Source of the DNA: Octopus vulgaris
Lineage: Eukaryota
Direction: 5' to 3'
NCBI GenBank assembly: GCA_951406725.2
Contig: OX597816.1
Location: forward strand, 106,206,001-106,270,000
Length of the DNA stretch: 64,000 nucleotides
The notes beneath the pieces are model-generated. The model saw only the letters and a list, made by a program, of their open reading frames with translations, was not told where the DNA came from and searched no databases. Positions 1 through 64,000 of this stretch are shown here, one piece after another. The stretch's first letter is position 1; each line of letters begins with the position of its first letter. The translations under genes were made by a program, and so were the position numbers.

Positions 1-290
<290 letters not shown>

Positions 291-366
291 TACTCTTTTA
301 CTCTTTTACTTGTTTCAGCCATCCGGCTGAGGCCATGCTGGGGCACCGCCCTTGTTGCTACCCTCT

Positions 367-3300
367 CTAAGTCCAGTTTGCCGTGGCTGGCCACTGATCT
401 AAGAGAGAGTTTGTAGCTGCTGCCCTTAGGTTACCTTCGTACCTTGCAGTGGGTTCATCTGGGATCCTGGAAAGCAGCTTGTCTAGATGTTTTTTGAAAA
501 TGTCCACATCCGCATCATGTAGATCTCTTAGTTTTCTTGGCAGTTTGTTGAAAAGCTGAGGGCCCCTGAACCCCAGGCTATTACAGTATCTGCTCCTTAC
601 CCTGGATGTGGAAGACGGGACCTTTGGCACCACACAGTGACGTCCTGTACGGGGATTGGAACAGCTCTCAATTCCAAAATTTGGTGCTAGTCCCTCCAGG
701 ATTTTCCATATGTATATCACTGCATATCTCTCTCGTCTTCGTTCCAAGGAGTACAAATTGAGTTCCCTAAGCCTCTCCCAATAGTTCTTTTCTTTCATGG
801 TGGAAATCCTCTTGGTGAAATGTCTTTGGATTGTCTCAAGCTCTGTGGTTAGTTTGACACTATGCGGTGACCACAGTTGGGAGCAGTAGTCCAGGCGGCT
901 TAGGACAAATGTCCTCCATAGTGTCAACATGGTCTCGCAGTCTCTTGTCCGGAATGTCCTCAGGATCCAGCCAGTGAGTCGTCTGCACATTGTCGCCACC
1001 TTCGCGATGTGTGAAGAAAAAGATGCATCGTCACTCATGTCTATCCCCAGGTCCCGTATTGATTTCGATACTGGGATTTCGATCCCTCCTGGACCAGTAT
1101 AGTTGTGTTGTAATGTATATGTGTTTACAGCTTGATATTGTAAGGCTTGAAATTTGCCAGCATTAAATTGCATGTTGTTGTCTTCAGCCCATTTGTATAT
1201 GGCATCCAGATCTTGTTGTAAAAGGTCAGCATCAGCTGGGTTTTTGATTGCCTGTGCTACCTTTGTGTCATCAGCATAGCTAGTGAGGGATGTTGTTTGT
1301 GCTACCAAGGGCATGTCAGAGAGCGCCACCAAAAACAGCAAGGGTCCCAAGACTGTGCCCTGTGGCACCCCGCTTGCTATTGGTGTCTTTCCCGAGAGGG
1401 CTCCATTGGCTGCAACCATCTGGCTTCTGTCCTTCAGGAAGTCATGTATCCACTCACCTACTTTTCCTGTTATGCCGAGTCTGAGTAATTTGTGACATAT
1501 CACTCCGTGGTCGACTTTGTCAAAGGCCTTCGCAAAGTCGAGATATACCACATCCACCTGTGAGCGATCCAGTAGTTGTTTCAGTACCCAGTCGTAGTGT
1601 TGTAACAGCTGCGTAAGGCAGCTTCTTCCTGGGCGAAAGCCATGCTGTGTGTCAGTGAGACGGTTAGTTTCTTCGAGGAACGTGATCAGTTTTTTTCTGA
1701 TGATTCGTTCCATGACCTTACTTATGTGTGACGTCAGGGAGACTGGCCTGTAGTTTTTGGCCTCTGCTCTACTCCCTCCTTTGTGGATAGGGCATATGGT
1801 GCCTTCTTTAAGCGCCCTGGGCAGTTTACCGTTAGCCAAGGAACCACTGAAGAGCTTCTTCAGTGGTCCCGCTAGGGCATGCCTGCATGTTTTTAGGAGG
1901 ACTGCTGGGAATCCATCTGGTCCAGCAGCTGAGTTTATTCTCATTTCTTCTATGGCAGATATTACATCCCTCTCTGTTATGTCTATGTGGTCGATGGTTG
2001 TTGTTTGGTTTTGGAGTGTTGTGGCATCAAAGAAAACTTCTGGGTTTGTGATTTGCATGTGCCCCAGAGGGGATGTGAACACACTTTTATACTGTTCCTT
2101 TAGTATTTCACTTATCCCTTGGGGGTCCTCAGTTAGAGAGCCCTTTTTATCAAAGAGTGGGCCAATCTTGCAGTGTACCGAGGTGGTTTCTTTCGCAAAT
2201 TTAAAGAAGGCTTTAGGGTTTGTTTTAATATTCTCTATGGCCCTGGCTTCTCTCTCTGCCCTCTCCTTCTCATAGGAAAGTTTGAGTGCAGTTTCCGTTT
2301 CAAAAAGTTTCAGGTGGAGTCCCTCATTGTTTCTCTGCCGTGCATTCAGTTGCTTCGAGAGCTTAGCTCTTCGCCTCATAAGTATTTTCCTGTCTCTGGG
2401 AATAACGTTCCTATGCCCGCTGGCTTTTTTCTCCGGGACAAACTTATGGCATATGTTCTGTATTGTTGTCATGAAATGTTGGAAATGTGTGTTGGTGTCT
2501 TGTGTGGTGATGAAGTCACTCCAGTCATGTTTTCGGATCTCTTCGTTGATCTTCTTCCAGTTTGCCTTATGGAAGTTTAGACTGGATAGGCCTGTGGTAT
2601 TTTCTAATGGCTGCGTCTCAACTAACTCTCTCATACCATATATCATTACCTCTACTAAGTTGTGATCTGAGAGAATTGTTGGTGTTACCATTATGTTGTG
2701 GATGAGCATCGGGTTGCTTGTGAAACAGAGGTCCAAGACATTCTCACCTCTTGTTGGCCAAAGCACTGCTTGCTCCATGAAAAACTTGCGTGTGAGAGCC
2801 AACAAGGACTCTGTCTGTCTCTGTTCAAGTGATGTCATTCCAGGGAGGAGATGGCCATCTGGCCATTTGACTTTCGGAAGGTTAAAATCTCCCAGCAGTA
2901 GAATGGTGTTACCCTGGTCCAGTTTGTCCAGGACTTCTTCTATTCTTCTGAGGCTATCTTCAAACACTCCTTCATGACTAGGGGTGTCTGGTGGCCGATA
3001 TGTGACACATATTACTATTTTCGGTTGTTTCATGTGTACTATCAGTGTGTCACAGACTGAGTTTGAGTGTGTCAACAGTACTATGGGTGTGACATCTTCA
3101 CGGACGTACAGGGCAACCCCACCATGAGTTCTTTCCTTCCTGTCCGACCGAAAAACAGTATACTTCGGTATGTGTATTTCTGCATCTGCTATACTGCTTG
3201 ACAGGTGCGTTTCAGTCAGCGCTATGCATATTGCATGGTTGCTTGTGCTCAAGTCCCTAAGGTAAGGAATTTTACCCATATTAGTGGGTTTCACCAGACC

Positions 3301-3549
3301 TCTGACATTCAGCAGAAGCACTGGTGAGACACCCGGGGTGTCAATAAAGGCTGACGGTGTGGCACCTGGGCCGGCGTCAGCGGTGGCCACCCTGGGTCCC
3401 TTGATTGTGGTGGTCTTGAGTGCTGTTGTGAGTGCCCCTGGCTCTGAAGACGATGTATCCAGGCCAGTTGTCCCACAATTTTCTCTGCCATTTCCACAAA
3501 ATTTCTTTGTTCTGCTGCCGCCGTCTGCATTTCCTCTGCAAATGTGCAC
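367..3549 (-). CDS. LINE ORF2: AP endonuclease + reverse transcriptase, uninterrupted (true start uncertain)
   Basis: APE motifs LLNVRGL, LTETH, LGDFN, LDL, SDH; RT motifs [39 protein letters not shown]; CR1-like C-terminus YSLERRRER. Confidence 0.93.
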
Positions 3550-3957
3550 CTTCTCCTTGTTGGGGCATTACGCACTATGTCTGCATATTTCTGGGGCAGC
3601 TTGTATTTGTTCTGGTTTTGGTTAAGGCATTTTGGTCGAGTGGGTTTGATGCAATTTCCATAGGGCCTGGGATGAGCGAACCTGCATCCTTCCCCTGTTT
3701 CTCCATGCCAGCAGGTTCCATTCCGGAAGAATTTGCATGTTATCTGGGTTTTCTTGTCCCCAGTTCCTCTCTGTTTTTTTCTTCCTCCGTTGGACGGTTG
3801 TCCACTGGTTCCTTTCTGCATAGGTCTTTTCATCCGGGTGGTTATTTTCTGTTTCCCCATTGCCGCCTATCTGTTGTTTGCCCTGCTTGCCTTCTTCGAC
3901 TGTGGCAGTGGGCGTGTCATTTTTTGACACTCTGTGGTTGGTGTTTCCTGTTTCCAT
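3309..3957 (-). CDS. LINE ORF1 with CCCH zinc finger; appears split by a frameshift at an A7 run near 3774-3780
   Basis: ATG at 3957 (METGNT...QRRKK) in one frame; [22 protein letters not shown] in the +1 frame (ORF 3309-3860). Confidence 0.6.
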
Positions 3958-3969
3958 CTCTCTCTCTTT

Positions 3970-4352
<383 letters not shown>

Positions 4353-4535
4353 ACATCATCATCATCGTTTAACGTCCGTTCTCCATGCTAGCATGAGTTG
4401 GACAGTTCAACCAGGGATCTGGGATCAGCCAGAAGGCTGCACCAGGCTCCAGTCTTATCTGGCAATGTTTCTACAGCTGGATGCCCTTCCTAACGCCAAC
4501 CACTCCGTGAGTGTAGTGGGTGCTTTTTACGTGCC
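4353..4535 (-). mobile_element. Stand-alone copy of the RTE-associated 3' tail module with (GAT)n tail
   Basis: Reverse complement of the module at 5930-6125. Confidence 0.85.
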
Positions 4536-4686
4536 ATATATATATATACATGTATATATACATATATATATTTATATACACACATATACAGATATATATA
4601 TATATATATGTACATGTATATACACAACATATACATGTATATATATACATATATATATATACATGTATATACATACATACATACAT

Positions 4687-4722
<36 letters not shown>

Positions 4723-6123
4723 TCTCAGTCCCCTTTTATTCATCATAGTCCTTCAGGCAATAACAGAGGAATTCAAAACGGGATGCCCCTGGGAGCTCCT
4801 CTATGCCGATGACCTAGCTCTCATAGCAGAATCACTACCGGAACTAGAAGAGAAATTTCGGGTGTGGAAGCAAGGGTTGGAATCAAAGGGCCTTAGAATA
4901 AATGTAGCAAAGACCAAAGTATTAGTAAGCAGCAAGAGGTACTCAGCACACATCTCCTCGGGTATGGCCCTGCTCAACCTGTAGGAAAGGTACAGGTAGA
5001 AACTCCATAAGATGCACCCAATGTAAGTTATGGACACATAAGAGGTGCAGCAACATTAAAGGGAAATTAACAGATAAGATAGCTTTCATGTGCGGCAGAT
5101 GCACAGGGACAATAGACACAACAGACACTCAGAAAACAGATTCCATCACACTCCAGGGAGAGAAACTAGAAGTAGTTGATAGTTTCCGCTACCTGGGAGA
5201 CCAAGTTAGTAGCGGAGGTGGATGCACAGAGAGTATCACTACTAGAATACGAATAGCCTGGGCAAAGTTCAGAAAGCTCCTACCCCTACTGGCAACAAAA
5301 GGTCTCTCCTCAGAGCAAAAGGTAGATTGTATGATGCATGTGTGCGAACTGCCATGCTTCACGGTAATGAAACATGGGCTGTGACTGCAGAAGACATGCG
5401 TAGACTTGAAAGAAATGAAGCTAGCATGATCCGCTGGATGTGTAGTGTCAGTGTGCACGCAAAACAGAGTGTAAGTATCCTGAGAGAAATGCTGGATATA
5501 AGAAGCATCAGATGTGGTGTGCAAGAGCGACGCTTGCGATGGTATGGTCATGTGCTGCGGATGGATGAAGAGAGATGTGTGAAGAAGTGCCACTCCCAAA
5601 CAGTTGAAGGTATCAGGGGGAGAGGTAGACCCAGGAAGACATGGGATGAGGTGGTCAAGCATGACCTCAGAGCATTGGGCCTCACTGAGGCAATGGCGAA
5701 GGACCGAGATCTCTGGAGATATGCTGTGACTACAAAGACCCGGGCTGCTTTCTGCAGCAATTCCACATACCCCCTACCCATTCTAAGTACCCCGGATCCC
5801 CAAAGTACCCCGGATCCCCAAAGTACCCTGGATCCCCAAAATACCCCGGACCTCGTTGCCCCCGTGCCGCTGACACGTTAAAATGCTCGAATCCGATCGT
5901 GACGATGCCGGACCCTCCGGCCCCTGTGCAGGTGGCACGTAAAAAGCACCCAATCCACTCACGGAGTGGTTGGCGTTAGGAAGGGCATCCAGCCGTAGAA
6001 ACTCTGCCAGATTCAGACTGGAGCCTGGAGCGGCCCCTGGCTTCCCAGACCCGGTCAAACCGTCCAACCCGTGCTAGCGCGGAAAGCGGACGTTAAACGA
6101 TGATGATGATGATGATGATGATG

Positions 6124-6125
<2 letters not shown>
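4723..6125 (+). mobile_element. 5'-truncated, frameshifted RTE-clade LINE with 3' UTR and (GAT)n tail
   Basis: [51 protein letters not shown] spread over several frames. Confidence 0.9.
5785..5851 (+). repeat. 18-bp tandem repeat (AAGTACCCCGGATCCCCA), about 3.7 copies
   Basis: Directly visible; reads STPDPQ repeats in the ORF track. Confidence 0.9.
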
Positions 6126-6164
<39 letters not shown>

Positions 6165-7092
6165 ACATGTCCTTCAACCTATTGTATCCTGTCAAACTGC
6201 TCAACCCATGTCAGCATGGAAGATGAAAAGAAAATAATGATAATGAGAATCTTCATACCTTAAAAGCAAAAAGATTTTTTGTGGCATTTTTCTTTTCAAG
6301 ATGCTAAGCTTCAGAAAAATATAAAGCCTATTTTCTTTTCTCTCTTTGGGAAACTACAAAGATCACTTGTTCTATAAAGAACATGCATGTTTTTGTCTGC
6401 TACAAATTATATAACTAAGCAAATAGAGATCTTTGCCCAGCAACACAGATCAGTAAACTCTCTTCTATCCTGCACCACTGAGTCAGAGGAATTACTGGAT
6501 AACTGATTTTTCCAGATATCTCATCACTTTTTAAATTACCATAGCACCTTACAAAGCTCATTAAAGCTTTATATTATCACTAACATTCTAAAAGTATAAA
6601 AGTTTTATTTACCTAATAAAATACAGGTACTGTAAATGCAATGAAATAAAATGCTGTACTTTAAGAAGCAGCAATCTATTTTAGGTGCAGTGGAACATTT
6701 CTTTCTTGTAATGATAATGAATTAACACAAATTAGCACAAATTCTCTTGACTCTAATTAGCAACATGTTTTCTTTCATTCTGGATATTTAAGTACCAGAT
6801 AAGAGGGATGCTGTAGCATATGAAGTCTTGTCAATGTTTTTGAGTCTTAAATTTTACCACCAGAGAAACCAACACAATACTTCACTAAATACTTAAAACA
6901 AATAAGTGAACCTCTATTCAGTCACTCTATATGCTAGACATGGCTGCCAAACTTTCCTCTTTGTACAATGTCGTCATAAAAACAGGCAAGAAAAAGTCAG
7001 GGTGGTCAAAGCTTGTGCTATACAGCAGCAATAGTGGACTAAAATCAAGATCTATTAATACTAATAATATACAATTATTTTCTTTGTTTTAG

Positions 7093-7352
7093 GTTTGAAG
7101 CATTTTGTCACAATTGAATCTTTCAAGGAGATTGTTGACAGGAAAGAAGTCCTTACTATTGAGCAGTTACGTTGCATTTTGCTGAATGTTCAAAGGCTGG
7201 AAAACGAGAACAGTGAAATGAATGACATCTATAGCACCAGGCTTGAAATTTGTATCAAGTCTTTTATTAACAGTCTCAATCGAAAGTCAGATGGTGTTCA
7301 AACTAAGCAACTAGAAGCATATCTTCTGTCATTGTTGGATAAATATTTAAAG
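7093..7352 (+). CDS. URB1: URB1 exon (LKHFVTIESF...DKYLK)
   Basis: tttag acceptor, AAG/gtgata donor, open frame, phase fits next exon. Confidence 0.75.
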
Positions 7353-7378
7353 GTGATATCCGGTTTTCCATCAATTTC

Positions 7379-7497
<119 letters not shown>

Positions 7498-8444
7498 GAC
7501 ATACACACACACACACATAATATTATGAGATTATACTTAAATAAAATTTGGAGTTTTAGTCTTTGATGTGTGTGTGTGTGTGTGTAAATTCTATAACAAA
7601 ATGACTTTTTAGTCTTACTGAGCATATGACAAGCTCTGGCGTTGGTGCTACAATAAAATCCAGCCATAGAAACAATATCAAAATTGGAATGTTTGAGTGA
7701 TGCTTGGTCTCTAACCCATCTAACAAAGCAATATAAGGACTTGGGATTATGGCAACTCATCTAACCCATGCCATTATGGAAAGCAGATGTATGTATGATA
7801 CTGCTATTGATATTGATTTCTAGCCTTACTTCAACAAGCAGTTTTGTTCTTCTTAGCTGTCATGTCATACCCAAATTTTCATTTTTAAAGTTAGTAAGGA
7901 GAGATGGTACAATTCCTATATTTTTGTCAAGTTCTTCCAAACTAGTACGTTTGTAGTTAATGCAGACAGGGAAGTGTAGGCAAGGGGGAATTCTAGAAGG
8001 ATGCAGTTCTAGGAATGAAAGACTGCCTGAATTTTTTCATACGGAGTCTTGGAATGTGAGTCAGTGACGGTGACAAAAATAAGTGATACTTAGAGCAAGT
8101 TTGAGTAGTAGTCCAAAGAAAAAAATACAGAATGTATTAATTCATATACTCTGTGATGTGTTATTTAATTTTATGCGCTAATTGCCAAATTAAATGGTTT
8201 ATCTTGGATATTGACTATTATATAAACTGTCTGCCTTAGACAGCAAATGCTGGTATGGGACCCAGCTCAATTATTAAAATCAGAATTCTTTGGTTATTGA
8301 ATCTGTTTCTTCTCTGTCTGGATAATAATCCCAGTGTTAGTTTCTAAGAGTAAGGCTTGAAATATTTTCTCAAAGTTAATTCCTTTTTAGTGTATAAGTG
8401 TTTACAGTAAATATTTAATTCATCAATATATAAATAACATTTAA

Positions 8445-8651
8445 CCCATTAGCATATTATAATGTAGTGCATATTTATTCACATTGTTTTAAATTAATCA
8501 TGCATTACCATGTAGTTTTGAGATTTTGATGAAGTGATTGTTTATTTTCAAAATGACAATGTTGGGGAATTATGAGAGGTCAGGTCTGGTTGCTTTGAAC
8601 ATAAAGCTTGTAGAATATTTGGGCTAGATATGGCCAGTTTAAATGCTAGAG
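8445..8651 (+). mobile_element. piggyBac-type MITE (TTAA-flanked)
   Basis: TTAA|CCCATTAGCAT...ATGCTAGAG|TTAA; homologous to 44462-44682 and 51482-51702. Confidence 0.75.
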
Positions 8652-9079
8652 TTAAGATAAATTTGAGCTAAGGTACTTGGTGACTCTGTCAGTGCAAGTG
8701 CCATATAAAAAGCATCCAGTACACTGTAAAGTAGTTACTGTTAGGAAGGGCATCAAGCTGTAGAAACCAAGCCAAAACACAATGGAACCTGGTGTTGCTC
8801 TTGGCCTTGCCAGCTCCTGTCAAACCACTCAACCCATGCCTGTATGGAAAACAGACCTTAAAGGATACTGATGGTGATGATGACTACTATCAAAACAGAA
8901 AAAAGAGTAGACGTAATATATGGCATCAAGTCTCACCTATCTATCCTATTGCTTGTATCGTTACTTCAAAGAAAATTTCAATAACTTAATTCTACTTAAC
9001 AATTCATGTATGTACATATACATACACATCCTACACATCTTTGTCAAGCTGTGGTGGGGGACACATACACACACATATA

Positions 9080-9240
9080 CTTGACAGACTTCCACACAGT
9101 TTCCATCTACCAAATCCACTTACAAGGCATTGTTTGACCCAGGATTATAGTTAAAGACACTTTCCAAGATGCCGCTCAATGGAACTGAACCCAAAACATG
9201 TGGTTGCAAAGCAAGCTTCTTAACCACACAGTCATGCCTG
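9080..9240 (-). mobile_element. tRNA-derived SINE, head and core
   Basis: Reverse complement of the family at 15841-16000. Confidence 0.75.
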
Positions 9241-9402
9241 CACTTATGTATGCATGTGTGTGTGTATGTATATATATATATATATATGTGTGTGTGTTTA
9301 TGTATATATATGTGTGTGTGTATGTGTATATATATGTATGTGTATGTATATATATGTGTGTGTGTATGTATATATATGTATATTATGTATGCATGTGTGT
9401 GT

Positions 9403-10048
9403 TGGGTTAAGTTTGAAATCTCTACTTAGATTTGATGACCAGATCTTATGCATATCATTACAGGCTGACCAGGCCATACCCTTTCTAGTTAGAAAATATT
9501 TTTCAGATGATGATATGTATGACCCAAGATATTTGTAATCAGAAACCATATTTAAGGGCGTACTGTTGAGAGTATGGATGATGAAACCACTGTTGGACAG
9601 GCACTTGTTTACATATTCAGTCTTGGACTCATTGAAGTAAAGACCTGCACAATTTGAGGCTTGTTCAATTTGAGAAACGGTTGAATGGAACTTACACTTG
9701 CCTCCTTATGAGAACTCAAAATTTCTCGTGGAAGCGTCATCCAACCAAAGTACAAATATATGGGAAACTACCACCTGTATCATCTCTTGTGAAAGGTAGA
9801 AGAGTCCAGTTTGCTGGACATTGTTGTAGAGCTGAAAACGAGGTAATTTCTACTCTTCTCCTCTGGAAGCCATCTGCTCGTGATACCAGAGGGCGCACAC
9901 TCTCCTACCCTGATGTAATCTCCAGGGATACAGGCATCCAGCAACAGGACCTCCGTAATGCTATGATGGACCGTGAAGTCTGGCGTAACATAGTAAATTC
10001 CATTGTCTCGACCACGGTCAAACAATGATGATGATGATGGGTTAAGTT
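9403..10048 (+). mobile_element. RTE-X-like LINE 3' fragment with inverted 5' part, (GAT)n tail and TSD
   Basis: Plus part RRVQFAGHC..LLLWKP; minus part GLYFNESKTEY..YKYLGSYI; TGGGTTAAGTT at both ends. Confidence 0.85.
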
Positions 10049-10264
10049 ATGAATATGAACATTTACTGTTAAAAAGAGTCAGTATTCTTGGGAAAGTCGA
10101 CTTTATTATATATAGGGATTTCTGTGACTTGAAATTTGGTCTCTGAATGCTTATTCAGTTTGTTTCAGTGAACCTAATGCAGTAAGACTTCTCACTGTCT
10201 GTCTGTTTCTCTCTCCAAATGACTGAAACAAGTAAAAGAATATATATATATATCCATTTTCTAG

Positions 10265-10332
10265 AATGTGTCAACAGAGCAGTGTGATGTTCTTAAAGCA
10301 ACATGGTCTTCATTCATCCAAAGCAGTCTAAG
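10265..10332 (+). CDS. URB1: URB1 exon (NVSTEQCDVLKATWSSFIQSSL)
   Basis: ttctag acceptor, AG/gtaagt donor, phases match both neighbours. Confidence 0.75.
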
Positions 10333-10769
10333 GTAAGTATGTTACCTATTCAAATATATAGGTTGCATCTGCTATATTCTTTTGTTTATGTTACTTCTAG
10401 AATTTATGATAATGATTTTGTTTTCATATTTCACTCGTTATGACAGGAAACACCACACAGGATTCATTGAATACATCTATAGTTTAAAAAATGAAAAGAG
10501 GGACCTCTATGTGGTCGTTTGTTGAAATTACACCCAAATGTCTCAAAGTGGAAAACAGACTTCTGGCTGTATTATACCTGAAGCAAAGACAGCTTGAGCT
10601 CCTTTGATCATAGGGCTGCTGAATCAGGTTTGGGGTTGTTTTAAGAACCGAAACTCCAGGTACATTATTTTTAGTGAGACAACTGCATGAAAAGTTCTTA
10701 ACAAAGAACAAGTCACATTGCTTTATATTTGTTGAACTAGAGAAAAATATTAAGGGGTTCTATTGTTCT

Positions 10770-11010
10770 GTTGTCTAATGAGGACATGGAATTTCTGGTT
10801 GAATGGCTTGTGAGAGCCATTCAAGCCATTTACAAGGATGTTGTGTGTAAAAATAGGGTTGGCAATGACTTTAGTGAGGAACTTTGTGTACAAGTAGGTG
10901 TTCTTTACATTCAGTTCTCAGTTGCCTTACATTCGTTGTAGTCTTTGAGGTTTATTACACAAGAGTACAGAATTGATTGTTCTTAGAAGGTTATATATGT
11001 TAATGATTTG
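10770..11010 (+). mobile_element. Degraded RTE reverse transcriptase fragment
   Basis: EWLVRAIQAIYKD..RVGNDFSEELCVQVGV. Confidence 0.65.
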
Positions 11011-11554
11011 ATTAAAAGCATCAGTAGAATTGTGCAGGAAAGCACCCCCAACCCACCCCTTACATTTGTATGGAGATGTGATAGTAGAAAATACCCTTAA
11101 AAAATAGATTTGAGAAAGTGTAGTTAGATCTCAGAAGGTAGATTGCTATTTTAAGCAGCAGACTATGTAGTGGCTTGCCCGATGACTTATCTATATAATA
11201 GTAGACATTTTTAGTGTCTGTTTTTCAGTGAGATCAATGGTTTTGCATAGCCAGAATTGTTATTCTGTACCAGTATGTTATAGCAAGGTCAGTAGTTCCT
11301 ATGCTATTATCTTCTCTGTTGCAAGTACTGAGTTGAGTTTTGCCTACATGGAGACCTACTTGCAAAAAAACTTGTGCTCTCATTGAGTAATTGAACATTC
11401 AGCAGTGACAAGGGTATTCGGCTGTCAAAAAAACTTTCTATCACTCACACAAGTATGCAAGCATAGAATAATTACTGTAAAGCAGTTTTACAAAATGTGA
11501 AGTTTCACAAAACGTTCCTGTATATAATACTTTAAAAAATTATTTTTCTTACAG

Positions 11555-11730
11555 ATTCTGTTTTACTAACCCCGTGTTGTTGCAAATCTTGGTCAATGTT
11601 CTTCCCTCAATGTATTGCAAGAAAAACAAAACAAATGTCTCACCAACCCTGAAAGAACTTCACCAGATGCTTATTTACCATTCTGAGTTCATGAACATTA
11701 TGATGGAAGGTAACTCGGGTGTAACAAAAG
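11555..11730 (+). CDS. URB1: URB1 exon (FCFTNPVLLQ...GVTK)
   Basis: ttacag acceptor, G/gtaagg donor, phase consistent. Confidence 0.82.
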
Positions 11731-13699
11731 GTAAGGTCCATCTATTGGAAACATTGACACATTATTACAATTACATCTTGAAAGCGCCATTCTAGCCATT
11801 TAATAGCACACAAAACTGTTAAATTTACTTTTCTTTCATGAGGTGTCTAAACTTCCTTTGTATGTCTGCAACTGTTTGAAAGTTTGTTAATAGCCACTTT
11901 CTTTCATAGGAAATTTAGGGATGTATATTGACTTAGATCCCCATGTCATAGGTCAGTCATCATTACTACTTTCAATTCTTCTTTATTTGGCTGTTTATGA
12001 TATGGTATATGCACTGTCATCTTTCCACCTTTTTTCTTTTTCCTTTTATATACAGACACATGCACATATAAGTACATATACATTTTTTGCATATAACACA
12101 AAAGGAGAGAAACATGAAAGCCAATTTTAATACATAGATCATTTAAATATAGATTACTTATGCTAAAATGAAAATAAGTATGTATTCTGAAACTAATTGT
12201 AGGCATTACTCAATTAAAATGCCGTTTTTATAAATGCATTTAAATCAACTTCCACTGGCTGCTCACAAGATACAGGAGGTAACACATGTATTCACTATGC
12301 ATAAGCTGTATTTTTCTTCAAAAGATTAGATGGGAAAGTAATGAAGCTAACTCTGTATTTTTAAGTGTCATCATCATTGGCATAATGTCTACTTTTCTGT
12401 GTTTATATGTGATTGTTATAAACCCAAACTGGAATATCTAAGTTTAAAAGCTTTTAATCAACTAAAAATACAGCAATCTACATTACAAACAAAGATTGCT
12501 AAATTGTAAGCAAAACCGTAGTTCAATGCAATAACACATTTATGCAGCAAGTTGCTACAGTCTCGACTAAAAACCAACACTGAACACATCGTGCTGCAAA
12601 CAGAACAGAACTCCATGCAGGCAAATAACAGCAATCAAGACAATCAAAATCACTTGATCAAAGCTAAAATCACAACGGTGATGATTGAAGTAAGCAGGAG
12701 ATCCAACAGAAAAAGAAACCCACTGAATTGACCACAATGAATAAATTGCCAACACAGTTCATGAAAACCCAATCTATGTGAATACATTCCCAAGGACCGT
12801 CTTTATTCTTCATCACTGTTAAACCCACAAAAGACTGGCAGTTTTTAATTATTTAAACAAAATATACAGCATTTGTTATATATTCATTAGGAGTTAAATA
12901 CACAACAGTATGCATCAGACAATACTGTTTTGGGCAAATTTTCTAAAGTTGGATGCTCTTCCTGTTGCCAACTTTCACCTGTTTTCAAGTAAGGTCATAA
13001 TCCTGTTCCAGTTCTTCAAACATGAAGAGCTCAATAGCCAAACATGTTTTCACGGAAGATAGCAAACGAATAATATCATTTTGTTTGAATGGTGACTTAA
13101 TTTACAATAAACGTGCAAATATCCAGACAAGGTGATATAAATATGCATGCACACTCACTTGCTCTTGCATGCTTAAATTTATAAAATGAGCTTCTTATAG
13201 TTTTCATTTACGAAGTCAACTCATAAGTCACTGGTCAATCTCCGGCTATAGTAGAAGACACTCAAGATGCCATGCAATGAGATTGAACCTGAATCCACCT
13301 GCTTGCAAAGCCAACTCCTTAACCATACAGTCATATTTGCGACTATTTATAAATATTTTTATATGAATTCTTTGAAAACTGTTCGATAATCCTTTCAGAA
13401 TGTTTATTTTGATCAAGGTTTGTAAATGATAACATGATGTCAATTTTTGTTTATTTTCATATGATTTAATCAGGAAGATGTTCAGTACTTAAGACTTTTC
13501 TCATGGTTTCTGAGACTAGTGAGAGGAACAGTGAGATCTTGCCCAAATGCTTACAACAGAGCAAACGCCATATGTACATATACATTCCTCACCCTTGCAT
13601 TATTTTCCCCCTATTACCACTACTATATAACACTAACGTAATCTCCATTATTATCTTTGAATTTAAAAAAATGTTTCAAATAAAAAATCTTTGTTTCAG

Positions 13700-13810
13700 A
13701 ACTTTTACTGGACATTATTCTGTGTATCATGGAGATGGAACCAGAATGCTGTGTTGAAGCACATCTCAATATCTTTTTTGGAGCCTATGGAGCCACCTTA
13801 TCTCTGCAAG
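13700..13810 (+). CDS. URB1: URB1 exon (ELLLDIILC...GAYGATLSLQ)
   Basis: tttcag acceptor, G/gttaaa donor, URB1 GAYGATLS motif. Confidence 0.88.
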
Positions 13811-14835
13811 GTTAAATTTTTTCTGAAAGATTTTTCATCTTTTCTATTAATTACCCATGCAATTTTTCTCTATTATCATTCCCTATATTTGTCTCAAATT
13901 ATGTATATGAAATTATTTCCATAAAAATATTAAGCTAAGTTAGGTGCATGATTATTAAGTCATTGATATATCTGTCTTTCTATGAAGTGATCAGTGGCTT
14001 CACAAAAATCATAACATGAAGATGAACTGTTTTTATCACTGGAAAGAGGAAAATATATATTTATTTCTTCAGTTCATACAAGGCCTCAGTCTGTAGGAGA
14101 AGTGTCTAGTCACTTGAAATGACACTAGTACCTTCCTGATAATTATTTTAATGACCCCTGGATGAATAGAATGCTAACTTCATTTGCATTTCAAAATAGA
14201 ATATAGAGGGAAGAAATAGCAGTTAAATCTAAATTATACTCTGTCATTTTAAAAACATGGGAAAGAACATGCATTAGGTAATGTAATCCTAGATAACCTT
14301 AAAAAGATAGGAGTGTCCTGGTTAAAACACTTTTGCCCATAGGTCTGTTCAGTCATATCTGACATAGGTCTAAACATCAACAACAGGTCTACCTTATCAC
14401 TATATACAAACCACAGAAAGTCTTACAATAATTAGAAGCTAATGATTTCATTGTTGCCAGCATGGACAAAGGATGTTAAATGACGATGATGAGCAAAAGA
14501 ATGTACATTAAGTTGCATAAAAAAAAGTATGATACACTATTTACAAAGAAGATTATAAAAATCCTTAGTAATAGAATGAAGTGATTCATTATTGAGAATG
14601 TGCTATTCATGCTAGTGATGTCATCAAGAAGAATTATAGCAAAACACTATAATCCTTTTCATGACGGCCTGTGAGAAGAGCACTTTATGCAAGTCATTTT
14701 ATTTTATTTACAAATCTTGAAATATGTTTTTAATGTTACTAAAAATGTTTCTTCCAGTACAATCAATAGCATACTATAAAACAACTAAATCAGTTTAAAG
14801 ATTCATTTAATGATTCTACTCCCATCTTTTTTCAG

Positions 14836-14899
14836 ATCAGAAACTGTTGAAGATCATTTCACTTTATGAGAAGAGTGGAATCAATCTTAATAAATTTAG
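14836..14899 (+). CDS. URB1: URB1 exon (DQKLLKIISLYEKSGINLNKF)
   Basis: ttcag acceptor, AG/gtgagt donor, continues the DQK..YE motif. Confidence 0.88.
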
Positions 14900-15840
14900 G
14901 TGAGTGGGGTTAAATTCTCATTTAGTTAGTTTGTTATTATTATTAAAACCAGCATCATTAATTGCAGGTTAATCCAGGCAGAGAATACTGGAGTCAATGG
15001 CATTGATAAAAAACCTCTTCCTTTTAATTACTGGCCTTTTGCCTGAATTAAAAACAGTTATTAGCAGCAGCACTGTTGCATCACTGAAGACTTGGCCTTC
15101 AGATTTACTTGTGCTACATTCTTAGGAATCGTCATCAACTGCAACTGCTTATTCTTGGTGTGTGTGAGACTCTTCTGAATTTTCTGAGATTTTCAATTAT
15201 GTTTGTAGGATCACCTATCTTTTCCAGTGTAGCAAACACTCTTAGTGGTTTCCCACAATCTTTTTTTATAGTGAAGCATAGCCAATTTTGTGTTAATGAG
15301 AAAGAGGGAGATAGAGAAAATAAGAATTGATTTAAGTATTTGACAGGTACTTTATCTGTTAGTAAAGTTGAACTTAACAGGATTTACACTTAGTGTGCAG
15401 AAAGCAGGAACAAATGCTGCAGCAATTTCTATTTGACAATAACCACTCTTTTGCCTCCTACTTCTGTTGAATAACATAGGTTAATTCCTCTCTTGATCCT
15501 TATGGTAGTAAAAACAGAATTTTTGTTTTTCCCTTAGGCCAAAATCAGAAGACATCGCAAATCAGAAACAACCTGCTCAAGTAACTGCAAACACATTAGC
15601 CATTTTACTGTTGTATTTGACTACAGCTTTGTAAAAATTTCTGTATTCTTTAATAGAGAAATTTAGGCTTTATATTGACTATTTTACCCTGACAATTAGG
15701 ATTAGCGAAAATCTGTGGGACAATGTGACACTGAAAGGGCTAATATCTTTCCCATCATTGATCTCCTTCATATATATTACCTAGATTCTGGCTCTGGGTT
15801 CAATACTATTAAAGTTATATATCAAAAATTTATATAGATG

Positions 15841-15998
15841 CAGGTGTAGCTGTGTGGTAAGAAGTTTGCTTCTGAACCACATGGTTTCAGGTTCAGTCCC
15901 ACTGTGTGGTAACTTCGACAAGTGTTTTCTACTATAGTCCAAGGCCAACCAAAGTCTTGTGATTGAATTTGGTAGATGGAAACTGAAAGAAGTTCATC

Positions 15999-16044
<46 letters not shown>

Positions 16045-16225
16045 TTTGTGTTTTTCTCCTGTACTGCTTAACAACCAGTGTTTGTTTACATTCCCAAAAC
16101 TTAGCTGCTTGGTGAAAAGTGACCAATAGAATACATGGCAGATGTTAAGAATAAGTATTGGGATCAATTTGTTCAAGGCAGTACCCCTACACAGTAGCAG
16201 TCCAATGACTGAAAGAAGTGAATGA
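15841..16225 (+). mobile_element. tRNA-derived SINE with internal (TA)n and CR1-type 3' tail
   Basis: A/B-box-like head (GCTGTGTGGTAAG; GGTTCAGTCCC); tail AAGGCAGTACCCC..ATGACTGAAAGAAG resembles the LINE 3' UTR. Confidence 0.75.
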
Positions 16226-16267
16226 TAAATGATGTGATTCATTTTCTTTTTGTTTTTTTTCTTCTAG

Positions 16268-16430
16268 GCCATATTTGTGGGGGACAAAATTTATGGAAGT
16301 CTATGCAATGAACAGAGATTTACAAGATCATTTAAAGGTACAAGGCAGTGTCTCTGATGTATTAAATTTCATTGACAAGAATAAAATGATGAATTCTGTT
16401 TCAAATTTTCCTTTGGAGAGAAAACTATGT
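16268..16430 (+). CDS. URB1: URB1 exon (PYLWGTKF...NFPLERKLC)
   Basis: ttctag acceptor, T/gtaagt donor, phase consistent. Confidence 0.87.
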
Positions 16431-16577
16431 GTAAGTACACACTTGATTAATATCATGTAGCACAATCCTGAGACTTCTGCATAAATTCTATATAAGACAA
16501 CATTGCAGTGTCACTGATATTCCTGTATATTCTCAGTTCCAGCTGTTTCAGTTTGCCTTTCACTTTTGGGGATGCAC

Positions 16578-16960
16578 AGACATGGTTGTGTGGCTAAGGA
16601 GCTTGCTTCTCAGTCATGTAGTTTCCGGTTCAGTTTCCACACAGCATATTGAGCAAGCGTTTTCTACTATAGTCCCAGGCCAACCAAAGCCTTGAGAGCA
16701 GATATAGCAGATGGAAACTCAATGTGTGTTCCCTTGTTTTGACGTCATGTAATTATTGTAAATGAGCATCACCATCATACAAGTATGCCATTCATTTTCA
16801 GTCTTCCCTGACAAAACATGACTGGCTAGTGGGGAAAATGCCACCTAGCTTGGAAACAAGTGAAAGTTGGCAACAGGGAGGGCATTCAACTGTAGTAAGT
16901 CTGCCTCAACAAATTCTGTTTGACCCATGTAAGCATGGAAAAGTGGATGTTAAACAATAA
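16578..16960 (+). mobile_element. tRNA-derived SINE with the same head and core but an RTE-type tail
   Basis: Head as at 15841; tail GTTGGCAACAGGGAGGGCATTC..ACCCATGTAAGCATGGAAAAG. Confidence 0.7.
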
Positions 16961-17052
16961 TCATAAAACAAACAAGTCAAGTACCGGAGTTGTTTCAATT
17001 GATTACTTCCTCTCCCAAAATTTATGGCCTTGTGCCAATGAATTGTTATTAA

Positions 17053-17263
17053 GGCCAAGAGCTACAGAAATATTAGCACGCCATTCAAAATGCTTAGCAG
17101 CATTTCATTTGTCTCTGGATTTCTGGGTTCAAATATCACCTAAGTCAACTTTGCCTTTCATCTTTTCAGGATCAATAAAATAAGTACCTGTTAAGCACTG
17201 AGTCGATGTCATCAACTGGCCACCTCCCTCAAAATTTCAGGTTCTTCGTGCCTATAGTAGAAA
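17053..17263 (+). mobile_element. ~200-bp SINE (TTTCATCCTTTCGGGGTCGATAAAATAAGTACC-core family)
   Basis: Homologous to copies at 25735, 37163, 39605(-), 40340-41668, 44005, 45378 and 53945-55172. Confidence 0.8.
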
Positions 17264-17539
17264 GTGTTATATTATTGTTATTCTTTTATTTGTTTGTCAT
17301 TTGACTGTGGCCATGCTGGAGCACTGCCTTTGGCTGCTTTTTTTTTTTTTTTTTTCAGAATCGTAAGAGTGTTAGATAAATTGCATTGTGGTATTTCTTT
17401 TAACTCTTTATTTTCTGAGTCTGAATGTTACCGGGGTCATCTAAGTCCTGGAAATCATTTTGACTTCCTCCTCACCTTGAATTTGTAGCCTTGTGCCTAT
17501 GTTAAATATATTATTGTTGTTAATAATTTTATTTTTCAG

Positions 17540-17636
17540 CCCTCCACAATTCTTCCTATGGACAAACTACAGTCGTTATCTACTTGTTATGATCCTAGTT
17601 TTCTTCTCCCGATGTTCAGCTACATATTGGCACCAG
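17540..17636 (+). CDS. URB1: URB1 exon (PSTILP...YDPSFLLPMFSYILAP)
   Basis: tttcag acceptor, G/gtattt donor, YDPxFLL motif. Confidence 0.9.
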
Positions 17637-18626
17637 GTATTTTTTTTTTAATTTCTATTTTAAAATCCACTTTTTTTTTTATAAAAACAGCAAAATTGAT
17701 TGCTGTTTGTACTGTTGTTGAAGTTTGCCTAAAGTCAGCCCTATTTAAAGCAGACCTTATGGTCAAAGGCATTTCTGTCATACCCATCCTGTCTTTTTGC
17801 ATATTAGGGACTACAATGTCCAATGCATCCTTTTTTGCCATTCTCAAGTACAGTAGGATATGCTTTTAAGGATATTTATTTTGCTATATGTAGTAAGTTG
17901 AGCAACTGCATAGAGATTCTTGTGTTAGCTTGTTTGTATTGTAGTAATGTAATGTGTGTGCTGATGCAAACATATTCCTTCTATTATACACTCATGTTTA
18001 GTTCAAGGTTTGGGTTAGGTGCAACACTACAAGAGGGTATGAAAGTGGGTGATATAAGTTCATCAGATAGTACACAACTTGCTATTTCAGAGAAACAAGC
18101 TATCATAATAATAGTAGAAGAGAAAGGAGTAAGCAGCATGTTGATGGACTAGTCTTCATGGGCTTCATTAGTGAACTAAAGGGTTTATACATTTTGAACA
18201 TGTATACTCTTGGTGATAAATTCCAAGTTCTTGGTTATCCTGCTTAGCCAAACGGTACTGGCTTTATTCTACCATCCAGTCAAATAAACACCAACAAAAT
18301 TATTTGTGTTCACTCAGCCTATTGGGAAAAGCATCCCCAGGCTCCATTAAACAGACAGGAGGTATTGTATAAACGTGTGTAGTCTTATATATATTATACT
18401 TGAAAATAAGACAAGATTGTCATGGTTCATCTTCCCAGTTAGGACTGGCTTACTATAAAACAACTACAACCTCTCTAGCACAAATTGTAATGTGAATTTT
18501 ACATACATACACATTGTAAAGGGAAAGAATCTCTACTCTCTCAGAAAAATCAATAAATAAAAAAAGATGAACTACGTTAAATTCTATTATACAAATTTAA
18601 TTTAATTTTTGCTTTTCATTTCTCAG

Positions 18627-18902
18627 AAAACCAACTGGAGTGTCTCCTCTTTATTGAGAAAAACTGCTTCAATTTTTGTATCATTGCCTTGAGTTGCTAT
18701 GATGACGACTTGCGTGCAGCTGCATACCATGCACTTTTTCACTTCAAAGGTCATTTGATTAGCAACATTCGGTTTTATCTACGGGACCAATTTCTTTATG
18801 TGCTGAGATTCCTAAAGAACAGTGTGATCAAAGACAATGCCCGAATCCCTTTCGTAACAAGTCTGTATTTAGTCAGAGTTTGCCAAGTTATATTAAATAA
18901 AG
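18627..18902 (+). CDS. URB1: URB1 exon (ENQLECLLF...ALSCYDDDLRAAAY...VILNK)
   Basis: tctcag acceptor, G/gtagag donor, 276 nt, NopRA1-type motif. Confidence 0.92.
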
Positions 18903-20010
18903 GTAGAGATTTAAACGTTTTATTTTTATTTTTAAATATCCTTTGGATTTTGTTTCTTTATAATAAGTTGTATTTGTTGTTTAACCCTGCTTAACTTTGT
19001 ATTAAGACTTATGATGAAAGGCATTCCAGCCATGATCAACTCATCTTTTTATATACTTGAACTACTACATTGCCATGATCAAAGACATTCTGGCCTTGAC
19101 CATCAAGTTTTTCTTTTTCTGTAGGCATCTAGACCTAAATTATCAACATTATTTAGGATGTACTTCCTTTTCATGGGTGAGATTTGGCTGCTATTTCTAT
19201 ATTAAGCAACCATGCACACTTTCTATCACTGGTTCAATGCATGTATTTTTCAGGGAATTTTTTAGTTGGATATGAAATTTATATAAAATGCAAAATAACT
19301 GAATGATTAAAACCACATTTTAAGGCAGACAGCTGGCTGGAAATGAAAAGATTATTTTTGAATCTTGCTAGATTTTCATCATTGATATAGCTCTTGTCAT
19401 GTACTTTCTCATTTAGATCTAAATACATAACAGGAATCTATCTAAGAACTAACAGTGGTGTTGGTTTGTCAGCTTGTAAGCTGCTCTCCCAAAAATAGTT
19501 TGTATTTAAGACAAGCTAACAAGGAAGTCCCTACTTGTTCCCATAATCTGCTAGAAATAACATCAAAAGACCTCATTCATAATTTATCTCATGACCATGT
19601 TGAAAGGAAAAGAACATCAACAAACACAAGGTTCAAAGATGTTAAGCCACTAAATTGAGTTCTCAGTGTATCTTCAACTATTAGCTAGGCAAAGACAAAG
19701 TATATCTGAAACAATAGACATGTGGGTTGCACCCTTTTTATTTGCCTGATTACCTATATATCATTGGCTTGCTCAGAGTTAACTTGAGCCAACAGCAACA
19801 TTTTAAAGGCATATGTTTATCATAGATGTAAAACACATGTTTATAACATCTGTAAATTTAGAAAATTTTGGAAATTAGAATTCATTTCATTGTACATTTT
19901 AATCAATTGTAAGAAAAATAAATAATTTGCAAGCATATAAGAAATAATAAAGAGGCGAGAGGGGAGTAATGCATTATTAGTGGTTTTCATTTTTCTTTCT
20001 TCTATTACAG

Positions 20011-20117
20011 GTCATGACCTTTATTTTTCTATTATTGGTTTACTTACGGTGAAGCCTTTCTTTGATCTATATACAGTGCCAGAATTTTCCCAGATGTTTA
20101 ATTGTTCCTCACTTATG
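20011..20117 (+). CDS. URB1: URB1 exon (GHDLYFSII...VPEFSQMFNCSSLM)
   Basis: ttacag acceptor, ATG/gttagt donor. Confidence 0.9.
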
Positions 20118-21024
20118 GTTAGTGCATATATTTTTTTTTTTTGTACTTCATGTAATATCCCCATCTTATTCTCACTGTGTATCTATCTTTCCACTTCATA
20201 CTCACACTAAGCCTATCATTTACATTAGAATTTGATTTATTAATTCCTTGTAAAGTACATCGTCTTGGTTAAACCACGGTCCTCTTATATTCACAGTGAC
20301 CTACCATTACCTTTTTGTACTGTTAGTAATCAGTCCCTTTACTCCTGGTCACTTGGTATTAACATCCTTCATTCTCTCTTACCACCATCCATCTCTACTA
20401 TAGTCCGCCTTTTGCTCACTGGCAATCATGTAGCTACCATCATTGCCTCTATTCCATTATTACCTGCTATTACTCTCTCTTCCATTAGTCCTTCCTCTTC
20501 TCACTCTTATTATTTTGTTTCTCTTATCATGAACCTGCTTCTTTCACCTTTTCACCATAATTCATCTGCTCTCATCATGCTGTCCTTGATTCATCCTCTT
20601 GATAATGTTGCTTTGAATGAATGAAGATAGCCTGACGTAGTGAGAACTCATTAATTTTGTATAGCACAAGGCAACCTAAGTCCTTTTGGTGTCACAATAA
20701 AGTGGGTACACCCAGTATACAATGTAAAACAGTTGATGAATGAGCAGACAACATACAGTAAAGAGAACTCTTTAGTCCTGCTGAAGACATGACTTTTTTA
20801 GTGCTTGTACAACAATATAATCTAGGTGTTAAGAAGAGCATCTAGCTGTAGACATCTTACCAGACATTGAAATTAATGAGCAAAATGTGGTTTTCCAATC
20901 TGTCTAGGAGAGTAGTCCCATAATCACTTTAAATGAGAACTGATTTAAAAAATGGCAATCCATTCTACACATGCCAGCATAGTAAGCAGACAGAAAAACA
21001 ACTTTGAAGAAAAGGCCATTTAAA

Positions 21025-21464
21025 TCTATACATATAAAGCTGAAGTTGTGTGTGTGTGTGGCAGGTTTGGTAGCCTTCAACTAACACTATTTCCTCTGAG
21101 ACCCTTCAGTGCAAGTTGACCAAAATTGAGAGTATGATAGAAGAAGGCTTGCTCTTCATTCTGTAGAAGAAAAAATTCAAATTGGTCCATGTTAACACCA
21201 AAAATTATTTACATCAAAAAGGTGCCTTTTTTCTATGAAAATCCCTATTTTTTACGATTTTTTTGACTGCTGTGTCGTCATTTTTCGGTGTATTTCAACC
21301 AGAAAAATGTTCACTTAAAGAGAATAACAAGCTACATAATGCAAAATTTTTACTTTTCAAAAAAGATTGAAACTATGTCAAAACTTTGTTAATGCGACAT
21401 CAAAGTCTGCCGTTTTAAACGCAACTAAAACACAAACCCAAGCAACGCCGGGCTATACTGCTAG
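21025..21464 (+). mobile_element. Non-autonomous Helitron
   Basis: A|TC 5' end, CTAG|T 3' end, subterminal imperfect hairpin CCCAAGCAACGCCGGG (21437-21452), internal (GT)n. Confidence 0.8.
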
Positions 21465-21558
21465 TATATATATATATAAATATGACTGTGTATTCTACTT
21501 AGATATTTTTCAATCTTACATATTTGAGGAGATAACATAATCTAATTTTATTTGCCAG

Positions 21559-21702
21559 CATTACAGAGAAAGAAAATGGATGCTCTTTCTACTTCATGAT
21601 GGTCTTCGAGGAATGACAGAACATAAAATATATCAAAGACGTCATGTGTTCAAGATCATCATGTCTTATGCTAATTCTTCTTTATGTGACGGGGGAATTC
21701 AG
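21559..21702 (+). CDS. URB1: URB1 exon (HYRERKWMLFLLHDGLR...CDGGIQ)
   Basis: gccag acceptor, CAG/gtgaga donor, ERxW..L.DGLR motif. Confidence 0.92.
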
Positions 21703-22224
21703 GTGAGAATTTATCTTGTTTTTTGACTAAGATTGAACTTATATCATGAAAGAGGTAAAATATAAGTTCACCTCTTTCATGACCGTATTTCCACAGTAAC
21801 ATTGTATATGAATGTCTGTCAGTTCATTTTCAGTTTATCAAAAATTTAGAGAGTTTAAGTGAAAAAAAAAAAACATTTGCATTTTCCTTTATTAAATATA
21901 TTAAACTGGTGTTTGGAATATGACTTAACATAGATCCTTACATAAATGTATAACTGTGTGTGTGTGTGTCTTTGTCCCCTACCACAGCCTGACAACCAGT
22001 AGAATAAGTACCAGTACATAAAAAGGAGTACTAGGATTGAATTGCTTGACTAAATCCTTCAAGGCAGTAGCCCCAGTATGGCAGTAGTCCAAAAACTGAA
22101 ACAAGTAAGAAATTAAAAGAAAAAAATTTTACCTGCTGAAGTATTTCATTAACATGTTTTTAATAAGATTTTTGTTGAAACTTTAATTTAAATTTGAACA
22201 ATTGAATATAAGCAGTTTAGGGCA

Positions 22225-22391
22225 AATGTTCAAACTGGCCAGACTCAGCCTCTCACACCTACCTTTCAATGTCATTCTAAAAATAAATCATATCACTGAA
22301 ATCTCAAAAATACAAGAAAAAACCTGATTAATTCAAAACAATATGAATAAATAAGCATTACATTTAAGAGAGTAATCTGAATGCTAAAGGG
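22225..22391 (-). mobile_element. Partial piggyBac-type MITE
   Basis: Ends ATGCTAAAGGG|TTAA; reverse orientation of the 44462 family. Confidence 0.7.
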
Positions 22392-22438
22392 TTAAATGCA
22401 TTTAGGGCTTACAAAACTTTTACTTTTACTTATTGCAG

Positions 22439-22545
22439 GAAATGGTGCTACGTATACTAATGCAGGCCTGTACAGAAAAGACAGCCATTCTGATGACACG
22501 TGAATACGGCATCCTAACTTGGATTAATTCATTCATTTCTAACGT
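22439..22545 (+). CDS. URB1: URB1 exon (EMVLRILMQAC...YGILTWINSFISN)
   Basis: ttgcag acceptor, GT/gtacgt donor chosen by the phase of the next exon. Confidence 0.85.
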
Positions 22546-23261
22546 GTACGTTTTTAAATACTTTGAATTAATATTATTGATTTGTGTGTGATTGCTTTCA
22601 TTCCCCATGCTGATACCGCCTGAGAATCACATAAAGGGTATACGTATCTAGAATACTTAACTACTTATATGTTAATTCAAGACCAATAAATTACTTACAT
22701 GTGGATACTACAAGTTATGAAACAGTTTGTTAATGATATTAGAATTTTCTTATTGTTAAAATTTCATCAGGCAATTTCTCTGTCATTTATGACTATTTAT
22801 ATATTGTTCTTTGTATTCTTTCCTTCTTTCCTTCTTTCATTCTTTCCTTCTTTCTTTCATCCCTTTCACACTTTGTTCATTCCACTCTTCGTTCTTTCGT
22901 TCCCCCTCTCTCACATTTCCTAGCCTTCTCTTCATGTTCACTTTCCCTCTTTCATTTTTCTCTCGCCCCTCCTTAATTCTTCTATCCTTCTGCCTCTACC
23001 TCCCTCTCTTCTCTCCCCCACGTGACCGATGTTCGGCTAGGCCTGACCATTCTTTCTTGGTTGGACCACTGTCCGTGCAACATCTATATTCCTTCCTGTG
23101 CTTGTTAAATCTTATGTCCCTGCTGTAAGGTTTTACTTCCACATACGCCAGCTTAATTTAATTCATCCTTAGTTGAAAGACACCTGTTGTTATGTCCTGT
23201 TAATTATATTTGTGTAACATGTTTTTTTCCGTCTTTGTTTCGTATACATTCGCTGCTTTCT

Positions 23262-23491
23262 TCCAAGGAATGTAATGTTCTTAGTTTATTTCTCCTTGGG
23301 GCTGGCCAGATTGGAGCAATCTTGAGTATAACCAGCCGAAATTGCAAAGATAATCTGGAAATCGACTGAGGATAGAAAACTCCGAATGATCCATCCTTGT
23401 TTTCCTTGTATCGTCTGTCTGGATATTTTTCCTTTTTTTTTTTTTGTTTCACCTAACTGTCTGGATGTTTTGCATTCTTGTCCCATTTTTG

Positions 23492-23500
<9 letters not shown>
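23262..23500 (+). repeat. Interspersed repeat, possibly a Penelope-like terminal fragment
   Basis: Homologous in inverted orientation to 36070-36262. Confidence 0.6.
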
Positions 23501-23530
<30 letters not shown>

Positions 23531-23796
23531 CATGATCATTTAACATCTATTATCTCATATAATAAACCCTGTTTCACTCGGTTTTTATACAGCATGTTAG
23601 TAACCATAGGTTTGAGTCCTTGGGCAGGAATGGTGAGGGACAGATTCCATCGCAATTACTATGGGGTGCCATAAAGATCATGCCAAAACAGACACAGAAG
23701 TCTGTAGTCTTCTGCTAAGCTCCTGTCAAACTGCCCAACCCATGCCAGCATGGAAGGTAGACATTAAACGCTGATGATGATACATATATGGTAATG

Positions 23797-24058
23797 GGTA
23801 AAGTCTCCCTTTGGTCATGAATGACCATAGTCTTGCATCTAAAAAGTTCCCCTTCAAGGCACTAGTCTGGGGATGGTTTTTTTGTGGAAGACTAGTATTG
23901 CCCATGCATACCAGTCTCCCCTCTTCATACCTCCAATGCTGTCCAATGGAAAGGCAAAGGCCAATACAGCTTGGTATCTGTGATGTCACAACTCATTTCT
24001 ACAACTGAATGAATTGGAGCAATGTGAAATAAAGTGTCTTGCTCAAGAACACAACACA
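23797..24058 (-). mobile_element. SINE (GTGTTGTGTTCTTGAGCAAGACACTT core)
   Basis: Typical SINE core on the minus strand; related degraded copy at about 27290-27575(+). Confidence 0.6.
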
Positions 24059-24139
24059 TGTAGTCATACATACTCTTTTCTTCACTTGTTTTTAATTTCA
24101 TCTTTTGTATGTTTAACATTGTTATTTACTTTTTTGTAG

Positions 24140-24307
24140 GGATCCTCATTCACAGTTGACAGTGCTCATCACAAAATTAGTGGACAAGATCTGGCATGCT
24201 CTTCAGCAGAAGAACAAATCTCAGAGTAACGACAAAGACTTCACATTGCCAAAGCCATTTTTTACTGAAATGCAGATCTTATTATTAAATCTATTGGATC
24301 ATTTCAG
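24140..24307 (+). CDS. URB1: URB1 exon (DPHSQLTV...LLDHF)
   Basis: ttgtag acceptor, AG/gtagtt donor, 168 nt. Confidence 0.82.
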
Positions 24308-24794
24308 GTAGTTATTATTGCATACATGAATAAGTGTCGAGAGAGAAAGACACAACAAACTTAAGGGTGGCAGTTCTGATATGGTAGATTGTGTGAAGTG
24401 TTTAATGCAATGTCCAACACAGTGTTGTAGGAAAGATGAGTGGGGATGCAAGAAGATGTGTAGCTAGCTATTTTAGGGAAATTGATACCAGTATGATGAT
24501 GATATAGAAAGCAGAGTGAGAGCACAGTCTATGAGGTAGTAGTTGAGGTGTGTTGGTGACAGAATTTTTGTCAATCGCTCAAATGGCATCTTTGGAGGCA
24601 AGGGTTATTCAGCCTAGATTTGTGATAAAAAATAACAGTACCATTGCATGGATATGAGTAATACTCCACTGTGGGCTATAACTGGATTTATAGAAGCTTA
24701 GATATTCATTTTAAAGTTGAACTATTTCCTGAATCTAAAGTGGAATCCCAGTCTTTGTGTTATATAGTTTTGACAATGTTATATATATATATAT

Positions 24795-25252
24795 AACCCA
24801 TAACCCGTGGCCTCTACCTAGGATGTAGCCAGTCCACTTATGCATACCTTTCCTTCTTGGGACACAAAACTCTACTTGTGAAGACCTGTTGAGGCAAGTG
24901 AGAATCAAAATCGATCAACATCAATGGAAATTGTAGCTGTGATACCAGTGCTGGTGGCACGTAAGAGAACTATCCAAACCTAGCCGTTGCCAGTGCCGCC
25001 CTGACTGGCCTCCATGGCGGTGGCACGTGAAAAGCACCATCCAATCGTGGCCGTTTACCAGCCTCGTCTGGCACGTAAAAAGCACCCACTACACTCATGG
25101 AGTGGTTGGCGTTAGGAAGGGCATCCAGCTGTAGAAACATTGCCAGATCAGACTGAGCCTGGTGCAGCCTTCTGGCTTCCCAGACCCCAGTTGAACCGTC
25201 CAACCCATGCTAGCATGGAAAGCGGATGCTAAACGATGATGATGATGATGAT
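24795..25252 (+). mobile_element. RTE 3' UTR module with ~60-bp internal repeats and (GAT)n tail
   Basis: Homologous to 42510-43062 and 46680-47143. Confidence 0.85.
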
Positions 25253-25440
25253 ACATATATGAGATTGCCATGAGGGGATAATCAAATTTAAAAAAAAGCA
25301 TTTATGGTGACCTTGAGTGTTTTAGCTGTGTGTTGTTCATGAGTAAAGAGAGTAAGGTTCAAGATTGTTTCTCTCATATGTGTAGTTCAGTAATTTTCAA
25401 TCTTTGTGATTCTGGACATTTAAATTAAAACTCTGATACC

Positions 25441-25650
25441 AGCTCTGTCTGGCACCTGTGCAGGTGGCACGTAAAAGACACCCACTACAATCGCGGAGTG
25501 GTTGGCGTTAGGAAGGGCATCCAGCCGTAGAAACACTGCCAGATCTGACTGGGCCTGACGAAGCCTTCCAGCTTCACAGACCCCAGTTGACCCGTCCAAC
25601 CCATGCTAGCATGGAAAGCGGACGCTAAATGATGATGATGATGATGATGA
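25441..25650 (+). mobile_element. RTE 3' tail module
   Basis: GGCACGTAAAA..GTTGGCGTTAGGAAGGGCATCCAGC..(GAT)n. Confidence 0.85.
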
Positions 25651-27107
25651 AAACTACCAGCACATTTTCTATAAAAAAGTTTTTAAAATAGTTCGTTTCA
25701 AAGTTAAAATTTTAGTTAAAATATAAAAATACTGTGGCAAACTGGCATAATTATTAGAATGTGTAAAAAAAAAAGTGCCTTATGTTCAAATCCTATCTTG
25801 GACTGCTTTGCCTTTATCCCTCCAGGGTTGACAACATGAAGTACTGGGTCAATAGTATCAACTAACCCTTCCTCTCAAAATTGCTGACTTTGTGTCTAAA
25901 TTAGAAACAATCACACTTCAGTATAACATTAATGGATGGCTTGGGTTTGTTTTATTTTGTGTTTGTTTGTTTTGTTTTTTTTCACAAGAGAACTCAAGCA
26001 TTTTTATGGCTTTTATAAAAGCTTAAAAATTTGACATATGTAGACACACCTTGTGGTGCACCATTTCAGAATCACTGGTGTAGTGATTGAGTGGTTGTGC
26101 TGATGGAAGAGGCAGCCTTATGTTTCTTCTGAAAGATGGTCTTTATTCGTGAATACAGTGTATGTCTAGCATGAAGTATGTAGGTTGCAGATGAGTAAAG
26201 AGGAGCTAAGTGTAGTATCCCCATTGGAATGTGTGTTGTTGGAGATGTCAGTAAATCATTGCTCTAAATGTACTAAAAGAATGGTGTGCAAAATATTACT
26301 GAACCTTGGGGTACATGAGGGTTCATAGAATGGGAGACATAGTGGGACACTTGTCAGAGCACTACAGTCTGACAGCAACTTTTAAGAAATGAGTGATGGA
26401 TGGACACCATAGATAACCAGGAGATTCTGCTGCCAGAAACAGTCTTGTATATATACGTGTGTGTGTGTGTGTACATTATTGCTAGTCACATTGTCACATT
26501 ACTAGTCTTATACTGTCACATTGACAAAGATTATATTTGGATTTACTTTCACTACAGTAAGATCTAGTAGAGTAAATGCATTTTTAAGAAAATAGCATGT
26601 ATAATACCATAGGTATTGTGAGATATCCTCATTCAAGTCTTATCATTTTACTTACGCTTTTTCTGTGCTTGCCTGGGTCTTACATCTTGCCATCTGTTGT
26701 AGTCCTACATGATCTGGCGAACACACAACAGAAAATAATGGTCAATTTATGTGTTGAAAATAGCATTTGTTTTTGGTATGGATTCCATAGCTAGAGGCCT
26801 TTCCCATTACCAACCACTTTACTGTGTGAACTGGATGCATTTTGTTATGCCACTGGCATGAAAAAAGTTGTCTCCAGCAAGAGAAAGTGTTCCCTCTACT
26901 CTGAGTTGTCTTCAGCTATTGTTAAGTGGTATTAACACTCTATAAATTAAGGTAACCAATTATCTATTTAGAAGACAATGATGATAATTTGATAATTTGA
27001 AAGGATGATAATTTTCAGAAAACATTAAATTTTTAAAGATTGTATTCATAACTACAAGTTGTCAAAAATGAATACATATATGAAATCTATTTTTCTTTTT
27101 AATCCAG

Positions 27108-27193
27108 AGAAGAGAGTGCTGGGACAGCAATGAAAATATTTTTGCCACTATTCAGTTCAGTTATGGAACACAAGAAAAGGATACAATCACAAG
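27108..27193 (+). CDS. URB1: URB1 exon (EESAGTAMKIFLPLFSSVMEHKKRIQSQ)
   Basis: tccag acceptor, G/gtattt donor, phases link exons 24140 and 32200. Confidence 0.75.
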
Positions 27194-27588
27194 GTATTTT
27201 TTTTTTTTACATCTTTGTTAAATTGCAATATGACATATGTAAGCTATTACCCTTTAATTATGCTAACAATACCAATGTGTGTGTGTGTGTGGCTTTGAGG
27301 TTAGGATATTCAGATCACAATCATAAAGTTGTGAGTTCTGTTCCCAGTAGCGAAACACTATATTTCACATTACTCTGCTCTACTCAGCTAGCAAAAATGA
27401 GTTATACCTGTAATTCAAAGGGTCAGCCTTGTCACATTCTGTTTCGTGCTGAATCTCCCTGAAAACTATATTAAAGGTATGTGTCAGTGGAGTACTCCGC
27501 CACTTGTATGTTAATTTCACAAGCAAGCTGTTCCATTGATCAGATCATCTGGTACACTCTCTGTCATCTGACACAGTGCCAAAAGAAG

Positions 27589-27624
<36 letters not shown>

Positions 27625-27709
27625 AGAGTTTACGAAAAAAACAAAAGACGAAGACAGATGGTGTACAAAACAAACAGATGTATTAGTATAACGCTCAGGA
27701 ATAGAAAAA

Positions 27710-27751
27710 GTCTTTTACGTTTCGAGCCTACGCTCTTCTACAGAAAGGGAC
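27710..27751 (-). ncRNA. Minimal type I hammerhead-like motif (variant core) in a Penelope-like remnant at about 27620-27800
   Basis: Minus strand cttt CTGTAGA A GAGC-GTAG-GCTC GAAAC GTA aaag. Confidence 0.55.
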
Positions 27752-27849
27752 ACAAAAAACAAGGAGAGAAAAAAATGTGTATAGTGGCTAACGATCTATC
27801 ATATATATATATATATTCACATGTTTTTTATAATTCATGTGCAGTAAAC

Positions 27850-29220
27850 ACAAAGGAAACAGATTTTCTCAAATGCTCAGAAGGATCTCAAGAGGTAATA
27901 GAAAACTTCTGTTATCTGGTTGACCTAATTAGCAATGGAGGAGGATGTTCTAATAGTATAGTAGCTAGAGTAGGAACAGGTTGGACAAAAGTTCAGTGAG
28001 CTGTTACCTCTGTTGGCAACAAATGGTTTCTCTCTCAGAGTGAAAGGCAGTTTGTGTGCTGCTTGTATGGATACTACAATACTACATGATTGTGAGACAT
28101 GAGCCCTGAATGTAGAGAAATTGTGAAAACTAGAAAGAAATGAAGCTAGCATGCTTTACTTAATATGCAACATCATTGTGCATAATCACCAAAATCGAAA
28201 TATGTTGAGAGAAAATGGGGCAATATGAGAGAAAACGGCAGTAGCATGGGTATGTGATGCATATGGATACAGCAACTGTATAAAGAAGTACTAATTGTTA
28301 AATATTGATGGAAGTTGTAGAAGGAGACCCAAGAAGGTATGGGGGGCCTAGGATGTTTACCTTTTGTCCAGCAGATTTAGAATATAATTTTCTTTAACTA
28401 AACACTTTCAAACTTTGTATACTGGTAGAATGTGTCATATAAAACATCTTTTACTCTTAGCGTTTTTGAGAAAAGTTTATATATACGAAGTTATTTCATG
28501 TTAAAGTTGTTGTATTTCCATAATTTCAACCAATCAATGACGTGTATTCAGCTGAATAAAATTACTGCCGTTGTTTGTCAACAACAACTATCGGCAGTTT
28601 ATATTTCATTTATCACTGTTATTTATAATAACGTTTGTGCATTTGTACTGTTTTAGCTTTAAGGTTTTAGGGTTAGGGTTACGAAAAAAATGAAAACTGA
28701 AGAAATTGGAGGGGTAGAGGGGGACAAAAAAGTCTTTCCAAAAATAGTAGCTGAAAAGCAGGGGGGGGAATACTAAAAGCAGTAGAAATGCACAAACGAT
28801 TATGGTGGTGCCATGAAGTAAACATACTTCAGATACACTCGTTTATTCATACAAACGTAACTGAGATGAAATATATCATAAATAACAGTGACAAATGACA
28901 TATACACCGCAGGAAGTTGTTGACAAGCAACAGCAGTAATTTTATTCAGCTGAATTCACGTCATTGATTGGTTGAAATTACCAAAATACGACAACTTTAA
29001 CATGAAATAACTTTGTAAATATAAACTTTTCTCAAAAATACTATGAGTAAAAGATGTTTTGTAAGATACATTCTACCAGTATACGAAGTTTGAAAGTGTT
29101 TAAATTATTTTTTTAATTTGCCGGTCAGAAGGTAAAGATCTGGGCCTCATAGTGGAGGTAACAATGGACCATAATGTGTAGCAGTACATGGAGCTCAAAA
29201 AGAGCTACCCATTACAGCAA
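27850..29220 (+). mobile_element. Degraded RTE fragment interrupted by the foldback element
   Basis: ENFCYL.D.IS.GGGCS.SIVARV, LERNEASM, RRPKK; resumes after 29141. Confidence 0.7.
28350..29141. mobile_element. Non-autonomous foldback/TIR DNA element with ~280-bp imperfect inverted arms
   Basis: 28350-28630 is the approximate reverse complement of 28875-29141; GGGCCT on both flanks; internal TTAGGGTTAGGG. Confidence 0.85.
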
Positions 29221-29601
29221 AGGTGAGGTTCTGAAAGCATACTGCGTATACAAACTGAGTCTCTCATCCACAAGCCTCCCACTTCTCCCTACCACTTATC
29301 CTTCCATGTCTCTCCTAACTACTGCCGTATTCTGCTGCTGTAATTAAATGAGAGCAGAATCATGTATTTTATCATCCTTTTCTGTGTTACCAGTTATCTC
29401 TTCCACTCTGTGGAACTACTTTCTTTGACATTCATCTTTCATTCTTAACATTGTACCTCTCCAGTCAAATTTTACCATCAACCATCTCTTCACACTTCTT
29501 CATCATTCACTGTATTCATCCTCACCCTACTTCTATCACACTCTCCCTGCACACTCTTGCAACCTCTATCCATTTCCCTTTCTTGATCTTTTTTCCATTA
29601 A

Positions 29602-30677
29602 CCCTTTCGTTACCAAACCGCCCGAAAAAAATTTTGGTTAATGTGACCAAACCGCCCAAAGCCGCCCAAATTTACCTATTCATATTTAAATGAGAATATC
29701 AGAGCAAATCTCTTTAGTACATTCGTGAAAACACGTATTATACTTCGTAAAGAGTTCAACTACAGTTTTGTACAAAAATCGAAGTGTAATTTTAATTCCG
29801 TGAATTTTGGGAGATTTTTTTCGAAATTTGTTCCTATTGTGTTTTCAAAATTTGTAATTCTGACAAAAAATGGATACGAATTTCATTATATCAAGCAGCG
29901 AGTCAGAATTCGAAGGATTTTCTACTGAAGACCTTCATAAATCTAATTCTATGACTGAAAAAAAAAAAGCACGTGGTATTTGATAATGAATCCGATGTTT
30001 CATTTTCCGAAAGTGAAAACAGTGAATCCGAGAGCTCCGACAGCGATAAAGAAAATGAATTGGCACCTGAATGGAGTGAAAATTTAAAAACTGTTTCTTT
30101 TGGTGATTTTTCTGAAGAAACTGGACCAAGCCACAGACTTTCCCATGAGAGTAAAGCCTTAGACTATTTCTTTTTACTTTTTCGAATGAGCCTATTTGAA
30201 ATCATTACGGCGGAAACGAACCGTTACGCTGAATGTAAACAAAACAAAAGAAAGGATAGTTAGTGGTTTTCCACAACCTTAAATGAAATTAAGACTATTT
30301 TGCCATAAATATTATTATGGATGTCAGAAAGTTACCCAGAATAACAAATTCTATCGTAAAATTTTGTTGTATACCCAATTGAATATTAGCTAATAACCCA
30401 TTTTCTATAGCGATGTTTGAACAAAATTTTAATAATTTTATATTTTGTTGAATTTACCTGTATCTACCTGCAATTAGAGTCACTTTGTGACAAAAATTAT
30501 AGTATAGAATTGGTTGAGAACATTTCATTAAATTATCTTCCAAAATTCACGTTAATATATTGATAAATAAAAAAGTTATATTTGTTTAATGAAACCAGAC
30601 TAAATTTATGATTATGTAAGAAATTAATTGAAACACATAAGGGGTGTATTTTGGTCAGAAATATAGTAACGAAAGGG
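29602..30677 (+). mobile_element. Internally deleted piggyBac element with transposase N-terminal remnant
   Basis: TTAA TSDs; TIR CCCTTTCGTTAC/GTAACGAAAGGG; acidic N-terminus and ALDYFFLLF..ETNRYA (PGBD-like) with stops. Confidence 0.9.
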
Positions 30678-31104
30678 TTAACAGGACACTTTCTACTTAT
30701 AACTCACCTTACTTTGTGACTAAGAATGTGGTGTTAAGGATGCATAGAATCCTTGTTGCGTTTTATGAGTTTCAATTCCAGCATAAGTATACACACCCCA
30801 CTTATCAACAGCTGAGTGTATGTTATCAGGTTTAGATTAAACTGAGCACATGTAAACATTCATAATACTTAATGACAATAGGAAACAACTGGTTGTAGCT
30901 GGTTTATAAGAAAGGAGTTGGGTGGGGTATGTAAAGAAATACTTTGAATGTTTGTAAACCCCCCACCACAAGTACTAATATCTCATCTAAAAAAAATCTA
31001 GACATTCTTACTCCACCAAAAATGTCAGCCATGTTCATGTGAATAAATAGTTTTAAAAAATAAAGGTAACTTATTTTTAATAAATCCAGAGGGATTACTT
31101 AACC

Positions 31105-31652
31105 AAATCAAAATAGATGAACATCAATGGAATTTGTATCCTTGTGGTACCAGTGCCGGTGGCACATAAGAAAACCATCCGAACGTGGCCGTAGCCAGTA
31201 CCGCATCGACTGGCCTCCGTGCTGTGGGCACGTAACAAACACCATCCGATCGTGGCCGTTCGCCAGCCTCGTCTGGCACCTGTGTCGTGGCACATAAAAA
31301 AACTATCCGAGCGTGGCCGTCTGCCAGCCTCGTCTGGCACCTGTGTCGGTGGCACATAAAAACACCATCCGAGCGTGGCCGTCTGCCAGCCTCGTCTGGC
31401 ACCTGTGTCGGTGGCACATAAAAAACACCATCCGAGCGTGGCCGTCTGCCAGCCTCGTCTGGCACCTGTGTCGGTGGCACATAAAATCACCCACTACACT
31501 CTCGGAGTGGTTGGCGTTAGGAAGGGCATCCAGCTGTAGAAACACTGCCAGATCTGACTGGCCTGGTGCAGCCTTCGGGCTTGCCAGACCCCAGTTGAAC
31601 CGTCCAACCCATGCTAGCATGGAAAGCGGACGTTAAACAATGATGATGATGA
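31105..31652 (+). mobile_element. RTE 3' UTR module with about 5 tandem ~61-bp units
   Basis: Near-identical units CACCATCCGAGCGTGGCCGTCTGCCAGCCTCGTCTGGCACCTGTGTCGGTGGCACATAAAA followed by the common tail. Confidence 0.9.
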
Positions 31653-32199
31653 TTGTGTTTTTTTTTATGCTGTCAGCAAGACTAGATAAAAATGATTAAT
31701 GCAAATAGAATACCACAAATCCCAATTGCCATGTGACACTTCATACAAACATACACTTAATGACATGTATGCAGTGTGGCCCTATATCAGGTAGAAGCAT
31801 AGTTCTCTGACTCCATACATGTCTAATATGGCAGAGCTGACAGGAGCTATTTAATATTGACATTTAAATAGATTATTTCTCTGAGTAATTTCTTTTCAAA
31901 ATGACTGAACAAGTTTTTCAACTTTCTTATAAAAAAACAATGATAATTTTTATTTGTAACAAGAGGTGCAACAACTGTTGAATCAAGAGACTGATGGCAT
32001 GATCATAAGTCTTATTAATGCTATTGTGATTTTCTAGGCAAATTCACTCGACTGGGGAAAAATAGGTTGCACTTTTACTTCTCTATTTAGTGACAGGTCA
32101 TAAGGAAGGTAGCCAAGCGTAAATACAATTTCAAGCTAGCATTAAAAAAATACTGTAAAAAAATATTATTTCAGAGCTTTATTTTGTCTTATTTTTCAG

Positions 32200-33065
32200 A
32201 GGAAAGAACAGTATCATCAACAGACAAAAATCATGGAGACAGTGAAGAAAAGAATGATGATAGTAATGGTCATGATGAGGAAGCTGATAAGAATCCAAGT
32301 CAAGATGTTGGCTTAATCACACAAAGAGACATTCTTTTATTACTATTTCAAAGTCGACAACTTATGCAATCTACTCATATTTTTCAACAAGCTCTGGACA
32401 TTCTAAAACTCAAAGGATACAATTGTAGTTATCTGACAGATGTTCCCAAGAAAAAGATGGTGTCATCAACTCAAGATACTACTGAAGAAACTGATATGGA
32501 TGATTCCTCATCTGTTATCTCTGAAACGGATGAGCTCAATAATATGGATGATGTTTCAGAAGCAGAACAAATTGAACTGACTAAATCTCTTATTAATATT
32601 TGTTTGGCTTGGAAGCCGTCTGTACCTATTACTGAGAATGCTAAATTAGTTTTGACTCAAACATTACAGTTAGTCATTTCATGGCTAAGTCATGAGGTTT
32701 GCCACAAAGGGACCATTATTTTGTTACACGATGTATTATTATGGATTGACAGAATTCTTGAAAATTGCAATTCAATTATTCCTGATCTTTTGACTAGTGA
32801 AAATTCCACAATTTCTGTAAGAAGCTTCCCTGAAAATCTATTAGTATTTCATGGAGGAATTATTTCTATGAAAGTACCTGACAACATTAACCAGATGGAA
32901 AGCCGTCTGGAATTAGATTCTGCATCTAGTGAAACTATACAGAAATCTCAAAAATTACTTGCTAAGCTTTGCAAAATTCTTACAGGTTTTGAAATTCAAA
33001 ACATTACTGATCAACCTGTTAATTATTATCCATTTTTAGACAAAGTTGTAAATATAACCATTTAA
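32200..33065 (+). CDS. URB1: URB1 terminal coding exon (EERTVSS...VVNITI*)
   Basis: tttcag acceptor in phase with the previous exon; 288-codon open frame in AT-rich DNA; ATTAAA at 33093. Confidence 0.8.
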
Positions 33066-33609
33066 TAATAGAAGAAAAAAAAAGTTTTTTTAATTAAAAT
33101 ATCTGAGAAATTTATTTTCAATAACATTTTTATATTTCTATTTTGTTATTTTCTTTGCTGATCTTTTTTTTTCTTTTGTATGAGAGAGAGTGGGAGAGAG
33201 GAGTGTTGTTGATTGATTAATTGAAAAAGATTCAGTTAATCATGCGTTAAGAGAAATCTGTTTTAGCTTGGCTGAAGGAATGTCTATCATATTAACAGAA
33301 ACTGTTGATGGAAAATAATTTGAAACTTACAGCAACTTCCTTGCACATGTAACACTGTTTTCACAGTGCTAAGTGATTGGAGGACATTTTCATTCTTGGA
33401 TAGGAATGCCAACCTGTTATGTCTTGGATTTCAATTCAGCAGTGCTCATAGACAAAAATTGGTGTTTTCCACTTGCATCAGAAAACAGTGCTTCCCTGTA
33501 GTAACCATTGTGGAATCACTAGTAGGTTAACAGATAAAGTAGTCTTTGTATGTGACAGATACACAGGAACAATAAAGACTATGAACACATAGGAATTAGA
33601 TTTTCTCAG

Positions 33610-33975
33610 GAGGGACCTGAATACAGAGGACATGCAAAAGCTGGAGAGGAATGAAACTAGTCTGCTCCAGTGGATGTGCAACATCAATGTGCATGTACTG
33701 CAAAGTGCAAATGTGTTGAAAGATAAGTTAGTTATAGAGAAATCAGATGTAGCATGCAAGAGAGAAAACTATGATGATTTGGTCATGTGATGCATATTAA
33801 GGTTAGCTGTATAAACAAGTGCCAGTTACTCAGTGGTTGGGATCTTCAGAACAGGATGACCTTGGAAGACATGGGGTGAAGTAATGAGGGCCAGTTTTGA
33901 AATTCTGAGCCTCATAGAGGTGATGACAATAGACCAAGATGTCTGGCAAATTAAGTTCTTGGGAAGACTTGCCCA
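33610..33975 (+). mobile_element. Degraded RTE 3' fragment
   Basis: EDMQKLERNETSLLQWMCNI. Confidence 0.7.
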
Positions 33976-35746
33976 CGTCAACAAAATTGGGTTCTAGAAC
34001 CACTGTGTATTATGTGCTCTCCACCCGTACATTACATTAATTTCCTCCACACCATGAACCAAACTGCATCTCATCACTTTTGTCCCTGCTCCTACTCTAC
34101 AGCCCAACACCACTTTGTCATTTCAATCCTCTGTACCACTTCTCTTTACATTCATCTCCCTGTACCCTGAAGGTATACCTTCACCACCATCCTCTCCCTC
34201 TCTCTATCTTTCTTTCTCTCCAACTGGGATAGCTATGTATCTCTTCTGCAAGACACTGTACTGGTATCATGTAAAAGCATATGGGAAAGGCATCCAAAGG
34301 TATAAATCGTACTACAACTGACAGTAAAGCTTGACATAGCCTTCTGGCTTGCCATCTCCTGTCAAACTGTCCAACCCTTGCCAGCACTGAAGATGGACAT
34401 TAAATAATGATAGTGCTGATGATATACATATAATTTAATGTACACTATATTAAAATAAAAGCTACTAATAGTATCTTCAGGCTCCTGGACACCAGACACA
34501 TTATAAAAATCTGCCTAACCACATGTTTCAATGGTAAGAAACTATTATTAGCCCTTATTTTAAATATTGTGATATTTTTCTCCCACTGGATGGAGTACGT
34601 TTTTTGTTGATCCTACCTTAACAGAACAGTAAACTATATATAACTTTCTTGTGGCTCTAAGGGTTTTTTACTCTTATTTCTAGCAATATAGGTGCTACCC
34701 AGCACCCTCAGTCACAATTAGTGACAACTGAATTTTTCCTTCTTGGTTTTATTTTGCATATAGTTGCCTTCATTATTTTATATGAAGTGAACTGCTTGAC
34801 TACACACCTTTGCTCCTTATTGAGATCTTTTGAAAAAGAAAGACATTTTATAATGCAATCTTAAATATATTTTCCCTGAAAAAAAGATGGGATGGCCACG
34901 GCTGGAATGATGGTGACCGTACGTCCACTGAATCATCAACACGAGCTAAAGTATTACAGTAAAAAAATTTTCCAATAAAAATATCGTCTGCTTGAATCAT
35001 GTAGGAACATTTTCTAATTCTATTCTGTATTACGTTACAATTTTCAAGGGTCACCTCATTTTAATTATGTATTAATTAATATATATTAACTGATCCGCGT
35101 TTATTTTTTAAGTTATCAAGTCTTTAGCTTTATTTGCAAATATGTTAAGATATTAAAACACAAAGAAAGTTATAAGACGTAAATAATCGAGATTATTATC
35201 ACGAACCTGATGTAAGTTATCTACCCTTGTTACTGAGATTCACTCGATTAGTTTAGTCGGAATACCAATAGATACATGCTTTTCCACACGTTGTTTATCC
35301 AGAGAAATAATCCCATCAAACTTCGTCTGAGTGAGAGCTTACTAAACTACAACCTATGTTTTGTTGTTTAACCTTTGGATTCTACCCTAACCATCATATC
35401 CTTCTATGACTATGTAGTTATTTTATTCGTACATAGTGTAATTTTAGAACATTATCCAATGTGTTCGGTCCTAATTTCAAAACAAATCAGGTGTGATTTA
35501 AGAAAGATTTGGCTGCTGTTTCTAGCAAACCGAGCGACTACGTAGGGTTTTTTTCTTCTTTCTTTCTTTTAGTCCCGTTATTGTTGTTTTAACGGAACTG
35601 AGCGTAAATATTAGATGGTGTTTATTGTCGAAAGGAATATATTATGAAAACGTGTTTCCCGCGTTCTATGTTATAATCTGTCGCAACATTTTTAACTGGT
35701 CGAAGACAAAGCCTCAATTTTATTTCATTTTTATTTTTAATATAAG

Positions 35747-35854
35747 AAGCAAAATCGCTGAACTTTCTAGAAAATGTTGCTATAGTAAATGCAAGCGTGA
35801 TGGAAATTGGCAATGTTACTCTCAGAACTAAAGGCCTTAATATACTTCAAAGTG
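35747..35854 (+). other. Possible exon of an unidentified downstream gene
   Basis: T-rich tract + AG, 108-nt open frame (AKSLNFLENV...NILQS), G/gtgagt donor; no partner exon found. Confidence 0.3.
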
Positions 35855-36069
35855 GTGAGTGTTTGTTTATATTAATATTTTATAGATAAATATGCTGAAA
35901 ATTCAACATTTTGCTATGGATCCCGAGATTTTTGTTTTTATTACGTTGTTTGTTATTGATGTTGGTATAACATTATTTTAGAAATATGAATTAAACCCTG
36001 AAGTTCAAAACAAAATTATGGAATATATGTCTATATATATATATATATATATATATAATTATTTTATGT

Positions 36070-36262
36070 AGAAAAATACAAACTGGGACAAGAACGTAAA
36101 ACATTAAGAAGACGATACAAAAAACACGGACGGGACATTCGAAGCCTTCAATCTTCAGTCAAGAACCGGATCATCGTAGCAATTTCGGCTGATTAATCTT
36201 GAGATCGCTCCGATCCGGCCAGCCCCAAGGAAAAACTAATCTACGAGCATTAGATTTCTTCG
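36070..36262 (-). repeat. Interspersed repeat, inverted homologue of 23262-23500
   Basis: Shared CCTTGGGGCTGGCC..CAGCCGAAATTGC..GACTGARGA..TTCTTGTCCCA. Confidence 0.65.
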
Positions 36263-36295
36263 CCGTGTTTAAGGGCTTAATGAAGTTATTCGTGA

Positions 36296-36330
<35 letters not shown>

Positions 36331-37844
36331 TAGAGAGAGAGAGGGAGGACAAACGGAAGAAAGTGGCTCTCAACACATTTCGAAGGAATCACTTTTTTTT
36401 TTTTAATAGCTTGGCTCAGCTCCAAATCACTTTAAGTTTTGTGGGCTCATGCGACGGACTTATCTCGTCAGATATCTAGAGACAAAATGTCCCAAGATGA
36501 AATGGGTTCGCCCTATGAGCTCACGAAACTTGGTCATAAAGTTGAGACAAACTTATATATATACACAACAGGTGAGAGCTAGAAATACTCAGTATATGAA
36601 ACACGTAGTAGTGCTCAAATGAATTTGAAACTCCGAAATCTTCATCCGAAACTGGGTTCGCGGCGTGATGAGCAGCTATAAGAAAATCCTAGGCGAGCTG
36701 TATGTCAAGCCTAATCTGCATCATTACATCTGTCACATATATAAAGAAAGAGAGAGTCGTGTCGTAATTTCTCAGACTCGAGTCAGGACAAACTTCGAAT
36801 TACAGGTATCATAGAAATAGGTGCTTGTATGAAAAACTTTTAGTCTCACTTTTTTTTTATATAAGATTCTGAACTTCAAACAGTTAGGGAAGTAGAGCTT
36901 AGTAAAGTACCTATTCGTTATTTATAGGAAACAAGGAAGGAAAGAAAAATAAATAAATTACATAATATATTCTGAATCCCGAAAATAAGTCATTTTTAAT
37001 TCCAGAATCCAAGCACAAGCAAATATATGGTTTCCCTCTTTATTACTTTGGGTCTCTATCTCAAAATAGAAACTTCCTTGGGTGGGCCTACGTTTTACAC
37101 ATTTTAGCTATAGTAACATTATTAGTAGTAAAAATAATTTCAGTGTAATTATCATATACTCTAAGGTGGCGAGTTGGTAGGATGGTTAGCGTGTCGGGAA
37201 ATTGCTTAGCAACATCTCTTTCGGCTTTACGTTTTGAGTTTAAATCCCGCTGGGATCAACTTTGCCTTTCATCCTTGTGGGGTCATAAAATAGAGCACCA
37301 GTCAAGTACTGAAGTCGATGTAATCGATTTTCCACTTCTCGAAATATGCTGGCCTTGTGCCAAAATTTGGAAGAATCTTTACTTCTTATATATACATGTT
37401 ATAAGGCCTGCGTAATTAATGATTTAAAATCGAAACTTCTTATAACTATTTTCTATTTATTTTTCTTTCTTTACACAATCAAATTTATAGTTCTAGTCCG
37501 ACAATCTTACAATATTTTTTAAAAACTTTTTATGTAGTCGTGTGGAAAGCTTAAAACAGTAAATTGTTTGGCTCCATAGATTCTGATTGTTATCTCAGGG
37601 AAGTAAAAGTGAATAACCTGTCGGACCTGTCAGGGAGGACAATACAAATGTGTTACGGATGAGTTCTCAATGAAGCAAAGAACCTTCAGTGATGTCAAGC
37701 ATTTTATTTTTGTTTGTTTTGCTTTTCTGACAAGTGTAAGTGTTTTTGTTTTGCTTTGTTAAAAGAAATCGTTTTCTTTTAACATATGACACATGGTTGG
37801 TGGTTGTTGATGTTCAGCTCCAACTCAGTTCTGATCATGTAGAC

Positions 37845-38148
37845 CAGTGGTTCTCAACCGGGGTCCGCACAGCAAAACTGGGGATTCACAATAGTATTTT
37901 AAAGGGCACCTGAAAAATTTTTGCTTTAGTTGTATTTATTGGTATGTATTGCAAGAAACAGCGAGGTTTCCTGTATCATTTTACGTAATTCATCCTACAC
38001 AAGTTAATGTGTGTGAAACGAAATAGGAATTTTGAAAGAGGTGTCTATAAAACTAGTTTTTAAATATCGAATGATTATGGGGGTCCACCAGAATAAAACA
38101 GTAATCAAAGGGGTTCATAGACAAAAAAAAAATGATTGAAAACCCTTG
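37845..38148 (+). mobile_element. hAT (Charlie-like) MITE nested in another repeat
   Basis: CAGTGGTTCTCAACC...GATTGAAAACCCTTG termini; TAGAC on both flanks. Confidence 0.7.
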
Positions 38149-40339
38149 AATTATAGACCTATGATAAAAGATCTTCCAGCCATGACCATTCCTGTTTTTT
38201 TTTTCCTTTTAATTTTTTTTTTTTAGATGCAATATAGTTAATGTGTCCTTCCTTTTTAAGAAGGTAGGGTTTAATTTGAAGAAGGTGCGACTTGTTTTCT
38301 ACTGCAGCTCCGAGTTGACCAAACCTTTATAAGTGAAATCTGATACACGGAAACTGTTCTTGGACAACATGCTTAATTCGTAACCCACCTTTATTGGAGT
38401 CCACAGTCTCAAACATAAGAACCAAGTCTCCTGTTTAAAGATAACCCTTTGAGTTTTAATTTATTCCTTACTTTTACCCCCATTGGCTTGAGAGATCCTG
38501 CAATAAGGTCATTAGCTGATTGTTAATAATTTTATCTTTTTTAGAAAATAGTTATCTATCCAACTTAAATTGCCTGCAATGTTAAGAATTCTCTTCTTGT
38601 GATACACAAACTTATCCTCTTATGTGTGCCTTGAGAAATTTATGATATAGAGATGTGTGTAGGAAAATAATTCCAGCCATGAAATAAATCTAGGAATGCG
38701 CAAATATCTGCATTTGTATACCTGTTCAAACATTTGAAGTATGATAGGGCAGTTAGAAAGGTAATATGTGAGTGAGTAAAGATAGCATGTATTCAAGAAT
38801 ATTATGTGATGTATTGTGCAATAACAGAGTGAATAAGGTAGAGAATTTTAGCTGTAAAATTGGTATTCAGGTGAAGACCAAGTTAAAGTTCAAAGCTTAA
38901 AAAGAAGATTACTGTTATATAATAATAAATAAAATATGATATATATGAAGATTCACTAAGTTATATTACTTGTTTTCTGCCACTGGCAGATGATTTTTCT
39001 GCAAATCCTATTTGCTTTTCACTTTAAACCTTAATCAACAACAGATGTAAAAAAGACAAAAGAAAGTAATTAAATTTTTCCTATGATTTGTTAGCAGCAA
39101 GCTAAGTTTCTCTTTTACCTCTTTATTTCTTTCTTTTTTTTTTTTTTTTTTTCTGGTATTATTGTAAGATTTGTTAATGATTTGGGTTGGATGATGTTCT
39201 GGTGATGAGAAATATTAATTGAAGTTGTCAATAGGTTGGGGAATAAGATCATCTTAATTAAACAGCTGGCCATATCAACAGGAATGATTTTAATGAACCA
39301 ATGAGAGAGCTACTATATAATTACTTTGACCTGGTACAAATAGCAGTCAAATTTCCTTTTGAATTACACCCTACCATCTTAAAAATGGTAGAACAGTTGT
39401 GACCATCTTGTCTCATTCTCAGACATAGCTGAGTCTAAGACTATATTGGCCAATGCCTCCTTCTTCTAAGATGATTTGAGAGAGATTTAGCTGCTATTTC
39501 CATCACATTGCACAGTGGCAATGTAGCAGTTCCCTTGCTCGTTCATCTCTTCTCTGTTATAGAAGTCTTACTGGCTTTTGGTACTTTCCCATTCCAATAC
39601 TAACAATAATTGTTTCTAAACTTGGTGCAAGGCCTGCATTTTTGAGGGGAAGGAATTAGTCCGTTATAGACCCAGTAATCAACTGATACCCGATTGACCC
39701 CAGAGGAATGAAAAACAAAGTTAGCCTCAGCAGAATTTGAACTCAGAACAAAGAGTAAGGAGAAATACTGCAGAGAATTTCTTTCCAATGCTCTAACCAT
39801 TCTACAAATCCTGTAGTTTTTTTCACCTATATATTTATTTTATGATTCAATCAAATGAAGACAGACAGCACCTATGACTTTCTTTCAAATCTGATGAAAG
39901 GGTGTGTAAGATATTCTTAAACTAGAATTCATGTATGAATGTGTGTAACTAACCAAAGTGCGCACCGCTAATGGAGTATTTTATTTATTTATCTATTTAT
40001 TACTGTTATTTTCATATGTTAATCAGATTAGTAATTAGCTAAGCAACTTTCTTTTATATGACTAGGCTTATTATTTTTTTTATTTTATTAATTGTTGATT
40101 GCTATTATTTGCAAATTATTTATTTCTGTAGCATTTTGATCTTGTTGCCTCAAAAGCCATATCCTTTATTATCTCTGTTGTTGTAAAGTGTACAAAACTA
40201 AATCTTATTTAATTCTACTTATGACATTGATGTTCTTTTATAGTACTGAGATAGTAGTCATAGTAGTGATGTCAGAGCCGATCATGTTGCTCTTTGTTTT
40301 TATTTTTTATTTTCAGTGTGCGGTTCATTGTTGTTCTAT

Positions 40340-41668
40340 TTATAGTCAAATCCTGCCGTGGTCAACTTGGCCTTTTATCCTTTCAGGGTTTATAAAGTAA
40401 CAGTTAGTACTGGAATCCATGGAATTAGCTGATTCTTTCCTTCAAAACTGCTCACCTTGTGCCTAAATCAAAAGCCTATATTATTATCATTATTAAGGTA
40501 GTGAGCTGGCAGAATCATTAGCACACTGGAGGAAGTGCTTAGCAGTATTTTGCCCGTCACTACATTCTGAGTTCAAATTCTGCTGAGGCCAACTTTACCT
40601 TTCATCGTTTCGGGGTCAATAAAATAAGTACCAGTGGAACACTGGGTCAATGTAATCGACTAGTCCCCTCCCCCAAAATTTCAGGCCCTGTGCCTGTAGT
40701 AGAAAGGATTATTATTATTATTATGGCAAGCTGGCAGAATTGTTAGAGCAGCAAACAAAATGCCTAGTGACATTTCTTCCAGTTGATTATATTTTGATTC
40801 ATACATTCAGAGTCAATAAAATAAGTACCAGTCAGTACTGGGGTTGATGAAATCAACTTACCCATTTCCACAAAATTTTAGGCCTTGTGCCTATAACATA
40901 AAGGATTATTATTATTCTGACAGAATCATTAGCACACCAGGCAAAATGCTTAGTGGCATTTTGTCTGGTTTTACATTGGAGTTCAAATTCCACTATGGTT
41001 GACTTTGCCTTGTTGCCTTAAAAAGCATATCCTCTATAACCTCTGTTGCTGTAAAGTGTACAAAATTAAATCTCATATAATTCTACTTATAACATTGATG
41101 TTCTGTCATAGTACTAAGATAGTAGTCATAATAGTGAAGTCAGAACTGATCAGGGTCAATAAAATAAGTAACAGTTGAACACTAGGGTCGATGTTTACAA
41201 CTTACCGCTTCCCTAAAATTGCTGGCCTTGTGTCAAATCTGAAATTATTGTTATTATTTAGACTGTGAGCTGGCAGAAGAGTTAGAGTGCTGGAAAAAAT
41301 GTTTTGTGGTATTTCTTCCAGCCCTTTACATTCTGAATTCAGATCCCCTAAGGCTAACTTTGCTTTTGATCTTTTCAGGGTCAATAGAATAAAGTAGCAG
41401 TCAAGTATTTTATCAATCTTAACCTACAGATGCAATAGACTAATATGTCATATTAATATTCCCATCTTGGGGTAGTGAGCTGGCAGAATCGTAAGCACAC
41501 CAGGCAAAATGCTTGGCAACATTTCATCCATCTTTATGTCCTGAGTTCAAATTCTGCCAAGGTTGACTTTGCCTTTCATCTTTTTGAGATTGATAAAATA
41601 AGCACCAGCTGAGCAACTTATACCCTCCACTGAACTTCTTGGCCTTGTGCCAAAATTTGAAACCAATA
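40340..41668 (+). repeat. Head-to-tail cluster of about 6-7 copies of the ~200-bp SINE
   Basis: Recurrent GAGCTGGCAGAATC..GAGTTCAAATTC..AAATAAGTACCAG..GGCCTTGTGCC separated by (TTA)n. Confidence 0.88.
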
Positions 41669-42375
41669 TTTCTATTGTGGGTGATCTGTGGATTGTTTGG
41701 CAAAATTACTGATACTTGGTGTGTGCATGTATATAACATTTTCTTATAAAATTATTTATATGCTGTGTATAAGAGGAGAAGAAAGAGTAAATGAAGTTAC
41801 ATTATACATTTTTTCCATGACTATACAAATTGTCTCATTTGTTGATTTCAGTAGCGTAGTAGATTATATGTAATTAGGTCAAATTTTTTATGCCTATTTA
41901 TTTATATATATATATACATGCACAAGTGCATATAGATATATACATACATGTACACATCTGCTTATGTTCAGGTGTGTGCATGCACACACGCACACATTAA
42001 ATTATTGTGTTTGTAAAGTTGCCTCCACCTCTTTGAAATATTGAGGTTCACCAATGTCAAGATTAGGAAGGCTTTTATTAACTAATGCTGCAGATAACAT
42101 TTTGGCTTTCACTTTTAAAGGATTAATTTAATCATAAACTGATTAATTATGGGAAGTGGAGGAAAATGACAGTAACAATTGAAATAAGTATGATTCTGAA
42201 AGTGTTGATGCTGTAGGGTATTTATTTGTATTTATTTGTATTTATTTATTTATTTATACAGCTTTTGAAATAATCACATTTGCTTTAGTTAACTATTATG
42301 ATACTGGCTGACTTTGAAATCAGTCTTTTTAGACATATATTACAAAATGTATTGTTGCTTTGATGTAATAATGTG

Positions 42376-43062
42376 AAAAGACCCAGGAGGACCTGGGATG
42401 AGGTGGTGAAGCATGACCTTCGAACATTGGGCCTCACCAAGGCAATGACTAGTGACCGGGACCTTTGGAAATATGCTGTGCTTGAGAAGACTCAGCAAGC
42501 TGAAGGAGACCATAACCTTGTGGCCTATGCCAGGAGTGTAACCAGCCCACTTATACATGCCTTTCCTTCATTGGACACTAAACTTTGCTTGCGAAGACCT
42601 GTTGAGGCAAGTGAAATCAAATTCGATGACTGGCATCCGTGCTAGCGGAGCGCTAAGAGTACTATACGAGCATGATCGTTGCCAGAGCAACAAACTGGCC
42701 TCCATGCCGGTAGCACGCAAAAAACACCATTAGAGCATGATTGTTAGCTGCATCGCCTTACTGGCACTTGTACTGGTGGAATGTGAAAAAACATTCAAGC
42801 GAGGTCATTGCCAGTGCCGCTGGACTGGCTCCTGTGCAGGTGGTACATAAAAAGCACCATTTGAGCATGGCCGTTGACAGTACCGCCTGACTGGCACGTG
42901 AAAGCACCCACTACACTCTCGAAGTGGTTGGCATTAGGAAAGGCATCCAGCTGTAGAAACTCTGCCTGATGAGATTGGAATCTGGTTCGCCAGACCTCAG
43001 TTAAATTGTCCAACCCATGCTAGCATGGAAAGCAGACGTTAAACGATGATGATGATGATGAT
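42376..43062 (+). mobile_element. RTE 3' end with 3' UTR repeat module
   Basis: RPRRTWDEVVKHDLRTLGLT, then ~60-bp repeats and (GAT)n. Confidence 0.88.
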
Positions 43063-43562
43063 CTCTTGAATTCCTGAGATGCTGTTATAAGAGCTCTGGC
43101 TGAGCCCTGGTTTCAGGGTGTTAAAGAGATCAAGGAGGAATAAATTTCTTCCATCTGGTTATGTTATTGTTCATTTGATACAGTACATTTAAATTCATCG
43201 CCTGGTTTAACATCTCTACCAGGCCCTTATGTGCCTTTTGCAGAATTCACTCTGTTGCAAGTATTCACTCCAGGTCTCTAACTCATTGTCTTGATCCACT
43301 GATTCCTACTGCAGCAAACCATGAACTGCATTTCCTTACCACCACCATCAGTCTTGGAGATCTTGCAAGACATCTTTCTTTGACTAATCCATGTAATTTG
43401 AGGCAATGTAGAATATTTTGCCACTTATGCCTTTTTTATGGCATTAGTTACCTCAATACAGCAAGTTATTTATTTTGATAGTTCTAATTTCATTCCATTC
43501 ATACCATTCATTGGTAAATTGATGCCTTACTCACAGTGTCTTCTGACATTGTGAAAAAAAAG

Positions 43563-43935
43563 TATTATTATTATTATCTTCTTTCAATTTTGTTTCCATT
43601 TCTTGTGTAGTGTCTTCCCAACACCTAGAGCAAAGAAATTCACTGTATACATTGATAGGCCATTAATACAAACATGCTAGATTGTTCATTTACAAAGTCA
43701 TGTAACAGAAAAAAAAAAGGGGGAGGAAAGAAGGAAAAATAAAAAAAGAAAATTCAGTGACAACTGGTATGTCATATGTATTGACAAGAGCATTAAGATA
43801 ATTTTTTGCACTTCCTGCATAGATGGTGTAAACCAAGGATCATCCTCAAATAATTTTCAGTTCCCTTTATGATCATTTCAAGTGCTCCTACAATCATTGC
43901 ATTGTACCTGTCTTGAAATGCCACATTTTTTTTAT
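43563..43935 (-). mobile_element. R4/Dong-like (restriction-like endonuclease) LINE 3' remnant with (TAA)n tail
   Basis: Minus strand, frameshifted: MWHFKT..IVGALEMIIKGTENYL..MQEVQKII. Confidence 0.6.
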
Positions 43936-44461
43936 TTCAGTCAGCAAATCTTTATATTTTCTGAGCTTATCAAATTATTATTGTTGTTGTTGTTGTCGTC
44001 GGCGTCGAGGTGGCAAGCTGACAGACTCATTATAGAATTGGAAAAAGATTCTTTGTTATATCTTTTCCAATTTTTTATATTTTGAGTTCAAATCCTGCAG
44101 AAGTCAAGTTTACTTTTCATCCTTTCAGGGGTCAATAAGATAAAGTACCAGTCAAGTATTAGGGCAATGGCAATAACTAACCCCTCCTCTTAGAATTGCA
44201 GGCCTTGAGCCTAACTCAGAAATTATTATTATTATTTGTTGCCAGAAAGAGACAGTGCAGGCACTAGCATAGCTAGAGTGTGTGCTGCCCAAGGTGGCCC
44301 CTCCATTTGCCAGCCCCAGACCCCACAGAAAGCACATATTTCCCACAGCAGACCAAAAAGTGCCCCCCCCTACCATCCCCACTTCCTAGCTATGCTAGTG
44401 AGTGTAGGTATCTTTCCAGGTCCTCTCAAGCTGATGAGGTTAATACAGTTGTTCAGCTTAA

Positions 44462-44682
44462 CCCTTTAGTGTTCGCATTATTCTGACCAAATTAGCGCTT
44501 CTTCATCCACATTGTTTTGAACTAATCATGCATTATCTTGTAGCTATGAGATTTTAATGAGGTAGCTGTTAATTTTTAAAACGATATTGTAGGGTTGGTG
44601 TGAGAGACCAGATCTGGCCAGTTTGAACATAAAACAGGCAGAATACTTTTGGCCGGATATGGCCGGTTTAAATGCTAAAGGG
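44462..44682 (+). mobile_element. piggyBac-type MITE
   Basis: TTAA|CCCTTTAG...CTAAAGGG|TTAA. Confidence 0.88.
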
Positions 44683-45059
44683 TTAAATTTCTGCTTGCAA
44701 GATGTCTGTAGGAATTATATGAGAAAGATAGCAGCCCTAGAATGCTGCAATTCTGAGTAGGAAGATATACAAGCAAAGAACATTAAATGGAGGAGGAGAG
44801 AGAGAAAGAAGAAAGACACAAAGTAAAAAAAAAAAATTTTTTCTACAGTATTATATAATTAATCAACAATACTCCTCCCTCCAACTTATTAGAAGACCAG
44901 GAGAGGAAGTAACATGTCTTTGCCAGCAATGTGACACAAATCCAAAAACCTGGCTGCCAACATGACTAACAAAATAACATAGACATATTGGTCCCAAGTC
45001 TTGTATGTTTTCTTCTGTGCTTATGTGTCTGAATGATTAACAATCAAAAGAACAACCTT

Positions 45060-45360
45060 GCACAGGCACAGCTGTGTGGTAAGAAGCTTGCTTCCCAACC
45101 ACATGGTTCAGGGTTCAGTCCTACAGTGTGGCAAATCAAACAAGTGTCTTCTGCTATAATTTTGGGCCAGCCATGGCTCTGTGAGTGGATTTGGTAGATG
45201 GAAACAGAAAGAAGTTCATCATGTATGCATGTGTCTTTGTGTATGAATTTGTCCACCACCACTGCTCAACAACTGGTTGTTTGGTCGCTTACATCCCCCA
45301 TAACTTAAAAAACCTGATATTCTATCCGGTTTTTTAAGTACCAGGCTTCAAGAAATAAGT
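45060..45360 (+). mobile_element. tRNA-derived SINE (15841 family)
   Basis: GCTGTGTGGTAAGAAGCTTGCTTCCCAACCACATGGTTCAGGGTTCAGTCC. Confidence 0.8.
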
Positions 45361-46558
45361 ATCCTCTGACTAAATATTGATTCCAAATTTTGGCACAAGG
45401 CCAGCAATTTCAAAGACAGGGGTAAGTCTTTACATTTCTGAGTTCAAATTCCACCAAGGTCAACTTTACCTTTCATCCTTTCAGGGTTGATAAAATAAGT
45501 ACTAGTTGAACACTGGGGTCAATGTATTAGACTTACCCCATTCCCCCAAATTTGCTAGCCGTGTGCCAAAAATTTGATATCAGTATTTTTGCATACACCC
45601 ACCTTCCAGCCCTTATACTTTGTATCCTTTTGTACGGAATCAAGTTCATGTGTTAATGGATAAACAACTTAATCTAGATTAACTGACACTTAATTACTGA
45701 AATAAATCCCACCAAACTCTCCCTATTTGTTTCCCTACTTAAACTTCTCTTGTCATCCATCAGCTTTTACATCATACCTAAATACTTTATATTTATGAAA
45801 AGAATTTCTCATTATCCCACCTCTCTCTCTCTCTCTCTCTCTATCTCCACCTACTCCCTAACTTAATGGTATTACGTTAGTTACTTTAATTACCCTTTTA
45901 ACAGTTACACCTCTTCCATTATAACATTACCTTCAATACTATACAACATTACACTGATCTTCCATCTAAAACTTGTTGGTTCAATTATTCCTTCTCATGT
46001 TTTTACCTCAACACTGTAACCCAGCAGGTAAATCAATATTTTTTACTGTTTTGTTTTTCCTTACCTTTCCCTGCTAATATATGAAGGTATCTCTAGTTCA
46101 GTGATTTTCAATATTTAGCCACACACTTCAGTTGGTTTCACTTGTTCAGCTTTAATGAACCGTTAATTTTGTCTTTCTTTTTTTTTGTTTATTGTTTACA
46201 CTACATTTCAATTGATTTTTGTAAATACACTCACACACACATACATATATGAAGTGAGTATATATACAAATCTCTGTGTGTGTATGTGTGTATTTAGAAG
46301 CTGAATATTCCTTTAGTTATTAGTCAAGACCTTTTTATGCACATTCATCATTCAAGTGTACATAGCAACATATATTGTACTACATTTATACTTTTGTCTG
46401 TCTGTCTATCTACTTGCACCCCCCTTCTCTCTCTTTGAAATGGAGAGGGTCTTACATCAAGGATGTATTTCCTAATATATATTACTCAATGATCTAAAAT
46501 CTATGAATTAAATGCTTTCAAAATATCATTATTTAGTTTGACTTTATTATTATGGCAT

Positions 46559-47143
46559 GACCCAGGAAGACATGGGACGAGGTGGTCAAGCATGACCTTC
46601 ATACTCTGAGTCTCACAGAGGCTATGATAAAAGACTGAGACCTCTGGAGATATGCTATGACTTCGAAGACCTGGCAAATGAAGTGAGTTCATGGCTCGAA
46701 GGACGGCCTGCTGTGCTAACCTTGGATTGTAGAGTGACCCCGCTGTTCTTGAGGAGACCTATTGAGTCAAGTACATCAACATCAAAATAAAAATTCGAAT
46801 GAAAATTGTAGTTAAGAACCCGTGCCGGTGACACGTAAAAAGCACCGTCCGAACATGGCAGATGCCAGCACCGCCTGACTGGCGTCCGTGTCAGTGACAT
46901 GTAGAAGCACCAACCAATCATGGCCGTCTGCCAGCCTGCTCTGGCCCCTGTGCCGGTGGCACGTAAAAAGCACCCACTACACTCACGGAGTGGTTGGCAT
47001 TAGGAAGGGCATCCAGCTGTGGAAACACTGCCAAATTAGATTAGAGCCTGGCAGCCTCCATGGTTTCCAGATCCCAGTCGAACCATCCAACCCATGCTAG
47101 CGTGGAAAATGGACGTTAAATGATGATGATGATGATGATGATG
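46559..47143 (+). mobile_element. RTE 3' end with 3' UTR repeat module
   Basis: PRKTWDEVVKHDL..; common tail and (GAT)n. Confidence 0.88.
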
Positions 47144-47159
47144 TATATATAAGCCAACT

Positions 47160-47482
47160 TCAAGAAATGTAATATTGACTCCCATTCTGAGATAGAAATG
47201 CTCAGGATCAAGATCACTGGAAATCCATCATCAAAGAGGAACTAATAACTTTTAAGACTAACAGGACTGCCAAACAAGAAGAGGCACAAAAAAGATAGAC
47301 AAGAACAACCAAGAAAGGACCTTCCATCCAGAACTACATATCTCACTTGTGGAAGGAACTTCCAAGCAAGAATTGGACTCATCAGTCACCTCAGAATACA
47401 TAAATAACTATAAAAATAAAATAAAATAAAAAGAACAAAGACCACAATCTTCTATATCAAGGGATAGCCACAAGTGATGATG
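47160..47482 (+). mobile_element. RTE/Bov-B-like LINE 3' remnant with C-terminal zinc-finger motif
   Basis: CGRNFQARIGLISHLRIHK* at 47348-47407. Confidence 0.75.
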
Positions 47483-48674
47483 TTGAAATTTATGTAACCC
47501 TGTGTGACAGGCAGTGAAAACAATGCTATACACACTCAGTATACATACATAGTTGAGTTGATATAGTCAACAGATGAGATCCCAAGATTCTCAGTATAGA
47601 AACACTTAGTAGTGCTCAAATGATTCAAACTTAAACTCCAATGCCTTTACAAGGAATCAATTCCATGGGATAAAGAATGGCTATAAGAGGGACCAAGCTG
47701 CACAGATATGGAGGCAAATATGCAGATAAACAAATTAGATATATTAGATATAACAGTTTGGGTATGAAATACAAAATATGTATACATGCAAAATGAGAGA
47801 AAGCAAAAAGTGAAGACTTTCAGATGATGATTATTTAAGTATGAATATATAGATACTTATAGTAGTGAGGAAGGCAAACGGTCAATCTACCTTCCTCACT
47901 ACTTTAACCAATACCTACTGACTCAAGCTGCAAGTTGGCATTTTTTTTTTCATACAACCACATCTCTAGCCATTGTTCTTGCTAGAATTTTGGTGGATTA
48001 CCTATTGGAAGCACTCAGAACACATACCTGTTAGTTTGGGTTACCTTGACCTAAACTCCTCATATCTTCTGTGTTGATATTTATATTAACAGATCAACTT
48101 ACAGAGTACAAATGACAGAGAAAATTAAAGGGGAGAAAGAAAGGTGTTATAAGTCCAGTAAAATTGATATATTTAGTTACTTATTGTCGAATGTTCATGT
48201 AGCCACAACTTAAAAGTTTTGTTGATAGTTATTACTTAAAAGTGGAGAAAACTTTGTTTTAACATTCCACTTGATTGTAGCTTTTCTTAAGTTGGATAAA
48301 GTTCTCAATATATATTTGCAGAATAATGTATATTGTCTTGTAAAAACAAATGTATTTATATTTAGTAACTATACCATTAAATCTACACAATGGTTTAACA
48401 GTTACCTAGATAACCAGTTTCTACTTTAAAATATAGTATGAATTATGCTCTAATTCCATTGTCCTATAGTCTTGCATTGCAAAATTTGTTTACTTTTATA
48501 GAAAAGATTGCTGTACAAGGATATATGTAGTAATGGTATCTGTAGGAAATCTTTTGGGCAATTACACCACCCTCTGCTGTTATGACTTACTTCCTACTTT
48601 AAATAAGGCCATATATATTTATTGATGATTATGCCTTCAATCTTACTGTGATAAGAAGACTAAAAATGTTGTGT

Positions 48675-48915
48675 TCTTGTTTGAGTGTCTGACTGAGGAG
48701 TTTTGTGTTGGATCAATCATTATACACAATCTTAAGAAACTGGACATAATGTTGAAGTTCTACACTGTAAATGATGAAGTGAAGTTAATGTAAAGAGGAA
48801 CATTGCATAGATCAAAACAGAAAGATCCTGATCATGTGTTGATGGAGTGGATTTATTAGAGTGAACATATGCCATTTAGGGACTGATGATTATGAAGCAA
48901 GCAAAAATCTGTTGC
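48675..48915 (+). mobile_element. Degraded Tigger/pogo transposase fragment (CENP-B-type HTH region)
   Basis: CLTEEFCVG..LKK..MLKFY..TLHRSK..DHVLMEWI..SEHMP..LMIMKQAK with stops and frameshifts. Confidence 0.7.
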
Positions 48916-50254
48916 AAATAACTGTAAATGTTCAGAAAGTTGAAAAAGAGAAAACACAGGAGGATCTGTTAATTATGATTTTATTCAACATATTCCCCTC
49001 TCACATTAACACACTTATTGCAGTGGTCCTTTAGTTTTTCTAAACCCTGTAAAAATAACTCAGAAGGTTGGAGACCCTTTTGCAGTACCCTTACTGGAAC
49101 TGGTAAGCTCTCTGGCTTATCAGTTCCAGTCAAACCACCTAACTCATGCCAGCATGGAAAGCAGGTACTAAATGATGATGATGATAAGAAAGCATTGTAC
49201 TCAAGAATTGCTGTTATGTCACTAATTTAGTAGTTTTTGTTTTTCTTATAACATTTAAGAAGTATAGAAGAGAAGCAATTAACTTTGACTTTTACTGTCT
49301 ATGCAAGAAAATTTGGTTGCTATTTCTAGCAGATTGATGACTGCTCCTTTCCAGCTTTTGTGAACCAATATCAAATAGTGGACAGTATATATCAATAAAA
49401 CTATTTTGCTATTTTATAACTTTCAGTTTTATAACTCTTAACATGTTTTTGCAAAAATACATTTAAAATTGGAAGTTTACAAAATTGGAAGAATGCAAAA
49501 GTGGTATCTAACTGTTATATGTGGCTAACAGATCAATGCAAAAGTATAATAGGTAGATTTGTTCTGGTGCAAAGGAATACTGGACAAGTGCCAAATATAT
49601 ATATATAAAACTGCTGAAGCTGTATTATGAAATGGCTAATGTGTTTAGACTTGGTTTCTATTCCCAAGTTGTCCCATTTTGTTCATTCAAATATGCAATC
49701 ATCTTGAAATCTGAAAAAAAATCCAAAACCAGAAACACTTCTAATCTCAGGTATTCCTGATAAAGAATTATTAACTGCACAAGCACGCATGCACGCACAC
49801 ATATACACATATCAATGTCATAAGAAACTTTGAAAACATGAAATAATTCTTTTAAGGAATGGTGAATATCAAGGTAAATAAAGCTATAACTAGTATCATG
49901 TAAATACCAGGTTAAAAGCCTTTTGGATAGAAAAACTGAAGGCTGCATGTGGACATGAACTTGCATCTCCTGTAAACATGTCAAGTGTTCTACCATTGGA
50001 CCCTGTTGGTACTGGTGCCACATATAAAGCACCTAGTAAACTCAAAGCAGTTGGCCTTTGATAGGTCATCCAGCTGTAGAAATCATGCCAAAACAGACAA
50101 TGGAGCCTGGTACAGCTCCTGGCCTCACCAGCTCCTGTCAAACCATCCAACCCATACCAGCACGGGAAACTGATGTTAAATGTTGATGATAGTAGTATTG
50201 ATATCATCATCATCATCATCGTTTAGCATCCGCTTTCCATGCTAGCATGGGTCT

Positions 50255-50503
50255 CTAGTCATTTCCAAAGGTCTCGGTCTCTAGTCATTTCCTCAGTGAG
50301 ACCTAAAGTTTGGAGGTCGTGCTTCACCACCTCGTCCCAGGTTTTACTGGGTCTGCCTTTTCCACAGATTCCCTCAACCGCTAGGGTATGGCATTTTTTC
50401 ACACAACTATCTTCATCCATTCTTGCCACATGACCATACCAGCGCAAACATCTCTCTTGCACACCACAACTGATGCTTCTTAGGTCCAGCTTTTCTCTCA
50501 AGT
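50255..50503 (-). mobile_element. RTE 3' coding fragment
   Basis: LREKLDLRSISCGVQERCLRWYGHV..GRPSKTWDEVV. Confidence 0.88.
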
Positions 50504-51481
50504 CATATATATACATATATATTTTTATATCAACAGTTATTTTATATTCTACTAAAATTTTATTTCTATTTCGATTATCTTTTCATCTTTCATTATATTT
50601 TATTAAACTCTTGTTAATTTCATTGTTATTGCTTTTATTGAGCTAACAATTATTAGAGCATTAGAAAACTGCTTTGCAGTAATTGTTCCAATACTTTACA
50701 TTCTAAGTTCAAATCCTGCTAAGGACAACTTTGCCTTTGATCCTCCAGGGTTGGGAGGAGGTATTGTCTTACCCCTCCTGGTGTTTAAATTAAGAACCTT
50801 TATTAACTCAGTATCTCTGTATACTATCTGCAGGTGTTGCTTTGTATTCCTGGATATGACTTGCATCTCTACTTATTCAGTGCTTCATTCTTTAAGAAAT
50901 GGTTGCTGATGACAATTATGTAATTGTTACTTTACCTCAGTTACCTGATGATTAATGATTAAAGCAGATCTATGATCAAAGGTTTATTTCATTACATGGC
51001 AACCTTTAAAAAGTCTCTTCTACCATAGCTTCTGATTGACCCAAGCCTTGTGAGCAAAATTGCTTAGATGTAAACTATGTGGAAACCCATCAAATGGACA
51101 GTACCCATTTTTCAGTAGTAAACTTAATCCATTGCTAGTTTAACATCACCACTTGGTCTATAGATATTTTGTGTGAGGTTCAATACAAGGTTCAATACAC
51201 AGCAAGCATTCCAGTCAGATAACTCAATATCTTGATGTGTTTCTTCCTAGTGTTAAGCCAGGAATAGTAATTTCTTCCTCATTTTCCTTATCTATTTCAG
51301 CCTTATGAAAGGTCCTGATTGCTGCCCTACCACTCTTGATTAAGCCATAAAAATAAGCCCTCAGCTGATTGGCATTAAATCACTAACAGACACTCTTCAG
51401 TCTGTGGCCCACAAGCATGCTGACCCCTCTCTCTCTCTCTCTCAACTATAATGACTTTTTTTGTCCTGGGTATGATTTTAA

Positions 51482-51702
51482 CTCTTTAATATTCAGATTT
51501 CTTTATCAAATGTTATGTTTATTTATTCACATTGTTTTGAATTAATCATGTAATATCTTGCAGCTTCATGATTTCAAATGATTTGATTGTTTACTTTTAG
51601 AATGACATGGTGAGGTAGGTGTGAGAGTTCAGATCTGGTTGGTTTGAGCTAAAAACTGGTAGAATATTCAAGCCAGATATGGCTGGTTTAAATGCTAAAG
51701 GG
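51482..51702 (+). mobile_element. piggyBac-type MITE
   Basis: TTAA|CTCTTTAA...CTAAAGGG|TTAA; homologous to 44462. Confidence 0.82.
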
Positions 51703-53944
51703 TTAAATTATACCAGGTAGTGGGACCCTGGTTCAAGACTTCCAAGGTTTTGAGGAGTGTAGAGCTGCCTCTTACCCACTAGTCTTCCAAGGTCTACTCT
51801 AATCCACAGCTGCAATCCTGACAGATGCTACTACTCTGGGGTTAATTAGCATGCTATGGAAGAAACTCTCACTGCCTTGTGAATGTCTTGGGAAAGGAAA
51901 AGGCTAAGAGAATCAACCGTCACAGCAAATCAAAGATGGAGTCTCTCAGGCAATTCAATCCATCTTTGACACCCTTTCAGCAACTTCAAGGTAGGTGGAG
52001 CTCTCCATCCCTGTAAGGCAGTTCACCTTTGAGAAGGCCACTTCAGTGTAAAACCTACAATTTGTTGGTCACTGCAGTTGTCTTAAGCCACTGAACCACT
52101 GAGTTCAGACCCTTAAATCTAAAGAGTAGGATCGGATTGCACACACTGATTTTTACTTTAAAATGCAGGCAGGAAGAAAAGCTCTGCAGCATCAGAAGGT
52201 GTGGCACTCTGCCTCATTATAAGGGTGTGCCACTGTACCTCATGTTTTCAGGCACAAAGAAACTTCCATCATAATGTCCTCTGTTCTTTAAAGTTGGCTT
52301 GTCTTGTGCCTTCTCTACTCAGACACCTCTGACCTACTCATCTCTCTATTTCTCATCATTTTTGTTACATCCAAGAAGGTCATGGACTATTACATCTTTT
52401 CCTTATTCTTTATGTAATGCCCCACCCCCACCCTCACCCTAGGAGTGACTAGACTGGGCACTGCTACTGGTTTACGATATATATGTTTGTAGCTGTGTAA
52501 ACAACATTTCCATATCTGTTCTATCTAGACACATCCTTTGTAAAACCTGTCCATTTTGACATTTTCAATATCTTTTTATAACTATAATCAAAAGTCTTAC
52601 AAAACTCACTTATTTGTTTTCCTTAATTGCTTTTTGAACCCCCTTTTGGTTTCCCTCTTCTGCAGTTCAGTGTAGACCCAACACTCTTTTTTCCCTTTCA
52701 CCTCAATTAAGCCACTGCTTGACATTACTGTGATATGCATTGCATTTTCTTTGTCATCAGCCCTCAAAAGCAACTGACGGGGTTTGTGCGTGCATGAACA
52801 AACTGACACATTTGGAGACTTTTAGTAGTGCATTCAACCTACAGTGATACTTAAGGCACGTTTTAACCACCCTGCACAAAATGGTGATGGTGATGCAATT
52901 GTTGTTTAACACCAGGTCAGCCCTATTTGTGTAAGCCTTTGATCAAAAATATTTCAGCCATTGATAACTTTTTTCTTTTTTTCTTTTTTTACAAGAATAC
53001 AATGCACCTGACATGCAAATGTGCTCTGCTAGAAATATCAGCTAAATCCACCTCTAATGACATTGTATTAAATTTAAAAGCAAAAAAATAGAGAAGGGTG
53101 TGTTGGTTAATGTAACTCCAGGTAAAAAATGTGATGGCCATGACTAGAATTGACATTAGGATAAATAACAATAGCAGCTAGCAATTAGAGCAAACAGAGG
53201 GGCTTCTCTGTGTGGCTGCTCAATTGGCTGGAAATAGCAGCCAAATCTCCTTCAAGTTACACCCTTACAGTTGTGTTAAATAGTGGTGGTGTAAAATAGG
53301 AATTGGGATAATAGACAGGCTTTAAAAAATTGCCTGGAGTAAAAGGAAGTGGCAAGAAAATTATATCTAGAAACTATGTAGAAAAGTAAATGACAGGTTT
53401 GCACTGCCAGTGGGGAAGAAGTGGTTGGGAAATAGGAAATAGGTGGACAGAGTTGTGAAATATTGTCAGAAAAAGAAAAGTAAAAATATAAACAAGGAAA
53501 GCCAAGATGTCACTGGGGAGAAGTATATCTAGAGTGACATTGTGGGAATATTTGAATGCAGGCAGGCCAATGTTCAGTGGTGAAGTTGTTTTTCTTTGAG
53601 AGGTAAATAGACTGTTAGACATTGTTTAGTGTGACCCTGTGGGAGTAAGTATGGATTGGGTTGGGGAAACACTGGGATGGGTGTAGCAAATAGGCTATAA
53701 TAGAGGAAAGAAGAGGAGGCCAGTGATTGCATCAGAGAAATGGCCATTGTAGTAATAGTGGTGGTGTTGGTGGTGGTAGTGGTAATGTTGTCATCATTCA
53801 TCATCATCACGTGTTTTGAAAGTATTATATTTCTGAAAATCTTGCTGTAACATGAAACATTTCCCATTCACTTCCATGCTCATTGATTTCCATGTAAAAT
53901 AGAAGTCAATGATGGTGTGTTTATAGTCTTTAAAAATCTTATAC

Positions 53945-55172
53945 CGGGCAAAATGCTTAATGGTATTTCACCCGTCGCTACATTCAGAGTTTGAATACCG
54001 CCTTTCACCCTTTCAGGGTTGACAAATTTAGTACCAGCTACATACTGGGGTCACTATAATCAACTAGCCCTCCTCTCCACACAATTTCAAGCATTGTGCC
54101 TATAGTAGAAAGTATCATTACTATTATTATTATTAATTCCGCTGACGTTGACTTTGTCTTTCTGGGTCAATAAAATAAGTACCAGTTGTGTATGGGGTCA
54201 ATGTAATCAACTATCCCCCTACACCAAAACTTCAGACCTTGTGCCTATAGTAGAAAGGATTATTATTGTCGTTGTTATTATTAAGGCAGTGAGCTGGCAG
54301 AATCATTAGTATGCCAGACAAAATGCTTAGCAACATTTTGTCTGTCTTTACATTCTGAGTTCAAATTCCGCCGAGGTCGACTTTGCCTTTCATCTTTGCA
54401 GGGTTGATAAAATAAGTACCAATTGAGTACTGGGGTCAATATAATCAACTTACTCCCTGCCCTCAAAATTGCTGGCCTTGTGCCAAAATTTGAAGCCATT
54501 TTTAATATTAAGGTGGCATTATTTACATTTGATGGATATTTGTCCTCATCTTGTTTGTTGTTAACACAACGTTTTGGCTGATATACTCTCCAGCCTTCAT
54601 CAGATGTCTTGGGGAAATTTTGAACCTGGGTTGTCATTCCTAAAGTATTTTTCAATGTTGTTATTATTATTATTCAGGTCACTACTTGGAATCAAACTCG
54701 GAATCTTGGGGTTAGTAGCCCACGGGCATGTGGCGTAGTGGTTAAGAGCACGGGCTACTAACCCCAAGATCCCGAGTTTGATTCCAAGCAGTGACCTGAA
54801 TAATAATAATAATAATAATAATAACAACAACATTGAAAAATACCTTAAGAATAAGAACCCAGGTGGCATTTCTTGCAGCTTTATGTTCTGAGTTTAAATT
54901 CTGCCAAGTTTTACTTTGCCTTTCCTTTTTTTTTGAGATCAATAAAATAATGTACCAGTTACTGAGGTTGATGTAATGACCAGCTCCCACTCTAGTAAAA
55001 AAGATTCTTATTATTATTATTTGTCCGTTCTCACTGAGTTCAAATTCTGTCAAGGTCAACTTTGCCTTTCATCCTTTTGGTGTCAATGAAAAAAGTACAA
55101 GTTATGTACTGGGGTTGATATAATAGACTAGCTCCTGTCCCAAAATTTCAGGCCTTGTCCTTATAGTAGAAA
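53945..55172 (+). repeat. Second head-to-tail cluster of about 5 copies of the ~200-bp SINE, interrupted at 54521-54860
   Basis: Same unit as 40340-41668. Confidence 0.85.
54521..54860. mobile_element. tRNA-Arg-like SINE with hammerhead-like tail, inserted as an inverted duplication
   Basis: AGGTGGCATT at 54511-54520 and 54861-54870; tRNA-like head 54724-54796(+); inverted arms 54624-54724 and 54749-54864; minus-strand CTGATGA..stem..AAAAC GTT at 54563-54608. Confidence 0.78.
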
Positions 55173-56530
55173 TCATCATCATCGTCATCGTCATCGTCAT
55201 CATTATCATCATCATCATCATCCTCCTCCTCATCCTCCTCCTCCTCCTTTTAACTCAGGTTCTCTGAATAAGGGTTGTTTAAGGATGTTGAATGAAACAT
55301 CCACTTTCCCAGAGATGAATTATTCAAACCCCAAAGAATCCCTCTCAACACATGGCTATGATGCTCCCCCACTACTTCTGCTCATGATCAGAGATACACA
55401 TATCATCAACCACCAAGGGACATGCTCAACTGGTTATGGTCAGACAACTGACATGCAAATCTGTGGTATTGAGCAGAATATTTGATGTAGCCCATCTTTA
55501 TACCAAGTCAAAATATGTACATGATAACACTTCCAATCAGTTAAGATCAAAAGCCATGAGAGCCAGTGCCTGGTACTGCATCAGTGTTTTTATTATTATT
55601 ATTATTAGTTTGAGAAACCCATCAAGAGTTAAGAAAATGTTCAAGGTTAAATACTCTGTGAAAATACCCTAACAATATTTACAGATTTCCTATTTTCTGA
55701 AATGTGCTTTGCCTATCCTTGTAGGTTATTTTTAATAGTCACATTTCACATCACTCCAATTGTTCTAATAAGACAGGATAACAGGCACAGTTCTTAACTA
55801 CCATCATGTTCTTTTTAATTCAACAACTAGATTGGCATAATTTCTTAGCATTTCAGCCCTCATCTGCTTGACGTTCCATGTATTCATTTAGTGTTTCCTT
55901 GTTGATAATTAGTGCACTATATTCATGTTTTTTTTTTCAAAGAAAATGTTGTATAATTTATGCATTCTCTAATCATCTTGTCTGTATGCTAAAGTTCACA
56001 AAGTATTTTCACATCATTGTCATTGTCTAAGACTGGTGGAGCTTCAAATGAATAGCACAAATTTTTTTCTTATGGAAGTTGAAATTGGGTTACTAGGTAT
56101 ATTTTGAGTAGAATTACTGTGTTATTGTGTCTCTATATTTTAGAAACAGTGTAGTGTATTGTTTCAGAAAATACACCACCTGACCATGTGGTCTTGAGTT
56201 CAATCCCACTGCACAGCACTTTGGGTAAATATCTTCTACTAAAACCCTGGGCCAGTCAAAGCCTGCAAGTGGAATTTATATCCTTGATGGTAGGATACAA
56301 ATAGTTGACCCTTCAACCAATAAACCAAGACCTTAATCATTTGATTGACTATGGCTTTCATACGGTTCTTTAAATTTAACAAAGTATCTTTTGGAACAAA
56401 TAATTTCCAATTAAAGATAAGCAGTTTGTCTGGGTGAGCACTCAATATTCACTTGAAGCTAATTTTTTTCTTGTCACTTTCTTTATGACCACAAAAGTAG
56501 TCCAGAGTGGCAGTTACCTATAATATTGAC

Positions 56531-56635
<105 letters not shown>

Positions 56636-57543
56636 CAGTTATTTGGTCATCAACCTCATTATTTTATATCTGCTTTCCATGCTGTCATGTCATATATTTT
56701 GTCAAGATCCAACAACTTGTAGTTTCACAACTTACTACAGTATCCTAATTTTGGCATGGTTTGTCTGGCTGTATGCATTTAACTAATGGCACCAACACTA
56801 ATAAGATTGCCTTGTAACATGCTGGAGAAAAGAGCTATCTCAGCTGAAAGGGAGGATAGGAAATAGGGTTGTCGCTTCAAGCGAGATGTTAATGTTAAAG
56901 AATGACAGTAGGGAACAGGAACAGGATTACTGTGGTGGACGAGATTCACAGTAACCCTGTATTTTACATTGGTAGATGGGGGAGGCTGAAGTTGAGCCTA
57001 AAGAAAAGTAAATATGGTAATGATGAGGCGCCAGAATATACTCTCCTGGTAACATGTTGAAGGGAGCATGGAGACTGAAGAATCAGGTCATTTGTAAAGA
57101 TGTCGGAGGAGAGAGATGGATATAAATATAGGGTGGGAATGAACAGAAGTATACAGCGGATGAATATTGTGAATAATGAACAGAAGTAGGGGTACTAAAT
57201 ATGAATGGCTATGTGGTTAAGAAATTTCTTTCGTAATTCTGTAGTCCAATGTTCTACCTCACAGTGTGTCATCTTCGGCATTTTTTCCCCACCTAATCAT
57301 AACCTTGAGCAACTCAAAAACTTATGAATGAAACTGAGTAAATAGAAACTGTATGGAAAGGCATTTGTTGGGCAGTTGATTTAATCTGTCTCCACTAAAA
57401 ATATCCTTGGGTGTTTTTAGCAGAGTCTACTGTGCTGCGAGCATTCAGACCAGGTTTCCAGTTTAAGGACAACTGCCTTTTTTCTTCCCACCATTCTCAA
57501 AGGTTCTACACAATAGTCATGGCCATTCTTCCTCCTTTGACTA

Positions 57544-57793
57544 GTTGCTTCAGTCATTGGACTGTGACAATGCTGGGATACCACCTTGATGGTTTTTAGT
57601 CAAACAGATGGACTCTAGTACCTATTTCTAAGTCTGGTACTTATTCAATAATTTTTCTTTTGCCAAACTGCTAAGTCACAGGGATGTAAACAAACCAACA
57701 TCAGTTGTCAAGTGAAGACAAAGACACACACACACACACACACAAATGTGTGTATATATACACACACGTCTGTGTGTGTGTGCGTGTGTGTGA

Positions 57794-57834
<41 letters not shown>

Positions 57835-57995
57835 TATATAAGACAGGCTTCCACACAGTTTCCATCAATGAAATTCAGCTGCAAAGCATTGGTTGGCCCA
57901 GCACTATAGCAGCAGATGCCTACCCAAGGTGCCAGGTACTGGGACTGAAACTGAAACCATGTGACTGGGAAGTAAACTCCTTACCACACAGCAAC
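57544..57995 (-). mobile_element. tRNA-derived SINE with internal microsatellite and CR1-type tail
   Basis: Reverse complement of the 15841-16225 family. Confidence 0.75.
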
Positions 57996-59399
57996 TCCTT
58001 TGTATCAGTAGTCATTTCATTGAGTATGACGAGATCAAAAGACAGAGGTTAAACCTTGTGGGAATTTTGAGCTGTAAACAGTGAGAAACTGAACCGGACA
58101 CTATGGACCATTCAGTCTGCTTGTCTGTTGTCTTAGTCACATCTCCTGCCCTACCCTGTACACTGGAATATTAATAGATATATCATACAGGTAGATGTTT
58201 TTGCAAGAAATATTTCAGATATTCAGTCTGAGTCATGTTTACAATGAAAAGAAAAGAGAAATCCTTCCAGTTTCCTAATACCTTTTGTTGCGAATTATTT
58301 TTATTTGCAATATATATATTTTTTTTGCTTTTTTTAAATATATGTTTCTTTTCTGTTTTCTTTCAACACCAGATAACTTATTTAATTCTGATGTAAAAAT
58401 AGCTTTTATACCTGGACTTACTGGTTGAGGAAAAGACTCAAAGTTGTTGTTTAACCCAAGGTAGACCCTAGTTGAGCATGTCTATGATCAAAAGCATTCC
58501 ACCCAGGATTACCACCTCCACACCTCTTTTTTCCTACATGCAGCTAACTTAGGACCACATTGTTCATCATGTCCACTTTTTAAAACGGCTAGCTGTGATT
58601 TGATAGGGATTTTGCTGCTATTTCTTGTAGTGGAAGCAACCATGTAGGAACTTGTTGAAATGGCTTTGTTTATATTTATGTTTGTATTGAAAGTGATGGT
58701 CACTGTTCATTTTTGTTTATGAATGTTTGAATTTTTAATTTGTTGTTTTGTTGTTTTTTTTCGTTTTTTTTTAACTGTCTGTTCATGATGTCTGGACACC
58801 TTATAATTTTATGAAGATAGTGTATGTATATCATCTGTATAACATACAAACATTATACATACACACATACACATGCACACACAGGTGTAGATATGTGGTA
58901 AGAAGTTTGTTTCCCAATCACATTCTTCTGAGTTCAATCCCACTGCATGGTACCTTGAGCAAGTGTCTTCAACAAGCCTTGTGAGTGGATTTTGTAGGAA
59001 GAAACTGGAAGAAGCCTGTCATATGAGTGTGTGTGTGTGTAAAAACATTTTATGTTGTTTACTTACTACTCTGATTTTCTCACAAGGAGTGTTTTATCTG
59101 AAGTCTACTATTATGTATGTTACGTTGAATATTTGGAATTCATATGTATTGATGATGTTTATCATTGTCATCATCATATCAGTGCCATCCTTCAGCATGT
59201 GCCTAATTCAATATGGCCCACAGGCAAAGCATCAGTACCACAGAAATATGTTAGAGACTCCAAATGTGTAATATGGAAGACTAGCAATTTGCCCTGCTAA
59301 GAAAAAATGATGGGATACTGATCATAAATTCAAATTACACAGAACAGAGGATAATAGAAAAAACTGCAATAGTGTCCATCCATACCAAGCAAGGAGGCT

Positions 59400-60510
59400 G
59401 AAACAATAGGCCATAGAAAGCCACCCGAATAGTAAAATGGTCTGGAAATATGCACACTTAAAACAGAGACCTCACTCTCTAGTCAGGCTCTCTTCAAAAT
59501 ACCCACACATTTCACATAACTAGTGATGCCAAAGAGTGAATCAGAATTTATTGCCAAATGTTATACTGGAAGTTTTAGTATTGACAATCCAGATGTATCA
59601 TCTTCATTGCTACTAACACCAAATTCCATAACATTTGTTGAATTTACTACTGCAATGCCACCCCAAGCTTATGTGCAACTATACTTCTCCTGGTTTTGAT
59701 GGTATTAATTACTTCTCAAACACAGTGGGCTCTTTTTACTGTACAAGCTTTCACTTCTTTTCTGATTTTGTTTTACTCCAGAAAAGTTGAAAATTGCCAG
59801 TGTTATTCCCCTGTTCAAAAAGCTGAATACACATCACCTGTCAGTTACTGTCCAGTCACTCTCACAAGCTGTACAACTAAATTAATGGAGTTTAATATCA
59901 GAAAGATACTCTGGAGCTTCTGGAACTCTCATAACCTTATCGCCACTTACTATTTGGATCTATCTTTAACTTCAGCTGATGTGACCGATTCATCAAATTT
60001 CTTGAAGATATCACCCAAATCGCAGATGGTGGTTCATAGGTGGACATCATCTATTCTGACTTCACCTTGACCTTTAACTCCCTGCCACACAAGCAACTCA
60101 CAGCTAAACTCTCTATGTACATGAAAGTTAATCTTTATTACTGGTTGAAGTCCTTCATTCTCACTACTAGGATAACATTCTGCACTTTATGCAATGATAT
60201 CTGGTATCTTGCAGGGGTCTCTTCTTGGTTCCTTGTTGCTTACATTAATCTTACAGATGCCAACTTGAAGTATGTTACTGTATTGAAATACACAGACATT
60301 AAGTTGTACCTTGAGATAAAACAAACGACTCTTAAGTGCTATAGATTTTTCCTGAAGGTGACCTGGGCACAATGCATGGCAGAAGGTGTCTTAGCATCAC
60401 TCAGCATGATCTTTGTCAGCCATTCATCAGCTACATATTTTATGCTATATATGGCTATGGTACATACACACTTACAGTTTGTATCTCCAATCTGGAATTC
60501 CTGTCATATC
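59400..60510 (+). mobile_element. Highly degraded CR1-group RT remnant
   Basis: SYCPVTLTSCTTKLME; VDIIYSDF..FNSLPHKQL; SPIWN. Confidence 0.7.
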
Positions 60511-61300
60511 CAGAATGTAAGCACCCTGAGAGAAAAGTTGAATATAAGAAGCATCAGATGTGGTGTGCAAGAGAGATGACTGTGCTGGTATGATCATGTG
60601 TGGCATTTGGATGAGGATAGCTGTGTGAAAAAGTATCACACTCTAGCAGTAGAGGGAACCTGTGGAAGAGGTAGACCCAGGAAGATCTGGGATTAGATGG
60701 TGAAGCACGACCTTTGAACGTTGGGCTCACTGAGGCGGTGACAAGTGATCGAGACATTTGGAGATATGCTGTGCTTGAGAAGACCCAGCATGCCAGTGTA
60801 GCATAACCAGCCCATTTAAAAGTACACTTCAATCATTGGGCAAGAAACAGCACTTGCAAAGACCTGTTGACGTAAGTGAAGTTGTTGTCGTGGCCGATGA
60901 CAGTACCGCCTGACTGGCACCTGTGCCAGTGGCACATAAAAAGTAACATTCGAGCATGGTTGAGGCTAATGTCCCCTGACTGGTCCTATGCTGGCATGCA
61001 TTCGAGCATGCTCGATGCCAGTGCCAGCTGACTGGTCCCATGCTGGTGGCATGTAAAAAGCACCATTCGAGCGTGGTTGTTGCCAGTACCGCCTGACTGG
61101 CTCCCGTGCCAGTGACACATAAAAAGCACCATTCAAACGTGGTTGTTGCCAGTACTGCCTGACTGGCCCTCATGCTAGTGACACCTAAATAGTACCCTCT
61201 ACACTCTCGGAGTGGTTGGCGTTAGGAATGGCATTCAGCTGTAGAAACTTTGCCAGATCGGATTGGAGCCTAGTGCAGCCTTCTGGTTTGCCAGCCCACA
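60510..61300 (+). mobile_element. RTE 3' end with 3' UTR repeat module
   Basis: STLREKLNIRSIRCGVQER..GRPRK; multiple GCCAGT..ACTGGC units. Confidence 0.85.
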
Positions 61301-62241
61301 ACAATGATGTTGAGAAGCCCTTAAATCTGATCTGATTATTTTCAACATAGTATATGTGAAACTGTAAATTTTAATGCATTATATATTACATTTTGTAATT
61401 GTGTATGTGTAATTTTATATATAGACTATAGAGAATAGATTAACATATATTGTTTAGTCACAGATCAGCACTGATCAAGTAGACTTATGATCAAAAGCTT
61501 TTCAATTATGTTTCTACCATTTTTGTTTTTATTTTTAAGCATAGTATATCCAGAAGTACAAAATATATTAGGATGTAGTTCAATGGATGTTTAGCTGCTA
61601 TTTCTTGCAGTTTAAACTATTGTAGCATTGTGACTTTCTTGTTGGCTTGATTAAATGTATTCTGTTTAATTTACATGCACACACTCACACACTTTCTAGA
61701 GGCAAATGTAAGCAGGCAGTCATGTGGTTCCCAATCATGCTCTGAATTTGATATCATTGCATACCACCATGAGCATATTGTCCTCTACCATCACCTTTAG
61801 TTGACTCAAGATTTCACAAAAATTTGGTAGAAAGAAATTACACAGAAACTACATATGTTGTGTGTTGTCAATCAATATAAGAAATATATGATTAGTCTAA
61901 TTACAAACTAGAATTGTTAAAGATTTTGTCTGCCAACTCTATAACCCTGATGATGAGATGTGAAAGCCATGAGCACAGCCACTTCCTCTAAACAAAACCT
62001 TTAATCTCCTGATTGAGCAGACATATGATCAAAGGCATTCTAGCCATGACTATCTCATCTACTTTTACTTTATGTCCATTTCTTTTTTTTTTTTTTCTTT
62101 TTTGTAAAATGTTGAGATATAATTTAACAGAAATTTGGTTGTTATTTCTAGCAGGTTGAGCAACTACAGCATCTCCTCACTGCTTCATAAAATTTCACTT
62201 ATATATACTGGTATGAAACATGCACTAATTCATAGTATCCC

Positions 62242-62328
62242 AATGTCTACAAAGGAAACTTATTTGTTTTCAAAATCAGTAAAAATGTCTACAAAGGAAA
62301 CTTATTTGTTTCAAAATCAGTAAAAATG
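62242..62328. repeat. ~43-bp direct tandem duplication
   Basis: AATGTCTACAAAGGAAACTTATTTGTTT(T)CAAAATCAGTAAA twice. Confidence 0.9.
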
Positions 62329-63240
62329 ATAGAAACAGCCTTTGTTTTTGATTTTCCATCAAAATGACTTCATAAGAATTAAATATTAAATTGCATTGAA
62401 TTAAGAAGAGGAATCTTTATCTAGTCACTTGGTCTCCTACAAATTTGCCTTCAAGTTACATTCTACTATCTTAAAATAAGACACATTGAACAATGTAGAT
62501 GTAGGTACTTTATGCCCTGCAAGAAAGGTAGAAGATGGGGTTATGGATCTTTAATTGTTTTATAACTTGAATTAGCTTTCTGGGCAACTCAAACAAGAGA
62601 TATATATGTCTAATCCACTACAGTGATTCTCATCCACTTTATGCCTATGAACCCCTTTGATTACTGTTTTACTTGGATCTACCTTCATAGCTATTCAATG
62701 TTTTAAAAAATCCTATATTTGTATACTTAAATGTTATAATGAATTGTATACAAAAAGTTGTTAATATATTTTGTGTATTGTAGAAGTACAAACAATTTAT
62801 TGTGCATAAATTTTACCAAACAAAATCTTATATGTGCCATGGTTAAGAACCACTGAACTACATTATAGCCCACCGATGTATTGGTAGTTACTGAAATGAA
62901 ACATCTCGTGTTGTTTTTGTGTAGCTCCAGATTAACCCAGACTGAGTTGACCTGTGAGCAAAGGTGTTCCAGTCATAATCAGCCTTTTTTTTATTTTTCT
63001 GACAGTAGAGTTAGTGAGGCGGGTGGGGGGGGGGGGCGTTCATGAAAAGTGTTGTGCCATTGATAAGATAGTAAATTGCTAATATTTATCAGTGTTAGAA
63101 GGATGAAAACTTGCAAATTTTGTTATGATTTTAATGCAAAATCAGTTTTATTTAGACCACATATTGTGACTGGATGAATGCAAATCTTTTTGTTAAATAA
63201 TAAATGTTTATTGGACTAAAATGCATTGTATTAAATTGTT

Positions 63241-63308
63241 TCCTTAAAGCTGTATTTTATCTTTCAAACCAACATCCTTAAAGCTGTATTTTATCTTTCA
63301 AACCAATA
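63241..63308. repeat. ~34-bp direct tandem duplication
   Basis: TCCTTAAAGCTGTATTTTATCTTTCAAACCAA twice. Confidence 0.9.
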
Positions 63309-63529
63309 TTTATATATTAAGAAATATCACCAGTCTTTTAAGTGAGCTATTATTTACTTCCCAAAATTTCCAAATTCAACCTCTATCAAACTTCCTTATT
63401 GTAAATTCAATGCTTCTATCAAACTTCTTTATTTGGGAAAGAGATCTACAAGATTTAACTCTTTTGATACCAACTTATTTGAGATTGTCTGAGATTTTGA
63501 CACAAAATTGCCCATCTTAGTGCTATTAT

Positions 63530-63995
63530 TCAGCCATATTCCTACTGCTCTATGTCACGCTGGTGAGACCCATATTGGAGTATGGGATTCAAGCCTCTTC
63601 TCCTTATTTCCTCAAAGACATACATCATCTCGAAAGAGTCCAGAAGCTGGCTACCCGCATGGTTCTTGGTCTCAGAAGAAAGGCTGAAGACCCTTGACCT
63701 TTATTCTCTAGAAAAACGACGATGCCGTGGTGATCTCATTCTCGCTCACAACATCATAAGCAGAAAGTGTAACCTCTCGAAAGAGCTGTTCTTCACTCCT
63801 GCTCCAGAGCATGGGCTGCGGGGTCACTCTGAAAAGCTCTATCTACGACGATTTCATCTCAATCGAAGGGGAGGGGCTTTCTCCGTCCAGGTTGCGGATC
63901 CGTGGAATATGCTGCTGGACGAGATAGTGAAGATGCCAACAACCGCTCGGTTCAAAGTCTCTCTTGACCAGAAATGGCCTGAACTCTTTGTATGA
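63530..63995 (+). mobile_element. CR1-group LINE 3' fragment
   Basis: LEYG..LERVQKLATRMV / EERLKTLDLYSLEKRRCRGDLI..LRGHSEKL..FSVQV..PWN.L. Confidence 0.88.
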
Positions 63996-64000
63996 CCACC

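What the first reader, a model, noticed from the sequence alone, without database searches (positions are those of the whole stretch)
54511..54870. tRNA-Arg-like SINE carrying a Penelope-type hammerhead motif, inserted as an inverted duplication
Seen: the 10-bp repeat AGGTGGCATT flanks a 340-bp insert. The right part (+) is a tRNA-like head, GGGCATGTGGCGTAGTGGTTAAGAGCACGGGCTACTAACCCCAAGATCCCGAGTTTGATTCC (A and B boxes), followed by (TAA)n. The left part is the same sequence inverted (~100-bp arms). On the minus strand it continues into gacat CTGATGA A GGCTG-gagagtatat-CAGCC AAAAC GTT gtgtt, which has stem I (gacat/gtgtt), the CUGAUGA core, a 5-bp stem II and a palindromic AACGTT stem III. This copy has AAAA where GAAA is required, so it is probably inactive. 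Established: minimal type I hammerheads with a palindromic stem III occur in Penelope-like element repeats, and those elements often insert with inverted terminal copies. Inference: the head resembles tRNA-Arg(ACG), and this may be a Pol III SINE that self-cleaves and is mobilised by Penelope machinery instead of a LINE.
Basis: partly seen in the sequence, partly recalled or inferred. Interest (0 to 1): 0.75.

Follow-up and report, generated by a model that had tools for sequence, protein, structure and literature searches.

The report
Penelope retrotransposon with tRNA-type promoter
This stretch is a back-to-back pair of end repeats of an abundant protein-coding jumping gene (a Penelope-like element), not a separate SINE; the repeat starts with a tRNA-like promoter sequence, so the whole element was likely read by RNA polymerase III, which I found described only for elements that encode no protein.

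Summary
The sequence observation holds, but the insert is not a stand-alone SINE. The tRNA-like head, (TAA)n, hammerhead and tail form the pLTR of an autonomous Penelope-like family: a 2,652-nt unit with one 835-aa RT plus GIY-YIG ORF that starts between head and ribozyme and stops 29 nt before the next head. GAAA is the family state (71 of 98). The hammerhead, inversion and 'tail' are known Penelope features. The unusual part is the head. It has intact A/B boxes; 41 of 57 insertions that reach it end there (4.7 expected); and the unit has no TTTT on its sense strand, whereas other RT and Penelope families in this genome do. Pol III transcription is inferred, not shown; RNA reads were uninformative. 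Two further footprints: 42 of 59 inverted insertions pair one long with one short 3' end inside a target duplication, which suggests priming from both nicked strands; and 58 of 307 arms carry a recurrent small deletion at the scissile bond, which suggests cleavage in vivo. The scan noted the same family and reading earlier on another piece of this genome (e1-8669850).

The parts
54511..54520 (+). Left target-site duplication (10 bp); its last 4 nt also match the 3' end of the left arm
   Evidence: repeats of 8 nt or more flank 27 of 46 other inverted insertions against 3.75% of shuffled pairs
54517..54724 (-). Left arm: pLTR positions +25 to +235 (head G = 0), ending at the short 3' end class
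   Evidence: end classes
54563..54608 (-). Minimal type I hammerhead: stem I 54608-54604/54567-54563, core 54603-54597, stem II 54595-54591/54580-54576, G12 changed to A at 54575, predicted cut after GUU between 54568 and 54567
   Evidence: family state; cut site from established hammerhead numbering
54517..54637 (-). First 40 codons of the element's ORF (ATG at 54637-54635), which runs through the hammerhead
54718..54864 (+). Right arm: pLTR positions -6 to +128, starting at the family's 5' wall and cut short before the hammerhead
54718..54724 (.). Inversion junction; the short word here is shared by the 5' end of the right arm and the reverse of the left arm
   Evidence: the same junction word recurs in L005, L006, L013
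54724..54797 (+). tRNA-derived head with A box (54731-54741) and B box (54774-54785, one CpG-type change in this copy)
54799..54832 (+). (TAA)n/(CAA)n tract between head and start codon, variable in length among copies
54861..54870 (+). Right target-site duplication; its first 4 nt also match the end of the right arm. The flank continues as a fragment of a different host repeat

Best explanation
[quoted passage not shown] Shown: family identity, unit layout, the 5' wall at -6/-7, absence of TTTT, the two 3' end classes, the target duplications. Inferred: Pol III starts at about -6 and reads head, (UAA)n, AUG, hammerhead and ORF without meeting a terminator; the RT-endonuclease nicks both target strands about 10 bp apart; each 3' end primes a cDNA inside the RNA (usually one at +268, one near +240; in this copy at +235 and +128, through 4-nt matches); a cDNA runs off the RNA 5' end and the two are joined by short homology, which gives the inverted duplication. 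The hammerhead probably cut a fraction of the RNAs, and the RT sometimes crossed the cut, losing 3 or 5 nt. This copy is dead (G12 to A, damaged B box). Odds: pLTR identity 0.95, two-strand priming 0.7, Pol III for the full unit 0.55.
For: Head follows the GIY-YIG stop and the tail runs into the ORF start in 21 of 30 loci. One 835-aa ORF per 2,652-nt unit; RVT_1 hit; 37% identity over 565 aa to an Anolis PLE protein including the endonuclease. 41 of 57 insertions reaching the head stop within -17..+8, 4.7 expected; 7 of 11 among non-inverted ones. Base-level ends: 24 of 99 arms at -7/-6, none between -12 and -23, 18 read through. Genome counts 806 just upstream against 3604 inside the head (match rates 21 of 40 and 11 of 40). 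Zero TTTT against 2.9 expected, p 0.029; four other RT families 1.7-5.3 per kb; another PLE family of equal T content 8-9 in 2.34 kb and no A+B box in 12 loci of other PLE families. Long/short end pairing 42 of 59, long/long 0. Deletion at the scissile GUU in 58 of 307 arms, next site 11, unlinked to other variants, discordant between arms in 14 of 15 pairs.
Against: No transcript start was observed: three RNA runs of a related species label gave equal strands and no piles of ends. The TTTT test is one family with modest p; GGGG is absent too (p 0.29), expected counts are low because Phe is scarce in the whole clade, and two short control ORF pieces also had none. A short palindrome spans -7..+4, and rotifer pLTRs without tRNA heads also start with palindromes and TATA/Inr-like motifs (PMC3846280, passages), so the wall may not mark a Pol III start; a TATA-like word lies about 25-30 nt upstream here. 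Translation of an uncapped Pol III RNA is unexplained. No covariation in the hammerhead stems. The anole hammerhead was dispensable for insertion in vitro and no RNA ends mapped at its cut site (PMC11167929). The 88-locus sample comes from one contig and required an exact 34-nt match.
Confidence: 0.58

Rival explanations
1. Pol III made only short pLTR RNAs (from solo copies), which the element's protein mobilised like a SINE; the ORF-coding RNA came from Pol II or host read-through.
For: About 8-9 times more head copies than copies reaching upstream; most insertions hold only the pLTR; tRNA- and 5S-bearing terminal repeats are known only in non-autonomous elements (PMC10886601, passages).
Against: The lack of TTTT extends over the 2.5-kb ORF; internal RT initiation on a full-length RNA would give the same short copies (PMC11167929); no terminator follows the tail.
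Confidence: 0.25
2. The head is a passive SINE or tRNA fragment caught in the pLTR; the 5' wall comes from the short palindrome (fold-back) or from a Pol II start.
For: The palindrome covers -7..+4 and several junctions are fold-backs; palindromic pLTR starts occur in rotifer PLEs; TATA-like word upstream.
Against: A and B boxes are intact in the family majority while the cloverleaf does not fold; non-inverted copies also start there (7 of 11); in L143 and one RNA joint an A-rich tract is joined straight to position -6; TTTT is absent.
Confidence: 0.13
3. An independent tRNA-SINE that borrowed a Penelope hammerhead and tail.
For: SINE-like anatomy of the short copies; 7 of 40 head-anchored loci end in the (TAA)n tract.
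Against: The autonomous element carries the same head in the same place; no second body type was shared among head-anchored loci.
Confidence: 0.04

Closest known systems
Penelope/Poseidon PLEs, e.g. PAc of the green anole (PMC11167929, parts 1-2 of 4 read) and Adineta Pen2/Pen2a (PMC3846280, passages)
   Same: Single RT + C-terminal GIY-YIG ORF of about 835 aa, partial tandems, inverted pLTRs, 8-13-bp target duplications, optional 25-35-nt tail, ORF start overlapping the hammerhead
   Different: Those pLTRs are described with Pol II-type motifs or no promoter type; here a tRNA-derived A/B-box head opens the pLTR and the unit lacks TTTT
Minimal type I hammerheads of PLE pLTRs (PMC4209133, part 1 of 4; PMC6765202, passages)
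   Same: Short stem I, one extra base before stem II, palindromic stem III that would need a dimer
   Different: Nothing in the fold; the recurrent deletion at the scissile bond was not in the passages read
Schistosome SINE-like hammerhead repeats (Sm-alpha; seen through review PMC6765202, passages)
   Same: Pol III promoter followed by a hammerhead
   Different: Non-coding tandem repeats with no ORF; here both parts belong to an autonomous PLE
TRIMp3 elements Cassandra, Helenus, Ajax (PMC10886601, passages)
   Same: Small-RNA-derived Pol III promoter inside a terminal repeat
   Different: LTR-type and non-autonomous, under 1.3 kb; the paper argues autonomous partners must use Pol II
Animal non-LTR retrozymes (PMC7229834, passages; bioRxiv 10.64898/2026.07.22.740005, part 1 of 5 and term search)
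   Same: Short hammerhead-bearing units related to PLE pLTRs
   Different: Tandem arrays, no tRNA head reported; here dispersed inverted pairs

Membership tests
EN+ Penelope-like elements | Single ORF with RT and C-terminal GIY-YIG endonuclease | tested here: met
   835-aa ORF; RVT_1; aligns to the Anolis PLE protein through the endonuclease region. Pfam GIY-YIG itself did not score on these copies
EN+ Penelope-like elements | pLTR formed by partial tandem; ORF begins inside it | tested here: met
   pLTR end joins ORF continuation in 21 of 30 loci; ATG at +115
EN+ Penelope-like elements | Inverted 5'-truncated copies, optional tail, short target duplications | tested here: met
   59 of 88 inverted; long/short ends 42 of 59; duplications 27 of 46
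Penelope/Poseidon clade | RT groups with named Poseidon members | tested here: inconclusive
   FastTree on 33 proteins without curated clade references puts it in an unnamed group beside the group holding Anolis proteins
Minimal type I hammerhead | CUGANGA and GAAA core, NUH site, stems I and II | tested here: met
   Core CTGATGA 52 and CTGAAGA 22, GAAA 71 of 98; 93% of cells paired. The window copy itself fails at G12
Minimal type I hammerhead | Covariation in stems | tested here: not met
   0 pairs changed on both sides in 37 distinct copies; expected for copies decaying from one source, so weak
Minimal type I hammerhead | Self-cleavage | not testable with these tools
   Only the indirect deletion footprint
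tRNA-derived SINE (SINE2) | tRNA-related head with A and B boxes | tested here: met
   52 identical positions to a genomic tRNA-Arg(TCT) over a 76-nt head
tRNA-derived SINE (SINE2) | Head absent from the autonomous partner (composite, non-autonomous element) | tested here: not met
   The partner carries the head
tRNA-derived SINE (SINE2) | Pol III transcription | tested here: inconclusive
   5' wall and lack of TTTT; RNA reads uninformative
Non-LTR retrozyme | Tandem non-coding monomers each with a hammerhead | tested here: not met
   Copies are single or inverted, and the sequence is part of a coding unit

The most novel reading that the evidence does not exclude
An autonomous, protein-coding retrotransposon transcribed in full by RNA polymerase III from a captured tRNA promoter, with its 2.5-kb ORF purged of Pol III terminators; its thousands of short inverted copies record two-strand priming at the two RT start sites and RT jumps across hammerhead-cut RNA.
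Probability: 0.5. Interest if true: 0.82.

Novelty: new variant of a known kind. Interest (0 to 1): 0.62.

Why it matters
Pol III promoters in mobile elements are described for short non-coding SINEs and TRIMs; an autonomous RT element using one would need cap-independent translation of an 835-aa protein and would blur the LINE/SINE divide. The defined RNA start and two defined cDNA starts also make two open questions of Penelope biology testable in one family: how inverted pLTRs form, and whether the minimal hammerhead cuts in vivo. In practice, such copies are easily mislabelled as SINEs.

Tried and rejected
ARAGORN and Rfam found no tRNA or hammerhead at the site. Scans of metagenome and viral contigs with an RT piece found no relatives, so heads in related families from other animals were not examined. 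Searches of this genome with two distant PLE proteins returned the same family: all 30 loci fetched for the first, and places largely the same for the second, not fetched. No RNA holder was listed as on record. RNA reads followed the genomic copy profile on both strands. Laying four contig sets on the window to find an empty site was swamped by repeats. Whether both arms come from one RNA or two was not settled: a marker at +63 agreed in 38 of 47 pairs (25.6 expected), shared changes 61 against a null mean of 36. Identity with octopus SINEs OR1/OR2 was considered; two papers list one or the other as a CORE-SINE (PMC4758252, PMC4824008, passages), the 1994 original was not available and I did not compare sequences. 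The first tree run did not finish. The first A/B-box pattern missed my own positive control and was redone; one pair count had an index error and was redone.

Full report
Observation. The 10-bp repeat, the 340-bp insert, the tRNA-like head, the inverted arm of about 100 nt and the hammerhead with AAAA for GAAA are all present as described. The window lies on contig C3 of a 2.8-Gb genome. Positions below count from the first G of the head (0 = window 54724).

What the family is. The sequence is abundant: 3353 exact matches of a 34-nt hammerhead word, 0 for the reversed control, roughly 19,000 arms at a match rate of 10 of 56. One of the first 30 loci carried endonuclease-like coding sequence directly upstream of the head. 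That peptide found 3950 candidates; of 30 loci fetched, 19 held both the stop-codon anchor and the tail within 500 nt, with head, (TAA)n and hammerhead in between. At the other end the tail runs straight into the ORF in 21 of 30 loci. A majority of 40 long segments gives a 2,652-nt unit with one 835-aa frame from an ATG at +115, through the hammerhead, to a stop 29 nt before the next head. Natural copies match RVT_1 and an Anolis PLE protein at 37% over 565 aa including the endonuclease; Pfam GIY-YIG did not score on them. The insert therefore consists of two pLTR pieces: +25 to +235 on the minus strand and -6 to +128 on the plus strand.

Hammerhead. In copies not selected on it, GAAA stands in 71 of 98 and AAAA in 15; the core is CTGATGA in 52 and CTGAAGA in 22. 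Stems I and II pair in 93% of cells, but no pair changes on both sides among 37 distinct copies. The window copy's change is a CpG-type decay. A hammerhead lies downstream in 28 of 40 head-anchored loci; of the other 12, four continue part-way into the pLTR, seven end in the (TAA)n tract and one breaks inside the head.

Insertion structure. I took 88 loci from the first listed matches, all on contig C1, after dropping two duplicates. Of these, 59 are head-to-head. In 42 of the 59 one arm ends near +268 and the other at +225 to +254; none has two long ends, 4 have two short ends, 13 have an odd end. A direct repeat of 8 nt or more flanks 27 of 46 complete pairs against 3.75% of shuffled pairs. 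The anole PLE nicks and extends both strands and starts RT at two internal sites that bound the tail (PMC11167929, parts 1-2 of 4). I infer that each nicked strand primes one cDNA and the two are joined at their far ends. In the window copy each arm's end shares 4 nt with the target duplication, as such priming predicts. The rotifer paper instead proposes self-priming on an antisense template (PMC3846280, passages). A search for Penelope with twin priming, inversion and pLTR listed three papers, none on PLE structure by title or abstract. Whether one or two RNAs serve as template is unresolved.

The head. It has a full A box and B box in the family majority, does not fold as a tRNA, and is closest to tRNA-Arg(TCT, TCG) among the Arg, Ala, Thr, Cys and Lys genes retrieved; Arg-ACG was not among them. 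Of 57 insertions that reach +8, 41 stop between -17 and +8 where 4.7 are expected, and 7 of 11 non-inverted ones do the same. At base level 24 of 99 arms end at -7/-6, none between -12 and -23, and 18 read through. Genome-wide counts fall from 3604 inside the head to 806 just upstream, about 13,000 against 1,500 after a rough correction. Position -6 is a purine 13 nt before the A box, where Pol III would start (established knowledge, recalled). The unit has no run of four T on its sense strand; synonymous shuffling expects 2.9 (p 0.029) and Phe prefers TTC (6 of 20 TTT, p 0.03). Four other RT families show 1.7-5.3 runs per kb with no depletion (10 of 30 frames shown). A second PLE family of the same T content has 8-9 runs in 2.34 kb, a third 8 in 1.7 kb; two short pieces had none. 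None of those 12 loci has an A+B box.

Against the Pol III reading. The p values are modest and GGGG is missing too. A palindrome spans -7 to +4 and a TATA-like word lies upstream; rotifer pLTRs show palindromes and TATA/Inr motifs without any tRNA head. Three raw RNA runs of a related species label gave equal coverage on both strands and no piles of starts or ends, so nothing shows present-day transcription. Copies are about 4% diverged outside CpG and the family may be extinct.

Footprint at the cut site. Short deletions starting at +181/+182 and removing the GUU triplet occur in 58 of 307 arms; the next site has 11. They share no linked variant (smallest p 0.025 in 125 tests), occur on both backgrounds of a marker at +63, and differ between the arms in 14 of 15 pairs that carry them. 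An RT crossing a cut RNA through a GU match would give exactly this product; slippage in DNA at this word is the rival. In the anole element cleavage was not needed for insertion in vitro.

Comparison with what is known. Hammerheads in pLTRs (PMC4209133, part 1 of 4; PMC6765202, passages), inverted copies and tails (PMC8557442, passages) are established. Pol III promoter plus hammerhead is known from non-coding schistosome repeats, and tRNA or 5S promoters in terminal repeats from non-autonomous TRIMs, whose author argues that autonomous partners must use Pol II (PMC10886601, passages). The retrozyme preprint has no occurrence of tRNA, polymerase III or promoter (part 1 of 5 and term search); the retrozyme paper has none of polymerase III (PMC7229834, passages). 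An octopus repeat annotation lists 30 recently active Penelope families without such detail in the part read (PMC13282606, part 1 of 3); its supplements were not seen and may hold this family. PMC6962438 (passages) added nothing. Eight library searches listed no paper whose title or abstract describes a PLE with a tRNA-type promoter; subscription papers and Repbase, Dfam and SINEBase were not searchable.

Verdict. A real feature, a new variant of a known kind. The element class and ribozyme are ordinary; the tRNA-type promoter in an autonomous PLE, with two supporting but indirect signatures, is the point of interest. Interest 0.62; the Pol III case has probability about 0.5 and would deserve about 0.8.

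Noticed in passing
G000:C16:20835300-20840600 (L348), also L349-L351: A young second PLE family with many intact 781-aa frames (95-99% alike), about 29% identical to the family studied, with a repeat-rich 3' region and no A/B box or simple hammerhead match by my patterns.
   Followed up: partly
family position +153 (window 54599, - strand): The one frequent non-CpG variant in the hammerhead core (T to A, 40 of 292 arms) falls on N7, the position the ribozyme tolerates.
   Followed up: partly
P0008, residues 18-32: A relative (57% identical) has an N-terminal peptide aligned to the hammerhead-encoded one; its codons would be compatible with a changed but paired stem II.
   Followed up: no
L143:1432-1890; RNA joint 1645 to 1232 in run X22: An ORF 5' piece ending about +410 is joined through an A-rich tract straight to position -6, as if the RT jumped from one RNA's 5' end to another's A-tailed 3' end.
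   Followed up: partly
window 53930-54500 and 54865-55170: The insertion sits in a cluster of decayed copies of another, very abundant host repeat with a tRNA-like start.
   Followed up: partly
L237 and L242 (head-anchored loci): After the (TAA)n tract both continue into sequence that looks like a different retroelement's coding region.
   Followed up: no
window about 1200-1280, - strand: A stretch whose translation resembles a LINE RT catalytic motif (recalled resemblance, seen).
   Followed up: no
runs X16, X17, X18, X20: Contigs of four different organism labels cover both arms of the family, so it predates their split or is shared among them.
   Followed up: partly
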